Assembly: GCA_964291405.2 (NCBI GenBank)
Contig: OZ219926.1
Span: forward strand, 2,656,001 to 2,720,000
Length of the DNA: 64,000 nt
Origin: Thermodesulfobacteriota bacterium
Lineage (GTDB): Bacteria; Desulfobacterota; Binatia; Bin18
Reading direction: 5' to 3'
The first letter of the stretch is position 1. Each line of letters starts with the position of its first letter. The translations under genes were made by a program, and so were the position numbers. Under the pieces are notes generated by a model. It had not been told where the DNA came from. It was given only the letters and a program-made list of their open reading frames with translations, and made no database searches. Shown one piece after another: positions 1 to 64,000 of this stretch.

Positions 1-71
1 CCTCGAAAACACGCGCTTCACGCCAGGCCAGCAGACAGGCGGCCTAGGCAAGAGAAACGGGAGGAAGCGCT

Positions 72-884
72 ATGGCTGTGGTCTCTGCCTTTCTCGTCCC
101 CGGCTCGCCCCTGCCCTACGTCAAACGCGATAATCCGCCCTGGGGCAAAATTGCGACGGGCCTGGAACGGGCCGGCGCGGCGCTCGTCCAGTCCAAACCG
201 GATGTGATCCTACTCTATTCAACGCAGTGGATTGCCGTCCTGGACCAACTGTGGCAGACCCGTCCGCGGGTGAGCGGCCTGCACGTTGACGAAAATTGGC
301 ACGAGTACGGCGAACTGCCCTACCGCCTGAAGATCGATACCCGGCTGGCCAAGGCCTGCGTGGCCGCAACCGGCACAATCGGGGTCAAGTCCAAGGCGGT
401 CAATTACGACGGGTTTCCGATTGATACGGGAACGATTGTCGCCGCGAACTTCCTGAACCCGGGCGGCAAAATTCCGATGGTGTTGGCCTCGAACAATCTT
501 TACCACGATTTTGCGCTGACCGAAAAACTCGGACGTTTGGCGGCACGCTTGGCCGGCAAACAGAAAAAACGGGTAGCCGTGGTGGGCGTAGGAAATTTTT
601 CCGGTGCGTTCTTTCGGCACGAGATCGATATTGCCAAAGATAAAATCGTCGCTCCGAAATACGACCGCTGGAATAAAAAGATACTGGCTCTGCTGCAAGC
701 CGGTGACGGGAACGGGTTGTCTGCGGCCCTGCCCGAGTTTGCTACAAAAGGGCAGGCCGATATGGGCTTTAAGCACGGCGCGTGGGTATTAGGCGCCCTG
801 GGCGGGAAGTTCACCGGCGCACAGGTGCACGCCTATGGCCCGCTCTATGGCAGCGGCGGCGCGGTGGTGGAGTTCGACTTGTGA
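72..884 (+). CDS. amnA: 2-aminophenol 1,6-dioxygenase alpha subunit-like (LigB-fold extradiol dioxygenase, non-catalytic subunit)
   Basis: VVSAFLVPGSPLP, YSTQW.AVLDQ, HVDENW, YDGFPIDTGT, DMGFKH and YGP.YGSG closely resemble AmnA/CnbCa; SD GGAGG upstream. Confidence 0.8.
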   Translation: MAVVSAFLVPGSPLPYVKRDNPPWGKIATGLERAGAALVQSKPDVILLYSTQWIAVLDQLWQTRPRVSGLHVDENWHEYGELPYRLKIDTRLAKACVAATGTIGVKSKAVNYDGFPIDTGTIVAANFLNPGGKIPMVLASNNLYHDFALTEKLGRLAARLAGKQKKRVAVVGVGNFSGAFFRHEIDIAKDKIVAPKYDRWNKKILALLQAGDGNGLSAALPEFATKGQADMGFKHGAWVLGALGGKFTGAQVHAYGPLYGSGGAVVEFDL

Positions 885-907
885 AAGAGAAGAGAGATAG
901 GGATAGA

Positions 908-938
908 GTAGGTCGGATTAGCGTAGCGTAATCCAACA
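908..938 (+). repeat. REP-like palindrome (GTAGG-type)
   Basis: gtaggtcggattagcgtagcgtaatccaac; GTAG tetranucleotide then GGATTA/TAATCC stem, between convergent genes. Confidence 0.65.
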
Positions 939-964
939 TGGGCAGGCCGCTGGGCTGTCTCTCC

Positions 965-1570
965 TTAGCGTCTGCGTAATTCCAACTCGTCCAGGCGTTT
1001 GCGTACCCAGTCAATGCGATCGTTGCCCCAGAAGGGCTCGCCGCGAACAAAAAACATCGGCACGCCAAAGACTTTATCTTCTTCCGCGCGTTCTCGGATT
1101 GCGGCGAGTTCGTGCGGACCATCCTCCTCGACATAGGCCAGGAAACCAGCCTCATCCAGCCCGACCTCGGCACATAAGGCCGCCATCACCTGGCGATCTT
1201 CAATATCGAGTTCACGCTTCCAGAACCGATCAAAAACCGCATCGTGGTAGGGCCGAAAGTTCCCCTGCTGCATGGCGTATAAGCCGCCCATACAGGCTAG
1301 AGACGAATCGAATATCTTCCGTGGTCCGCGCACAAGCAGGCCGCGCGTATTGGCCCAGCGGCGGGCGTCCAGATAGGAGTAGCGCACCTTGCGCCACTCC
1401 ATTTCCGTGCGGGTCTCTACATCGCCCAGCGCCGCCGGAATATCCAACACATAGGGCAACCACTCCAACTGGATGTGATAGTCGTCTTCCAGCCGATACG
1501 CCTCGGCCTTGGCCAGGTAGGAATAGGCGCTCTTATAGTCAAAATAAAGCGGAATCGTGAACAGACCCAC
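965..1570 (-). CDS. 2-hydroxychromene-2-carboxylate isomerase / DsbA-like (kappa-GST) protein
   Basis: YFDYKSAYSYL at N-terminus, VFGVPMFFV.GEPFWGNDR at C-terminus. Confidence 0.8.
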   Translation of the reverse strand: MGLFTIPLYFDYKSAYSYLAKAEAYRLEDDYHIQLEWLPYVLDIPAALGDVETRTEMEWRKVRYSYLDARRWANTRGLLVRGPRKIFDSSLACMGGLYAMQQGNFRPYHDAVFDRFWKRELDIEDRQVMAALCAEVGLDEAGFLAYVEEDGPHELAAIRERAEEDKVFGVPMFFVRGEPFWGNDRIDWVRKRLDELELRRR

Positions 1571-1587
1571 GGCAGTCCTTGATTCCC

Positions 1588-2181
1588 TTAACAGCCCGGC
1601 TGTTCCGCTTCTGCCCGCATTTCTTCATGCGCGAACGAGAGCGGACATGGTTTGCCCACCCCGTCGAGTCCGACGGCGTAGACCAGCCGTCCATAGCCAA
1701 TAAAAATGGCCATGCGCCAGCCCAGGGCCATGATCTCGGGCTCGCTGTAATGGGTCCGCAGCTCGTCAAAGAGATCCTGGGAGACCTGTTTATGATCGCG
1801 GGCCAGGGTGTCCGCAAAGCGCAGGGCGGCTTTCTCGCGCGGCGTGAACAAATCGCTGTCCTGAAAATGGGGCAGAGCGTGGATCATTTCCTCTGTCAGA
1901 CCTTGTTGCCTCGCCGAGGCATACACGGCTGTCATTCAAAGCTGGCATTCGTTAATCTGGGCTACCTTGTGTCGAATCAGTTCGGTCAGCTTCACGCTGA
2001 TCCCGTCGGCGTCGACCATAATATGGGAATAGTAAAAATCGACGAAGTGCTTGTAGAGGTCCGGGGTATGGGCAAATATCTGTATCCATTCCGACCCGCC
2101 GAGCGCCTCGTCACTCTGCTGCATGGTTTTTTGCAGATCGGGGTCAACCTTCTCAAACGGCACCTTACTGACACGTAACAT
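1588..2181 (-). CDS. Carboxymuconolactone decarboxylase/AhpD-family selenoprotein (CxxU; Sec UGA at 1938-1936)
   Basis: ORFs 1936..2181 and 1588..1935 are in frame and joined by one TGA: ELIRHKVAQINE-C-Q-L-U-MTAV; second half has the CMD-type F.PREKAALRFAD...FDELR.HYSE.EI..L. Confidence 0.8.
1897..1931 (-). promoter_or_regulatory. Bacterial SECIS-like hairpin
   Basis: mRNA CAGCCGUGUA-UGCCUC[GGC]GAGGCA-ACAAGGUCUG; G-initiated apical loop begins 20 nt after the UGA. Confidence 0.65.
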
Positions 2182-2260
2182 CGGTCTCCCTCCTTATTGT
2201 GCAGTGGGTTTCCTTTGCCAATAAACCAATGCGGACGTATTGGGAAGAGCCGAAGAATTT

Positions 2261-4195
2261 TTAGTCCGACAGATTTTCAATAGTCAGGGGCTCAACGGCT
2301 TCAGCCAAGGGGAACCCGAAAATTCGCGAGTAAAAATACAACTCGCCGTCCAAAGCGCGTTTGATATTCTCGGCTTTGCGAAAGCCATGCTGTTCGCCCG
2401 CAAACAGGACATAGGCGACCGGCAACCCTTTCTCTCTGAGGGCCGCTACCATTAGTTCGGCTTGGTTTGGCGGGACGATCTTATCTTCCGTACCTTGGAA
2501 GACGATCAACGGACACGAAAGTTGCTGGGTAAAATGAACCGGCGAGCGCGCGACATAGACGTCCTGTCGCTCCGGGTAGGGTCCGACCAGATTGTCCGGG
2601 TAGCGGGACTCGAACTTATGGGTGTCGCGCGCCAGCGCTTCGAGGTCGCTGATCCCGTAATGACTTGCCCCGGCTCGAAACGTATTGCGAAAGGTCAATG
2701 CACACAGGGTCGTGTATCCTCCGGCGCTGCCGCCGGTAATAGTCAGTCGCTCGGCATCGACCTCGCCGCGGGCGACCAGATAGTTCGCGCCGTTAACGCA
2801 ATCGTCCACATCGACAATCCCCCATTGGCCGTTCAGGCGTTGCCGATAGGCCCGTCCATAACCAGTGCTGCCCCCGTAGTTCACGTCCAGAACGGCAAAG
2901 CCACGACTCGTCCAGTACTGAATCCGCAGATCAAGGGCCGTCTGTGCGGCCGAGGTGGGCCCGCCGTGACTTTTGACGACCAGCGGTGGACGTTCCTCTT
3001 CTGGGGCCACGTAGTCAGCGTTTGTGGGTGGATAGTACAGGCCGTACGCGGTCCGGTCGTGCTCGGTTGGAAAGGCAATAGCCTGGGGCGCTGACAGATA
3101 GTCCGGGTCCAGGTCGAGTTGGCTGGACTGACGCAGGACGCTGAGGGCGTATGTTTCCAGGTCGAGTTGGACGACTGCGGGCGGTACGCTTGGCGAGCCT
3201 GCCAGAAACACTGCTTTGCCAGATGAAGCCTGTACATCGCCCACTTCGGTATACGGCAGCGCAATGGCGTTGCATTGCCGCGTCCCCGGATCAAGGCGGG
3301 CCATATTCCAGGTCCCGTTTTCCGCGTAGGTGCAGATAATCTGGTTGGCAGAAGCAAAGGCATAGGTCGCCATACCAAACATCCACTGCGGTCGGCCAAA
3401 ATCCGCGGCCTTTTCCCACAGAGCCTCAATACTGCCGTTACGGACTCGATACAGATTCCACCAGCCGGAGCGATCCGACACAAAGTATAAGATACCGAGC
3501 GGAGACCACTCGGGCTGAAAAATGGACTCCGCGTCACCACCGGCCACCAGACCGACGTCTGCCAGGGAACCATCCGAGCGGACCGTCCCTACCCACAGCT
3601 CGGTACCATCCCAGGGCATGCGCGGATGGCCCCACGACAGCCAGGCGAGCCGGGTGCCATCCGGGTTGAGCCGGGGGTTGGAATAAAAATCACTTCCGGA
3701 GACGAGGACCGTCTCTTCCCCGCTGGCGAGATCAATACTGACCAGGCTATTCACCGCTTCCTGTCCCGTCCGCCGGTGATCTTCGCGCACGCAGATCAAA
3801 CGGCTACGCTGGGCGTCAACAATGGCGTCGGCATAACGTAGCCCATCTTCTGAGGTCAGGGGCTCGGGGTCGGCCACCCCGACCTGCCGATACAGCCGCT
3901 GGTCTGTGAAATTTGAAAAATAGAGCGCCCCGTCCCGGACGGCATACGCCCCGCCCCCATACTCATGCACGCGCGTCCGAGCATTAAAGGGTGCAGGCGT
4001 CATATCGGCTATGGTTCCGTCAGGCGTGCGTCGCACAATGACATTCCGCCCACCCTCAGTCGGCCGCTGTTCTATCCAGTACACCGTCTCTCCATCCAGC
4101 TGAACCTGGCCCAAGCCCACCGTTCCGGCCACGATCAGGTCTGATGTGATAGGCGATTTCCACGAACCGTACGGAGCCGTTTTTTTGTCAGGCAT
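2261..4195 (-). CDS. S9 family peptidase (prolyl oligopeptidase / acylaminoacyl peptidase)
   Basis: [23 protein letters not shown] nucleophile, QG.EDK.VP, GEQHGFR. Confidence 0.92.
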
Positions 4196-4349
4196 GTCTG
4201 CTCCTCAGATTGAGACCGTTGCTGTCTGGGTAACAGACCGAGAGGAACAGGAACACTCCCTGGATGCTCAGGATGGACTTGGTCTTCCCTTTACTCCCTC
4301 CCACCCGTAGCGCTATGCTTCCCGGCAACAACTCCAAGGAGGCAGGTGT

Positions 4350-5513
4350 ATGGAGACGGTCCAGCCCTCAGCGTGCGGGTTTGACGCGGCACGACTCGAC
4401 CACTTCGTGTCGTGTATGCAGAACGATATTGAGCGGGAGCAGTATGACGGGGCGGTTGTTATTGTGGCGCGGGGGGGACGGGTCGTATTGCACCGGGCGC
4501 TCGGTTTTGCCGAGCGGGCAAGCCAGCGCGTCATGCAAAAGGACGATGTCTTCTATCTCTTCTCCGTCACAAAGGCGCTGACAGCCACCGCGATTCTTGC
4601 CCGCGTTGACCGGGGCCAACTCGCCCTGACAACGCGCGTGGCCGAGATTATTCCCGAGTTTGCGAGCAAGGGAAAACAGCGGGTGACTATCGCCCAGCTC
4701 CTGGCCCATACCGCCGGCATGTCGGCCGGGTTTCCACCCGTAGCCCAGGAGATGATGGGTAATCTCGAAGCGGTTGTCGCCGCGGTCTGCCAGCAGGGGC
4801 TGGATGCACTGCCCGGAGAGATCGTCAGCTATAGCCCGATTACCGCTCATGCGGTCCTGGGTGAAGTGGTCCGCCGGATGGATGGGGGGACGCGGCCGCT
4901 ACGACAGATTTTTGCGGAGGATATCCTTACCCCGCTAGGAATGTCCAATACGGCCCTGGGTCTGCGGCCTGATCTGGCCGAGCGACGGGTTCCGGTCGTA
5001 GTGCGAGACCGGCGGGAAGGGCTCTTTCCACCGGAGGTCCTTGAAGGCTTCAACGTCATGCTTCAAGAGGACACGGAAATTCCGGGCGGTGGCGGGGTGG
5101 GGACTGCCGCCGATATCTTTCGTCTGGCGGAAATGCTGCGGCGCGGCGGAGAGCTGGACGGAGTCCGTATCCTATCTCCGGCTGTCATTCGCCTGGCCGC
5201 GACAAACCATACCGGTCTCAAGCCGAATAATCTGTGGAACTACACCAGGGAAGTCCGCAACTGGGACGAGTTTCCGGCGTCGCTCGGCCTGGGCTTTTTC
5301 GTACGCGGAACAGGTATCTTCCCCACCTATTTCGGCACGTTGGCGTCGCCAAACACGTTTGGCGCAATTGGGGCGGGGTCAACCCTGTTCTGGATCGATC
5401 CGGAGCGTGATATCAGCTTTGTGTGCCTGACCGCCGGGGCCCTGGAAGAGTCGTACAGCATGGAGCGCTTCCAACGTCTGTCCGATCTCGTTCTTAGTGC
5501 GGTTGTGGAGTAA
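4350..5513 (+). CDS. Serine hydrolase, beta-lactamase class C-like family
   Basis: FSVTK (SxxK), LLAHTAG, YS motif, FWIDPERD. Confidence 0.85.
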   Translation: METVQPSACGFDAARLDHFVSCMQNDIEREQYDGAVVIVARGGRVVLHRALGFAERASQRVMQKDDVFYLFSVTKALTATAILARVDRGQLALTTRVAEIIPEFASKGKQRVTIAQLLAHTAGMSAGFPPVAQEMMGNLEAVVAAVCQQGLDALPGEIVSYSPITAHAVLGEVVRRMDGGTRPLRQIFAEDILTPLGMSNTALGLRPDLAERRVPVVVRDRREGLFPPEVLEGFNVMLQEDTEIPGGGGVGTAADIFRLAEMLRRGGELDGVRILSPAVIRLAATNHTGLKPNNLWNYTREVRNWDEFPASLGLGFFVRGTGIFPTYFGTLASPNTFGAIGAGSTLFWIDPERDISFVCLTAGALEESYSMERFQRLSDLVLSAVVE

Positions 5514-5514
5514 G

Positions 5515-5540
5515 CCTGTCCTGAGCCCGATCGAAGGGCC
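5515..5540 (+). repeat. CCTGAGC..TCGAAGG-type short intergenic repeat
   Basis: cctgtcctgagcccgatcgaagggcc; similar to cctgagcttgtcgaaagg at about 20101. Confidence 0.4.
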
Positions 5541-5549
5541 CGCGCCCGT

Positions 5550-6599
5550 ATGATTACCGAAGCGCAGCTCCAGCAGATATTTACCCCGCTGACCGGAGAC
5601 CCGTCCCCGCGCGTGTGCCGGACGCTGTCCGGCAATATCAATACTATCCTCAAGGTAGAAGCCAACGGAAAGATGTATGGCCTCCGTATTCGGAGCCAGG
5701 AGCAGGTCTATCGATACGAGCCGGACCTGATAAAAGAGGTCTTCATCAGTTGGCTGCTGGATCCTGCTCATGCCGGGGCGAACGATGCGGAAAAGGCGCG
5801 GGCGCTGAGCCAACTGCGGGAGGCGCAACATGGGGCCGGTCGCAAGAGTTCCGGTATCGAGCCCACCGGACTGGCCTTTGACTGGAGCCGGCAAATCCTG
5901 CCGCAGCCGTATTTCGTGTATGAGTGGATCGAAGGCGAGCCCCTGTGGGATGACCCGGACGAACAATTATACCGGGCTGCGGGCCGCGTGCTGGCAAGCC
6001 TGCATCAGGTGCGGTTCGATGCCTTTTATGCCGACTTCTTTGCCATAGGCAACGCTCCGCAGGCCTGGGCGGATCGCTTTCGGACCGCACTGGACAAGGA
6101 GGTCGGCGAAGCCCGCAGCCGACTCAGCCCGACGCTCTTGCACGCGGTGGAGCATACCTCCATGCCGTCCACGCTGTCGTTCTCCCCCTGTCTTATCCAT
6201 AACGATTTCTCACCGGGTAACATTCTCGTCTGGGACGGGCGACTCGCGGCGGTTATTGATTGGGATAATACGGTCGTGGATGTGGCTCCGCTCGATTTTG
6301 TGAAGATGAAATACTGGACGGCCAAAGACGACCGAGGTCAACTCGGTCACAACCCCGTCCTCTTCCGGGCGTTCGTCACGGGTTATGGCTCACGCGGTCC
6401 TGAGGTCGTCGAATCGGAGACCTTTGCCTGGTACGAATTATTATGGCTGTTGCGCGTATGGAATTTTGAAATGTCCAAGCAGGAACGCGGGCTGGAGCAC
6501 GCCCCCGGCTACCCGGCCGCGGCCGAGTATGCCGCATTTCTGGAGGGGGTCATTGGCCGGCTGAGCGCACGCTACGGCTCTTTGAGTCCTACCTCCTAA
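5550..6599 (+). CDS. Aminoglycoside phosphotransferase (APH)/choline kinase family protein
   Basis: LIHNDFSPGNIL and VIDWD motifs; YEWIEGE. Confidence 0.8.
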   Translation: MITEAQLQQIFTPLTGDPSPRVCRTLSGNINTILKVEANGKMYGLRIRSQEQVYRYEPDLIKEVFISWLLDPAHAGANDAEKARALSQLREAQHGAGRKSSGIEPTGLAFDWSRQILPQPYFVYEWIEGEPLWDDPDEQLYRAAGRVLASLHQVRFDAFYADFFAIGNAPQAWADRFRTALDKEVGEARSRLSPTLLHAVEHTSMPSTLSFSPCLIHNDFSPGNILVWDGRLAAVIDWDNTVVDVAPLDFVKMKYWTAKDDRGQLGHNPVLFRAFVTGYGSRGPEVVESETFAWYELLWLLRVWNFEMSKQERGLEHAPGYPAAAEYAAFLEGVIGRLSARYGSLSPTS

Positions 6600-6656
6600 T
6601 CGGCTCCTTTGAAAAGATGAGAAGCGGCTCGAAAACCGGTATAATGCATTATACCT

Positions 6657-7292
6657 ATGCGTCAGCTACCCGAAGACTGTGAAGAGACCACTTCTCCTGA
6701 AGAAGTGCAGACCGAGCCCGTAGTCCCGCACCGGCTGCCGCGCTGGAAGATTGTTCTGGTCAGCCTCGCTCTGCTAATGGGCGTGGCCGGCATGATGCTG
6801 CATCCTCAGTCGCCTTCAGGCGTTCAGGAAACGCGGACCGTGGGAAATCTCTCTGCCTCCGGAGCCGACCCGCTACCGGACTCACCAGCTTTTCAGTCTG
6901 ACCCGGTGCCGGCCTTTGACCCCACCTTCGATATGATAGAGGAAACGGCTGAAGAGCCCCTCCCGCCGGACTGGGAGAGGCGGTTGGAGGACTGGTCGCC
7001 CCTGCTCACGAAGCTGGGCTTCAGTTTTGTGGTTGGATTCAGCATCGGCTATGTACTGCTGATCTTTCTGCGCACGACCGCCTTTCTGGCCGGCTTGGTC
7101 CTGCTGGCCCTGTTTGGGTTGCAGTATCTCGGCGTGTTGTATCTCAACTGGCAGAATATCGAGACGAGTTATCAGTCGGTCCTGAGCTGGGTGTTGCCCA
7201 GGGCAGAAAACTTTCGGGACTTTATTACGCACAATCTCTCTTCGTCCGGTATGGCGGCGATGGGGATTCTGACGGGTTTGACGCGACGCTAG
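6657..7292 (+). CDS. FUN14-like membrane protein
   Basis: LGFSFVVGFSIGY...LFGLQYLG...NW pattern with an N-terminal TM segment. Confidence 0.6.
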   Translation: MRQLPEDCEETTSPEEVQTEPVVPHRLPRWKIVLVSLALLMGVAGMMLHPQSPSGVQETRTVGNLSASGADPLPDSPAFQSDPVPAFDPTFDMIEETAEEPLPPDWERRLEDWSPLLTKLGFSFVVGFSIGYVLLIFLRTTAFLAGLVLLALFGLQYLGVLYLNWQNIETSYQSVLSWVLPRAENFRDFITHNLSSSGMAAMGILTGLTRR

Positions 7293-7324
7293 GGGGCTGG
7301 GGGGAGTATCCCTCCTTGAGATCA

Positions 7325-8038
7325 ATGGCCAATTTCAAAACGCACCTTGGCGTTGCTGCGGTGGGAAGCGGACTCCTGGCAACGATCTGTTTGGGCGCGG
7401 GGATGAGTAGCCCGCAAGAAGTCGTCACCCTGGCCGTGGTCGGGACGGTCGGCGGGCTCCTGCCGGATATCGATCTTGACCACTCCAGTCCAACCAAGCT
7501 GATCTTTACCGCCCTGGCCATTGTGTTTGCCTTTCTGGCCGCGTTCAACCGAGTCGCCAGCTACTCGATTGTCGAACTCTGGATCGTCTGGGGGGTGGCG
7601 TATGGTGCGGTCCGCTATCTTGCCCTGGGCGTCTTCTCTGCGCTGACGGTCCATCGCGGCATTTTTCATTCGCTCGTTGCCGCCCTCTTTTTCTGGTTCC
7701 TGGCTACTAGCCTGAGCTATTATCTGTTTGCTCTGAGTGCGCTGTTCGCCTGGTCCATCGGCTTTTTTCTCTTTTTTGGCTATATCCTCCATTTGCTGCT
7801 CGACGAGCTTTTCAGCGTGGACCTGTTGAACTCACGCCTCAAAAGCTCATTCGGGACGGCCCTCAAAATCGCCGATTTTCACAACGCGCGGACCTCCCTG
7901 CTGATGACGGCTGCGGCGCTGATCACGTTCTTTTCAACCCCGAGCGCCCAGCCTTTCCTGGACTGGGTCACCAACAAACAAACCTATCTCAATATCGCCG
8001 ATCGATTTCTCCCAGAGACGCTGTGGTTTACGCTGTAG
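7325..8038 (+). CDS. Inner-membrane metal-dependent hydrolase (YdjM-like)
   Basis: MANFKTH, LLPDID, HRGIFHS, HLLLD motifs. Confidence 0.85.
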   Translation: MANFKTHLGVAAVGSGLLATICLGAGMSSPQEVVTLAVVGTVGGLLPDIDLDHSSPTKLIFTALAIVFAFLAAFNRVASYSIVELWIVWGVAYGAVRYLALGVFSALTVHRGIFHSLVAALFFWFLATSLSYYLFALSALFAWSIGFFLFFGYILHLLLDELFSVDLLNSRLKSSFGTALKIADFHNARTSLLMTAAALITFFSTPSAQPFLDWVTNKQTYLNIADRFLPETLWFTL

Positions 8039-8115
8039 GGAATCAGGGGTTGAAGCCTGGGGGTTGGGGATGAACAAATCTAGCCCCTAACTCCCAACCC
8101 CTAACCCCTGCCCCT
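8036..8115. repeat. Inverted heptamer-type G-rich/C-rich short tandem repeats
   Basis: aggggtt..gggggtt.gggga followed by cccctaa-ctcccaa-cccctaa-cccctg. Confidence 0.55.
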
Positions 8116-8207
8116 TCTCCCTCTTGACCTGCTCCAGACAGCAGGCCATCATGCTCCGGCTTGATTTTCCACGAGAGGGCAGAAACCGATTCTATGCGAG
8201 GACTTTC

Positions 8208-8723
8208 ATGTTAGGGCGGCTCGGGGCGGTGTGGGGAGTTGGCGGTGTTATCCTCTTACTGGTTTATTCCATCGCCCGACTCTCCGTCATTACGCTGGAC
8301 GCCTTTCACTACGAGTTTTCCTGGTATCACTGGTTGGCGCTCGGCCTGAACGTCGTCTGGATGGCCTACTCGGAAGGCTATTACGGCTTTCAGTGCGGCT
8401 TTGCACCGCGGGTCGCGGCCCGCGCAAAATATCTGGCCGTCCACCCGAGTCCGCTGTGTGCATTGTTGGCACCTGTCTTTTGCATGGGCTATTTCTCCAT
8501 TCACCGGCCCCGACAAATCTTCGTCTTCGTTCTCACCGCCATGATCGTCGCCTTTGTCCTGGTCATACCCTATTTGGCTCAGCCGTGGCGCGGCATTGTC
8601 GATGCCGGCGTTGTCGTCGGCCTGCTCTGGGGGTTGATCACCATTGTGGTGTTTGCCCTCCAGGCCTTTACGTCCGACGACTTTTCGTATTCGCCCGAGG
8701 TGCCGGGTTATACACCGGAGTAG
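8208..8723 (+). CDS. Conserved-looking hypothetical membrane protein
   Basis: Four TM segments; MAYSEGY.GFQ, QPWRGIVDAGVVVGL.WG; SD GAGGA. Confidence 0.65.
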   Translation: MLGRLGAVWGVGGVILLLVYSIARLSVITLDAFHYEFSWYHWLALGLNVVWMAYSEGYYGFQCGFAPRVAARAKYLAVHPSPLCALLAPVFCMGYFSIHRPRQIFVFVLTAMIVAFVLVIPYLAQPWRGIVDAGVVVGLLWGLITIVVFALQAFTSDDFSYSPEVPGYTPE

Positions 8724-8842
8724 CGACCCGCGCTGTCTTGTCGTGCTCCTCCGGCGGCTGGACCCTACGGAAGCTCCGGTCTTCGACCGTGCAAAATGGG
8801 CTGACCTCGCCTATAGTGTCCGCATACAATTCGTTCGTCACC

Positions 8843-10060
8843 ATGCACGCCATCAATCTTGTTCTCCCCCTCATTGCGGTCGCGGTCGCCGCTCTCCTGC
8901 TGCTGCCGGCAATCAAGGAGAGCACAGTCTGGAGAGCGAGCGTCACGCCGCTGGCCTCGATCATCGGCAGTGGCTTTTTGGTGGTCGCGCCGTTGCTCGC
9001 CCTGGTCGTCGGCTGGGTCGCTCCTCTGGCGATGTTGGCCATCGTTGTCATCGCCTATGGCCTGGGTGAAATCTCGCGCTTCAATATTCGTCATGGCGAG
9101 CCCCTGCTGCAAAGCGGCGAAGCGCCGGCCTTGCTGGTGATGACCGAGCGTGTCGCGAATTTTACCCTTTCGCTGGCCTATATCGTATCCGTTGCGTTCT
9201 ACATCAGATTGTTGGCCTCCTTTATATTCAGAGGAGTCGGGTTGGACACGGCAATCGGCGCCCAAGTATTGACCACGCTGATTTTGATATTCATCGGTTA
9301 TACCGGTTGGCGCCGGGGTCTGGAGGGTCTGGTCCGTGTAGAGGAGTACTCGGTCAGCATCAAGCTGGCGATCATCGTGGCCCTGCTGTTCGGACTGGCG
9401 AATTATGACGCTTCTGTCGATTTTTCGATCCGTGATTTTCCGGCGCCCTCGGTGTCCGCTTGGGAACAACTCCGTCAACTCGCCGGCATGTTATTGGTTG
9501 TGCAGGGCTTTGAAACCTCGCGCTATCTTGGCAGCGAATTTTCCGCGGAACTGCGTATCAAGAGTATGCGTTTCGCCCAGATCGTCTCGGGTCTAATCTA
9601 CGTTGCCTTCATTATTATGTGTATGCCACTTCTTCTGGGTCTGGACGGTCTGAAAGTGGACGAGACGGCGATTATCGGTCTCTCGGGTCACATCGCGACG
9701 GTCCTGCCCGCCATGCTCGTTTTGGCTGCCGCCATGAGCCAATTCAGTGCGGCAGTGGCCGATACGGCTGGCGCTGGTGGACTGGTCGAAGAGGAAAGCG
9801 GCGGTCGGATATCAGCGCGATACGCCTATGTGGCGGTGATCGGTTTGGGTATTGCATTGGTCTGGATGACCAATGTGTTCGAGATCATCGCCCTGGCTTC
9901 GCGGGCCTTTGCCGCCTATTACCTGTCGCAGGCTCTGACCGCGTTTCAGATTGCCGGCCACAGACCTGAGGGCCGGTCACGCCGGATCGGCAGGATTACT
10001 ACGGCCCTGGCCGCCGTTCTGTTGGTCTGGGTCGTCATCTTTGCCGTGCCCGTAGAGTAG
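8843..10060 (+). CDS. APC-superfamily permease-like membrane transporter
   Basis: TPLASIIGSGFLV, VQGFETSRYLG, about 11 TM segments; start reassigned from the long 8231 ORF. Confidence 0.7.
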   Translation: MHAINLVLPLIAVAVAALLLLPAIKESTVWRASVTPLASIIGSGFLVVAPLLALVVGWVAPLAMLAIVVIAYGLGEISRFNIRHGEPLLQSGEAPALLVMTERVANFTLSLAYIVSVAFYIRLLASFIFRGVGLDTAIGAQVLTTLILIFIGYTGWRRGLEGLVRVEEYSVSIKLAIIVALLFGLANYDASVDFSIRDFPAPSVSAWEQLRQLAGMLLVVQGFETSRYLGSEFSAELRIKSMRFAQIVSGLIYVAFIIMCMPLLLGLDGLKVDETAIIGLSGHIATVLPAMLVLAAAMSQFSAAVADTAGAGGLVEEESGGRISARYAYVAVIGLGIALVWMTNVFEIIALASRAFAAYYLSQALTAFQIAGHRPEGRSRRIGRITTALAAVLLVWVVIFAVPVE

Positions 10061-10159
10061 TCCGAAGCATTTTGTGCCCGGTGCCCGTCGCTTGACAGTG
10101 CTGGATAGCTTCAGGCAAAACCAGAGCTGGAAACTCTAACAGTACCGAGGAGACGACTC

Positions 10160-11347
10160 ATGTCAGGACCGTTGGCTGGTTATCGCGTTATTGACGTCAC
10201 CCAGATGTTGTCAGGCCCCATGGCCACCATGATGCTGGGCGACCAGGGGGCGGATGTCATCAAGGTCGAACCGCCGGACACGGGCGATCTGACCCGTGCC
10301 CTGGGTGGAAAATCACGGCCTATCTCCCCGTTTTTTTCCACCCTGAATCGGAATAAGCGCTCGGTGGTCCTGAATCTGAAAGACGAAAAGGGCGTCGGGT
10401 TGCTCAAAGATCTCGTCGCCGGCGCCGATGTGTTTGTCCAGAATTTCCGGCCCGGTATAGCCGAGCGTATGGGGATTGGTGAGGACGTCCTGCGCCAGGT
10501 GAAACCGGACCTCATCTATGTGTCCATCAGCGGCTTTGGCGAAAAAGGGCCGTATGTCGGCAAACGCGTATATGATCCGGTCATCCAGGCGCTGTCCGGT
10601 CTGGCCGATATTCAGGCCGACCCGGACTCTGGCCGGCCGCGCATGATGCGGCTCATCATTCCCGACAAGGTCACGGCTCTGACTGCGGCCCAGGCTATTA
10701 CCGCCGCCCTCCTGGCCCGGGAACGGACCGGGGAGGGGCAGCATGTCCGGCTTGCCATGCTGGACGCGGTGGTCTCTTTTCTGTGGCACGAGGGCATGAC
10801 GCAGTACACCTTCATGGGCTCGGATATCGGGCCGGCCCGACCGGCTGACACGCGCGACCTGATCTTTGAGACCGCGGACGGCTATATCACCGCGGCCGCG
10901 GTCTCGGACAAGGAGTGGCAGGGGATGACGCGTGCCCTGGAGCGGCCCGAATGGTTGGAAGATGCCCGGTTCAGCACGCCTGCCGGGCGGGTCAAATACG
11001 CCGACGTACGTTTGGATCTGACGGCCGAGGTCTTGAAAGAAAGAAGCTCGGCCGAATGGCTGGAACGTCTCGATGCCGAGCAGGTGCCGTGCGCGCCGGT
11101 CAATCGCAAGGCCGACGTCTTGACCGACCCGCAGGTTGCGGCCAACAACCTGATTGTTGAATCCGACCATCCGCACGCCGGCCACATGCGCCAGGCCAGG
11201 CCGGCTGCGCGGTTCGAGGGCACGCCCGCGGAACTCCTGCGCCAGCCGGCCCCGCTGCTGGGCGAGCAGACCGACACGATTCTGACCGAACTGGGCCTGT
11301 CTGCGGACACCCTGGCCGAGTTGCGCGAGGCCGGCACGATTGCCTGA
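10160..11347 (+). CDS. CaiB/BaiF family III CoA-transferase
   Basis: GPLAG.RVID, GADVIKVE, NRNKRS, NFRPG, YDPVIQA. Confidence 0.92.
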   Translation: MSGPLAGYRVIDVTQMLSGPMATMMLGDQGADVIKVEPPDTGDLTRALGGKSRPISPFFSTLNRNKRSVVLNLKDEKGVGLLKDLVAGADVFVQNFRPGIAERMGIGEDVLRQVKPDLIYVSISGFGEKGPYVGKRVYDPVIQALSGLADIQADPDSGRPRMMRLIIPDKVTALTAAQAITAALLARERTGEGQHVRLAMLDAVVSFLWHEGMTQYTFMGSDIGPARPADTRDLIFETADGYITAAAVSDKEWQGMTRALERPEWLEDARFSTPAGRVKYADVRLDLTAEVLKERSSAEWLERLDAEQVPCAPVNRKADVLTDPQVAANNLIVESDHPHAGHMRQARPAARFEGTPAELLRQPAPLLGEQTDTILTELGLSADTLAELREAGTIA

Positions 11348-11413
11348 CTGAAGAGGGTGGTGTGGTGAAGCAGAAGATTAGCAGCAATAATGCTACCCCA
11401 AGATGAGGACAGC

Positions 11414-11608
11414 ATGACACCAGAACTGATCGTTATCATCGCTGCAACCGTGGCCCTTGCCGGGCTTATCCTGAACGGTAATCGTGGCCTGACCCAGCGC
11501 ATGGACCGTCTGGAGGACCGGCTTGCAAGCGTGGAACGCGAGCAAGCCCACTTGGCCGGGTTGCTTGAAGGGCTTCGGGAAGCTATCAGCGGCCACCGTG
11601 CCGCCTAA
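11414..11608 (+). CDS. Small TM plus coiled-coil hypothetical protein
   Basis: SD GAGGA; MTPELIVIIAATVALAGLIL then RMDRLEDRLASVERE...LEGLL. Confidence 0.6.
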   Translation: MTPELIVIIAATVALAGLILNGNRGLTQRMDRLEDRLASVEREQAHLAGLLEGLREAISGHRAA

Positions 11609-11682
11609 GCACCGCCTGCACTCTCCCACCTCACAATACGCACTATCGTTCGAGATAATGCAATATTGAGAGGTCAACTCAT

Positions 11683-12294
11683 ATGGACGCTGGGGAAGAA
11701 TATATAAACTGCCTTCTTGCTGACTTCACTTCGATAAAAGGAGAAATCGCAAGGCGATCAACTCTACAACGTTTCGTGCTGGTCGGTTTTGCAACGGTGC
11801 TGATACTCATATTTCAGCAATCTACCTCGTATACACTCACGTCTGATTGGATAATGGGACTATGGGTCAGCAGTGCTCTCTTCCTCCAGTTCTACATGAG
11901 AGAGCATATAGAAATCCGGCGTTTAGGAACCATCATAAAAAGAGAGATTGCAAGGGACGCAGGACTTATACTCGCCCGATCACCAATGAGCCTCTTTCAT
12001 TCAGAAACTCTTCTCGTAGACCAAGAAGAGCAAGATTGTCGAACGCTGTGGTATGACGCAAAGTTCAGATGCTGGACACAGCCTTATGATGCACAGTTTA
12101 ACTGGGCAGTGTTTTTTCTTCTACCATTCTTGATGACTTTAGGCTCTATTGCATCAGTGCCTTTTTCTTCCCTCTCCATGCCCTCAGCCAAAGAATGGAT
12201 TGCCTTTAGTGTGTTTTTTGGTGCAGTTCTCAGGTGTTTTCTTCTTTTGAAAAGACATGCCTATCCTATTTGGTATCGTGCACGCTATCAGTAG
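11683..12294 (+). CDS. Hypothetical membrane protein, AT-rich
   Basis: 203-aa ORF with about four TM segments, SD GAGG, visibly lower GC than flanks. Confidence 0.55.
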   Translation: MDAGEEYINCLLADFTSIKGEIARRSTLQRFVLVGFATVLILIFQQSTSYTLTSDWIMGLWVSSALFLQFYMREHIEIRRLGTIIKREIARDAGLILARSPMSLFHSETLLVDQEEQDCRTLWYDAKFRCWTQPYDAQFNWAVFFLLPFLMTLGSIASVPFSSLSMPSAKEWIAFSVFFGAVLRCFLLLKRHAYPIWYRARYQ

Positions 12295-12423
12295 TGTCTT
12301 CGATGTTCTTAATCGTAAGGGAATAGTGTTGTTTTCACCTCCCTAGTCTGCTTCGTTCATACTCTGCCCAAGGTTATTTCCACCAAGAATGCCGACCTCG
12401 ATGGCTGGGCGAATTGAGGTTTT

Positions 12424-13623
12424 TCAAGCTGAACGCCCCAAGCGGCCGGCCTTCCAGAGCAGGACCAGCAGCACGACCCAGAACACCTGGGCACCAATAG
12501 CCGCCGCCCACAGGAACCAAGCCAGTTTGCTGGCAATGGCACACAGCAGCACGAGTAGAGAATAGTCGCGGCTGGTCAGCCCGGCGACCATTTTTTCAAT
12601 CCAGACATCTTCCCAGCCACCCCGCGCCCGGCCGGCGTCTTCGGTTTTCTCGGCTCGCGTTACCAATGGGAAGGAAATGAACGCGGCTGCGGCCAGCAGA
12701 CCGCCGAGCAGCGGGGCAGCAGCCAGTCCATCCTGTTTCCACACTGCCACCCCGACCCCGAGAAAAATGGCAATATGGACAACCGTATCCAGAGTGATGT
12801 CGAGCCACTCTCCCAGCGGCGATTCCAGCATTTTGACCCGCGCCACCTCTCCGTCCACGCAATCAAGAACGGTTGAGAACTGAAGCAACAGCGCCCCAAG
12901 CACCGACCCGCCATAACTGCCAAACAGAAAGCAGCTCGCGCCCAGCAGGCCGGTCAGAAATGAGAGAATGGTAATCTGATTGGGCATCAACGGGGTGCGG
13001 AGGAAAAGGCGGGTGAGCAGCCGGGAACAACTGCGATTGAGGTAAGCATCAACCAGACCGTCACGCGGGTTTTCCAGAGTAAGGAGAAAAGAGTGTTCGA
13101 CCGCACCCCAGTCGTCCTGTTGAGTCAAACGATACAAGAAGTGCTGACCGGAAGACCGCACCGGAAGCTGTTCGATATATTCTTGCGGCAGGTTGCCCCC
13201 CTGGGTCCAGGCCGCCAGCAGAGAAGGGAGCTGCGAAACAGGGACAACCGCCAGGCTTGTATGATTGGAGTCAAAGTGTACCTGCCAACCGTCCTTGCCT
13301 TCTTTCTCTACATCCTGAATCAGGGTCGGGCGGAAAAGCGTATCGCACGAGAAAACCAGACAGCGCCCCACGTCGGAAGGGAGATTCTCCGGCAGCGGAC
13401 CGTGCGGTGTGACCCATACCATGTCTGCGGTGAGCCGCGGGTCGTTTTCCAGCGAGCGTTGCAGGGCTGCCGTCTCTTCATGGCGGGCCAATACGTAGCA
13501 GACCTGTGCGCCCACCCGCTGGGCGGTCAGCAGTGCTCGTTTCAGCAGCGAGAGCCCGCCAAAACGTATTAGTGGAGACAGGGCGTTCACCCCTCCGGTT
13601 GAGATCACAGCAGTATGAACCAT
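12424..13623 (-). CDS. CDP-alcohol phosphatidyltransferase with N-terminal degenerate nucleotidyltransferase-like domain
   Basis: PNQIT, DCVDGEVAR...S.LGEWLD..LD signature; start set at MVHTAVIS. Confidence 0.85.
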   Translation of the reverse strand: MVHTAVISTGGVNALSPLIRFGGLSLLKRALLTAQRVGAQVCYVLARHEETAALQRSLENDPRLTADMVWVTPHGPLPENLPSDVGRCLVFSCDTLFRPTLIQDVEKEGKDGWQVHFDSNHTSLAVVPVSQLPSLLAAWTQGGNLPQEYIEQLPVRSSGQHFLYRLTQQDDWGAVEHSFLLTLENPRDGLVDAYLNRSCSRLLTRLFLRTPLMPNQITILSFLTGLLGASCFLFGSYGGSVLGALLLQFSTVLDCVDGEVARVKMLESPLGEWLDITLDTVVHIAIFLGVGVAVWKQDGLAAAPLLGGLLAAAAFISFPLVTRAEKTEDAGRARGGWEDVWIEKMVAGLTSRDYSLLVLLCAIASKLAWFLWAAAIGAQVFWVVLLVLLWKAGRLGRSA

Positions 13624-13724
13624 ACGTGACCCAAACCGATACATTCGGCTGCCGCTGCTGGCAAGCAGGGCCGAGAGCGCCCTTGATTGCCTCTGCCGAC
13701 TTGAACGCCTAGGATGCACTCAGA

Positions 13725-14534
13725 ATGAATACGGAACGGTCTGATAGGAAGCCCTGGTATGCGGTGTTCTGCCTGGGCGCGTACGGACTGAGTGGCCTGC
13801 TTCTGGTCGCGTGCGCCACGGAGAAAAAAGATTTTATGGCCTCGGCAAGAGAATTTGAAAGCCGGACCCTGTTTGCCCCGGCTATGAAGGAGTATGAAGA
13901 GGCCATTGAAGAAAACCCCAATAACGCCGAAGCCTATTATCGCATTGGGGCGTTGGCCAACGAGCTCGGCAATACGGAGTTTGCGGCGCAAAGATTCCGT
14001 CAGGCCCTGAATATCGATGCCAATCATCCGGGCGCGAAGCGAGCGATGACAACCTATCATATCAACCGTGGGACCATTGCCCGGCAACAGGGCCGACTGA
14101 GCGCGGCTCGTAGCGAGTTGCAAGCTGCGGTGCGGGTTGACCCACGTTCAAGCGTAGCCCAGCTTGAACTCGGACGAGTCCACGAAGCAGAAGGCCGCCT
14201 CGACGATGCTTTGCAAGCCTATATCGCTTCGGCTGAGACCGACCCACAAAACATTGACACCCAACTGGCACTCGGCCAGGGTTATCTCGCCCAAAAGCAG
14301 TACGCCGAGGCCGTGATAGCACTGAAGGCGGTGCTGGATGCCAACCCGGACAAGGCGGAGGCCTATACCGGTCTGGGGGAAGCCTATTTTCACCAGGGTC
14401 AGAAGCAGGCAGCCCAGCAGGCATTCGAGCAGGCCATTCGGCACTATCTGCTCAAAGGGCGGCGCGACTTGGCCAAACAGGTCAAAGAGCAGGCGGACGC
14501 CCTCTTCCCACCAGCTTCAGAGACCAAAGAATAA
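13725..14534 (+). CDS. TPR-repeat lipoprotein
   Basis: LLVAC lipobox; repeated A..NP..AEAY..LG helices. Confidence 0.85.
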   Translation: MNTERSDRKPWYAVFCLGAYGLSGLLLVACATEKKDFMASAREFESRTLFAPAMKEYEEAIEENPNNAEAYYRIGALANELGNTEFAAQRFRQALNIDANHPGAKRAMTTYHINRGTIARQQGRLSAARSELQAAVRVDPRSSVAQLELGRVHEAEGRLDDALQAYIASAETDPQNIDTQLALGQGYLAQKQYAEAVIALKAVLDANPDKAEAYTGLGEAYFHQGQKQAAQQAFEQAIRHYLLKGRRDLAKQVKEQADALFPPASETKE

Positions 14535-14553
14535 CTCGGGCGGCCCATACAAT

Positions 14554-15903
14554 TCAGCGCTCCGGGGCAATGTCTTCAAGCGTGCGGCCGCTAGTCTCGG
14601 GAAAGACCAGCGCGACCAGCACCGGAGTGAAGAGCATAATCAGGACCAGGGTTGAAATTGCCGGCCAGTGCGACTGATACACGCCGTACAAGACCGATTC
14701 GAGTATCAACCCGATGCTTCCCCCCACCGTCGCAATAATTATTCGTGCTCCAGCAGCCGTTGAGCGGTAGGAGGTCGGGAAGAGTTCAGAGCCATACGCG
14801 GCCAGCACGACATTGACGCCGAGCAGGGTGAAAATCATCAATACCCAACTGGGAATCACAAACAGGGCCGGCACGTTGTAGTAGGCTATGGTGAACGTCA
14901 CCTGACCTATCAGAAAGCCCATCGTTACCTTCTTGCGTCCAATGCGGTCGCTCAGCCAACCGGCGAACGTGTTGCCCACAATCGCAAACGCCCCGGCCCC
15001 AAACGTCATCAGGCCCACGCCGCCCGGTGTCCAGCCGTGTACGTCCTGGAGATATTTGGGGCCGAAAAAATTAGCCGCCGACTCGGCAACGGCAACCACA
15101 AACAAAACCGTGGTCACGGCAAGAAGGCGGCCCGGATACATCTGTACGAGATTCACCAGGGGCTGAAGCATGGTGTTCGCGCGCTGCCGGCGATAGGCTT
15201 CGAATCGAGCCGTCTCCGGTAGCGCGCGGCGCCAGTAGGCAAGCAGCAGCAGGGGGCCCAGCCCAACCAGATACAGACCCCGCCAGCCATTTTCCATATG
15301 TCCGATCAGGGCAAAGAGCAGCGCGGCCAGCCCCGCACCCGTAGACTGGATGGCGGCTAACGCGCCAACGCCCCAACCTCGGACCTCGGGGTCAAATTCC
15401 TCGGCAATGACAACGACCGCCAACAGTGACTCGGCCACGGCAAAGGTCCGAGCGAAAAACTGGCACATCACAAAAATAGTGGCATTGGGCGAAAAAGCGG
15501 TGGCCCCCGTGAACAGGGTATAGGCCAGAATGGTGAACAGCAGCACCCGCCGCCGGCCGATGCGGTCGGCAACCAGGGCGACGCCAAAGGCCGGCAGCGC
15601 ACCAAAACGGACAATGGAGCCCAGATAGCCGAGTTGGTCTTCGGCAATCCCCAGTCCGGCCTGTATCTGTTTGAGCGACAGGGTGAACAGATACAGGTCG
15701 TACATTTCAAAAAAAGAGGCTGCCGCCACGAGGCCCAGCACGCGCCACTGCCGGCGGGTAAGGGCCGGCGGACGGCCCAGAAACCAGGCGAACCGCAACC
15801 AGCCGGGTCGATAGCTGCGGTCCGCCTCAGCAGACGAAATCGGTTGGCGAGAGATCGGATCGGACATGGAAGCACGCTTTCGGCGCTGCTGGTCTATGCT
15901 CAC
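14554..15903 (-). CDS. MFS transporter
   Basis: ADRIGRRRV and SDRIGRKK motif A, ELFPT..RSTA. Confidence 0.9.
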   Translation of the reverse strand: MSIDQQRRKRASMSDPISRQPISSAEADRSYRPGWLRFAWFLGRPPALTRRQWRVLGLVAAASFFEMYDLYLFTLSLKQIQAGLGIAEDQLGYLGSIVRFGALPAFGVALVADRIGRRRVLLFTILAYTLFTGATAFSPNATIFVMCQFFARTFAVAESLLAVVVIAEEFDPEVRGWGVGALAAIQSTGAGLAALLFALIGHMENGWRGLYLVGLGPLLLLAYWRRALPETARFEAYRRQRANTMLQPLVNLVQMYPGRLLAVTTVLFVVAVAESAANFFGPKYLQDVHGWTPGGVGLMTFGAGAFAIVGNTFAGWLSDRIGRKKVTMGFLIGQVTFTIAYYNVPALFVIPSWVLMIFTLLGVNVVLAAYGSELFPTSYRSTAAGARIIIATVGGSIGLILESVLYGVYQSHWPAISTLVLIMLFTPVLVALVFPETSGRTLEDIAPER

Positions 15904-16014
15904 TTGAGTCTAGGGGGTATACAACCCGGCCTCTAGTAGGGAACCCCCCGAAAATGCTAAACAGAGTGGCGTTCACAGGAAAGCATCCACAGGAAAGCAA
16001 AGGAGGGAACCTGC

Positions 16015-17250
16015 ATGGCAACTGCTGCACTCGACGCGCCGCTGACAAACGGAGCGACCCAGACCTGGCACGAGAAGTACAACTTCGACACCGGCCCCAT
16101 TCCGATTGAGCCGTATATCTCCGAGGAGTATTTCAGGCTCGAACAAGAGCGCGTCTTTCGGAAAGTCTGGCTGAATGTCGGCCGGATTGAGCAGATTCCA
16201 AACCCCGGTGATTATTTTGTCAAAGACCTGCCCATGTGTCGCACCTCTCTGATCGTGACCCGTGACAAAAAGGGCCAGGTCCGCGCCTTCCACAATATGT
16301 GTGCCCACCGCGGCAACAAGGTGGTGTGGAACAGCGGCGGCTCCTGTCAGAACTTCACCTGTAAATTCCACGGCTGGAGTTATGGACTCGACGGGTCACT
16401 CAAATTCGTGCCGGACGAGGAGAGTTTTTTTGATCTCAAGAAAGAACAATTAGGGCTGACACCGGTGGCGATCGATACCTGGGAGGGGTTTATTTTTGTC
16501 AACGTTGATCCCAACCCGACCGAAACCCTTCAGGAATACCTGGGCGAGTTTGCCGAACGGCTGAGCGGCTATCCCTTTGCCGAGACGTCCAGCCAATGTT
16601 TTTCGTGGCAAACGGAGATCAAGTGCAACTGGAAACTGATTAAGGACGCCTTTCAGGAAGCCTACCACGTGGCCTTCCTGCATACCCGCAGCCTGCCCGA
16701 CTCTTTTACCAGCCGTGACAATCCCTTTGGCCATGCGCTGGACTTCCGGCTCTTCAAACGCCACTGCCAGCTCTCCGCCTTCGGCAATCCCGAACACAAG
16801 CCCAGTCCGGTTGAGGCCCTGGCGTATAAAGCTGGCGCACTCATTATTCCTAATGAGTTCACGCGCGAATCCCTGCCGCCGGGGGTGAATCCCACTCGCG
16901 ACCCGCGTTGGTCGCTGGACCTCAACATCTTTTTCCCCAACTTTTTTGTTGACGTGGGCCACGGGACGTATTTTACGTATAATTTCTGGCCGTTGGCGGC
17001 TGACCGGTCCCTCTGGGAAGTGCGGTCGTATTTCCCAAAGGCGCACACCGTCGTCCAGCGTTTCAGTCAGGAATACAGCAAGGTCATCTTCCGCGACATC
17101 CTCACCGAAGACGCCAGTACGATGGAGCAGACCCAGCAAGTGCTGGCCTCGGGCGCGAAAAAGGAATTCATCCTCCAGGACCAGGAACTCCTGGTGCGCT
17201 TCGGTAACTGGGTGCTGGAAGACTATATCAACGGCGCACAGGCGCAGTAA
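16015..17250 (+). CDS. Rieske aromatic ring-hydroxylating oxygenase alpha subunit
   Basis: CAHRG...CKFHGW Rieske ligands; NWK...EAYH..FLH and ED mononuclear Fe ligands. Confidence 0.92.
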   Translation: MATAALDAPLTNGATQTWHEKYNFDTGPIPIEPYISEEYFRLEQERVFRKVWLNVGRIEQIPNPGDYFVKDLPMCRTSLIVTRDKKGQVRAFHNMCAHRGNKVVWNSGGSCQNFTCKFHGWSYGLDGSLKFVPDEESFFDLKKEQLGLTPVAIDTWEGFIFVNVDPNPTETLQEYLGEFAERLSGYPFAETSSQCFSWQTEIKCNWKLIKDAFQEAYHVAFLHTRSLPDSFTSRDNPFGHALDFRLFKRHCQLSAFGNPEHKPSPVEALAYKAGALIIPNEFTRESLPPGVNPTRDPRWSLDLNIFFPNFFVDVGHGTYFTYNFWPLAADRSLWEVRSYFPKAHTVVQRFSQEYSKVIFRDILTEDASTMEQTQQVLASGAKKEFILQDQELLVRFGNWVLEDYINGAQAQ

Positions 17251-17272
17251 CGCAGGAATCTCACCGCGACAG

Positions 17273-17298
17273 GGGCGACCTCCGGGTCGCCCTTTTTT
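17273..17298 (+). terminator. GC hairpin plus T tract (REP-derived, intrinsic terminator-like)
   Basis: gggcgacc-tccg-ggtcgccc-ttttt between convergent genes. Confidence 0.65.
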
Positions 17299-18079
17299 AT
17301 ATAAAGCGCTGCAAAAACGAGATGGCCGCTCGGTTGAAGGTCTCGGGCGCTTCAAGGTTGACCGCGTGCCCGGCGTCGGCCTCAACAACTTCCAAATAGG
17401 GTAAGGTCTGCTCGGCAAAGCGGCGGCGTGGCACGAAGCGCTCTTCTTGCGTTCCACATACCAGCAGGGTCGGCACCTGATTGGTTTTCATCAATGCCGG
17501 ATCAATGGGATCGGCGAGCGAGGTATAGCGCGCCGTGTAGGCCGCCCCCAGAGGATCGTGGCGCGTCGCATCTGTGCACAACGCCTGTTTGAATTCCGGG
17601 GCCAGACGGCGCGCATTCTTCGGGTGGACGGCGATTCTTTCGAGCGCAGCCGCCCCATCGCGCTTCGCCAGCGCAATCAGTTTGTCGGTCCCCGGCCGTA
17701 TCTCTCGTACCCAGTCCATACTGCTGAACGCGGTCGAGGAATTGGTCACCAGGTGAGCCAGGACTCGGTCCGGATGGGCCAGGACATAGCGGAGGGTCAG
17801 ACCGGCTCCAAGCGACTGACCAATGACAAACCAGTCTGCTACGCCGAGCGCTTCCCGGATGCGTTCAAACGCCTCGACGTAGCGCTCCGGAGCGTACTCA
17901 TAGGGGTCGTCGGGAGCGGGCGACCGACCGTGGCCGAACAGCTCAACCACCACCGGGCGGCACACCGTAGACAGCGCCTCCAGATTGGGCAGCCACTGCG
18001 CCCGGCTTGAGAGAAAGCCGTGCAGCATCAGCGCATACGGTCCCTGTCCGGCTCGGACTTCGTAGTATGGCAGCAGCAT
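17297..18079 (-). CDS. Alpha/beta hydrolase (MenH-like)
   Basis: LHGF, GHGRS, GQSLG nucleophile, AGHAVNLE.P. Confidence 0.85.
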   Translation of the reverse strand: MLLPYYEVRAGQGPYALMLHGFLSSRAQWLPNLEALSTVCRPVVVELFGHGRSPAPDDPYEYAPERYVEAFERIREALGVADWFVIGQSLGAGLTLRYVLAHPDRVLAHLVTNSSTAFSSMDWVREIRPGTDKLIALAKRDGAAALERIAVHPKNARRLAPEFKQALCTDATRHDPLGAAYTARYTSLADPIDPALMKTNQVPTLLVCGTQEERFVPRRRFAEQTLPYLEVVEADAGHAVNLEAPETFNRAAISFLQRFI

Positions 18080-18158
18080 GGACGGTGTTCCTAACACGAA
18101 CGCGGGTAAGCGGGATATGGGGGGATACGGTCTGCTTGAAAGTTCCTGTAACTGGTAT

Positions 18159-18629
18159 TCACCATTGCCGGACGGGCGATTCGGGCGACTGCGGACAGAC
18201 GCCAGGACACCCTTCCTGCTGAGAATAATCCGGCAATCCCTCAATCTGAGCCGGGTTCACCGCGCTGATCAGAAAGGTGCGCTTTTTATAATACAGCCGT
18301 CCTTCAAAGTGCAGCGGCAGCCCTTCGGCTGCGTCACTTTGTATATATTTCATGATAGAGGCCGGTCCAGTAAAGGAGAGAAAGCGCCCAAAATGGCGGA
18401 GCACCGTCGGCACAGAGTTGCCTGCCATCCGCACCTCAACATCCCGGATGCGCATTTTCCATACTTCGCCGGCCAGACTGATTTCAAAGTACGGGTACAG
18501 CTCGCCGATCTCATCGTCTGGGCGAATTAACACACCGGTCAACCGTATTGGGACACTCTGCGCGGCTACGCTGAGCGCGTCAGACAACAGGAGAAGAGCG
18601 ATAAAAAGTACACAAGCGGTCGGTCGCAT
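18159..18629 (-). CDS. Secreted hypothetical protein (paralog of 35170..35643)
   Basis: SD GAGGA, signal peptide, PIRLTG...GRLYY...LISAV. Confidence 0.6.
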   Translation of the reverse strand: MRPTACVLFIALLLLSDALSVAAQSVPIRLTGVLIRPDDEIGELYPYFEISLAGEVWKMRIRDVEVRMAGNSVPTVLRHFGRFLSFTGPASIMKYIQSDAAEGLPLHFEGRLYYKKRTFLISAVNPAQIEGLPDYSQQEGCPGVCPQSPESPVRQW

Positions 18630-18763
18630 ACATCCTCTGTGTCTTCGTCGTCCGCCTGGTGAAGACTGCTGAAGGGCGGCAGGGAATATGGAAATACTCT
18701 GGTCACATATATGGATTCTGCTACAAGGCAGAGAAAGGATACGAGCAAGGAGCGACAGCACCC

Positions 18764-19018
18764 ATGAATACGGAACAGATCAAGAGTTCTCTCAATACCG
18801 AAGGCGCGGCCATGCTGTATTGGATTTGTCTGATGCTTGGTGTCTTCATGTGGACGATCGGCGAACTCACCACCACCTCGCACCTCCGACAGATATCACG
18901 CGATGTCGAGGAACTGAAGTCGCTGGTGGAGGAGGTCCAGGAGCAGACCGAATGTGTGGAGATGGCGCACGGGACCGACCCTAAGCGTAACGTCTCCAGC
19001 CAACCACCGACAATATGA
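18764..19018 (+). CDS. Small TM plus coiled-coil hypothetical protein
   Basis: SD AAGGAG; LYWICLMLGVFMWTIG followed by heptads. Confidence 0.45.
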   Translation: MNTEQIKSSLNTEGAAMLYWICLMLGVFMWTIGELTTTSHLRQISRDVEELKSLVEEVQEQTECVEMAHGTDPKRNVSSQPPTI

Positions 19019-19030
19019 GCAAGACAGCCA

Positions 19031-19063
19031 GTAGGCCTGATTAGCCTCAGGCGTCATCCGACA
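19031..19063 (+). repeat. REP-like palindrome (GTAGG-type)
   Basis: gtaggcctgattagcctcaggcgtcatccgaca, similar to the copy at 908. Confidence 0.55.
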
Positions 19064-19208
19064 CCGCTAGCGAATCGGTTACCATCAATATCGCCGCAAT
19101 CCGCCGCGCCACCTCCGCAAAATACCACACCTCCTCTGACCTTAGCGCCCGCCCCAGCACTGCCCGTTCACGGTACGATAACCACTTTTTAAGCACCTGA
19201 TAGCGGCC
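19047..19208 (-). pseudogene. C-terminal fragment of a type ISP restriction-modification enzyme
   Basis: Hand translation GRYQVLKKWLSYRERAVLGRALRSEEVWYFAEVARRIAAIL; resembles the GGYQV.KKWLSYR C-terminal motif; no upstream body. Confidence 0.65.
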
Positions 19209-19292
19209 GGCATGCCGCCTGTTGTGGCTGAGTCCGGGCCGACAGGCAAGACCCGTACGGGCAAACCTATCCTGACCCTTCGACTAACCAGT

Positions 19293-19320
19293 GTAGGGGC
19301 AATTCATGAATTGCCCCTAC
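19293..19320. repeat. REP-like 28-bp perfect palindrome
   Basis: gtaggggcaattcatgaattgcccctac. Confidence 0.8.
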
Positions 19321-19424
19321 GGAACCCCGCAGAAGATAGGGCGTATTGTGGGCGGGGTGACGCGGCCAAGCCTCTTCCCGTATGATGTATTCCGATCCAA
19401 CACATCTGGAAGGAGTACCTCGTC

Positions 19425-20030
19425 ATGCACCTCTACGATTTTCCGCAGTCGCCCAACTGCCGCCGGGTGCGGATGTATCTGGCGGAAAAAGGGATCACTC
19501 TCCCTCTTAAGCCGCTCGACTTGTTGAGCGGAGAGCAGAGAACACCAGCCTATCTCCATAAAAATCCCTTTGGCGCAGTCCCGCTGCTGGAACTCGACGA
19601 CGGCTCGGTCATCCCGGAGTCACTGGCCATTATCGAGTATCTGGAAGAACTACATCCCGACCCGCCGCTGTTTGGCACGACACCGTTTGAACGCGCCCAG
19701 GTGCGAGTGTGGGAGCGCCGGGCGGAGTTTGGCGTCTTGCTCCAAGGGACCCGCCGCTTTTTACATACCAGCCCGTATTTTGCCGAGCGGATCGAACAAA
19801 GCCCGAAAGTGGTCGAGGAAGCCGGTCAGGTGCTCAGCGAACGGCTCTCCCTTTTCAACACGCATTTGCAAGACAACGAATGGCTGGCCGGTGCCTACTC
19901 GGTGGCCGACATCTCGATGTTTGTTGCCATTGAGTTTGCCGCCATGTCGAACTTTCAACTCGATCCGGCCTGGGTGCACGTACAGCGCTGGTACTCGGCC
20001 GTACGAAAACGTCCAAGCACACAGGCCTGA
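19425..20030 (+). CDS. Glutathione S-transferase family protein
   Basis: SPNCRRVR, NPFGAVP.L, ESLAIIEYL, YSVADI. Confidence 0.9.
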   Translation: MHLYDFPQSPNCRRVRMYLAEKGITLPLKPLDLLSGEQRTPAYLHKNPFGAVPLLELDDGSVIPESLAIIEYLEELHPDPPLFGTTPFERAQVRVWERRAEFGVLLQGTRRFLHTSPYFAERIEQSPKVVEEAGQVLSERLSLFNTHLQDNEWLAGAYSVADISMFVAIEFAAMSNFQLDPAWVHVQRWYSAVRKRPSTQA

Positions 20031-20096
20031 CCCGTTTTCTCACGTATGCTGCAAATGAGGCTGTCCGGTGGTTGGCCGGCAGTTTTGCCCTCACAC

Positions 20097-20130
20097 TCAG
20101 CCTGAGCTTGTCGAAAGGCTGGGTGAGGGG
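20097..20130 (+). repeat. CCTGAGCTTGTCGAA-type short intergenic repeat
   Basis: tcagcctgagcttgtcgaaaggctgggtgagggg. Confidence 0.45.
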
Positions 20131-20168
20131 TACAACGACTGCCGATACTGCGTGAGAAGGAGAGGAAT

Positions 20169-21137
20169 ATGAAAGCCGTTCTTTTCGACCAGCTCGGTGG
20201 TCCGGAGGTCTTACAACTCGGGGATGCGCCCGACCCAGAGGTGCGGCGGGGCAAGGTGCTGATCAAGAATCATGCAATCGGCATCAACTTCGCGGATACC
20301 CTCTTCCGCCAGGGCCAGTATGCCATGCAGCCCAAGCTGCCGGACATCCCAGGGCTTGAAGCAGCCGGGGTGGTTGAGGCGGTTGGTGATGGCGTCGTGG
20401 GGATCAAACCGGGCGACCGGGTGACTTCGATCAGTATGAAGACGTATGCCGAGTACTCGCTCGCGTCAGCCGGCCAGGTCATGGCCCTGCCCGACTCGGT
20501 CAGTTTTGAGCAAGGCGCGGCCTTTCCGATTCAGGTGCTGACTGCGTACCATATGCTCTTTACCTCCCATAATCTGACCGCCGACCAGTCGGTCATCGTC
20601 CATTCTGCGGCCGGCGGGGTTGGCCTCGCCGCGGTGCAGATTGCCAAAGCGGCCGGTGCGCGGGTGATCGGCACGGTCTCGACCGATGAGAAAGCGGCTC
20701 TGGCCAAGGAGTACGGCGCGGACGAAGTCATCAATTATGCCACCCAGGACTTCGCGGAGGAGACGCTCAAACTGACCGACGGCAAAGGCGTGGACCTGGT
20801 TCTTGACGCCGTGGGCAAGCCAACCCTGGAGAAGGGTCTGAGCTGTCTGGCGCCGTTCGGCCATCTGATCCTCTACGGTCGGTCCGGTGGCGTGCCCGAC
20901 CCACTCAATCTGTTCGGGCTGTTCCAGAAATCCATCAAGGTTAGCGGCTTTATTCTCTATACGGTCTCGGCCATGCCGGAGGTCCATCAGAAGGGCATTC
21001 GGCAATCGCTCCAGCTCATGGACGAAGGCAAGCTCAAACTGCTGATTGGCAAGTCCTTTCCCCTGGCTGAAGCGGGCGAGGCCCATCGTCACATGGAGTC
21101 GCGCCAGTCGGTTGGGAAACTCGTGTTGATTCCGTAG
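20169..21137 (+). CDS. NADPH:quinone oxidoreductase (MDR / zeta-crystallin family)
   Basis: GINFAD, PGLEAAG, HSAAGGVG, GKLVL. Confidence 0.9.
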   Translation: MKAVLFDQLGGPEVLQLGDAPDPEVRRGKVLIKNHAIGINFADTLFRQGQYAMQPKLPDIPGLEAAGVVEAVGDGVVGIKPGDRVTSISMKTYAEYSLASAGQVMALPDSVSFEQGAAFPIQVLTAYHMLFTSHNLTADQSVIVHSAAGGVGLAAVQIAKAAGARVIGTVSTDEKAALAKEYGADEVINYATQDFAEETLKLTDGKGVDLVLDAVGKPTLEKGLSCLAPFGHLILYGRSGGVPDPLNLFGLFQKSIKVSGFILYTVSAMPEVHQKGIRQSLQLMDEGKLKLLIGKSFPLAEAGEAHRHMESRQSVGKLVLIP

Positions 21138-21169
21138 GACGTGCGACAGCGAGACAAGGAGGCTCTGCC

Positions 21170-22489
21170 ATGACCTGGCAAGCGCAGTGGGGCGATAAAC
21201 TGGTGAGTGCAGAGGCCGCGCTCGACCGGATCGTACCGACCGACCATGTTTTTGCCGCTGGTCTGACCGGGACGCCGTTTACGCTGTGTCGGGCGCTGGT
21301 CGAAAACCGGGAGCGCCTGCGGGGTCTGCGCCTCAATACGCTGATTTCCCTGTTTGACTGGAACCTGCCCGGCCTCGACGAATACTTTCACTTCGAGTCG
21401 TGGTATCTGAGCCGACGCGAACGGCCCCTGCTCCACCAGGGCAAACTCGACTATGTGCCGGTCTCCTACTTCCGGGCGGAGGCCCTTCCCTACGGGATTG
21501 ACGATCTGGATGTGTATCTGGTGACGGTGTCGCCGCCCGACCGGCACGGCAACTGTAGTTTTGGAACGACTGTAGGCATGTCGCCGCTGATGACACAGCG
21601 GGCCGCGCGGGTCGTTGCCGAGGTTGACCCGAGTTTTATCCGAACGGGCGGGACGAACACGATTCATGTGTCGGAAATCGATTGCCTGGTCGAACGCCAG
21701 AGTCCGCCGGCCACGCTGGTCACGCCTGAGACTTTTACTCAGGAAAAGCAGGATATGATCGATGCCATCTGTATGCAGATCGCCAACGATTTGCTGGAAG
21801 ATGGGGATACGATTCAGATTGGAGCGGGCGATATGACCAGCCCGCTGCTCGGCTATGTCCATGGCCGGCGTGATCTCGGGATGCAGACCGAGATCATTCC
21901 GCCGGGGGTCGTGGCGCTGGTGCGGGAAGGCCTCCTGACCGGAACAAACAAGACCGTTCATCCAGGCAAAGTGGTGGGCACCGCCTTTCACCCCCAGTTG
22001 AGCGCCGAAGAGTTGGACTTTATTGACCAGAACCCGGTCTTTGAGCTGTACGATTTCAACTATACCGACGACATTCGACTGCTGAGCAAAGACCCACGCT
22101 TTACGGCCATCAATAACGCCTTGAGCGTTGATCTCACCGGGCAGGTCGCGTCCGAATCCATCGGCTGGCAGATGTTCACCGGTACGGGCGGCCAGACGGC
22201 GTTCTCCATTGCGGCCTGTCTGGCCGGTGGAAAATCCATTATTGCAGTGCCGTCGAGTTCGTTCCTCGACGGCGCACGGATTTCCCGCATCGTACCCACC
22301 CTGGCCCCCGGAACGGTGGTCACGACCCCGCGGGCTTTTGTTGACTATCTGGTCACGGAATACGGGATCGCCACGCTACGCGGCAAAAGCCTTCGCCAAC
22401 GCGCCCAGGCCCTGACCAGTGTTGCTCATCCGGACTTTCGGGCCGAGCTGCAGGAAGAGGCGGAACGGATGTTTTACGGAAAAGAGTAA
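21170..22489 (+). CDS. Acetyl-CoA hydrolase / 4-hydroxybutyrate CoA-transferase family
   Basis: SPPD.HG..SFG, IQIGAG, GMQTE (catalytic Glu), NNALSVDLTGQ, GTGGQ, IAHPDFR-like tail. Confidence 0.88.
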   Translation: MTWQAQWGDKLVSAEAALDRIVPTDHVFAAGLTGTPFTLCRALVENRERLRGLRLNTLISLFDWNLPGLDEYFHFESWYLSRRERPLLHQGKLDYVPVSYFRAEALPYGIDDLDVYLVTVSPPDRHGNCSFGTTVGMSPLMTQRAARVVAEVDPSFIRTGGTNTIHVSEIDCLVERQSPPATLVTPETFTQEKQDMIDAICMQIANDLLEDGDTIQIGAGDMTSPLLGYVHGRRDLGMQTEIIPPGVVALVREGLLTGTNKTVHPGKVVGTAFHPQLSAEELDFIDQNPVFELYDFNYTDDIRLLSKDPRFTAINNALSVDLTGQVASESIGWQMFTGTGGQTAFSIAACLAGGKSIIAVPSSSFLDGARISRIVPTLAPGTVVTTPRAFVDYLVTEYGIATLRGKSLRQRAQALTSVAHPDFRAELQEEAERMFYGKE

Positions 22490-22534
22490 ACGCGCCCTCC
22501 AACAAATCTACAAAGCTGGGTACGTTTACTCTTT
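22481..22534 (+). repeat. 54-nt hairpin element, copy 1 (contains the stop codon of the CoA-transferase gene)
   Basis: aaagagtaaacg-cgccctccaacaaatctacaaagctgggta-cgtttactcttt. Confidence 0.85.
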
Positions 22535-22625
22535 CAGACCTGAGCCCGCAATTCCATCCCTCATTGACCCGGCGTGCGCAAGCTGTCATGAAAAGGGCTC
22601 ATATCTTCACTCTAAGGAGGACGCA

Positions 22626-23468
22626 GTGAAAATTGGTATTACGATGTTTGCAACGGATTATGCCATTCGGCCTGACATGCTGGCCAAAGAATGTGAGGAC
22701 CGGGGCTTCGAGTCCATCTGGTTTCCCGAACACACTCATATTCCGGCCAGCCGCAAGAGCCCGTGGCCGGGCGGCGGGGAGTTGCCCAAGGAATATTGGC
22801 ACACGCATGATTTGTTTGTCGCCCTGACGGCAGCCGCGGCGGTGACCAGTACGATCAAAATCGGCAGCGGCATTTGCTTGGTGATCGAGCGCGACCCGAT
22901 TACCATGGCCAACGAAGTGGCCTCCCTGGATCAACTCTCCAACGGGCGCTTGCTGTTCGGCATTGGCGGCGGCTGGAACGCCGAGGAAATGGAAAACCAC
23001 GGTACGCCATTCAATCGCCGTTGGAAGGTCTGCCGCGAGCGTATCGAAGCCATGAAAGAAATCTGGGCCAATGAAGAGGCCGAGTATCACGGTGAGTTCG
23101 TGGACTTTGATCCGATCTGGGCTTACCCCAAGCCGGTTCAGAAGCCGCATCCGCCGATTCTGATGGGAACCTTCAACGGCGGCTTGAAGCGGGTCGTCAA
23201 TTACTGCGACGGCTGGATTCCGGTTGGCTTCGACACCTCGACGCTGCCCGAGTCGATAAAAGAGCTGCACGCCCTGGCCGAGCAGGCCGGTCGCTCGCCC
23301 GAGGACGTGCCGGTGTCGGTTTTTGGCTCTTCCGATAAGGAAGAAGCCTTGGCCAGCCACCAAGAGCTGGGCGTTGAGCGGGCGGTGCTGTTTCTCCCCT
23401 CAGCCGATACCGATACCGTGCTGCCGCTCCTGGATCAGTACCAACCCTATATCGCAAAATTTGCGTAA
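22626..23468 (+). CDS. LLM class F420-dependent oxidoreductase
   Basis: GFESIWFPEHTHIP, LD.LS.GR...GIGGGWNAEE, PKPVQKPHPPI; SD AAGGAGG before GTG. Confidence 0.88.
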   Translation: MKIGITMFATDYAIRPDMLAKECEDRGFESIWFPEHTHIPASRKSPWPGGGELPKEYWHTHDLFVALTAAAAVTSTIKIGSGICLVIERDPITMANEVASLDQLSNGRLLFGIGGGWNAEEMENHGTPFNRRWKVCRERIEAMKEIWANEEAEYHGEFVDFDPIWAYPKPVQKPHPPILMGTFNGGLKRVVNYCDGWIPVGFDTSTLPESIKELHALAEQAGRSPEDVPVSVFGSSDKEEALASHQELGVERAVLFLPSADTDTVLPLLDQYQPYIAKFA

Positions 23469-23475
23469 ATCATTC

Positions 23476-23499
23476 CGGGGCGCACGGCCGTGCGCCCCG
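23476..23499. repeat. REP-like 24-bp perfect palindrome
   Basis: cggggcgcacggccgtgcgccccg just after the stop codon. Confidence 0.75.
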
Positions 23500-23744
23500 T
23501 AGCTCCTGAGTGCGTACACACTCGCCGGAGTATCTCTTGACATCGTCCCGGCACGAGAGGACAGTAGACAAGCCAACCGTGGGCGATGCACGCTTATCCT
23601 TTTCCTCATCTGGCTAAGCATCTATCCTCCATCGTTGACCGGTTTCTGATACCTCACCGTGCGGAGGTGTCGCTTAACTGGACGCGTGCCGGTCGAGCCG
23701 TGAGAGGAGCTGGCAGTGCGAGGCGTTCGGAGGAGGATACCAGG

Positions 23745-23852
23745 ATGTTCGGCATACCGCTGGAGGCCATTGCGATAGTAGGCTTTATTTTGGTGGCAGC
23801 TATTGCGATGTATCGTGCGGATCAAAAGAGAAAGAACACGTCAGGCGACTGA
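23745..23852 (+). CDS. 35-aa single-TM small protein
   Basis: Strong SD GGAGGAGG; MFGIPLEAIAIVGFILVAAIAMYRADQKRK with positive-inside tail. Confidence 0.6.
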   Translation: MFGIPLEAIAIVGFILVAAIAMYRADQKRKNTSGD

Positions 23853-23968
23853 GTTGATCCGTCTTCATAGGAAGGTTTTTGCGGGGCTGCCATCGGCAGC
23901 CCCGCAGTCCCACAAGTCAGACCCAAAGTCCGGGCGCGGGTTTGAGGACTCCTGGTCTGTGTCCTCTT

Positions 23969-24334
23969 CTACAGCCGGGCGTCCCAGGCAGGTGCTTTCC
24001 AGTTCTTGGGGCCTCGCCAGCGATATTTTTCCAGATTGACCTTGCCATTGCGGTTGAACGCTACCCCCTCTTCCTCCAGCAGCCAGCGTTGTTCCTCGGC
24101 GCGCAGCACGTCGCCTCGCAGACTGATGCCGCCCGAGGCGTTAATCACCCGTTGCCACGGGACTTTTTTCGTCAACGGGCGAGGCAGGTGGCGGAGCGCC
24201 GTGCCGACGGCACGAGCGGCCCGGGGGGCGCTAAGCAGGGCTGCTACCTGCCCATAGGTCACCACTTTTCCGCGTGGCACCTGTGCGACCAAGCGATAGA
24301 CATGGGTAAAAAAGCGCGGCGGACGGTCTGGCAT
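23969..24334 (-). CDS. Alkyltransferase-like protein (ATL / YbaZ, MGMT family)
   Basis: VP.GKV.TYGQVA, ARAVG, VPWQRVIN (Trp in place of Cys), LEEEGV. Confidence 0.85.
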   Translation of the reverse strand: MPDRPPRFFTHVYRLVAQVPRGKVVTYGQVAALLSAPRAARAVGTALRHLPRPLTKKVPWQRVINASGGISLRGDVLRAEEQRWLLEEEGVAFNRNGKVNLEKYRWRGPKNWKAPAWDARL

Positions 24335-24356
24335 GGAAAACGGGTCATCCCTCTAC

Positions 24357-24776
24357 TTATGAGGCCAGCACCCCAAGCTGCTTGAATAGCCCGAACACAT
24401 CCCACGAGAGCCAGACTTCTTCAATCTTCTCGTCCGCCAGGCGATACACTGCTACACCCGCGACCACGACTTCCCTGCCCGTTGGCGCAACACCCATGAA
24501 ATTGCCGTCGTGCGTGCCGTGGAAGGTCCAGCGGGCGACCACTTTTTCTCCTTGCGAGACAAAATCCTCTATCGTGAAATGGACGTTCGGAAAGCCCCTG
24601 CGTACCGAAGAGACGATCTGTTTGACATCGTCCGGGCCGCCGCCGAGATCATAGCCGGCCGGATAGTGGCTGACATAGGTCGGAGAAATGAGTTCATCAA
24701 TGGTCTCCATCTTGCCCTGATTGAGACAGTCTTCAAAATAGCGACGGACGATGGCTTTATTTTTTGTAATAGACAT
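24357..24776 (-). CDS. SnoaL-like ester cyclase
   Basis: NKAIVRR, GFP, GTH.G.FMG..PTG. Confidence 0.88.
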   Translation of the reverse strand: MSITKNKAIVRRYFEDCLNQGKMETIDELISPTYVSHYPAGYDLGGGPDDVKQIVSSVRRGFPNVHFTIEDFVSQGEKVVARWTFHGTHDGNFMGVAPTGREVVVAGVAVYRLADEKIEEVWLSWDVFGLFKQLGVLAS

Positions 24777-24812
24777 GAGTGTGCTTCCGATTACGTGTTG
24801 TGAATCTCGCGC

Positions 24813-25664
24813 TTATACATCCTGCTGTTCGGGTGGAGGTGATGGAGCGTCCTGCCGTTTGCGGCGCTCAGTCCGCTGGATGCCGGGCACCAGCTTGGAC
24901 ACGGTTGTTGCGCCCTGCCAGTCGCCCCGGACGTCTGCGGCAATGACGGTGACCCGGACCATTTCACTGACACCCTGGGGGTTCGGGAGGAGATTCGTCT
25001 CCAACCGTCCGTCCCTGGGTAGTAGGGCTTCGACATCCGGCGGAGGGAGCACGCCAGGGTCTTCGGGATAGTTGCCAATGGCCACGCGGTACTGGATCTG
25101 GGGTTGCTGTTGCACAACGACGGCCACCGGGTAGTCCAGGCCGGTCGGCAGCCGGGCCGGCACCTCAATTGTCACATTTGGTGAAGACTCACCAAACCGC
25201 CCCTCCCGATAGGTGGCCAGGCGTTTGTCAGTGTAGATGCGCCACTGTCCCGCGTCCTTCCGCAAAAGATGGGACAGAACATCGGTAATGACCACCTCGC
25301 CGGCTCCGATATTGCGGAAACGGTCGGCATAGCGCAGGCGCATAGAGGTCGTGATTGCCGCGCGCGTGTCGTCCGCCTCCGTGACATCGACCTTCTCAAC
25401 GCTCAGCGATACCTTGCTCTGCCGCAGCCGCGTCAGCACCTCGCCCACACCGCGCTTTGAGCGTCCGGTACCGCTGATGAAATCATCCGCATAGACGGCC
25501 AGCACCTGCTCCGGGTCAAAAGCTTCCAGCCCGCGAGCGAGCTGCTCCAGGGTCTGCCGCAGATCGGATGGAACCGATGGGTCAGCGGAGCCGTACGGGC
25601 GTTCACAGGCTGTCCCCATGTACACAGCCAGCAGCACTGCAGGGGCGAGACGCAAGGCGTTCAT
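24813..25664 (-). CDS. NTF2-like domain putative lipoprotein
   Basis: Signal ending MGTAC; YADDF...W.I NTF2-like segment plus beta-rich C-terminal domain. Confidence 0.55.
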   Translation of the reverse strand: MNALRLAPAVLLAVYMGTACERPYGSADPSVPSDLRQTLEQLARGLEAFDPEQVLAVYADDFISGTGRSKRGVGEVLTRLRQSKVSLSVEKVDVTEADDTRAAITTSMRLRYADRFRNIGAGEVVITDVLSHLLRKDAGQWRIYTDKRLATYREGRFGESSPNVTIEVPARLPTGLDYPVAVVVQQQPQIQYRVAIGNYPEDPGVLPPPDVEALLPRDGRLETNLLPNPQGVSEMVRVTVIAADVRGDWQGATTVSKLVPGIQRTERRKRQDAPSPPPEQQDV

Positions 25665-25762
25665 ATCTGAGGCTGTACAGAAAAGCGCGTCTCTCGACAA
25701 GCCTGGGAGTGATTCTGGCCACAAGCTTAGCCCCATCGAGGCTCGGCCACCTGGCAGACTGG

Positions 25763-26731
25763 CTATAGGTCCGGACGGCAGACACCACAGGGCGTATAAC
25801 CAATTGCTTCCGCTCGGGTACGTGAGGCAATGAACAGTCGATTTCCCGCCCGAATTCCCTTTGAGGCTTCGCAGTTCGGTCGGCAAAGTATCTGCTCCGT
25901 TTGCCGACCGACATAGAGTTGATCTTGGGCAATGGCAAAACCTGAGCGTGATGGAACAGTCGGTATACCCTCAACCGCAAGAATATCCCGCTTGAGCGCG
26001 ATTTTATTGCCGGCATAGCCGGTGAGGCTGCCATTACTGCCAACAATGCGGTGACAGGGAATCCGAATCGGCAGCGGATTGTAACGCAGGGCCTGCGCGA
26101 CCGCCCGGACGGCTGTGGGCCGACCGATTCTCTCAGCCAGCCCCCCATACGTTGTCAGGCTGCCATAGGGAATCTCACTCGCCGCCCGTAGGACCTGACG
26201 CTGAAAATCGCTCCGCATGAGAGCATCATCAATCACCCAATCAAGCGCTTGTCGCGAGCCGCTCAAGTACGCTTCAAGTTTCCGGGTCAGCGCCGCGGCA
26301 GCGCCCCCATGACCTTGAGAGCGCTCAACTGCAAATTTTTCTCCGAGCTCCTTTTCACTATTGCTGGAGTCGTTGGGAGAAACGAACTCAACCAGTGCCA
26401 CCCCCTTATCCGTTGTGCCGATCCGTAGCGGCCCGATAGGAGAATCCCAGATGCTCAGGACGAGGTGCGGCCGCGCGGCCACAATCAAATCGGTCAACTG
26501 TCTATCGAGTACGCGTCGAGCTGCGGCAAGTCCGGTCTCCGGGGCGGGTAAAGATCTCAGTTGGAGGCGGACCTGCTTGTACTGTTCCAGGCGCTGAGTG
26601 CAGTCTGGACAGACGGTCAGATGACGCTGGACTTTCTGCCGTATAAGCTGCGGATTTTCTCCAAGCGCTTCGGCAATAATATCGTCTTCCGCAAATCCAC
26701 ACGCGAGCGTGTTACGCTTTTTGGTTGACAT
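25763..26731 (-). CDS. Fusion: zf-HC2 anti-sigma domain + methylated-DNA-protein-cysteine methyltransferase (Ogt) + Ada-type zinc domain
   Basis: C..HLTVCPDC at N-terminus; SPIG.L, IPYG..TYG, RAVAQA...IPCHR; C-terminal CRPNC...GYTPCGVCRP. Confidence 0.85.
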   Translation of the reverse strand: MSTKKRNTLACGFAEDDIIAEALGENPQLIRQKVQRHLTVCPDCTQRLEQYKQVRLQLRSLPAPETGLAAARRVLDRQLTDLIVAARPHLVLSIWDSPIGPLRIGTTDKGVALVEFVSPNDSSNSEKELGEKFAVERSQGHGGAAAALTRKLEAYLSGSRQALDWVIDDALMRSDFQRQVLRAASEIPYGSLTTYGGLAERIGRPTAVRAVAQALRYNPLPIRIPCHRIVGSNGSLTGYAGNKIALKRDILAVEGIPTVPSRSGFAIAQDQLYVGRQTEQILCRPNCEASKGIRAGNRLFIASRTRAEAIGYTPCGVCRPDL

Positions 26732-27284
26732 GGCACCTCCTTTCTTCTCCTGTCACGGTCTGTTGCCAGCAAGTGCGCAGCTTCTTCAGGGCTTGATACA
26801 CATGCGCCCGGGCGCTGTCTTCGGAGCAGCCCAGGTTTTCGGCAATCTCTCGATAGGCGAGCCCTTCAAGCTGCCGCTGTATCAATGCTGTGCGTTGTCG
26901 GAAGGGTAAGGCACCAATCGCGTTCAGGAGGAGTTGGGCTGTCTCCTGCGAGTGAAACGTCTGTTCTGGTGTTGTCGGATGAACTTTTGAGGAAGGTATG
27001 GAGCCGTCCGCGACAAATATTTTTCTATAACGCTGGCGGCCACGAATATAATTTTTCACGAGATTTGTTGCAATCCGAAAGAGCCAGGCCCGGTGGTTCG
27101 CATCAGCTGGAAGGTCACCGTAGGCGCGATAGGCTCGGAGGAAGGTCTCCTGAAATAACTCCTGCGCATCGTCGCTATTGCCCGTACAGCGAATGAGATA
27201 GCGATAGACGGAGTGCTGATGGAGATCGACGATTTCCCCAAATGCACTCGCCTTGTTCATGGACTGTTCTGCCACAAGTGCCAT
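26712..27284 (-). CDS. ECF RNA polymerase sigma factor
   Basis: DAQELFQETFLRA, WLFRIATN, LP.RQR...GL.Y.EIA.LG; overlaps the next gene by 20 nt. Confidence 0.9.
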   Translation of the reverse strand: MALVAEQSMNKASAFGEIVDLHQHSVYRYLIRCTGNSDDAQELFQETFLRAYRAYGDLPADANHRAWLFRIATNLVKNYIRGRQRYRKIFVADGSIPSSKVHPTTPEQTFHSQETAQLLLNAIGALPFRQRTALIQRQLEGLAYREIAENLGCSEDSARAHVYQALKKLRTCWQQTVTGEERRCHVNQKA

Positions 27285-27544
27285 TCCAATGACGTAGAGA
27301 GACTTTCTATAGCGTTCTTCCGCCTGAAGACGTTATACCCAGAACCCTGCTGGCAGGGGAGCGAGCATCCCAAGAAAGCAAGTCAGCGAAAACCACACAA
27401 TGAGCAATGAGCGATATATAGACATAAAACCCTGACCTCCGTCTCGTGTATTTCTCTTACGTTCTTTATATAAGACACCGGAGGGCGCTCTGTGTGAAAA
27501 AAATGATTGCCTGACAGCGCACCGGTCCGTATAGTCCGGGTGTC

Positions 27545-28273
27545 ATGCCGCGCATCGCGACACCGCTGGTTGCCCTCCTCGTTCTGGGCGCGCTTTCGAG
27601 TGTCCTGACCGCGCCGTCTCCCGCCGGGCGGGCCGGGTTTTTTCCGCTCGCCCTGCATAACACCTGGACGCATGAGGTCAAATTCTCCGGGGGAGATTAT
27701 CACTACTATATGATGGAAACCGTGATCCGCGACGATTTTCCGCTGCTTGACGGCGTGTCCTATATTGTTGCCGAGGAGTACGAACCCTTAACCGACAGAG
27801 CGCCCGAGGCGAAAAGCACGGTCGCTTACCTGCGCAAAGACGGCTTTCTCCTCCGCTACCCCTGGCTTGATTCTGAGGCTGACACGGTGTGGGATACGAA
27901 TCTTGGTGAAGGAATCGAACGGGTCCTGCCCAGCCCCTATACCGGAGAGCGGAGCTGGGAGGCCGGGCTCCAGACCAAGGCCTGGCCGCTTGAGGGCGGT
28001 CAGAACGTGACGGCCTCGGCCCACGCGCGGATCGATCCGGTAGCGGTTCGGGTTCCAGCCGGAACGTTTCGTAACTGTCTGCGCGTGGAAACCCGGACAA
28101 CGAGTAAAGTCGCCGATCCAAGGCGCAAGACCACGGAATTCCACCTCCACTACACCGAGTGGTACGCCCGGGGAGTGGGCTTGGTTAAAGCCATCAGCAG
28201 CGAGGGCGTGGGCACGCCGGTCAAGAGTGTCACCGAACTGCTATCCTATCGGGTCTATCCGCCGTCGGACTAA
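27545..28273 (+). CDS. Secreted hypothetical protein (VPAGTF / WYA.GVGLVK family)
   Basis: Signal peptide, FFPLA..N.W, VPAGTF..CLRV, WYARGVGLVK. Confidence 0.65.
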   Translation: MPRIATPLVALLVLGALSSVLTAPSPAGRAGFFPLALHNTWTHEVKFSGGDYHYYMMETVIRDDFPLLDGVSYIVAEEYEPLTDRAPEAKSTVAYLRKDGFLLRYPWLDSEADTVWDTNLGEGIERVLPSPYTGERSWEAGLQTKAWPLEGGQNVTASAHARIDPVAVRVPAGTFRNCLRVETRTTSKVADPRRKTTEFHLHYTEWYARGVGLVKAISSEGVGTPVKSVTELLSYRVYPPSD

Positions 28274-28404
28274 CGTCGGTCTCGGACCGGAAAACTTGCT
28301 GATCTGCGCTCTTACGCTTCGGAGGATGCGGCTGACCAGCGTCAGCGCAGTTTTTGCTTGACTTCCCTTTCCGGTTTGCTAGGCAGCATGGAGAGGGGGA
28401 CAGG

Positions 28405-29280
28405 ATGTATCCTAAAGCCATCGAGAATTATTTTGCACCGACTGATGTCGCCGAGGTGCTGACGCTCCTCAATCAATACGGAGAGCAGGCAAAACTTCTG
28501 GCCGGTGGTCAGAGTCTGATGCCGCTGATGAAGCTGCGGCTGGCCGAGCCGCAGACCATTATTGATCTGAATTCTGTGGCTGCGCTCGACGACATTCATG
28601 AGGAGGATGGCCGCCTCCACATTGGCGCACTCGCCCGTCATGCCGACGTGGCCACCCATCCGCTGATCCTGCAATCCTATGCGCTCCTGGCGGACGCCGC
28701 TCGGAATATCGGCGACCCGCAAATCCGAAACCGGGGGACGATTGCCGGGAGTCTCGTTCATGCCGACCCTTCAGCCGATTATCCGCCAGCGGTTATGGCC
28801 TTGGACGGCCGGCCCGTCGTGGCCAAGGCGGACGGTAGCACGCGGACAGTCTTGATTGATGACTTTCTGGCCGGCCCGCTGATGAGCGATATTGGTGAGG
28901 ATGAATTGGTCACGCGGATTGAAATTCCAGCGCCTGCCGCTCATTCCGGTGGCGCATACGCAAAGCACAGCCAGGTCGCTGGCGACTTTGCCATTATCAG
29001 CGTGGCGGCCCAGGTTACACTGGACCAGAGTGGGGTGTGCCAGCAGGCAAGCATCGTTGTTGGCGGCGTGATGCCCAAACCGTGCCGGGCTGAGCAGGCT
29101 GCTGGTCTGCTAAAAGGAAAAACCATTGACGCGACGCTCCTGACCCAGGCCGGAGAAGCTGCAGCCGAGGAAGTGGAAGCCGAGGATGATGTCAGAGCCT
29201 CGGCAGACTATCGTCGTCAGCTTATCCGAGTCACAGTGCCGGAGGTGGTGCGTCAGGCCAGCGGCCGAGCAGAAGAGTAA
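28405..29280 (+). CDS. Xanthine dehydrogenase / CoxM-family FAD-binding subunit
   Basis: AGGQSL.P.MKLR, IGDPQIRNRGTIAGSL.HADP. Confidence 0.9.
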   Translation: MYPKAIENYFAPTDVAEVLTLLNQYGEQAKLLAGGQSLMPLMKLRLAEPQTIIDLNSVAALDDIHEEDGRLHIGALARHADVATHPLILQSYALLADAARNIGDPQIRNRGTIAGSLVHADPSADYPPAVMALDGRPVVAKADGSTRTVLIDDFLAGPLMSDIGEDELVTRIEIPAPAAHSGGAYAKHSQVAGDFAIISVAAQVTLDQSGVCQQASIVVGGVMPKPCRAEQAAGLLKGKTIDATLLTQAGEAAAEEVEAEDDVRASADYRRQLIRVTVPEVVRQASGRAEE

Positions 29281-29325
29281 ACGTACCCTCCACATCATAC
29301 AAAGCTGCTAGCGTATTTACCCTGT
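29272..29325 (+). repeat. 54-nt hairpin element, copy 2 (degenerate; contains the stop codon of the FAD subunit gene)
   Basis: gaagagtaaacgtaccctccacatcatacaaagctgctagcgtatttaccctgt. Confidence 0.65.
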
Positions 29326-29338
29326 GAGGAGAGTCGGC

Positions 29339-29851
29339 ATGAAACGGAGCATAGGCATAACGATTAACGGTGAAGTCTATGAGGAGACGGTTGACCAGCG
29401 CCTCTTGCTGGTTGACTTCATTCGCGAGGTAGCGGGACTGACCGGGACGCATGTCGGCTGCTCGGTTGAAGGGCGCTGCGGGGCGTGTACGGTGATTCTG
29501 AACGGCAAGGCCGTCAAGGCGTGTCTGCTGTTGGCGGTTCAGGCGGATGGAGCCAGCGTGCTGACTATCGAGGGCCTGGCGAGAGATGATGCGCTCCATC
29601 CCATTCAAGAGGGATTCTGGGAAAAGCACGGCTTGCAGTGCGGGTTTTGCACGCCCGGCTTGCTGATGACCCTGTACGAATTTCTCCAGAACCCCAAGCA
29701 TTCGGACGAAGAAATCCGTACCGCCATGTCGGGGGTTATCTGTCGCTGTACTGGCTATGTCCATATCGTTGAGGCGGTCAAGCACGCCATCGCCACGGTC
29801 GAGGCGCTGTCGCCAGAAGAGCGCAAAGAGTGGTTTACCCATTCCGTGTAG
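29339..29851 (+). CDS. CoxS-family 2x[2Fe-2S] subunit
   Basis: GC..GRCGACT, QCGFCTPG, CRCTGY. Confidence 0.92.
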   Translation: MKRSIGITINGEVYEETVDQRLLLVDFIREVAGLTGTHVGCSVEGRCGACTVILNGKAVKACLLLAVQADGASVLTIEGLARDDALHPIQEGFWEKHGLQCGFCTPGLLMTLYEFLQNPKHSDEEIRTAMSGVICRCTGYVHIVEAVKHAIATVEALSPEERKEWFTHSV

Positions 29852-29890
29852 CGAATATTGCCGGTATACCCACAACACAGGGAGCGCGTC

Positions 29891-32257
29891 ATGGCTACTG
29901 CAAACGCCTGGGTCGGACAATCCATTAAACGCAAGGAAGATCGCCGTTTATTAGTTGGGGACGGACAATACCTGCCTGATATCGTCCTGCCACGCATGGT
30001 CGTTATGGGCTTTGTGCGCAGCATCTACGCGCATGCGAAAATCACGTCTATAGATGCCGCTCAGGCGACTGCCCTGCCTGGCGTGCGAGCCGTGCTCACT
30101 GGCGCCGATGTCAAACACCTTGGGTCGGTGCTGTCGGACATGAGCACGCCGAATCTGCCCGGCGAGACCAAACGGCCGGTCTTTTGGCCGCTGTCGATTG
30201 ACGAGGTGAAATACGTCGGCGATCCGCTGGCCGTTGTGGTCGCCCGCGATAAATACACCCTCGAAGATGCGATTGAGCTGGTCGACGTTGAGTATGATCC
30301 GCTCGATATCGTAATCGATCCCGAGCATGCCCTCCAAGCCGACGCGCCGCGTCTCTATCCTGACTGGGGCGACAACGTACTCTACCACCAGCATATTCCT
30401 GCCGGCGATCCCGACGCGGCCTTTGCCCAGGCGGACCTGGTTATCAAAGAACGTTTTCGGTGCCACCGTACCGGCGGCCAGCCCATGGAGACCCGTGGCT
30501 GCCTGGCAGTGTATAACCCAGGCGAGGGGCTGACCTTGTGGCTGACCACGCAGCGCCCGCACATCAAACGCCACTTGCTTGCCGAATACCTCAACCTGCC
30601 ACACAGCCAGATGCGGGTGATTATGCCCAAAGACATGGGCGGCGCGTTTGGGACTAAGGCGCCACTCTATCGGGAAGAACTCATGGCCTGTCATTTGGCC
30701 ATGAAGCTCCGCCGACCGGTGAAATGGGTCGAGAACCGTCAAGAAAGTTTGATGAATGTGGGGCAGGGACGGGATCAGATTCATGAGCTTGAACTGGCCG
30801 TGAAGAAGGACGGCACCATTCTTGGTCTACGGGATCGGATTCTGGCCGATTGCGGCGATGCCCGGACGGCTATTTACGTCGGCTTTGCCATGCCCTTTTT
30901 GGGTGCGATGTACCTCATTAACGGCTACGACATCCCCAACGTGGATATCGATCTCACCTGTGTGGTGACCAATAAAGCCTGTCTTACGCCGAGTCGGGCG
31001 TTTGGTTCGTTTGCCGGACGTTTTGCGCTCGACCGGGCCGTTGAAATGGCCGCCCGCGCTCTGGAGATTGACCCGGTTGAGATTCGTCTCAAAAACGCGA
31101 TCAAGACCTTCCCGCACGTCTCAGCAGTTGGCGTACACGTAGACTCGGGAGACTTTCCCGGCTCGTTTGCCAAGGCGTGTGCCGCGCTGGATTACGACAA
31201 TTTTCGGCAAGAACAGTCCGAGGCATGGCAAAACGGACGTTATCTTGGCGTCGGCTTCAGCATGGGAGTGGAAATTTCCGGGGTTCCCTCAGAGGTGCTG
31301 GTCCCCATGGAACGCCAGCCCGGCTTTGGCGTGGCAACGGTCCAGTTCGACGCGCATGGCAAGGTCCAGGTGGCCGAAGGCGACTCGCCGCACGGCCAGG
31401 GGCATGAGACGACGATCGCCCAAGTCGTCGCCGGTGAACTCGGCCTGTCGCCGGAGGATATTTACGTCACATACGGTGACACGCATTCCGGTCCCTTTGC
31501 TGCGGGCACTATTGGCTCCCGCGGCGCTTCCTATACGCTCAGCGCCGCGGTGCTGGCCGCGCGTGCGTTGCGGCCCAAGATGGCCAATATTGCTGCCCAC
31601 CTGCTGCATATCGAAGCCGGCGAAGACGACTTTGTCTTTCGTGACGGACATGCCATTTTGACCAAAGACGAAAGCCAACGCGTGCCGATTGCCAAGATTG
31701 CCGAGGTAGCGCTGCTCTCCCCCACCGAACTGCCGCCCGGCATGGAGGCCGGCCTTGAACATACCTCCCATTTTGAAGCCGAGACTGCCGGCATGCATAG
31801 CTGCAACGTCCATGCGGCCCAGGTCGAAGTGTTTCCCGACACGGGGGAGTATAAAATTGTACGCTATGTTGCGGTGGATGACGCTGGGCAGCCCATTAAT
31901 CCCATGGTGGTTCGGGGCCAGATCCACGGCGGGGTGGCCATGGGGATAGGCAATGCGTGTATGGAAGAGTTCATCTACGACGAAAACGGCCAGCAACTCA
32001 CGACCACGCTGTTAGACTACCATATCCCATCCTCTCTCGATCTCCCGCATATCGAAACCATCGAACACAACGTTCCCTCCCCCCACACACCGTTAGGCTC
32101 CAAGGGAAAAGGCGAGGGCACACCCGGTATGGTGCCGGCTGCGGTGGCGAATGCGATCGAGGACGCCTTGCAACCCCTGGGTGTCAAAATCACGGACCTG
32201 CCCCTCACCCCAGAGCGAATTTGGAAGCTGATTCAGGCGGTGCAATCAAAAGAATAA
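29891..32257 (+). CDS. Xanthine dehydrogenase family molybdopterin-binding subunit (CoxL-like, not form I CODH)
   Basis: RKED.RL..G.GQY, METRG, MGGAFG.K, HGQGHET, QIHGG, KG.GE; active-site loop PSRAFG. Confidence 0.88.
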   Translation: MATANAWVGQSIKRKEDRRLLVGDGQYLPDIVLPRMVVMGFVRSIYAHAKITSIDAAQATALPGVRAVLTGADVKHLGSVLSDMSTPNLPGETKRPVFWPLSIDEVKYVGDPLAVVVARDKYTLEDAIELVDVEYDPLDIVIDPEHALQADAPRLYPDWGDNVLYHQHIPAGDPDAAFAQADLVIKERFRCHRTGGQPMETRGCLAVYNPGEGLTLWLTTQRPHIKRHLLAEYLNLPHSQMRVIMPKDMGGAFGTKAPLYREELMACHLAMKLRRPVKWVENRQESLMNVGQGRDQIHELELAVKKDGTILGLRDRILADCGDARTAIYVGFAMPFLGAMYLINGYDIPNVDIDLTCVVTNKACLTPSRAFGSFAGRFALDRAVEMAARALEIDPVEIRLKNAIKTFPHVSAVGVHVDSGDFPGSFAKACAALDYDNFRQEQSEAWQNGRYLGVGFSMGVEISGVPSEVLVPMERQPGFGVATVQFDAHGKVQVAEGDSPHGQGHETTIAQVVAGELGLSPEDIYVTYGDTHSGPFAAGTIGSRGASYTLSAAVLAARALRPKMANIAAHLLHIEAGEDDFVFRDGHAILTKDESQRVPIAKIAEVALLSPTELPPGMEAGLEHTSHFEAETAGMHSCNVHAAQVEVFPDTGEYKIVRYVAVDDAGQPINPMVVRGQIHGGVAMGIGNACMEEFIYDENGQQLTTTLLDYHIPSSLDLPHIETIEHNVPSPHTPLGSKGKGEGTPGMVPAAVANAIEDALQPLGVKITDLPLTPERIWKLIQAVQSKE

Positions 32258-32341
32258 GGCGCGGGAAGACCTCGTCGTTACTTCTCGGGAAAACAGAGAG
32301 CCTCAGACACAGGTCGTCCAGAAGACGAAGGAGGGATAAGT

Positions 32342-33106
32342 ATGGCATCACTGACTGGGAGAGTCGCTATCGTGACCGGGGCGGCGCGGGGCATTGGCCA
32401 GGAGTACTGCTGTGCCTTTGCGCGAGAGGGAGCCCGGGTGGTCGCAACCGACGTCCTGTCGTGCGAGGAGACCGTCGCCAGAGTCCATGACTCGGGGGGA
32501 GAGGTGGTGGAGGTGACCACTGATGTCACGAGCGCCCAGAGCACCGAAGCCATGGCCGCCGAGGCGCTCGAACGTTTTGGCCGGATCGATATCCTGGTCA
32601 ATAATGCCGCCCTGTATGGGGGGATGTGGGTCGGCCCGTTCGATCAGATCTCAGAGGCCGACTGGGATCGGATGATGGAGGTGAACGTCAAAGGCATCTG
32701 GCTGTGTTGTAAGGCGGTCGTGCCGACGATGAAGGAACAGGGCAAGGGTAAGATCATTAATGTTTCGTCGAGTACGATCTGGGCCGGCGACCCGTTTGCT
32801 CTGCATTACGTCGCCTCAAAGGGGGCGGTGTTTTCCCTCACGCGTGCGCTGGCGAGAGAACTCGCCGGAACGGGGATTAATGTCAACGCCATCACCCCCG
32901 GCCACACGATGACCGAAGCGAGCAAGACGATTCTCGACCCCGAAACCTTTGAGCGGTTCCGGCGGCAATCGGTCAAGCGGCAGATTATCAAGCGCAACGA
33001 AGAGCCGGAGGACGTGGCGGGGACGGTTCTCTTTTTAGCGTCGGATGCGAGTGACTTTATGAGCGGACAAACGCTCAATATCGATGGCGGGCGGTGCCAT
33101 TACTAA
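32342..33106 (+). CDS. SDR family oxidoreductase
   Basis: TGAARGIG, NNA, YVASK. Confidence 0.92.
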   Translation: MASLTGRVAIVTGAARGIGQEYCCAFAREGARVVATDVLSCEETVARVHDSGGEVVEVTTDVTSAQSTEAMAAEALERFGRIDILVNNAALYGGMWVGPFDQISEADWDRMMEVNVKGIWLCCKAVVPTMKEQGKGKIINVSSSTIWAGDPFALHYVASKGAVFSLTRALARELAGTGINVNAITPGHTMTEASKTILDPETFERFRRQSVKRQIIKRNEEPEDVAGTVLFLASDASDFMSGQTLNIDGGRCHY

Positions 33107-33120
33107 CGACTGGGTAGAAC

Positions 33121-33148
33121 CGGAGAAGAAATAGGCTTTTTTCTTCCG
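33121..33148. terminator. Possible bidirectional terminator hairpin
   Basis: gaagaaa...tttcttc stem between convergent genes. Confidence 0.35.
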
Positions 33149-33150
33149 CC

Positions 33151-33711
33151 TTACATCTTGACCTGCACCGTCACTCCGGTCCGGGCGACTAGATTCTTTT
33201 TATCAAGGTCCGGTCCGTGCGCTTCCCCATCAACGACATTATCGGGCATGAGATTCTGCGTGGTCTCCCGGCGCAGGATAACGATTACATTTGACTGATC
33301 GACCAGGGCAAACGGAAACTCGTGCCAGGTTCCGACCTTCATCGTAAAGCCGGACGAGCCGTCGAACAGGAGCGCCCGGGCCTGTCCGAGGTCCGGCAGA
33401 TCGCCCTCGGTTGGTGGGGCAAGGACAACGACGAAGGGTTTCCCCTCAAGCGGAATGAAGGTCTGCGTATGCTTGAAATGGCGCTCCATCCACTGGACCT
33501 GCATCTCGCGGCGGTCAACGCTGGCCAGGGTGAGCATGGTCTCTTCATCAGACTCGAACGTTACCGGAGCGTAGACGCTGACCTTGCCGTCGTAAAAGGC
33601 GACCGGCAGCGGCTTGGCCTGCTCATGGATGCCGAGCAATTGTCCGAATGGCGCAACCGTTTCAGGGGTGGCCTGTTCTACGGGAATTTCATGGATGGTT
33701 GGGGCTGTCAT
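33151..33711 (-). CDS. Ureidoglycolate lyase family (cupin)
   Basis: APFG, MERH.K.TQTFIPL, GTWH. Confidence 0.75.
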   Translation of the reverse strand: MTAPTIHEIPVEQATPETVAPFGQLLGIHEQAKPLPVAFYDGKVSVYAPVTFESDEETMLTLASVDRREMQVQWMERHFKHTQTFIPLEGKPFVVVLAPPTEGDLPDLGQARALLFDGSSGFTMKVGTWHEFPFALVDQSNVIVILRRETTQNLMPDNVVDGEAHGPDLDKKNLVARTGVTVQVKM

Positions 33712-33833
33712 ACGAGACCCTCCTTTGTGGGGATTGTGCCAAGCCCGAAGCCATTCGACAACCTGGCATATCCTAGTGCTCTCTTCAGGGAATAGATATG
33801 CTCTGTTCAGCCTAACGAGAAGAAGAGGATATC

Positions 33834-34505
33834 ATGGCCGCGACCGATCTGTTTGACATCATGTATTCCTGCCGCAGCATGCGCCGCCTCAGGACCGACC
33901 CGGTTCCATTAGAACTGATTTACAAGGTGATTGAAGCTGGTACTCAAGGGCCGAGTGGGGGCGGGGTCCAGGCCTGGCGCTTTGTGGTAGTCACAGAACG
34001 GCGGGTAAAAGAACAGATTGCCGAGATCTATCTACACGGCTGGCGCATGGCGGAAACCAATTATGCCAAAGCCGGACTCACGCCAGAGAACAGCAAAAAC
34101 GTTCGTGCTGCCGCTTATCTGGCCGAGCACCTGGCTGAGGCGCCGGTCCTGCTTATCCCCTGTCTCCGCTCACGCAAGAGTCATGAGGCCCGTCTCAACG
34201 GACCGAACAGAGAAACCTTTCTGCGGATTCTGGGCGGGAGTATCTATCCCGCGATTCAGAATATCCTGCTGGCGTGCCGGGCCCTTGGTCTCGGTGCCTC
34301 ACTCACGACGATTACGACGTTGTATGAGGATGAGATGCGGAAAATTCTCGACCTGCCCGAATTTATTACAACGTACGCGCTCATTCCAATTGGCTATCCC
34401 AAAGGCAAATTCGGGCCAGTGACCCGACGCCCGGTCGAAGAGGTGACCTGGCTGAATCGATATGGGGAGGCGTTCCCACAACTCCCCGCTGTGGAAAACG
34501 CATAG
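33834..34505 (+). CDS. Nitroreductase family protein
   Basis: RSMRR, PSG...Q.W.F.V, QNILLA.RALGLG, IPIGYP. Confidence 0.88.
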   Translation: MAATDLFDIMYSCRSMRRLRTDPVPLELIYKVIEAGTQGPSGGGVQAWRFVVVTERRVKEQIAEIYLHGWRMAETNYAKAGLTPENSKNVRAAAYLAEHLAEAPVLLIPCLRSRKSHEARLNGPNRETFLRILGGSIYPAIQNILLACRALGLGASLTTITTLYEDEMRKILDLPEFITTYALIPIGYPKGKFGPVTRRPVEEVTWLNRYGEAFPQLPAVENA

Positions 34506-34513
34506 GGGATTGG

Positions 34514-34540
34514 GTAGGGCAGCCCTGTACGGCTGTCCCT
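34514..34540. repeat. REP-like hairpin between convergent genes
   Basis: gtagggcagcc-ctgtac-ggctgtccct. Confidence 0.55.
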
Positions 34541-34544
34541 CTGC

Positions 34545-35048
34545 CTAATCCTGCTTCAACTCGGGAAAAAGATCGCGCTTGGGGACATGCGCCTGTTTCC
34601 AGACCATCACGTTACGCGTGTACTGACACACCAAGGTGCCGTCTTGTTTGACCCCTCGGGTCTCAACTTTGATGATTCCCCACTGTGGCTTGGACTTGGA
34701 TTCGCGCTTCTCCAGGACTTCCGACTCGGAATACAGCGTATCACCGGCAAATACCGGATTCGGGAGGGTGACATTGTCCCAGCCCAGGTTAAAACCGTTC
34801 TCACTCACATCGGCGACACCGAGCCCAGCAACAATCGCCAGGGTGAGCCCGCTGTTAATCAGGCATTGGCCGAATTCGGTCTGTTTGCCGTATTCGTTAT
34901 TAAAATGAATTTGATTGGTGTTACAGGTCAGCAGGGTGAACCAGGTATTATCCGTCTCGGTCACCGTACGCCCCAAGCGACAGCGATAGACATCCCCGAT
35001 TTCAAAGTCTTCGTAGCATCGTCCTTCCCAGCCAGGTTTGACCGCCAT
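34545..35048 (-). CDS. MaoC family dehydratase
   Basis: GR.YEDF..G, GRTVTE.DN, PVFAGDTL; SD AAGGAGG. Confidence 0.88.
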   Translation of the reverse strand: MAVKPGWEGRCYEDFEIGDVYRCRLGRTVTETDNTWFTLLTCNTNQIHFNNEYGKQTEFGQCLINSGLTLAIVAGLGVADVSENGFNLGWDNVTLPNPVFAGDTLYSESEVLEKRESKSKPQWGIIKVETRGVKQDGTLVCQYTRNVMVWKQAHVPKRDLFPELKQD

Positions 35049-35169
35049 AAGAACCTCCTTACATAGTCTGGTGTGGGTCGCAGTGTACCACAGGACCTCT
35101 GCCTGGAGGAGTATGGGACGGGAGGCCACCAATGGCCCAGGGCTATCCTTCTGAGTAAGGGAGCGCCTC

Positions 35170-35643
35170 TCACCAGTAGTGTGCCTTTGGCTTCGGAGTC
35201 TGCTCGGCGGGAGGCGTCTCCTCTTCTTCTTCAAGGACGGCTGAGACAAGAGTGAGCCGACCACTCATTTGGTAGAAAAATCCGGCAAGCAGGACGGGTT
35301 TCCGAATATGCTCTTCGGTCAGGAGCGGAGCTAAAACCTCTGCATTGAGGATACGCAGATTCGGTTTGTGCCGGCGCATATTTCGGAGTATGGAAAGCTC
35401 GCTTTGTGTCCGGCTCGTGGTGCGGAATTCATCGACCTGAAGATAGACCTCCTCTTCTTTGGAAATCCCGAAAGCCAGGAGGTCGTCATGTCTGCCAGGC
35501 TCACCGGTCGGCACGAAATAGAGCTTCCCGCTGAGGCGGACTGGCAGCGGAGGACCTTCGGCGCCAGACGCTGACGGGAGGACAAGTAAAAGGGCAAACA
35601 CCCAGACCAGGAGGCTGAGGTGTTTGAGGTATTGCCTGAACAT
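35170..35643 (-). CDS. Secreted hypothetical protein (paralog of 18159..18629)
   Basis: Signal peptide, PVRLSG...GFFY...LVSAV. Confidence 0.6.
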   Translation of the reverse strand: MFRQYLKHLSLLVWVFALLLVLPSASGAEGPPLPVRLSGKLYFVPTGEPGRHDDLLAFGISKEEEVYLQVDEFRTTSRTQSELSILRNMRRHKPNLRILNAEVLAPLLTEEHIRKPVLLAGFFYQMSGRLTLVSAVLEEEEETPPAEQTPKPKAHYW

Positions 35644-35695
35644 TGGACGCCTATCCTCTGATTGTCTGATACGCCTCCCCGTTGCCTCACTCTCT

Positions 35696-37180
35696 CTAGT
35701 CGTTTCCCGGCTTGGGCTCCTCCTGGCAGGGAGAGAGGACAGGCTGCTGCATCGAAATCAGCGGCAGTCGGACAGTGAAACAGCTTCCTTGCCCTCCGCG
35801 GCTCTCGACACTGATCTGCCCCCCATGCGCGAGCACAATTGAGCGGGCTAATGCCAGGCCGAGGCCGGTCCCTCCGCGGCTCTGGGCCGGGTCAGCGCGA
35901 TAAAAGCGATCAAAGATGTGAGGCCGCTCCTCGGCGGCAATACCGGCTCCGGTGTCTCTGACCGACAGATACGCCTCCGTCCCCTGTGGTTCCAGGGTCA
36001 GTGTCACAGTCCCGCCCTCCGGTGTGTATTTAATCGCATTCTCACCCAGGTTGAACAGAAGCCGGAACAGCATGGTTTTGCTGCCCCGCGTCCAGAGTTC
36101 GGTGGGCGCGTCATGCCTGAAGGTGATATGCGCCGTCTCGGCCAGCGCGTCCAACGCCACACAAACGTTGCGCAGGACTGCTGCCAGATCGACCGGCGTA
36201 CGCGCGATGCTCATATTGCCGCTGTCAGAGCGGGCCAGAAAGAGCAGGTCCGTGACGAGCGTGCTAAGGCGGTCAACTTCTTCAAGACAGCTGACCAGGA
36301 CGGAGCGATATTCCTCCGGTGTCGGGGGAGAACGGAGCGCAACCTCAAGCTCACCTTTTAAGATCGTGAGCGGGGTGCGCAGTTCATGAGCGGCATCTGC
36401 GCTAAAGTGCTTGACGGCAGCAAACGCACGTTCCAGTCGCTCCAGCATGGCGTTTAAGACGGCGGCCAGACGGCCGAGCTCATCCGTGCTATCCGCGGCC
36501 TCGATCCGGCGCGAGAGGTCTTCCGCCTCTATTGCCCGGGCCGTATCGACCATCGCATCCACGGGGGCTAGGGCACGTCGTGCCAGAAACCAGCCGCCCA
36601 CCCCAGATCCCCCGAGCGCCAGCGGGATCAGACCCAAGAGAATCAAGAGAAACCGGGAACGGGCCGCGTCCGCACTCTCAAGGGGCATGGCGACCTGAAC
36701 GAGATGAATCATCCGGCCACGTTCGATAACGGGCAGCGTCAGCAGCCGGACCGGTATTCCCTCCCTATCCCCCCCCTGAGGAGGGAGTAAGGTGATGGTC
36801 TGATAGGTTTCCCGGCCGTGCCGGGCGTTCAACTGCGCTTCCGGGCTGAGTGGGAATTGCATGCGCGGACGCGGCACAACGCGGGGGTCCGGACGACCGA
36901 ACGGATCGAGTAGACGAAAGAACCGAGAGGCCGGTCCAGGACCGAACGGACCGAGCAGCGCGTCCAAAGCCGCCCCGAAATCACGTCCCGGTGACGGGGG
37001 ACGCCGAACTGAATCGGCAATGGACACGGCGACCGATTTCAGCGAGGCGTCAATGTTGTCGCGCAACCCCCGGTCGAGGAGGATGAGGGACGCCGTCCCA
37101 AGGAGGACTAACATCCCGGTCAGCAGAGCCGTATACCACAGCGTCAGGCGGGCTCGCAGACTGGAAAAGAGTAAGCGCAT
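35696..37180 (-). CDS. Sensor histidine kinase (CusS/CzcS-like, HAMP)
   Basis: DELGRL, HELRTPL, NAIKY, DTG.GI, GTGLGL. Confidence 0.92.
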   Translation of the reverse strand: MRLLFSSLRARLTLWYTALLTGMLVLLGTASLILLDRGLRDNIDASLKSVAVSIADSVRRPPSPGRDFGAALDALLGPFGPGPASRFFRLLDPFGRPDPRVVPRPRMQFPLSPEAQLNARHGRETYQTITLLPPQGGDREGIPVRLLTLPVIERGRMIHLVQVAMPLESADAARSRFLLILLGLIPLALGGSGVGGWFLARRALAPVDAMVDTARAIEAEDLSRRIEAADSTDELGRLAAVLNAMLERLERAFAAVKHFSADAAHELRTPLTILKGELEVALRSPPTPEEYRSVLVSCLEEVDRLSTLVTDLLFLARSDSGNMSIARTPVDLAAVLRNVCVALDALAETAHITFRHDAPTELWTRGSKTMLFRLLFNLGENAIKYTPEGGTVTLTLEPQGTEAYLSVRDTGAGIAAEERPHIFDRFYRADPAQSRGGTGLGLALARSIVLAHGGQISVESRGGQGSCFTVRLPLISMQQPVLSPCQEEPKPGND

Positions 37181-37857
37181 TATCCCTCAGGTTCCTTTAT
37201 GGCATAGCCCACCCCGCGCACGGTATGGATCAGTTTGGTGGGGAACCCTACATCAATCTTTTTTCTGAGATAATTGACATACACGTCAATCACATTGGTA
37301 AAGGTGTCGAAATCCACGCCCCACACATGCTGTGCGATAAGGGCGCGGCTGAGCACGCGCCCAGGGTGGCGTAAAAAGAATTCGAGCAGGGAGAATTCTT
37401 TTGCGGTCAGTTCAATCCGGGTTCCCGCGCGTGTGACCTCGCGCGAAACCAGGTCGAGCTCCAAGTCCGCTACGCTCAAGGTGGAGAGAGACAAGGAGCT
37501 GCCCCGGCGCAGTAAGACGCGAATCCGGGCGAGTAGTTCTTCAAAGGCAAACGGTTTTGTCAGATAGTCATCCGCGCCTCGATCCAACCCGGTGACTTTA
37601 TCCGCAACCGTATCACGCGCGGTGAGCATCAGAACCGGAACGTAGAGCTTGTGCCGCCGCATCTCCTGGAGGACGCTCAATCCATCCCGCTTGGGCAGCA
37701 TCACGTCCAGAATGACCAGATCGTACTCGTGGCCGAACGCTTGGGTCAGTCCAGCCTCGCCGTCCGGGGCGATATCAACGCTATAGCCTTCGGCCTCAAG
37801 ACCGCGGCGGATAAAACTGGCGACCTTTGCTTCGTCTTCAATGACAAGGATACGCAT
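37180..37857 (-). CDS. OmpR-family response regulator (CusR-like)
   Basis: MRILVIEDE, LDVMLP, GADDYLTKPF, HTVRGVGY. Confidence 0.92.
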   Translation of the reverse strand: MRILVIEDEAKVASFIRRGLEAEGYSVDIAPDGEAGLTQAFGHEYDLVILDVMLPKRDGLSVLQEMRRHKLYVPVLMLTARDTVADKVTGLDRGADDYLTKPFAFEELLARIRVLLRRGSSLSLSTLSVADLELDLVSREVTRAGTRIELTAKEFSLLEFFLRHPGRVLSRALIAQHVWGVDFDTFTNVIDVYVNYLRKKIDVGFPTKLIHTVRGVGYAIKEPEG

Positions 37858-37982
37858 GTCTCTCGGCTGCCTCAGGTTCACGAACAGCGTGAATGGGCGT
37901 ATTGTAGCAGACACCGAGGGAATCACAGACCCATGTCGAGCTGCTTGCTCAGCTCTCTTTGACTGACTATGTGTGAGTGTAT

Positions 37983-38294
37983 ATGCCTATAGGACGCCCG
38001 AGCCTGTCCCCTCTTCACATTCTGAAACTCGTCCGGCGGCTGCCCCAGTTTGCAAAGCTGTTCTGGCGGCTGTTTCGAGACCGGCGGGTGCCGCTCCGGG
38101 CCAAGGTTGTGCTGATCGGAGCACTGGTCTATATGCTGCTGCCTATGGACTTACTGCCAGATATTCTGCCTTTTGTCGGCATTGCCGACGATATTACCGT
38201 CCTGTTACTTGCCGGTCGCTGGTTCCTTTCCCTGTGTCCACCTGACGTGGTACAGGAGCAGGTGAGAGCATTGAGTGAGGAAGCCGCTGGTTAA
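37983..38294 (+). CDS. YkvA / DUF1232 family membrane protein
   Basis: D.RVP..AK, Y.L.P.DL.PD..P.VG..DD. Confidence 0.85.
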   Translation: MPIGRPSLSPLHILKLVRRLPQFAKLFWRLFRDRRVPLRAKVVLIGALVYMLLPMDLLPDILPFVGIADDITVLLLAGRWFLSLCPPDVVQEQVRALSEEAAG

Positions 38295-38313
38295 TGACTG
38301 TTTGTCTTGTCAA

Positions 38314-38365
38314 CAGAAGTATCGAGAATGACCTCTGATTGGATTGAAGATTCTCGATACTTCTG
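38314..38365. repeat. 16-bp perfect inverted repeat with 20-nt loop, abutting the ggt SD
   Basis: cagaagtatcgagaat / attctcgatacttctg followed directly by aaggag. Confidence 0.8.
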
Positions 38366-38377
38366 AAGGAGTGATCT

Positions 38378-40129
38378 ATGGCCTATCGCCCGACTCTGAT
38401 GAGTACGCGAGGGATGATTTCGACCGAACACTATCTATCCGCCGAAGCCGGCATGCACATTCTCCGTTCTGGGGGTAACGCGTTTGATGCGGCCGTTGCC
38501 GCGGCGTTGGCCGAAGGCGTACTCAACCCCCATATGCATACGTTTGGGGGCGAACTGTCCGCGCTCGCCTATAGTGCGACGGACAAGAAAGTCTTCTCGA
38601 TTAACGGCAATACCGTTGCGCCCAAAGCGGCAACGCTTGAATGGTTTCAGCAGCAGGGTATGACCCTCATTCCAGGCAGCGGCGCCCTGGCTGCCGGGCC
38701 GTGTGCGGCCCCGGACGCTTTCATTTCTGCGCTACAGCGCTTTGGGACGTGCAGCTTTGCCCAAGTGGTCGCACCCGCGCTGGAACTGGCTGAGAACGGT
38801 TTTCCCATGCACTGGGCCCTCCGTGGCCCGGCGCCGGCCTATCTGAATATGGACTTTTCGATTGCCGGGAACGCCGAGCATTTCAGGAAACACTGGCCGT
38901 CTTCAGCCAAGGTCTATCTGCCGGACGGACACCTGCCCGATGTCGGTCAAATCATGACGAACCCAGATTTGGCCCGGACATTTCGATGTCTGATGGCGGC
39001 AGAAGAACGGGCCGGTGGTGACCGCCTCGACGGTCTCGCAGCCGCCCGGGCCGAGTTTTATGAAGGGTCTGTCGCTCAGACCATAGCGGTCCATGCGAAA
39101 GCACAGGGTGGGCTTCTGAGCGCGGAAGACCTGGCCGACTTTCATATTCAGATCGAAGAGCCGACAACCCTCAACTACCGTGGTTATGATGTCTACAAAT
39201 GTGGCCCCTGGAGCCAAGGCCCGGTGTTTCTGCAGCAACTGGCCTTGCTTGAAGGGTTTGATCTCAGGGCGATGGGCCTGAATAGTGCGGATTATATTCA
39301 TACGGTCACAGAAGCGGCCAAGCTTGCCTTTGCCGACCGTGAACAATACTACGGAGATCCGAATTTTACCGATGTTCCACTAGAGAGGCTCCTCTCCAAA
39401 GACTATGCGTCCGGCCGGCGTGAGCTGATCGACAACGGACAGGCGTCGCTTGACCAGCGACCAGGGAATCCGCGGACAGGCGCCGCGTTACTCGAAGGGG
39501 AAGATATCTTTGCGGCCCGGAATTGGGGTCCAGGCACCGTCTATGTGGCGGTGATCGATAAAGAGCGGAATATGGCTTCTTTTACCCCGAGCGGGGCCTG
39601 GATTCCGTCCTCTCCGGTAATAGACGGCCTCGGCTTCCCCTTGGGGACCCGAGTGCAGACCTTCTTCCTGGATGCAAAGCATCCGAACGCCTTGGTACCG
39701 GGGAAACGTCCGCGTACTACCCTGACGCCGACCCTGGTCATGCGAGACGGAAACCCCTGTATGGTTTTTGGTACGCCGGGCGGAGACCAGCAGGATCAGT
39801 GGACGCTCCAGTTCTTTCTGGCTGTGGCTGATCTTGAAATGGAAGTACAGGATGCCATAGAAGCTCCCCGATTTTCGACCTCCCACTTCCCGAGCAGTTT
39901 CTATCCGCATAATTGTGTTCCCGGTCTGCTCCGAGTTGAAGAGCGAATTCCTGAAGAGGTCCAACGTGAACTCAAAGCTCGCGGGCATAGGCTCCAGGTC
40001 AACCCGGCATGGAGCGAGGGAGACGTGCTGGGCATCCGCATTGATGCCAAGTCTGGCACGCTGTACGGCGGAGCGGATATACGTGGGGAACAGAGCAAAC
40101 GTATGCCGTCACATATCATTGGCTGGTAA
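38378..40129 (+). CDS. ggt: Gamma-glutamyltransferase family protein
   Basis: GGNAFDAAVA, KLAFADR..Y.GDP, GT nucleophile, PGKRP, GTPGGD. Confidence 0.85.
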   Translation: MAYRPTLMSTRGMISTEHYLSAEAGMHILRSGGNAFDAAVAAALAEGVLNPHMHTFGGELSALAYSATDKKVFSINGNTVAPKAATLEWFQQQGMTLIPGSGALAAGPCAAPDAFISALQRFGTCSFAQVVAPALELAENGFPMHWALRGPAPAYLNMDFSIAGNAEHFRKHWPSSAKVYLPDGHLPDVGQIMTNPDLARTFRCLMAAEERAGGDRLDGLAAARAEFYEGSVAQTIAVHAKAQGGLLSAEDLADFHIQIEEPTTLNYRGYDVYKCGPWSQGPVFLQQLALLEGFDLRAMGLNSADYIHTVTEAAKLAFADREQYYGDPNFTDVPLERLLSKDYASGRRELIDNGQASLDQRPGNPRTGAALLEGEDIFAARNWGPGTVYVAVIDKERNMASFTPSGAWIPSSPVIDGLGFPLGTRVQTFFLDAKHPNALVPGKRPRTTLTPTLVMRDGNPCMVFGTPGGDQQDQWTLQFFLAVADLEMEVQDAIEAPRFSTSHFPSSFYPHNCVPGLLRVEERIPEEVQRELKARGHRLQVNPAWSEGDVLGIRIDAKSGTLYGGADIRGEQSKRMPSHIIGW

Positions 40130-40217
40130 GGTTTTCCGTGGGTGGTGGGATGTTTTCTTTACTTTCCTATCGTTTGCGTCCATCTCTATTAGAATAACTA
40201 AAATTAAATTTTAGACC

Positions 40218-40246
40218 TTGACTCTCAATGTGAGGGTGCTAGGTAG
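40218..40246 (+). promoter_or_regulatory. Possible sigma70 promoter for the hpf-usp-ferritin cluster
   Basis: TTGACT preceded by an AT-rich tract, with a weak TG-extended -10. Confidence 0.3.
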
Positions 40247-40530
40247 GAAAGAGTAGTGTGTGGAAGGCCGTGGCGAGGGTAACGTCGTCCACACACTGAT
40301 AGAGAGGAGGACAGCTGCTCTATATGCCAACTCGGGAGCAACATCTCAGCTCCGTTCCTCTCAGCCGAACGATTCGGTTTTTTCCATCCACACAATCCTC
40401 CCGTTTAGATACGATTTCCTCTATCAAAACTGCTGACGTATCTCCTCTTTTAGAGCCACGTCCGCCTCCAACCGGTAACACTCTGAGGTAGGCCTTTTTC
40501 GTGAACCCAAAGAGTTGGAGGAGTAGAAGT

Positions 40531-40881
40531 ATGCAACTTCCAGTGCAAATCGTCTCTCGCGACCTGCATCTTTCCAGACACCTAGAGACAACCATTCATG
40601 AGAAGGCCGGCAAGCTTGATACCTTTTATAGCCGCATTACTCGCTGCCAAGTCGTTATTGAATCCCAGACCCATCATCACTGGAAGAGTCAATCCTACAA
40701 GGTTCGGATCGACCTGAGCGTTCCTGGTGCTGAACTGGTCGTCAACCACCATGAAAACCAGGATTTAAAAGTCGCTATTCGAGATGCCTTTGATGCGGCC
40801 AAACGTCAGTTGCAAAACTATGCCCACCAACAACGCGGCGATGTGAAAGCGCATTCCGCAACGGTGGAGGCGTGGCATTAG
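40531..40881 (+). CDS. Ribosome hibernation factor HPF/RaiA family
   Basis: MQLP.QI..R, V.I.L.VPG..L, D...AI.DAFD...RQL. Confidence 0.85.
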   Translation: MQLPVQIVSRDLHLSRHLETTIHEKAGKLDTFYSRITRCQVVIESQTHHHWKSQSYKVRIDLSVPGAELVVNHHENQDLKVAIRDAFDAAKRQLQNYAHQQRGDVKAHSATVEAWH

Positions 40882-40926
40882 AACGAATGATAGGCCGTTC
40901 CTGTTTCCTGAAGGAAAGGACAAGCT

Positions 40927-41838
40927 ATGGCTGAGGGATTTCGCAAGATTGTGTGTCCTGTCTATTTGGATGAAACATCGCCCCAGACGCTCTCGTATGC
41001 GCGACACTTCGCCCAACTCGGAGATGGGACCATCTACCTCCTTCATGTCGTACCCACCGATGAGTTGCATCTCCTGCGCAAGGTCTATCAGCCGGACAAA
41101 AGCGGTGGGGCAGATATCAGTACGGCAGAACGCGTTGCCCGGGAACAGTTAGAGGAGATTGCTCAGGAACATTTCAGCGACACCAACCATGCCATTCTGA
41201 CTCAATTCAATAGCAATCCGGCTGCTGGAATTCTGGAAGCCCAAAAAGAAGTAGGCGCTGACCTTGTGGTGATGTCCTCGCACGGTCGAACCGGATTTGC
41301 CCATCTCGTTCTGGGTAGTGTTGCCGAAAGGGTCGTACGGGAGGCCGTCTGCCCAGTCTTGACCATTCGTCAAGGAGATGAAGAAGTCACCACCTCTGCA
41401 TTCCAGAATATCCTTGTTCCGGTTGACATTGCCGACCGGTCGGCGACTGCCCTCATCTGCGCCAGGCAAATTGCGGCACAGCATGGGGGAACCGTCTATC
41501 CACTCCACGTTGTTCCAACCGAAGACATCTACCTCCAGCGCGATGTCTACCGGCTTCAGGAAGGAGAGGGAACGAATCTTGTACTGGCAGAAAAGGTGGC
41601 CAAAGAGCGCTTAGCGGAAGTCTCACAGACCTATCTTGAGGGCGTCCGGTACGAACCGGTTGTCCATGTGAGTAGTGATCCGGCCCGCACTTTTCTTGAA
41701 ATGGAAAAGGAAGTTGGCGCGGATTTACTGGTGATGGCGACCCATGGGTTCACCGGTCTGTTTCACCTTTTGCTCGGTAGTCTGACCGAAAAAATGATGC
41801 GTGAAGCAGGCTGCCCGGTCTTAGCTCTTCACCAGTAG
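40927..41838 (+). CDS. Tandem universal stress protein
   Basis: Two domains, each ending DL.VM..HG.TG...LGS..E...R.A.CPVL. Confidence 0.9.
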   Translation: MAEGFRKIVCPVYLDETSPQTLSYARHFAQLGDGTIYLLHVVPTDELHLLRKVYQPDKSGGADISTAERVAREQLEEIAQEHFSDTNHAILTQFNSNPAAGILEAQKEVGADLVVMSSHGRTGFAHLVLGSVAERVVREAVCPVLTIRQGDEEVTTSAFQNILVPVDIADRSATALICARQIAAQHGGTVYPLHVVPTEDIYLQRDVYRLQEGEGTNLVLAEKVAKERLAEVSQTYLEGVRYEPVVHVSSDPARTFLEMEKEVGADLLVMATHGFTGLFHLLLGSLTEKMMREAGCPVLALHQ

Positions 41839-41892
41839 CAGAAAGAAGGAGCGACGGAGTCTGATCCACAACACAAGAGAAGGGGCACTCTG

Positions 41893-42402
41893 ATGAAGGA
41901 TACAGCCTACAGGATTGTGAGTGAATCTCTGAAAGACGAGTTGCGGGCTATTGATTTTTACTTGCTTGCCGCAGATGCAGCGCCCACTCCAGCCGCTCGA
42001 CTTGCAGCTCGGCAGTTCGCCAGAGAAGAAGAACAACATCTTGACGACCTCATAGAGTGGATTGAGTGGGAAGACGATCCAGAACTCCACATGGTCCTAC
42101 AAAATATCCATCTCCTCCAGTACGATACGTCGCCCCAAACCGATGCCGTGCGGCACTGGGTAGAGCTATGTCACCAGCGGGAGGTCTCCGACCCTGTGCG
42201 GATGCTGTTTGAAATAGCGCTGGCAAAAGAGCAGGAGTCGCTCGGGCACTACCATGCCCTGGAGCGCCGAGTCACAGAGCCGCTGGCCCGTCGCGTGCTG
42301 CACGCAATCTGCCAGGCGGAAGAACAGCACCAGCGGTTCCTGGAAGAGCAGTATCATCGGCTGGTGGCTGAGCGCGAGGAGTCCACGCAGTCCTGGCACT
42401 AA
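41893..42402 (+). CDS. Ferritin-like / rubrerythrin-fold protein
   Basis: DE..AIDFY...EEEQH and KE..S...Y...EEQH diiron-type motifs. Confidence 0.75.
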   Translation: MKDTAYRIVSESLKDELRAIDFYLLAADAAPTPAARLAARQFAREEEQHLDDLIEWIEWEDDPELHMVLQNIHLLQYDTSPQTDAVRHWVELCHQREVSDPVRMLFEIALAKEQESLGHYHALERRVTEPLARRVLHAICQAEEQHQRFLEEQYHRLVAEREESTQSWH

Positions 42403-42500
42403 GGAGAACAGGGTCGCGTTTCCCTTCTCCGCATACGCGGATATCTGTGGCAAGATGCTGACTGAGAAGACGGGGCTGGTTGAAGCCTGCTGAGCAGCAT

Positions 42501-43529
42501 TCAGCGCGTCCGGAATTCTCTGAGCCGAGTCTGTGTGACAAGCTGCCCCAACGTTTGGAGCGTGAAGACTTTCCCCCGAGTCGCTAAGAGTAATTTCTTC
42601 ATATCTTCTCGCCTGACCCCAAAACCCCGTCCGGCGATACATGCGATAATCTCAAACCTGGGTTGTCCGTCCGGGCTTCTCTGTCTGCTGATAGTATCGA
42701 GGTGTTGTACCCGAGTGACTTTATCCCGAGCGGTTCCATCGTCTTCCGTCACTTTGGCTTCAATAACGACTTGCGGATTGTACTCGTCGGGAACAATGAA
42801 GTCTGGTGTTTGATCAAAGCCAGCTATCCTCTCCGCTCGTTTCGGTTGTCTAGAGTCTATCCCATACTGGTCCAAGACTTTTGCGATTGCGGATTCGAGA
42901 AGGTTGCCGACCAACTCAGAAACCGAGTCGCGATGTCCAGCAAACGGGCGGCCTAGAAAACGTTCGTACAGTAACATCGCATATGGAACCCCCAACCGGG
43001 ATAAACTCCGGATGGTTATTAAACCCTCTTGGGAATCAGCCTTCCGCAAGCGGTGAATCTTCTCCTCTTCCGTTTGGGGGGCGGGAATGCTGAGGAGTTC
43101 ACACGCAACGGTCACAAGGGCTTCAATACGAGGCGCAGTGGTCTTTGTCAGGCGGAGCGGTGAGAAGGGATTAGCGCGGATTTTTCGGTCAATACTCCTC
43201 GCAAAGTTCTGGGAAATCTCGACCCCCGTTCGCCGGGCTGCCACCTATGCCCACTCCGGCGGCGTAAAGCCGAGCATAGTCCGTAAAACGATGAGTGTTA
43301 AAGGGCTCTGATAGATGGTTGCCAAAACAGTTTCGCTTTGGAGATGGTCAAAACCATCGGTTGCTCTTTTGAGCATTTCGTACGCTCGCTCAAACTGTGG
43401 ATAGTCGAGGAAATCGTCCCCTTTGGGGAGAACGAGAAACTCCGACTCCAGGCTTGAAAAAACGGCATCGATATAGGGCTCTGGATTTGCTTCAATCTCA
43501 TCAAGAGAAGCCTCAAAAGGATACTTCAT
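42501..43529 (-). pseudogene. PD-(D/E)xK restriction endonuclease-like gene interrupted by an in-frame TAG (43247-43245)
   Basis: 94-aa and 247-aa ORFs are contiguous in frame (PPEWA-TAG-VAARR); PDFIVPD...IEAK; coupled to the MTase. Confidence 0.7.
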
Positions 43530-45783
43530 ATGGAGGACTCTCAGCTTCCTTCACGCGTACTGTTCGTTTCCCTGAAATAGGAGAGAGATTATCCGGGAGA
43601 TAGTGTTCAACCTGCTCTATCCCCCCGAGGTCTTGTACTGCCTGAGAGATGCGCTGTAGCTTCTCTTCGGTCTTTTTCTCTTTTTGCCATGTCTTGCGGA
43701 TATGCCAGATAGCGAGGCGAATCAGATGCCCATAGGCAATGCACCGAGCATCGCCACGAGTTGGCTTGTGGCCACCATTTGTGAGTTGTTCCAGGTCATC
43801 TTCGACTAAACCGGCAATCTCCTGAGGGGTTGAAACAAGAGTGCGCCGAGAGATACGTCCGGTTGAGCGACAGACAAAGACAGTATCAACGATTGAGGAC
43901 CCCGTTCCGCTGATATGAATCGAAGCGCCCATTTCAGCCGGGCAGGCTAAAGAGGCAGAACACACAAGGCCAGCGTCGAGCATCGCCACCGAAATCGGGT
44001 AGTACGCTTCAAGCGTATTGTGGTGGTAGGTAAACGCCAGTGGTGCCCCTGGTTTCAGGGCCGTAGCCATGCGAGACCAGACTGAAGAGAGTCCTTCGGT
44101 GAAATGGTCCAAGTCTCGTTCCATGGTGGCGTTCCCCGTCAATTCGTTCCTGTGTCGTGTTGTCTGACTATCAAAAATCTCACCGGCCACGAGACGGCGG
44201 AGCCAGACATAACAGAAGTCCATCAGCTCGGCGTATTGAACGTTGGCAAAATACGGGGGGTCCGTAAAAACCGCATCAAGGGATCGAGGAGGGAGGTCTA
44301 TCTGCGTTGAACTCGCACAGTGTAAAGCGACAGTCCGGCTCCTCTTACCTTCCCGTTCTCTTCCAATCCACTCGTCAGTAATAGGAATCTGTCTCTTTCG
44401 ACCGCTTTGACGAACAACCTCGAAAGGGTGCTCACAGTACTGCTTGGCCTTGAAAAATTTTTCAACAATATTGGACCAACCGCCACTGCCAATGTTGACT
44501 CTTGCTTTCTCTTTCATAAGACCGAGAAAATTGGATTCGCAAGAAATCAGTCCCACGGGAAAACCGTGAACCGAAAAGATATCAAGGGATTTGAGAGCAT
44601 AGGTATCGTAGCGACAGAGCATATTTTGATAGCGGAGTAAGTCTGAAAGGTTTGTCGATAATGCCTCTCTGAGGCGTTGATCCTTCTGCTGGGCAATCGC
44701 GCGGCAGGCGAGTTCAAGACTGAGTAGCTGCCTGTTATTAAACATTTCCCTGTAACGCGAGTATCCCCACCTATGGAGACGATCTGTTTCATCTCCCGCC
44801 GGTATGTGATTATCCGGGATATATTCTGTTTTACCGTTCAGTAGGACTGTTTCCGCCTCTCGATATCTAGCGAGGTCGGTGGCATCCGCTTTCTTAAAAA
44901 AGCGTCCCTGATGGCGGGGTCTACACTGCGAGCAGTGATACTCAATGGCGAACATGCGGTGCTGAGGCGGACCGTGAGGTTTGTGAGGATAGGTATTCAC
45001 AGTCCCACAGTCAGGGCAGGCACAGCGATTACGAGCGGCCGGTCCTTTCAGGCTCAACGGAGTCTGACACCAGGAGCAGATTCCCGGATCATTTCTCTCT
45101 TCCGTCTCGTTTAATTCGCCACACGAAGGACAGAGCAGGACATTTTTCGGATGCCTGCGATCCTCTGCTAAGAGGTAGCCGGGAAAGAGATCAAACTCGC
45201 GTTTACAGTTCTCGCACTGATGCGTCTTCACCCAGAGGAAATATTTAACGGCTGCGTCTCGCTTCCCACAAAAAGTGCACTCCGTTTTGTAAAAATCTCC
45301 TAGTTCATTCTCCAGCCGCTGTCCTATCTCAGAAGTAGCTTCTCGGTATTTGCACAGGTCTAGTTCCTCTATTTCCTGTTTGACAACCCAGTAGGCCATC
45401 GGGTTGATGTCGTAACCGAAGACGCTACACCCCAGCCGATTCGCCTCAAGAAGGGGGGTGCCTCCTCCCATAAAGGGGTCGGCGATCTGTCTCCCTGCAA
45501 GGTTGTGAGACTCATAAAAGGTCTCTTTGAGAGGGCCTTCTACAAATTCGGATAATAAAAGTGCGCGAAAGAGGGTGCCGGGCCGCCGTGCAAACCACTT
45601 ATGGACGGCGATAATCGGCCGGTAGTTTTGTTGGATCTGTTTCTCCCTCAACGCGAGGCCAGAAACGAAGGCGACATCAAACTGGCGCTCTATTCCTCGG
45701 CCGAGTGAATGAGCTTTCTGTGAGGGTCCTTCGGAGAATAAGTCCGCCTGTCCTTGAACTGCCACGGCTCGTTCCGTTTCCAA
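43513..45783 (-). CDS. DUF1156-type amino (probably adenine) DNA methyltransferase with Zn ribbons
   Basis: HKWFARRPG, DPFMGGGT, DINP, multiple CxxC, TDPPY. Confidence 0.85.
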   Translation of the reverse strand: METERAVAVQGQADLFSEGPSQKAHSLGRGIERQFDVAFVSGLALREKQIQQNYRPIIAVHKWFARRPGTLFRALLLSEFVEGPLKETFYESHNLAGRQIADPFMGGGTPLLEANRLGCSVFGYDINPMAYWVVKQEIEELDLCKYREATSEIGQRLENELGDFYKTECTFCGKRDAAVKYFLWVKTHQCENCKREFDLFPGYLLAEDRRHPKNVLLCPSCGELNETEERNDPGICSWCQTPLSLKGPAARNRCACPDCGTVNTYPHKPHGPPQHRMFAIEYHCSQCRPRHQGRFFKKADATDLARYREAETVLLNGKTEYIPDNHIPAGDETDRLHRWGYSRYREMFNNRQLLSLELACRAIAQQKDQRLREALSTNLSDLLRYQNMLCRYDTYALKSLDIFSVHGFPVGLISCESNFLGLMKEKARVNIGSGGWSNIVEKFFKAKQYCEHPFEVVRQSGRKRQIPITDEWIGREREGKRSRTVALHCASSTQIDLPPRSLDAVFTDPPYFANVQYAELMDFCYVWLRRLVAGEIFDSQTTRHRNELTGNATMERDLDHFTEGLSSVWSRMATALKPGAPLAFTYHHNTLEAYYPISVAMLDAGLVCSASLACPAEMGASIHISGTGSSIVDTVFVCRSTGRISRRTLVSTPQEIAGLVEDDLEQLTNGGHKPTRGDARCIAYGHLIRLAIWHIRKTWQKEKKTEEKLQRISQAVQDLGGIEQVEHYLPDNLSPISGKRTVRVKEAESPPYEVSF

Positions 45784-45861
45784 TATGGGTTATCGTTCAA
45801 TAGAGACTATCATGATCGATACAGAATGGCGCTCCCACTCACCCCCACACTGTCCTCCAGG

Positions 45862-47268
45862 TTAAAACTCCATCTCTTTGACATCTTCTGCAATATGGAG
45901 GGGCGCGGCAGTCGCTGTTCGTACTGCGTCGGGGGTGACGCCTGGCACAAGTTCTTTTAGGACAAAGCCCCGAGAGGTCACTTGAATCAAGGCCAGGTTT
46001 GTCAACACCCACGAGACGCACTCACGGGCGGTGAGCGGATAGGTACACTTGGGGAGAAGCTTTGGCTCACCCGCCTTTGTGGTGTGATGCATTACAACAA
46101 TCAACCGGCGTGTTCCAGCAGCAAGGTCCATGGCCCCGCCAATTGAACCGGCCTTCATATGTGGGGCTTTCCAGTTTGCCAGGTCGCCGTTTGCTGCGAC
46201 CTGAAAGCCGCCGAGTATGACCGTGTTGATATGTCCCCCGCGGGCCATGGCAAACGCATCTGTACTATCAAAGAAACTGGCCCCCGGTTGCGGTGTCACC
46301 AACTGGGAACTGGCATTATACAGATCGATATCCTCTTCCCCGGCTGCGGCAAGCGGACCATAGCCCAGCACGCCGTTCTCGGCGTGGAGCGTCACGTCGT
46401 CGGCAATAAAATCCGAGACCAGGGTTGGCAGACCAATCCCGAGGTTCACATACTGACCAGGCTCTAAGAGGCGCGCGGCGCGCAGCGCCATGAGCTCTGG
46501 CGTCAGGCCGCTTGGAGACTCAGTGGTCTGCTCTGCCGTTTTGATCGTCCGGCCTTGGGTCCGCATGAGCTCCAAGACCTGAGCACGGTCGAGCGGTTTT
46601 TTACGTAGAACAAGCCGGTCGACAAATATGCCTGGGGTGACAATCGCCTCTGGATCAAGCTGCCCTGACTCGACAATTTCATCGACCTCGGCGATGGTGA
46701 CTGTCGCCGCAGAGGCGAACGGGGGGTTAAAATTGCGCGCCGTACCGCGGTAGAGCAGATTACCGGCCGTATCGGCTTTATACGCTCGAATGAGGGCAAA
46801 GTCGGCGTGGAGGGCGGTTTCCATGAGATACTCCCGGCCGTCAAAGGCCCGTTTCTCTTTCCCCTGCTCGACAACCGTGCCAACCCCGGTTGGAGTGAAA
46901 AACGCGGGAATCCCTGCTCCAGCAGCACGAATGCGCTCGACCAAGGTTCCCTGGGGCACGATTTCAAAGGCGACTTCGCCCCGTCCAATCTGCTCGGACA
47001 GCGGCGTTGTGCGGTAAGCATAGCCCCCAAAAGAGGAGATCAGTTTCGAGACTTGGCCGTTTTCGGCGAGAATTTGAGGAGACAGCGACCCAAATCCGGG
47101 AGAATTGCAGATAATGGTCAGGTCGCTCACACCACTGTCTCGGAGGGCAAAGAGCAATTCATGGGGCCACCCCTGGAGTACGCCAAATCCGCCTATCAGA
47201 ATACCCGCCCCGTCCTGAATATCGGCAATCGCTTCGACTGCGGAGTAACGAGCCTTTTGTACACTCAT
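45862..47268 (-). CDS. 3-oxoacid CoA-transferase, fused A and B subunits
   Basis: IGGFG, PQGTLVERIRAAGAGIPAF, VNLGIGLP, AENG, GGAMDL. Confidence 0.9.
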   Translation of the reverse strand: MSVQKARYSAVEAIADIQDGAGILIGGFGVLQGWPHELLFALRDSGVSDLTIICNSPGFGSLSPQILAENGQVSKLISSFGGYAYRTTPLSEQIGRGEVAFEIVPQGTLVERIRAAGAGIPAFFTPTGVGTVVEQGKEKRAFDGREYLMETALHADFALIRAYKADTAGNLLYRGTARNFNPPFASAATVTIAEVDEIVESGQLDPEAIVTPGIFVDRLVLRKKPLDRAQVLELMRTQGRTIKTAEQTTESPSGLTPELMALRAARLLEPGQYVNLGIGLPTLVSDFIADDVTLHAENGVLGYGPLAAAGEEDIDLYNASSQLVTPQPGASFFDSTDAFAMARGGHINTVILGGFQVAANGDLANWKAPHMKAGSIGGAMDLAAGTRRLIVVMHHTTKAGEPKLLPKCTYPLTARECVSWVLTNLALIQVTSRGFVLKELVPGVTPDAVRTATAAPLHIAEDVKEMEF

Positions 47269-47409
47269 ATAACCCTCATACACGATGAAAAAGATTTGGG
47301 CTGACCGCTCGGTCAGGTTGATCTTCGTTCTCCTGACCCGTAATATGGCCCATCGGGCCGATACGCGCCGTCGGAGTGAGCGAATATAAGCGTGCAGGAA
47401 GGATAACCA

Positions 47410-47970
47410 GTGGCTGACCATCCAGTATGGCTCTCACAAGGCGCCCCTCAGGGGGAAACACAGCCGCTCGTGATATTTCACTATCCACTCGCTTTTACCC
47501 TTACCGGCCGAGAAGCTGGAGCCCCGTTGACGGTGACGGTAGAAACCCCGCTTGATGATATTCGTGCAGAAGACCTAGCCTACATGGAGAAGGTCCTGCA
47601 TTTTGTGACAGCGCAGCAACAGAACGGTAAAGTCCGACCGCGTGACTCTCAACCCTCCCCAGTAGGAACAATGCCAACCGGTCGGATATGCGACCTGTGT
47701 GAGATGGCCCACTATACGCAGTGGTATGCCGAGTTCTACGCTCCCCTCCGTTTCACCATCCTCGACTGCGATTCCTGTGAGGTGCCCATCGCGGTCCTTG
47801 GCGAGCACCGCGTCGATGTGCGTCCGGAAGAGGTTGCGTTTATGGAAAATGCCCTCAATATCGTGGCCGAACAAAAGTATATCGGGAAATTCCCGAAGTG
47901 GATGTTCGACCACAATATGCGGCAGATTCCGGATCATTATCATTTTCACGTCCGCCCCTTGCTATGGTGA
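47410..47970 (+). CDS. HIT-like zinc protein with a degenerate N-terminal duplicate
   Basis: CDLC, DCDSC, RQIPDHYHFH; SD AAGGA before GTG. Confidence 0.65.
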   Translation: MADHPVWLSQGAPQGETQPLVIFHYPLAFTLTGREAGAPLTVTVETPLDDIRAEDLAYMEKVLHFVTAQQQNGKVRPRDSQPSPVGTMPTGRICDLCEMAHYTQWYAEFYAPLRFTILDCDSCEVPIAVLGEHRVDVRPEEVAFMENALNIVAEQKYIGKFPKWMFDHNMRQIPDHYHFHVRPLLW

Positions 47971-48024
47971 AAAGAGGAAACGTGCCCTCCAATCATTCAC
48001 AAAAGCTGGACATGTTTCCTCTTT
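47971..48024 (+). repeat. 54-nt hairpin element, copy 3 (directly after a TGA stop)
   Basis: aaagaggaaacgtgccctccaatcattcacaaaagctggacatgtttcctcttt. Confidence 0.85.
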
Positions 48025-48050
48025 GCGGCGAGGAAAAGAAAGTGACGACT

Positions 48051-49076
48051 ATGCAGGCGATGTTATTGCTTGGCCCAGGGAAGATTGCCTGTCAGGAATT
48101 GCCCGTACCGGAACCGGGCCCCGAAGATGTCGTGCTGAAGGTTGAGTCTGCCTTGACCTGCGGAACGGACCTCAAGGCCTTTTTGCGTGGCCATCCCAAG
48201 ATGCCCCCGCCGATCCGTTTTGGCCATGAATACTCCGGAACGATTACCGCGTGCGGGTCGCAGGTCACAAATTTCCGTGAGGGCGACGACATCATGCTTG
48301 CGCCAACCGGCCCGTGCGGTCGCTGTTTTTATTGCCGGCGTGACCAGGAAAACCTGTGTACGTCACTTATGACGACCATGGCATTTGGCGGTTATGCGGA
48401 ATATGTCAGCCTTCCCGGTCGGATTGTCAGATCCAATATGTTCTCCAAACCAAAAAGCCTGCCTTTTGTCGAAGCCGCGCTGTTGGAGCCGGTGTCGTGT
48501 GTAGTCTTTGGATTACAGCAGGTGACGTTCACGCCCGACGACACGGTGGTGATTATTGGCGCGGGTGGCTTTGGACTGTTGCACCTCATCCTCTTAAAGA
48601 TGTTTGGTCTGGAGCGAGTCTATATGGTAGCGCGGAACCCGGACCGGGCCAGAGTTGCGGGCGAACTTGGTGCCTACCGCGTGATTGCCCGTCCGGCTGA
48701 GGAGGCCCGGGAGGAAGTCTTGGAGGCCACAGGGGGCCGGGGGGCAGACCTGGTCATTGAGTGTACGGCCCAGCCGAGCGTTTGGGAGGAATCTCTGTTC
48801 TTTGCCCGTCCCGGCGGCCAGGTCGTTCTCTTTGGCGGCTGCCCGCAGGGAACCAAGGTTTCTTTGGACGCGACTCGGCTGCACTACGATCAGATTCGTC
48901 TGTCGAGCCCCTTTCACTTTAACCCGGCCGCTGTGCGGAAAGCGTCCGAATTGCTCATATCCGGGCAGATTCCAACCGAGTACCTGATTAGTGGTCGCTA
49001 CCCCCTGATTGACCTCTGCCAGGCGTTTGATCGTATGCAGCGTGGCGAGGGGATCAAATACGAAGTCGTACCCTGA
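48051..49076 (+). CDS. Zinc-binding alcohol / polyol dehydrogenase
   Basis: CGTD, GHE, CGRCFYC...C, GAGGFG. Confidence 0.9.
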   Translation: MQAMLLLGPGKIACQELPVPEPGPEDVVLKVESALTCGTDLKAFLRGHPKMPPPIRFGHEYSGTITACGSQVTNFREGDDIMLAPTGPCGRCFYCRRDQENLCTSLMTTMAFGGYAEYVSLPGRIVRSNMFSKPKSLPFVEAALLEPVSCVVFGLQQVTFTPDDTVVIIGAGGFGLLHLILLKMFGLERVYMVARNPDRARVAGELGAYRVIARPAEEAREEVLEATGGRGADLVIECTAQPSVWEESLFFARPGGQVVLFGGCPQGTKVSLDATRLHYDQIRLSSPFHFNPAAVRKASELLISGQIPTEYLISGRYPLIDLCQAFDRMQRGEGIKYEVVP

Positions 49077-49091
49077 GGGTGAAAGGCTGCC

Positions 49092-50336
49092 ATGAAGATT
49101 GTTACCCCGAACGAAGCCGTACGAGCTATCCCCGACGGCAGCATTGCGATCTTCCCCCACAGCTGTGTCGAACCGACGACCTTCTATACGGCTTTCCAGC
49201 ACGAGGTCGAGCGCTTCAGCAACCTGACCGTGTATTCCGGGCTGGCGTTTGGAAAATATCCCTTTCTGGAAAAGGGATTGGGGACGAATTTTCGCTATGT
49301 GACCTGGCAGGCTGCGCCCCAGCTCCGGCGTTTGTTCAAAGAAAACGACCCGCGCAAGGTCGGCTTTGCCCCCATGCGGTTTAGCGAGATCACTCGTATC
49401 GTGAACAAGAACGGGATCATCAAGCCGGATGTCGTTGTGGCCCAAGTTTCGCCGCCCGACCAGGACGGAACGGTCAGTTTGGGGATTTCGGTCAGTATCT
49501 ATCAAGACTTTATCGATAGCGCGAAAATGGTGATCGCTGAGATGAATACCAATATGCCGGCAACGCACGGCCAGAGCCGGGTGCCGGTTGAGAAAATCGA
49601 TTTTGCCATAGAGTCTGCCGAACCCCTTGGAACCTATCGCTCGCCCCACCAAAGCGAGCGCGACGCCAAAATCGTTGACTATGTTCTCGACCTGGTTCCT
49701 GACCTGGCCTGGGTGCAACTCGGGATAGGTTCCGTCCCCGACGCGGTTCTGGGTCGATTGGCAGACAAACGAGGGGTAAACCTCTACTCGGGCATGTTGT
49801 CACAGGGGTTGATCCAGTTTCTTGATCAGGTGAAACACACCCCCAAGATTATCACCGGCGAGCTTGCCGGTGACCAGGAGTTCTTTGACTTTTGCGGTCG
49901 TAACTCGCTCGTAGAAATGGCGACCGTCGATGTCACCCACAATATTCTGGAGTTGGCAAAGCTGCCGCGTTTCGTCTCCATCAATTCCGCCGTAGAGATT
50001 GACCTGCACGGCCAGAGCAATGGCGAGACCATTGGGCCGGTGCAGATTAGCGGTGTCGGCGGCAGCCTCGACTATGTGGAAGCCGCGGCGCTGGCCGAGG
50101 ACGGTGTGTCCATCATTGCATTGCCGTCAACGACTGAAGACGGCAAGCGCTCCAAGATCGTCGCCGGCCTGGCCACCGGCGCCGTTGTCACCACGCCCCG
50201 CTTCTGTACCGACTATATCGTGACCGAATACGGCATTGCCCGCATGAAGGGCAAAGACCTCCGCGGGAGGGCCGAAGCCCTCATCCAAATCGCCCACCCG
50301 GATTTTCGGCCTGAATTGGAGAAGCGTTTGGACTAG
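49092..50336 (+). CDS. Acetyl-CoA hydrolase/transferase family protein
   Basis: SPPD..G.VSLG, QLGIG, NSAVEIDL.GQ, SGVGG, IAHPDFR. Confidence 0.85.
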   Translation: MKIVTPNEAVRAIPDGSIAIFPHSCVEPTTFYTAFQHEVERFSNLTVYSGLAFGKYPFLEKGLGTNFRYVTWQAAPQLRRLFKENDPRKVGFAPMRFSEITRIVNKNGIIKPDVVVAQVSPPDQDGTVSLGISVSIYQDFIDSAKMVIAEMNTNMPATHGQSRVPVEKIDFAIESAEPLGTYRSPHQSERDAKIVDYVLDLVPDLAWVQLGIGSVPDAVLGRLADKRGVNLYSGMLSQGLIQFLDQVKHTPKIITGELAGDQEFFDFCGRNSLVEMATVDVTHNILELAKLPRFVSINSAVEIDLHGQSNGETIGPVQISGVGGSLDYVEAAALAEDGVSIIALPSTTEDGKRSKIVAGLATGAVVTTPRFCTDYIVTEYGIARMKGKDLRGRAEALIQIAHPDFRPELEKRLD

Positions 50337-50436
50337 GAAATGTTCTGTTTACCGGCGTGAGTTATGTGAATTGTAGGAGCGCACTATCAGCCCTCTAGGG
50401 AGAGGATGTCAGTCTGAATTGAGCACTCTGAACTTG

Positions 50437-50892
50437 CTATGAGAACTGACTTCGTGAGTCAGACTCAGATGTTTCCTTCTCTCGCAAAAGAAACATGCTT
50501 ACTATTGCGGCAAGTCCGGACACACCAAACAGTCCACTCAGCCATGGATATCCTTTCACAATTGCCAGACACGCAACTCCCATAATGACGAGAATCGAAG
50601 TGAGCGCGAACCATTGACCCCGCTTATACAGTTCCACTGTGCGGGTATCCATCTCATGTTCGTGTTCCAAGTCTTGTTGTTCGAGGCTCTGATCATGGGC
50701 GGTCTGGCGTTCCCAGAGACTTAACATCCGCTCAAATGATCCAGGAAGAACTGCCTCGTACTGAGCGATGTGCTCTGGGATTGGTAAGGGGCTGCTCCAG
50801 GTCTCAGCGTACGCTTCGTCATCCGGGGCAGGGGCAGGCTCTAGCTCACCAGCGACCGGCTGTGCCTCCATAGGAGGCTTTTCGTCAGCCAT
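50437..50892 (-). CDS. DUF2335 family membrane protein
   Basis: SPLP.P....YE..LPG..ER....E.Q..H, RGQW, two TM segments. Confidence 0.75.
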   Translation of the reverse strand: MADEKPPMEAQPVAGELEPAPAPDDEAYAETWSSPLPIPEHIAQYEAVLPGSFERMLSLWERQTAHDQSLEQQDLEHEHEMDTRTVELYKRGQWFALTSILVIMGVACLAIVKGYPWLSGLFGVSGLAAIVSMFLLREKETSESDSRSQFS

Positions 50893-51331
50893 GTGACACG
50901 ACGGGGACGCTCCTGTTCGCTAATTGACGTAGCTTTCGGACGCGGACACGGAGCTTTTGGCGGAGTTCTGTGGTCCCGTTTTCTTAACGTACGCGATCCG
51001 GGGAGTGATCTGAAAGGTTTTTACTATAGTATCTACCGTAGAACGTGGGCGAGAGAGGCTTGTCATGGCATGTGGGCGGCAACGTTTCGCCACGGGTGCC
51101 ATAACGACGCCTTGTTCCTAACCCTGTCATGATCCTGCTGAGATTGGCCAGTTGGCAACGTGCGGATAGCCACACCCCTCCTATAATGCCACGGGCACAG
51201 AGGGTCAAGACAGGTCAAGAAAAGAAATTCAAAACGAGCCTTCCCCTCGCGCCTTTTTTCTCTCCGACCTGTTTGATACGCTCGGTCCTTCGCTGGCGCT
51301 ATATGCATCTTTTCTGCGTGAGGGGGCGATT

Positions 51332-52615
51332 ATGATCGAACGAGCCGCTATTCTGAGCACGGGGGATGAAATCACGACCGGCAAAGTCGTTGATACAAAC
51401 TCCAACTATATTGCGGATAAGCTGATCGAAGCCGGGCTAGAGGTTGCCTCGATTGTCACGGTTGGCGATGTGGCGGAACGGATCGTGTGGGCCTGGGAGC
51501 AGGCTATGGTTCACGCCGACGTGATTATTTCCACTGGTGGTATTGGGCCCACGGCGGATGACCTCACGACTGAACTGGTCGCCAAGGTCGCCGGAGTCGA
51601 GCTGACTTTTTCTGAAGAAGTCGCTGAGAATATTCGACGAATTTTTGCCTCGCTGAACCGCACCATGCCGGAGAATAATCTCAAGCAAGCCCAGTTTCCC
51701 GCCGGAGCGACCATTATTCCCAATCATCTCGGGACGGCGCCGGGCTACCGCTTGGCGCTGGAGACACCGCACGGTCACAAGCATCTGATCGTCCTGCCGG
51801 GTGTCCCGCGTGAGATGAAGCCCATGATGGAAGAAAGCGTCATCCCCTGGATTGGTGAAATGCGGGGTGGGGGTGATGTTTTTCTGACCCGGACGTTTCA
51901 GACCTTCGGCATTAGTGAGTCCGGACTGGACGAACTGGTATCCGGGGTGATTGCCGAAGACGAGGGGAAGCTGGCCTTTCGGGCCAACTTTCCACAAATT
52001 TCCATGCGAGTGACTGTCCGGGGAAAGGCAGGCGAGGTTGAGCGCCGAGTCGAAGGGCTGGCACGACGGCTACGGGAGAAAATCGGCCCGTACGTCTACG
52101 GCGAGGGCAATGTCAGCATGGAAGGCGTGGTGGGACAGTTCCTCAAAGAGCAGGGGAAAACGGTCGGTTTTGCCGAGGCATGCCCGGGTGGCCTGACCAG
52201 CCATCGCCTGACGAATGTACCGGGCAGTTCGGACTATTTCCTGGGTAGCATTATTGCCTATTCGGACAAGGCAAAAATCCAGCTGCTCAATGTCAACCCC
52301 AACACCCTGAGTCAGCACGGCGCGGTCAGCGAGGAGACAGTCAAGGAAATGGCTAGCGGCGTCCGTACCCGTCTGGGCACCGATATTGGTGTCGCGGTAA
52401 CGGGCATTGCCGGACCGGACGGCGGCACCCCGGACAAGCCGGTTGGGACTGCCTGCCTAGCGCTTGCTATGGATGGCACGCTGGTGTCGCGGCAGTATAA
52501 GCTCTGGGGCAACCGGGAGTGGATAAAAACCTTGACCTCTCAGTTGTGTCTCGACTGGGTACGGCGTGCCCTTCTTGAAATTCCTATTGCAGAATCAGGA
52601 TTTATACGTCGCTAG
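51332..52615 (+). CDS. cinA: Competence/damage-inducible protein A (MocF + PncC domains)
   Basis: GDE...G..DTN, TGG.GPT.DD.T, LPGVP.EM, GAVSEE, TGIAGPDGG. Confidence 0.92.
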   Translation: MIERAAILSTGDEITTGKVVDTNSNYIADKLIEAGLEVASIVTVGDVAERIVWAWEQAMVHADVIISTGGIGPTADDLTTELVAKVAGVELTFSEEVAENIRRIFASLNRTMPENNLKQAQFPAGATIIPNHLGTAPGYRLALETPHGHKHLIVLPGVPREMKPMMEESVIPWIGEMRGGGDVFLTRTFQTFGISESGLDELVSGVIAEDEGKLAFRANFPQISMRVTVRGKAGEVERRVEGLARRLREKIGPYVYGEGNVSMEGVVGQFLKEQGKTVGFAEACPGGLTSHRLTNVPGSSDYFLGSIIAYSDKAKIQLLNVNPNTLSQHGAVSEETVKEMASGVRTRLGTDIGVAVTGIAGPDGGTPDKPVGTACLALAMDGTLVSRQYKLWGNREWIKTLTSQLCLDWVRRALLEIPIAESGFIRR

Positions 52616-52631
52616 GGAAAGAGCAGGCCCC

Positions 52632-53204
52632 GTGTTGATTCGCGCCTTCATCGCGGCTAATCTAGCTCTGTCAGTAAGCGAAGAAATGGCAAAAGTCCAG
52701 TCTGCTCTCCAAAAGGCCAAAGGCGATATCCGTTGGGTCAAACCGCAGGGATTTCATCTGACGTTTCGGTTTCTTGGAAATATCGAGCCGATTCGCGTTG
52801 CGCCCATCCTGACCGCATTGCGAGCAGCCGTGAGGCTTCACCCTCAGTTCCAAGTCCGAACGCAGGGACTCGGGGCGTTTCCTTCATTCACCCGACCACG
52901 GGTGTTATGGACACGTCTGAACGGTGATGGACTACAGGAACTGTATACAAAAATTGAGTCGGCTCTCAGCTCCTGTGGCTTTCCGCCCGAGGGCCGCGCG
53001 TTTCGCCCGCATATCACTCTGGGCCGGGTCCGCTCTCCACGTGGTTGGAACCCAGTCCTGGAAGGAATCAAGGCGTATCTACAGTACGACTTTGGGGAGA
53101 GCCCGATTGACAAAGTGACCCTGTATCAGAGTGACCTGGGGCCAGGCGGAGCAGTCTATACGCCACTTGGGGTTGCCCATCTGAATCCCACTGAAGGTGT
53201 ATGA
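52632..53204 (+). CDS. thpR: RNA 2',3'-cyclic phosphodiesterase
   Basis: RAFIA, HLTF.FLG and PHITLGR (2H motifs); lies between cinA and recA. Confidence 0.9.
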
Positions 53205-53236
53205 GCCCACCGCCCACAACAGTAAGGAGTGTATAT

Positions 53237-54286
53237 ATGGCAGAGGACAGAGATCGTGAACGAGCGTTAGACTTAGCGGTCAGTCAGATCGAAAAGCAGT
53301 TTGGCAAGGGCTCGATCATGAAGCTCGGCGAGGGCGCTCTGGTGCACAACATCGCCTCGATTTCGACCGGCTCGCTGGGTTTGGACCTCGCCCTCGGTAT
53401 CGGTGGCCTCCCACGCGGCCGCGTGGTCGAGATCTACGGACCTGAATCATCGGGGAAAACCACGCTCGCTCTGCACGTCGTTGCCCAGGCCCAAAAAGCC
53501 GGAGGCTCCTGTTCCTATATCGATGCGGAACACGCCCTGGACGTGAGCTATGCCGGCAAACTTGGGGTGAAAGTTGACGAGGTGTTGATCTCGCAGCCCG
53601 ACAACGGTGAACAGGCACTCGAAATCACGGACACCTTAGTCAGAAGCGGTGCGCTGGATGTGATTGTGGTCGATTCTGTGGCTGCCCTGGTGCCCCGCTC
53701 CGAGCTCGAAGGCGATATGGGTGAGCCGCAGATGGGCCTGCAGGCCAGACTCATGTCGCAAGCGCTGCGGAAACTCGTCAGTACGATATCACGTTCGCGT
53801 ACCCTGGTCATCTTCATCAATCAAATCCGGATGAAGATCGGTGTCATGTTCGGCAATCCCGAGACCACAACCGGCGGTAACGCCCTCAAATTTTATTCCT
53901 CCGTTCGCATGGATATCCGCCGTACGGGCGCAATCAAGCAGGGCGCTCAAGTGGTTGGGAATCACACTCGAGTCAAAGTGGTCAAAAATAAGGTCGCTCC
54001 ACCGTTCAAGGAAGCGGAATTTGATATTTTGTACGGGAGCGGGATATCCAAAGAGGGTGAGCTGATCGACATTGGCGTGGACAACAATATCGTTGAAAAG
54101 GCCGGCGCCTGGTACTCTTTTGCTGGAGAGCGGATCGGCCAAGGCCGAGAGAACGCCAGGGAATATCTGCGAGACAACCCCGAAGTGTCCGCCACGATAG
54201 AGCATCAGGTCCGGGAGAAGTTTGGTCTTAGCGCTCCTCAAGCCGAAGCTACAGCGAGAGAAGAAGAGGTGACTGAGAATGCCTAG
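53237..54286 (+). CDS. recA: Recombinase RecA
   Basis: [32 protein letters not shown]. Confidence 0.99.
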
Positions 54287-54304
54287 CGTTGCATTCCTTT
54301 ACTT

Positions 54305-54778
54305 ATGAGTCATCCGCGTTCTTCTTCTGAGCAGACCCCGTTGCACTATGCCTATAGTCTCCTGGCACGGGGCGACTACAGCGCGGCTCGTTTACACGAG
54401 AAATTACGGCTCAAGGGGTTCACGACGCAGGCGGTGACCGCGACGGTTGATACACTGAGGGAGCGCGGCCATCTGAACGACACCCGTTTGGCGCGCGGTC
54501 TGGCCGAGCGGTTTCAGAAGCAGGGCTTTGGTCGGTGTGGGGTGCGGGCCAAGCTCCAGCAACGGGGACTCACGGACGACGTGATTGCAACCGCGCTGAG
54601 CGAGTGGGAAGAGGACACGGATATCAGGATCGCCGAGCAGCTTATCCAGCGTCGTTTCCCTTCTACCGCACTCGAAGAGCCCAAGACGCGCGCCCGCGCA
54701 TATCGATTCCTGTTACGACGAGGATACTCTGCCAGTGTTGCGGCAAGCGTGCTAGGAAGAGAAGCGTATAACGACTAG
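54305..54778 (+). CDS. recX: Regulatory protein RecX
   Basis: Follows recA; LL.R.DYS...L..KL, LND.R.A, FL.RRGY. Confidence 0.88.
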   Translation: MSHPRSSSEQTPLHYAYSLLARGDYSAARLHEKLRLKGFTTQAVTATVDTLRERGHLNDTRLARGLAERFQKQGFGRCGVRAKLQQRGLTDDVIATALSEWEEDTDIRIAEQLIQRRFPSTALEEPKTRARAYRFLLRRGYSASVAASVLGREAYND

Positions 54779-54799
54779 CGAATGGAAAGAGTAACCGCC

Positions 54800-57520
54800 A
54801 TGACAGGGAACGAGATACGCGACAGCTTCCTGCAATTCTTTGCCGACCGGGGTCATCAGATTGTCCCGAGTGCGTCTTTGATTCCAGCCAATGATCCGAC
54901 GCTGCTGTTCACCAATGCCGGGATGGTGCCGTTCAAGAATATTTTTCTCGGGGTCGAACGGCCGACCCACCGGCGTGTGGTCGATTCCCAAAAATGTTTG
55001 CGCGTCTCCGGGAAGCATAACGATCTGGAAGAAGTGGGTCGCGATACCTACCACCACACCTTCTTTGAGATGCTGGGGAACTGGTCGTTTGGCGATTACT
55101 ACAAAAAGGAAGCTATCCGCTGGGCTTGGGAATTGCTGACCGAGGTCTGGAAACTTCCCAAGCCGAAACTCTGGGCAACGGTGTATACGACAGACGACGA
55201 GGCGGACGAGTGGTGGCGGACCCAAACCGATATCAATCCGCAACAGATTTTGCGTTTTGCTGAAAAGGACAATTTCTGGGAAATGGGCGAGACCGGCCCC
55301 TGCGGACCGTGCTCGGAAATCCATATTGACCGCGGTCCGCAGGCTTGCGAGTTAGCTAATACACCGGGCCATAGCTGCGCGGTCAACGGTGGCTGTCCAC
55401 GCTATATTGAGTTATGGAATCTGGTGTTCATACAGTACAACCGCAATGCGGATCGATCCCTGGACGATCTGCCCGAGACGCATGTTGATACGGGTATGGG
55501 CTTGGAGCGCATTGTCTCCGTTCTCCAGGACGTGCCGGGCAATTACGACTCCGACCTGCTGCGCGACATCATTACCTTTACCGAGGAGTTAGGCGAAAAG
55601 CAGAAACGTGTCCTCCAATCATCCGCAAAAGCTGGACACGTTTCTGCTTTCAAGCGCTACGGCGAGACGAGTGAACAGGATGTGTCGTTTCGGGTGATTG
55701 CCGACCATGCACGTACGGCGGCCTTTGCCATTGCCGATGGCGTGGTCCCGACCAACGAGGGGCGAGGCTATGTGTTACGGCGGATTATGCGCCGCGCCTT
55801 GCGCCACGGGCGACTCCTTGGCTTTGAGGGGCCATTTTTCTCCCAGGTCGCCGGAAGCGTGACACAACTCCTGGGCTCGGCCTACTCCGAGCTGGTTGAG
55901 CGACGAGACTATCTGACCGAGGTCATACACAACGAGGAGACCCGTTTCTCGGAAACCCTGGACAAGGGCCTGGCCCTGCTCGAGCAAGAAATCCACGATT
56001 TGCGTCAGCGCAACGCTACAACCCTGTCCGGCGAAACCGCCTTTCGGTTGTATGATACCTACGGCTTCCCGCTGGATATGACCGAGGATTTTCTGTCGTC
56101 CGAAGGTTTCAGCGTTGACCACGATGAATTTCAGGCAGCCCTGGAAGAACAGCGTGCCCGTGCGCGTGGGGGGCAAAAGTTTGCTTCCGTCTCCGTTTCT
56201 GACACCATTGGCCCGCCCACTGACACTATAAGTGCTGAAACTGTAAGGACCGATTTTGTTGGTGATCGCCAGACTGAACACGAATCCGAGGTACGCATGC
56301 TGCTGGTGGACGGACAGCCCCGAACAGACGTGGTACGCGAAGGGGAAGAAGTCGATCTAATCGTTGCCGAGACGCCTTTTTATGGCGAGTCCGGGGGACA
56401 GGTCGGGGATACGGGGACGATACGAACGAGCCGTGGCGATCTCATCGAGGTGTTGGATACGCTTAAACCGCAGCCTTCGCTTATTGTGCATAAGGGCCGG
56501 GTGGTGCAGGGCGCGATGCAGACCGGGGATGCTGTGCATCTCAGTATTGACACTCCACGGCGCGAAGCCATTCGTTTGAACCATTCCGCAACACATATCA
56601 TGCATTCCGCGCTACGCGAGATTTTAGGCTCCCACGTGCGGCAGGCCGGTTCCCTGGTCACCCCGGATCGACTCCGTTTCGACTTTACACATACCAGTCC
56701 GGTCAAGGACGATGTCCTGGACGAAATCGAAAACCTGGTGAACCACCATATTCGGGAAAATGCCGCGGTGACGAGTGAGGAGATGTCCTTTACCGACGCG
56801 ATACAAAAAGGGGCCTTGGCCTTCTTTGGCGAGAAATACGGCGAGATCGTTCGGGTGTTACGGATGGGAGATTTCTCAACCGAGCTGTGCGGCGGAACCC
56901 ACGTGAGTCGGACCGGGGACGTGGGGTTGTTCAAATTCAGAGCGGAGACGGGCGTGGCGTCCGGTATCCGGCGGGTTGAGGCGGTCACAGGCGAGGGTGC
57001 TCTCAACTGGGTGCGTCAACGCGAGCACGTGCTCAAGGACATGGGCAGTATCCTGAAAGGCTCTGAGGAGGATGCGCTTGAGCGCTTGGAAAAATTGCTG
57101 AGTCGGCAACACGAGCTTGAAAAACAACTTGACCAGCTTCAGAGCCAAATCGCCGGCTCACAAAGCGACGATCTTGCTTCCCACATCCGTCAGACCAATG
57201 GGGTCAATGTGATCGCCAGTCGGGTCGAGGGCGTGGATCAGAAAGCCCTCCGGGAGATGGCGGATACGCTACGCGACAAACACCATCCCGCGGTCGTCGT
57301 TCTCGGAGCAACGAATGGGGCGAAAGTGTCGCTTCTCGCCGCGGTGAGTAAGGATTTGGTGCCGCAATATCACGCCGGAAAGATTATCAAAGAGATCGCC
57401 CCGCTGGTTGGCGGCGGTGGAGGCGGGCGGCCCGATTTCGCCCAGGCCGGAGGAAAAGATCCCAAACGCCTGGATGAAGCCCTCCAAAAGGTGTATGAGC
57501 TGATTGAAAAAGGCGCATAA
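54800..57520 (+). CDS. alaS: Alanine--tRNA ligase
   Basis: DPTLLFTNAGM, HHTFFEMLGNWSFGDY, DTGMGLER, NHSATH, ELCGGTH, GGGGRP. Confidence 0.98.
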   Translation: MTGNEIRDSFLQFFADRGHQIVPSASLIPANDPTLLFTNAGMVPFKNIFLGVERPTHRRVVDSQKCLRVSGKHNDLEEVGRDTYHHTFFEMLGNWSFGDYYKKEAIRWAWELLTEVWKLPKPKLWATVYTTDDEADEWWRTQTDINPQQILRFAEKDNFWEMGETGPCGPCSEIHIDRGPQACELANTPGHSCAVNGGCPRYIELWNLVFIQYNRNADRSLDDLPETHVDTGMGLERIVSVLQDVPGNYDSDLLRDIITFTEELGEKQKRVLQSSAKAGHVSAFKRYGETSEQDVSFRVIADHARTAAFAIADGVVPTNEGRGYVLRRIMRRALRHGRLLGFEGPFFSQVAGSVTQLLGSAYSELVERRDYLTEVIHNEETRFSETLDKGLALLEQEIHDLRQRNATTLSGETAFRLYDTYGFPLDMTEDFLSSEGFSVDHDEFQAALEEQRARARGGQKFASVSVSDTIGPPTDTISAETVRTDFVGDRQTEHESEVRMLLVDGQPRTDVVREGEEVDLIVAETPFYGESGGQVGDTGTIRTSRGDLIEVLDTLKPQPSLIVHKGRVVQGAMQTGDAVHLSIDTPRREAIRLNHSATHIMHSALREILGSHVRQAGSLVTPDRLRFDFTHTSPVKDDVLDEIENLVNHHIRENAAVTSEEMSFTDAIQKGALAFFGEKYGEIVRVLRMGDFSTELCGGTHVSRTGDVGLFKFRAETGVASGIRRVEAVTGEGALNWVRQREHVLKDMGSILKGSEEDALERLEKLLSRQHELEKQLDQLQSQIAGSQSDDLASHIRQTNGVNVIASRVEGVDQKALREMADTLRDKHHPAVVVLGATNGAKVSLLAAVSKDLVPQYHAGKIIKEIAPLVGGGGGGRPDFAQAGGKDPKRLDEALQKVYELIEKGA
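55597..55650 (+). repeat. 54-nt hairpin element, copy 4 (in frame inside alaS)
   Basis: aaagcagaaacgtgtcc-tccaatcatccgcaaaagct-ggacacgtttctgcttt; 17-bp perfect stem. Confidence 0.88.
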
Positions 57521-57554
57521 AGCGTAATTGCTTTACGTTTTTGACGGAGGCTGC

Positions 57555-58727
57555 TTGGCTGAAGTAGAACAGGTGACAGCAGAAACATCTCATATCGAGT
57601 TTGGCAATCATCGCTTCTTACGCGATCTCCTCGGCCAGCACGACGCGCATCTGCACGGCCTGGAGAACGCGCTCGGCGTGAAAATATCCGCCTCAGGTAA
57701 CGCCCTTATCATTGCCGGAGACGAGCCCCAGCGCGACTTGGCGGGTCGGGTGGCGACCCAACTGTACGACCTCATCCAACGTGGCTATCCCGTCTATCCG
57801 AGTGATGTGGATTACGCGGTCCGCATCCTCAGCCGTGATCATACGGCGAACCTTCAGGATATTTTTCTCGACACGGTCTATGTGTCATCCAACCGCCGAA
57901 CCATTACCCCCAAGAGTCTTGTTCAGAAAGCCTACATCGATGCCATTCGCAAATACGATATTGTGTTTGGTATCGGGCCGGCTGGCACGGGCAAAACGTA
58001 TCTGGCCATGGCCGTCGCGGTTGCCGAACTCATGAAACGTAAAGTGAGCAGAGTCGTCCTCACGCGGCCTGCGGTCGAGGCTGGGGAGAAGCTGGGTTTT
58101 CTGCCGGGCGATCTAGCCGAAAAAATTAATCCCTATCTGCGGCCTTTGTATGACGCTCTGCACGACATGGTTGACTTTGATCGTGCGCAAAAAATGATTG
58201 AGCGCGGCGTGATTGAAGTGGCTCCACTGGCCTTTATGCGTGGCCGGACGCTTAATGATTCCTTTGTCATCCTGGACGAAGCGCAGAATACGACCCGCGA
58301 GCAAATGAAGATGTTCCTCACCCGATTGGGCTACGGGTCGAAAGCCGTGATTACCGGTGATATCACCCAGATCGATCTCCCCGCCGGGACGCGCTCCGGC
58401 TTAAAAGAGGCCCGACATATTCTGCGCGATGTCGATGGGATCCAATTTACGCTCTTTACCGAAAAAGACGTGGTCCGTCACCGTCTTGTCCAAGATGTGA
58501 TTACCGCCTATGAACGCGCCCAAGAAGCCCAGGAGCGCCGCGCCCAGGAAAGTCGCGCCCTCCGTCGTAACCGCCTCCAGGCCCGGTCTGAGCGTAGACA
58601 TCAACGGCACAGTACCGGGTCTGAGCCGGCCCCAGATCCGACGCTGGAGTCGAACGATCCTGCGTCACCTGAAAGTGAAACAGGCCGAGCTGAGCCTGGC
58701 CTTCGTGACGGATCAGACCATCCATGA
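57555..58727 (+). CDS. phoH: PhoH family protein (YbeZ); C-terminus runs into ybeY
   Basis: GPAGTGKT, RPAVEAGE.LGFLPG, MRGRT, DEAQN, GD.TQ.D; TTG start after SD GGAGG. Confidence 0.92.
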   Translation: MAEVEQVTAETSHIEFGNHRFLRDLLGQHDAHLHGLENALGVKISASGNALIIAGDEPQRDLAGRVATQLYDLIQRGYPVYPSDVDYAVRILSRDHTANLQDIFLDTVYVSSNRRTITPKSLVQKAYIDAIRKYDIVFGIGPAGTGKTYLAMAVAVAELMKRKVSRVVLTRPAVEAGEKLGFLPGDLAEKINPYLRPLYDALHDMVDFDRAQKMIERGVIEVAPLAFMRGRTLNDSFVILDEAQNTTREQMKMFLTRLGYGSKAVITGDITQIDLPAGTRSGLKEARHILRDVDGIQFTLFTEKDVVRHRLVQDVITAYERAQEAQERRAQESRALRRNRLQARSERRHQRHSTGSEPAPDPTLESNDPASPESETGRAEPGLRDGSDHP

Positions 58728-59022
58728 ACTGAATCGGCAGTACCGGCACAAAGACCGGCCAACGGACGTGTTGTCGTTTCCGCTGGCCGATGAACATTGT
58801 CCGACTCTGCTGGGCGATGTGGTCATCTCGGTTGACACCGCCCGTCGGCAGGCCCGGCAGAGTAAACGCGCCTTTGCCGACGAACTGCGCGCCCTGCTCA
58901 TCCACGGCATTCTGCACCTGCTGGGCTATGACCATGAAGTGTCGGAAAGCGAAGCCGTCCGCATGCGCCGAAAAGAGCGCGAACTGAAGGCCCTGTTGCG
59001 GCAATCTGGCAATGTAGATTGA
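58588..59022 (+). CDS. ybeY: rRNA maturation endoribonuclease YbeY (start codon uncertain)
   Basis: LNR.YR.KD.PTDVLSF, LGD..IS, HGILHLLGYDH. Confidence 0.9.
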   Translation: MSVDINGTVPGLSRPQIRRWSRTILRHLKVKQAELSLAFVTDQTIHELNRQYRHKDRPTDVLSFPLADEHCPTLLGDVVISVDTARRQARQSKRAFADELRALLIHGILHLLGYDHEVSESEAVRMRRKERELKALLRQSGNVD

Positions 59023-59027
59023 ATCCC

Positions 59028-59273
59028 GGTAGTGTCTCAGTTTGGAATTTTTCTCCTCGCCGCCCCCTTCCTTGCTCCTCCCGGCGTCGCCGGCCATATT
59101 TTTTCACCAATCGCATCATTTTTTTGCCAAACCCCCCAATCTTGGGGGCGACAGGAGCGGCCGAATTGGGTTATGAGAATCTCTATTTCGGGGGGACTGA
59201 GACACTGAGGGAGGCGAAGTCAAAGCCCCTCATATAAGAGCGAAAGCCACAGGATTCAAACTGAGACACTACC
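59028..59273. mobile_element. 246-bp MITE-like element with 17-bp terminal inverted repeats
   Basis: ggtagtgtctcagtttg (59028-59044) / caaactgagacactacc (59257-59273); internal partial copy actgagacact at about 59196; no transposase. Confidence 0.7.
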
Positions 59274-59441
59274 TGAATATAGGTAGATGCTCTCTCGCAA
59301 TGGCAACTGGAGGCGTTTTTGTATGGGTATCCTGGTAGACATTTTTGACGAAGAGAGGCGACCCCTCTCTGAGAGGGGAATAATATACTTGGCTAACTCC
59401 ATCATTTTCCGAATACTTTCTGCTCAATAGAGAGGAAGAGC

Positions 59442-59948
59442 ATGAATCATGATGGACCGATACCAGAGAGGGGTAATTTCGGATGTCTCTCTCTGGCCCT
59501 CTTTTTTTTCGGTGCGTGTGGTGTTGCTATATTCTCAGCTAAGTATAGCACGTCGTACAAAGACCTCATTTTTCTCTGGGGCTTGGTTCTTGTTGCAGGG
59601 TCTATACCGTGGGGGGTCTGGCTATTCAAATGGTGGACAGACCCGAGGAATGCCCCGTCTGGATTTAAACGGTGGGCATTTGAAGCGAGGAAGGAAGAAG
59701 TGTTCTTAGACTGGTGCCAGACGCAGCAATGGTATGGCTCCGATGGCAAGAGCGATGCAGACCTCCGGAATTGGTATCGTGCCAATGTAGAGGAGCAGGT
59801 GCGGCGCCTCGGTCCGGAAGAGTTACTACAGTGGTGCCGCACCAATTTGGAAAAGAAAGGATTTTGGGAGAAGGCAGGAGCCTTTCTGGAGGGCGCCGCC
59901 GAAATCGCCTTGTTAGCAATTGGGTTCGGAGATGGAGATGACGAATAA
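59442..59948 (+). CDS. Hypothetical membrane protein
   Basis: SD GAGGA; two TM segments then a Trp-rich helical domain. Confidence 0.55.
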   Translation: MNHDGPIPERGNFGCLSLALFFFGACGVAIFSAKYSTSYKDLIFLWGLVLVAGSIPWGVWLFKWWTDPRNAPSGFKRWAFEARKEEVFLDWCQTQQWYGSDGKSDADLRNWYRANVEEQVRRLGPEELLQWCRTNLEKKGFWEKAGAFLEGAAEIALLAIGFGDGDDE

Positions 59949-59997
59949 GTGCCGAAAGAAACTGCCGGTGCTTCCCTGTTCTCTGGAGTATCAGGGC

Positions 59998-60156
59998 ATG
60001 GATGACATCCGCCCACGCCCACGAGAGTACGAATACACAGAAGGCAAAGACGCGGCAAGACGGTTTGAAGGGTTGGTCAAGACAGTGATGACCGCGCCGC
60101 CTGCTCAGGTTCAGAAGAGAGAGAAGGCGGGGCGGAAGAAGAATAGGAAGAGGTAA
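59998..60156 (+). CDS. Small basic hypothetical protein
   Basis: SD GGAG; MDD...EYTEGKDAARRFEGLVKTVMTAP...RKKNRKR. Confidence 0.45.
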   Translation: MDDIRPRPREYEYTEGKDAARRFEGLVKTVMTAPPAQVQKREKAGRKKNRKR

Positions 60157-60190
60157 TTGCCGACACCCACCCAGGGTCATAGCTCATTCC

Positions 60191-60301
60191 TTAGCAGGAT
60201 TTGCTGGGTTTGGAACGCCGGTGAGGCTTAACAGTCACCGTCTTGGATCCAGGCTTAGGTGTCGTTCGCACACGCTGGACCGTACAAGGTTTCTTCGCCA
60301 T
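60191..60301 (-). CDS. 36-aa basic peptide (below the ORF-track cut-off)
   Basis: SD AAAGGAG 7 nt before ATG; MAKKPCTVQRVRTTPKPGSKTVTVKPHRRSKPSKSC. Confidence 0.55.
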   Translation of the reverse strand: MAKKPCTVQRVRTTPKPGSKTVTVKPHRRSKPSKSC

Positions 60302-60504
60302 AGGCATACTCCTTTCTAGCTGCATGATTTACCTGGTCGCTCAGACAGACAGCATTAAGGGTTAATAGAAACTACCTCATAAATGTCTGACGGGTGCTGC
60401 TCTATAGGCCGCTGATCCTAGGCAAAAGTGGCGGCTCTCCTATTTATGAGATAGCTTCTGGCCATTCCCCAAGGCTCTCCTTTCCTTATCTCGACCAGTC
60501 CGAC

Positions 60505-60588
60505 GAAAGATACCGGATTCCGGCTTATGCTGGAATAATGAGAAAGCCGGTGCGGCCCTTCCAGGCTGGGAGAGTCCGGCTGGGCTGC
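60505..60588 (+). repeat. Direct repeat A (left of the TA module)
   Basis: gaaagataccggattccggcttatgctggaat...gtgcggcccttccaggctgggagagtccggctgggctgc. Confidence 0.8.

Positions 60589-64000: not shown

Follow-up and report, generated by a model that had tools for sequence, protein, structure and literature searches.

The window analysed here, a 64,000-nucleotide stretch of DNA, carries on its minus strand an AhpD-like gene of the CMD family, interrupted by one in-frame TGA and located between the genes of an S9-family serine peptidase and a DsbA-like protein (Table 1). Under translation table 11 the gene appears as two open reading frames, 2181..1936 (81 aa) and 1935..1588 (115 aa). They lie in one frame, and the TGA at 1938..1936 is their sole separator. 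The minus-strand codons around it, ATT AAC GAA TGC CAG CTT TGA ATG ACA, translate as I-N-E-C-Q-L-[TGA]-M-T, and reading TGA as selenocysteine (Sec, U) yields 197 residues with a single in-frame TGA. The Pfam CMD match (PF02627) crosses the UGA, extending over residues 40-124 (E 4e-13, 49.6 bits versus a cut-off of 23). The shared frame and the match across the TGA bear out the initial annotation, in which the two fragments had been taken for one gene. A strong Shine-Dalgarno sequence stands 7 nt ahead of the ATG at 2181, and direct reading of the sequence revealed none in front of the second ATG at 1935. A promoter and terminator scan of window positions 800-4400 returned counts at the level of shuffled sequences. 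The expectation that gene callers would split such a gene also held for its relatives, since 40 of 47 database matches are fragments (108-172 aa in length, 31-58% query coverage). Near-identical loci are labelled as Candidatus Binatia MAGs.

Table 1. Features of the AhpD-like locus and its surroundings (window coordinates).
Feature	Position	Strand	Basis or remark
AhpD-like/CMD-family gene, probable selenoprotein, complete	1588..2181	minus	197 codons + TAA stop; ATG 2181..2179, TAA 1590..1588
In-frame UGA, codon 82, probably read as selenocysteine	1936..1938	minus	second position of C79-Q-L-U82
Ribosome-binding region, AAGGAGG 7 nt 5' of ATG	2182..2200	minus	direct sequence reading
Putative SECIS core: 6-bp upper stem UGCCUC/GAGGCA and GGC loop	1901..1915	minus	fold and family covariation
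Full hairpin including lower stems CAG/CUG, CC/GG, UGU/ACA	1891..1925	minus	lower part genus-specific
DsbA-fold/HCCA-isomerase-like protein, 201 aa, without CxxC; downstream neighbour	965..1570	minus	PF01323; not a conserved partner
S9-family (prolyl-oligopeptidase type) serine peptidase, 644 aa, 79 nt upstream	2261..4195	minus	Pfam

A lone in-frame stop in a single genome has the look of a fresh nonsense mutation, and the gene could in principle be a pseudogene, or its TGA an assembly error. The comparative data refute this reading, to which we assign a negligible probability. The TGA is retained, in an identical frame and as the single TGA, in all 20 of the orthologues, which come from different species within the genus (79-97% DNA identity). 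Four further paralogues of the same genome have it too, making five CxxU paralogues with the window gene, as do 20 homologues at greater distance (24-65% identity). All 24 of these fetched paralogous or distant sequences show C-x-x-TGA at the matching column. Among the genome matches listed at E <= 1e-20, from 61 related genomes, 111 of 111 carried the in-frame TGA by hand count. Purifying selection acts on both sides of the codon, with dN/dS values of 0.02-0.10 in the N-terminal and C-terminal halves alike (7 pairwise comparisons). Moreover, contigs from three RNA-library runs (X15, X16 and X17, in two studies) read across the site and leave the TGA intact; DNA may be present in such libraries, and the contigs speak to neither transcript ends nor expression level.

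Homologues that lack the stop point to the residue that the UGA replaces. In an alignment of 31 sequences (A2), position 82 is TGA in 25 locus translations and Cys in six database proteins (P0002, P0003, P0043, P0045, P0047 and P0048), which answers affirmatively the question raised in the initial annotation of whether homologues carry Cys or UGA at this column. Two of the Cys forms are full-length homologues, P0002 (CHLC, 65% identity) and P0003 (CQLC, 63% identity). Only M1, C79 and position 82 are invariant in the alignment. The placement of the UGA at the second Cys of a CxxC motif, as originally proposed, is thus confirmed by the C79-Q-L-U82 motif and the Cys of the homologues.

The genome also holds the apparatus for selenocysteine insertion, the presence of which had been named as a check on the proposal. 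selA (598 bits), selB (393 bits), a tRNA-Sec gene (selC; 69 bits, anticodon TCA) adjoining selA, and selD (308 bits, as a Pyr_redox_2-SelD fusion) were all found above curated cut-offs on the window's own 4.9-Mb contig (C3). These genes bear on whether the UGA might instead be read through as Trp, Cys or Gly, through reassignment of the code or near-cognate suppression. The two frames stay open whatever residue the TGA stands for, as such a readthrough would have it. However, TGA is also a regular stop in this genome: it terminates 11 of the 38 window ORFs of at least 250 aa, and some homologues, such as paralogue p3 and G030, themselves end in it, so the code has not been reassigned. Stop-less homologues have only Cys at the position, and the dedicated tRNA-Sec (TCA) is present with selA, selB and selD. 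Insertion of a standard residue is accordingly considered very improbable.

Immediately 3' of the UGA, the messenger can fold into the hairpin listed in Table 1, with its GGC loop at 1907..1909 starting 20 nt past the UGA. Folding the 50-54 nt 3' of the UGA gives the hairpin drawn in the initial annotation as the structure of minimum free energy (-16.8 kcal/mol). Published criteria for bacterial SECIS elements, as set out in a figure legend (Fig. 2) of a recent review, are a loop of 3-9 nt, an upper stem of 4-16 bp, a G in the first two loop positions, a distance of 16-37 nt from the UGA and an MFE of at most -7.5 kcal/mol (PMC13188914). The hairpin agrees with all four bSECIS criteria, having a 3-nt loop on a 6-bp stem, a leading loop G, 20-nt spacing and an MFE of -16.8 kcal/mol. 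An Rfam search of window positions 1700-2100 in E-value mode returned no SECIS family, the two matches being at chance level (SAM-VI, E 3.9; GlsR14, E 2.7). Taken alone, the 71-nt stretch folds no better than its shuffles (z -0.71; 49 of 200 shuffles fold as well), and because of this the hairpin counts as evidence solely through the comparison of related sequences.

This comparison was made on 29 Sec-form sequences. The 8-pair helix is paired in 81.9% of cases, whereas sliding the partners by 1-3 columns lowers the figure to 45.3% or less, and changes on both sides occur in all eight pairs. The covariation score is 0.587 versus 0.214 in shuffles, and none of 500 shuffles reaches 0.587, a statistic that is inflated by the relatedness of the sequences. 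RNAalifold independently recovers the identical 6 pairs. The register is nearly constant: 26 of the 29 sequences form at least 5 of the 6 pairs at the same place, and the remaining three form 6 of 6 pairs located 2 nt upstream. As a non-Sec control, 10 loci devoid of the TGA were fetched, of which six could be aligned across the motif, a set without P0002 and P0003, which are the nearest Cys forms; these four CxxC and two CxxE homologues show just 2-4 of the 6 pairs. Synonymous variation among 19 orthologues is nearly nil over gene nucleotides 244-275. The hairpin lies within coding sequence, and protein constraints could supply part of the signal; the slid-partner and Cys/Glu-form controls disfavour such an origin. 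Across the family, the 6-bp upper stem is kept, with 1-2 extra pairs in some sequences, and the outer stems are found in the genus only. The originally drawn structure thus stands as a SECIS-type hairpin with its loop 20 nt from the UGA, its outer stems being genus-specific and its upper 6 bp family-wide.

The hairpin and the Sec machinery would be left without explanation if the UGA were a true stop, with termination and re-initiation at UGA-AUG giving 81-aa and 115-aa chains that assemble as a split CMD protein. Such an arrangement is suggested by the TGAATG of the genus, in which an ATG directly follows the TGA as in translational coupling, and by the 115-aa product called in many assemblies. 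Outside the genus, however, the next codon is no start, yet the TGA and both halves are retained: the codon after the TGA is ATT, AAC or CAG in the paralogues of the genome and ATA, AGG, AAG or others elsewhere. In addition, the second ATG has no Shine-Dalgarno sequence, and the break would land within the CxxC active site. We regard two separate chains as highly unlikely. On these sequence comparisons, it is very probable that 1588..2181 is one gene, that its UGA is read as selenocysteine and that its product is an AhpD-like redox protein.

The surroundings of the gene were then considered, as the initial annotation had placed it in a two-gene redox module with the gene downstream. The neighbour is indeed DsbA/HCCA-isomerase-like, as had been stated (PF01323, E 3.5e-25, 89.4 bits versus a cut-off of 25.6), and lies directly downstream; the spacer is 17 nt (1571-1587, with a GTG at 1570) instead of the 18 nt given. 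From the translation, its N-terminus reads FDYKSAYSY, with S-A-Y-S at the DsbA CxxC site. Since PF01323 is present and CxxC absent, it probably resembles the isomerase/kappa-GST-like branch. Conservation of this neighbour, which had been suggested as a check, did not hold. Across the 20 orthologous loci the DsbA-like gene is intact in 7, reduced to remnants in 4 and absent from 9, and no PF01323 protein was detected within about 2 kb at any of the 24 paralogous or distant loci. The two-gene module is therefore unsupported, and the AhpD-like gene would act as a stand-alone unit, independent of the adjoining DsbA-like gene.

No other partner emerged. Synteny with the S9 peptidase is confined to the genus, where it is seen at 19 of 20 orthologous loci, the contig of the 20th starting 123 nt before the gene. 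The flanking genes scanned encode the S9 peptidase, the DsbA-like protein and a LigB-type dioxygenase. By Pfam, neither peroxiredoxin nor ahpC was found among the 3-4 flanking genes or among the neighbours of the 24 homologous loci, and the 117 neighbour ORFs of these 24 loci contained no partner family that recurs beyond close relatives. The families present were enoyl-CoA hydratase, CoA-transferase III, SDR and AMP-binding proteins at 2-3 loci each, and rhodanese, OsmC and nitroreductase at one locus each. Because these neighbours are so heterogeneous, the genomic context yields no partner.

The initial annotation had described AhpD-like selenoproteins as a known class, and the literature agrees. 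CxxU members (COG2128/TIGR01926) have been published since 2005, from the Sargasso Sea (PMC1088965). Table 2 of the 2008 GOS survey lists 299 CxxU sequences of 'AhpD-like 1' from 37 GOS samples (PMC2398784), and the family is tabulated in the 2026 review from which the bSECIS criteria were taken (PMC13188914) and can be browsed in BSepDB (PMC13326102). Like the AhpD-like 1 family, the window protein has a CMD/AhpD fold, Sec at the second CxxC position, Cys-containing homologues and a SECIS hairpin directly downstream with a G in its small apical loop. Unlike that family, it stays under the TIGR01926 cut-off (57.5 versus 81.8, for a match spanning residues 10-171), lacks the relay His, has an additional C176 and belongs to a Binatia lineage with five paralogues per genome. 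Its score with NF053654, the model for YciW-related (seleno)proteins, is 69.6 versus a cut-off of 310. Its TIGR01926 score thus places the gene in a sub-branch for which there is no curated model.

The AlphaFold2 model of the protein (pLDDT 92.2) has AhpD-like proteins as its best PDB matches, namely PA0269 (2ijc/2o4d), 6k40 (TMq 0.75) and 2prr (TMq 0.73). PA0269 of Pseudomonas aeruginosa (PDB 2ijc, 2o4d, 7xw1) is the best solved relative by both sequence (E 8.9e-15 with the single sequence, 4e-27 with the profile) and fold (Foldseek E 2e-7, TMt 0.80). The two proteins share the Glu-x11-Cys-x-x-Cys layout on the same helix pair, whereas PA0269 is 145 aa long, lacks the N-terminal ~55 residues and has Cys for Sec and His at +4. 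In the account of PA0269 available in PMC3141380, the proton relay consists of Glu, Cys, Cys and His, and the protein reduces H2O2 weakly. At the corresponding positions, the window protein has E67, C79 and U82, and the fourth residue after the second Cys position is Val86, not His; across the clade this position is mostly Arg or Val. The classical AhpD mechanism is thus not fully in place, because the relay His is replaced by Val86. The extra cysteine, C176 (in 'C-P-L'), is common to 21 of the 31 aligned sequences. The terminal Cys197 was considered as a resolving residue and dropped, since one orthologue among the 20 (L040) has Gly there.

Mycobacterium tuberculosis AhpD, whose CxxC motif serves to reduce AhpC, offers a second comparison. 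It also belongs to the CMD family and has a CxxC-type centre, in which the Sec of the window protein takes the position of Cys133 (PMC6626918); its chain topology differs, according to the structural description in PMC3141380. In contrast to the mycobacterial protein, which has His132, His137 and an adjacent ahpC, none of these features is seen in the alignment or flanking genes of the window gene. As described in PMC6626918, it is the second Cys (Cys133) that cross-links with AhpC, and Cys130 is partly buried.

From these relatives, the product would be a thiol/selenol oxidoreductase, 197 residues long and all-helical, from the AhpD-like branch of the CMD family. The comparative evidence suggests that UGA codon 82 is decoded as selenocysteine and that the in-gene hairpin, with its 6-bp upper stem and GGC loop, recruits SelB with Sec-tRNA(Sec). 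By family resemblance, C79 and U82 would lie where a short helix begins, after the long E67-bearing one, and would alternate between a thiol/selenol form and a selenenylsulfide, with U82 at the place that the exposed, attacking Cys133 has in M. tuberculosis AhpD. By analogy, the likeliest role is tentatively a peroxide-related one, the protein reducing either peroxide or an oxidised partner, a peroxiredoxin-type protein or another thiol.

A role unrelated to peroxide was also weighed. Bmp8, a tetrabromopyrrole debrominase (6ohi, 6ohj), is described as a CMD homologue that removes bromine (in the portion of PMC7918430 that deals with it), and the five Binatia CxxU paralogues could be Sec-dependent reductive dehalogenases related to it, bacterial counterparts of the deiodinases in which the CxxU removes Br or I from halogenated aromatics of the sponge host. 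Bmp8 falls in the same length class (195 aa). The family profile matches it nearly full length (6ohi; positions 13-171, E 1.2e-24) with its CxxC aligned to the CxxU column, and Foldseek gives a TMq of 0.70 to 6ohj. The 24 public runs listed for the stretch include 10 labelled as sponge metagenomes and one labelled as a coral metagenome, and five paralogues per genome would fit a range of substrates. If true, this reading would make brominated host aromatics the targets, and the selenolate would render the proton-relay His unnecessary. Against it, the single sequence is far closer to PA0269-type AhpD-like proteins than to Bmp8 (E 8.9e-15 versus 2.7e-4). In Bmp8 and P0048 the second Cys is followed by His at +3 and +6, a pattern missing from the window's clade. 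Bmp8 is encoded in the bmp biosynthetic cluster and the window gene is not; neither a halogenase nor a bmp-like gene was found among the flanking genes or the neighbours of the 24 loci. Finally, the AhpD-like 1 CxxU proteins are abundant in the open ocean too, as the GOS counts indicate (PMC2398784), so that there is no pointer to a sponge-specific role. Dehalogenation is therefore regarded as unlikely, and a peroxide-related thiol/selenol oxidoreductase remains the preferred, if tentative, assignment.

Together, these results describe a UGA-decoded gene that is real but fairly ordinary, given that the AhpD-like selenoprotein family has been known since 2005, and the window gene leaves the general knowledge of selenoproteins unchanged. 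Among 10 of the 13 papers listed by a literature search, judged by title and abstract, none was on Binatia selenoproteins. As public gene calls split the gene and no curated model reaches its cut-off, proteomes of this lineage lack at least five redox selenoproteins for each genome. The family also constitutes a clean bacterial SECIS set, in which the register is fixed, the triloop is GGC and compensatory changes are numerous, and it could be used to train SECIS finders. For the biology of the organisms, the finding means that a largely uncultured, sponge-associated lineage puts selenium into a multi-copy AhpD-like family.

The AhpD-like gene was read on the minus strand from the ATG at 2181; AAGGAGG lies ahead of this codon at a spacing of 7 nt. 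It contains a single in-frame stop, the TGA at 1938..1936, in the context I-N-E-C-Q-L-[TGA]-M-T-A-V-Y-A-S-A-R-Q-Q-G. Under table 11 the gene is split into two ORFs of 81 and 115 aa; read through the TGA it encodes 197 residues. The match to the Pfam CMD domain (PF02627, residues 40–124, E 4e-13, 49.6 bits, cut-off 23) spans the break, which bears out the view of the initial annotation that both fragments belong to one gene. The spacer to the downstream DsbA/HCCA-isomerase-like gene, given there as 18 nt, is 17 nt, the sole correction to that observation.

Coordinates of the features discussed. G000:C3 is the 4.9-Mb contig of the window's own genome; L-numbers are extracted loci, other G-numbers are related genomes and X15–X17 are RNA-library contigs.
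Feature	Location	Strand	Remarks
AhpD-like gene	ATG at 2181, TAA 1590..1588	-	frame read from sequence
DsbA/HCCA-isomerase-like neighbour	1570..965	-	PF01323, E 3.5e-25
LigB-type dioxygenase subunit	72-884	+	PF02900, E 6.8e-16
CxxU paralogue	G000:C3:821980-822549	-	one of L062-L065
CxxU paralogue	G000:C3:3555103-3555687	-	one of L062-L065
CxxU paralogue	G000:C3:1470204-1470770	+	one of L062-L065
CxxU paralogue	G000:C3:1238763-1239296	+	one of L062-L065
selA	window's 4.9-Mb contig		598 bits
selB	window's 4.9-Mb contig		393 bits
tRNA-Sec	window's 4.9-Mb contig		directly adjoins selA; 69 bits, anticodon TCA
selD	G000:C3:38325-40589 (= L001:262-2526)	+	308 bits; outside the window
Tandem CxxU genes	L043 (G054:C17:72234-77418), 1989-2555 and 2583-3191	both -	27 nt apart
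UGSC-family ORF	L044:578-931 (G037)	-	PF24696, E 1.3e-7
Genes flanking the G008 CxxU homologue	L049:1646-1978; L049:2609-2995	-; +	rhodanese-domain gene and second CMD-family gene
RNA-library contigs over the TGA	X15 1502-2212; X16 1871-2174; X17 1757-2076

A search of 61 related genomes yielded 20 orthologues from the same genus (88–99% protein identity), each with exactly one TGA, which lies at the identical codon in 20/20 extracted sequences and is flanked by near-identical protein on either side. The dN/dS values against seven orthologues (Nei-Gojobori) were 0.02–0.10 for the N-terminal half and 0.02–0.08 for the C-terminal half. As they are low on both sides of the TGA, a pseudogene is excluded. 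An in-frame TGA was counted by hand in all 111 matches listed with E ≤ 1e-20 in these 61 genomes, and C-x-x-TGA was present at the matching column in each of the 20 distant homologues fetched (24–65% identity). Four paralogues in the window's genome (29–55% identical) have the motifs CNLU, CALU, CFLU and CLFU. The only invariant columns of A2, the 31-sequence protein alignment of the family, are M1, C79 and position 82. The latter is Cys in two full-length database proteins, P0002 (CHLC, 65% identity) and P0003 (CQLC, 63%), and also in P0043, P0045, P0047 and P0048. The homologues in A2 thus show Cys or TGA at this column, and not the Trp or Arg that the initial annotation had named as evidence against its proposal. 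Outside the genus the codon after the TGA varies (ATT, AAC, CAG, ATA, AGG and others), ATG being found there only at the genus level, which argues against two coupled genes with a restart at this ATG. A reassigned code is countered by the use of TGA as an ordinary stop, since it terminates 11 of the 38 window ORFs of at least 250 aa. From these comparisons we consider it very probable that the window gene is a real selenoprotein gene, its UGA being read as Sec.

Minimum-free-energy folding of the sequence that follows the UGA gives the hairpin drawn in the initial annotation. Taken alone it is not better than shuffled sequences (z -0.71) and therefore had to be tested comparatively. From 29 Sec-form genes we aligned the 60 nt surrounding the UGA, without gaps since all are in codon register. 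In an 8-pair helix (columns 22–29/33–40), 81.9% of the cells are paired versus 36–45% when the partners are slid by 1–3 columns, and both sides change in every one of the eight pairs. The helix covariation score was 0.587 versus 0.214 in shuffles and was reached by none of 500 shuffles; this statistic by itself would exaggerate the support, since the aligned genes are related to each other and the hairpin is part of the coding sequence. The inner six pairs were recovered independently by RNAalifold. At least five of them are kept in 26 of the 29 sequences, and the remaining three form all six with the register moved 2 nt upstream. A GGC loop is present in 22/29 sequences, and compensatory changes cross amino-acid replacements, for example UCG-GCG-AGG (S-A-R) versus UUG-GCA-AAG (L-A-K). 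The control set of four CxxC and two CxxE homologues shows just 2–4 of the 6 pairs at the equivalent place. It is this control, together with the slid partners, that carries the SECIS argument. Within the genus, gene nt 244–275 are almost free of synonymous variation, with one variable site; overall, 125 of 198 third positions vary. Each of the four paralogues has its own covarying hairpin at an unchanged distance from the UGA. The window hairpin (MFE -16.8 kcal/mol) carries a 3-nt loop, with G in its first positions, on a 6-bp upper stem and keeps a spacing of 20 nt, in agreement with the four bSECIS constraints in the legend to Fig. 2 of PMC13188914; no Rfam family matched it. The SECIS-like element originally proposed therefore holds for the 6-bp upper stem, which covaries across the family, while its outer stems are genus-specific.

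The genes selA, selB, selC and selD, named in the initial annotation as a check, were all found on one contig together with the window. The selD gene encodes a fusion protein of 755 aa (Pyr_redox_2 + AIRS + AIRS_C) in which SelD, as the C-terminal part, follows a pyridine-nucleotide-disulphide oxidoreductase domain; the GOS paper (PMC2398784) describes this type as Ndh-SelD fusion.

AhpD-like selenoproteins are a known class, as already recognised in that annotation. CxxU AhpD-like proteins (COG2128, 27 sequences) were reported as new selenoproteins from the Sargasso Sea (PMC1088965), and 'AhpD-like 1' (COG2128, CxxU) ranks as the fourth most numerous family in Table 2 of PMC2398784, with 299 sequences and 902 Cys homologues. 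A 2026 review has an entry 'AhpD-like protein, TIGR01926, CxxU' (PMC13188914), and the family is a browsable entry in BSepDB (PMC13326102). The window protein scores 57.5 with TIGR01926 (cut-off 81.8) and 69.6 with NF053654, far under its cut-off of 310. These scores indicate that it is an unmodelled sub-branch of the known AhpD-like selenoproteins. Among the papers listed by our literature search, none concerned Binatia selenoproteins, as judged by title or abstract.

Loci near-identical to the window's are labelled Candidatus Binatia MAGs, and the TGA is also present in a 74%-identity locus labelled Gammaproteobacteria. The stretch is listed for 24 public runs, of which ten are labelled sponge metagenome and one coral metagenome. 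In three RNA-library runs from two studies, contigs extend across the TGA and do not differ at it, which is not proof of transcription. In L043, whose genome belongs to a different family within the class, two CxxU paralogues stand in tandem. About 1 kb from the CxxU gene of L044, a 117-aa ORF matches the first half of the Pfam UGSC family. The GOS paper (PMC2398784) lists UGSC-containing proteins among its selenoprotein families, and the ORF may thus belong to a further selenoprotein gene that is split at its UGA. Rhodanese-domain and CMD-family genes flank the G008 homologue. Four loci with Alphaproteobacteria MAG titles (L085–L088, 33–37% identity) have lost both motif Cys (..FTEDPYFS..) and share the fold of the family as non-redox members.

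The DsbA-like neighbour has S-A-Y-S at the place of the DsbA CxxC, which indicates that it does not itself belong to the dithiol redox proteins. Seven of the 20 orthologous loci have the gene intact, four (L033, L034, L035, L038) have remnants and in nine it is undetectable; it seems to be decaying within the genus. No PF01323 gene was found within ~2 kb in any of 24 paralogous or distant loci, around which no neighbour family recurs other than among close relatives. The two-gene redox module suggested initially is thus not supported. The upstream S9 peptidase is retained in 19/20 orthologous loci, this synteny being restricted to the genus. The DsbA-like gene is convergent with a gene for a LigB-type extradiol ring-opening dioxygenase subunit, which in L036 lies ~140 nt from the selenoprotein gene end. 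Together the two suggest an aromatic-catabolism context for the DsbA-like neighbour rather than for the selenoprotein.

A confident AlphaFold2 model built on A2 (pLDDT 92.2, pTM 0.84) is all-helical, with C79 and U82 at the start of a short helix (80–84) preceded by a long helix (63–77) that bears the nearly invariant E67 and R70. The best Foldseek matches were AhpD-like PA0269 (2ijc, 2o4d, 7xw1), 6k40 (TMq 0.75), 2prr (0.73), 3c1l (0.70) and the debrominase Bmp8 (6ohj, 0.70), and PDB sequence searches returned the same set. A Sec-dependent dehalogenase of a sponge symbiont, similar to Bmp8, would fit the profile match to Bmp8 over nearly the full length and the sponge-labelled runs; PA0269 is however closer in similarity, the His pattern differs from that of Bmp8, and neither the flanking genes nor the 24 paralogous or distant loci offer a supporting context, which makes this role highly improbable. 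The AhpD-like active site is described as Glu, Cys, (Tyr/His), Cys, His and a water molecule, and weak H2O2 reduction is reported for PA0269 (PMC3141380). The window protein has the Glu (E67, 11 residues ahead of C79), the Cys and a Sec, but Val86 replaces the His at +4; most members of the clade, the Cys forms P0002 and P0003 among them, carry Arg or Val there. A third Cys near the C-terminus, Cys176 (C-P-L), is common to 21/31 aligned members, Cys forms included, and the terminal Cys197 (P-G-C) is present in 19/20 orthologues.

In M. tuberculosis AhpD, the exposed second Cys (Cys133) cross-links to AhpC (PMC6626918). Its position would correspond to the Sec of the window protein, a mapping kept conditional because the first Cys matters more in Burkholderia thailandensis (PMC6626918). 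The window protein would act as a stand-alone thiol/selenol oxidoreductase, cycling via a C79–U82 selenenylsulfide, and we tentatively predict a role related to peroxide or peroxiredoxin reduction.
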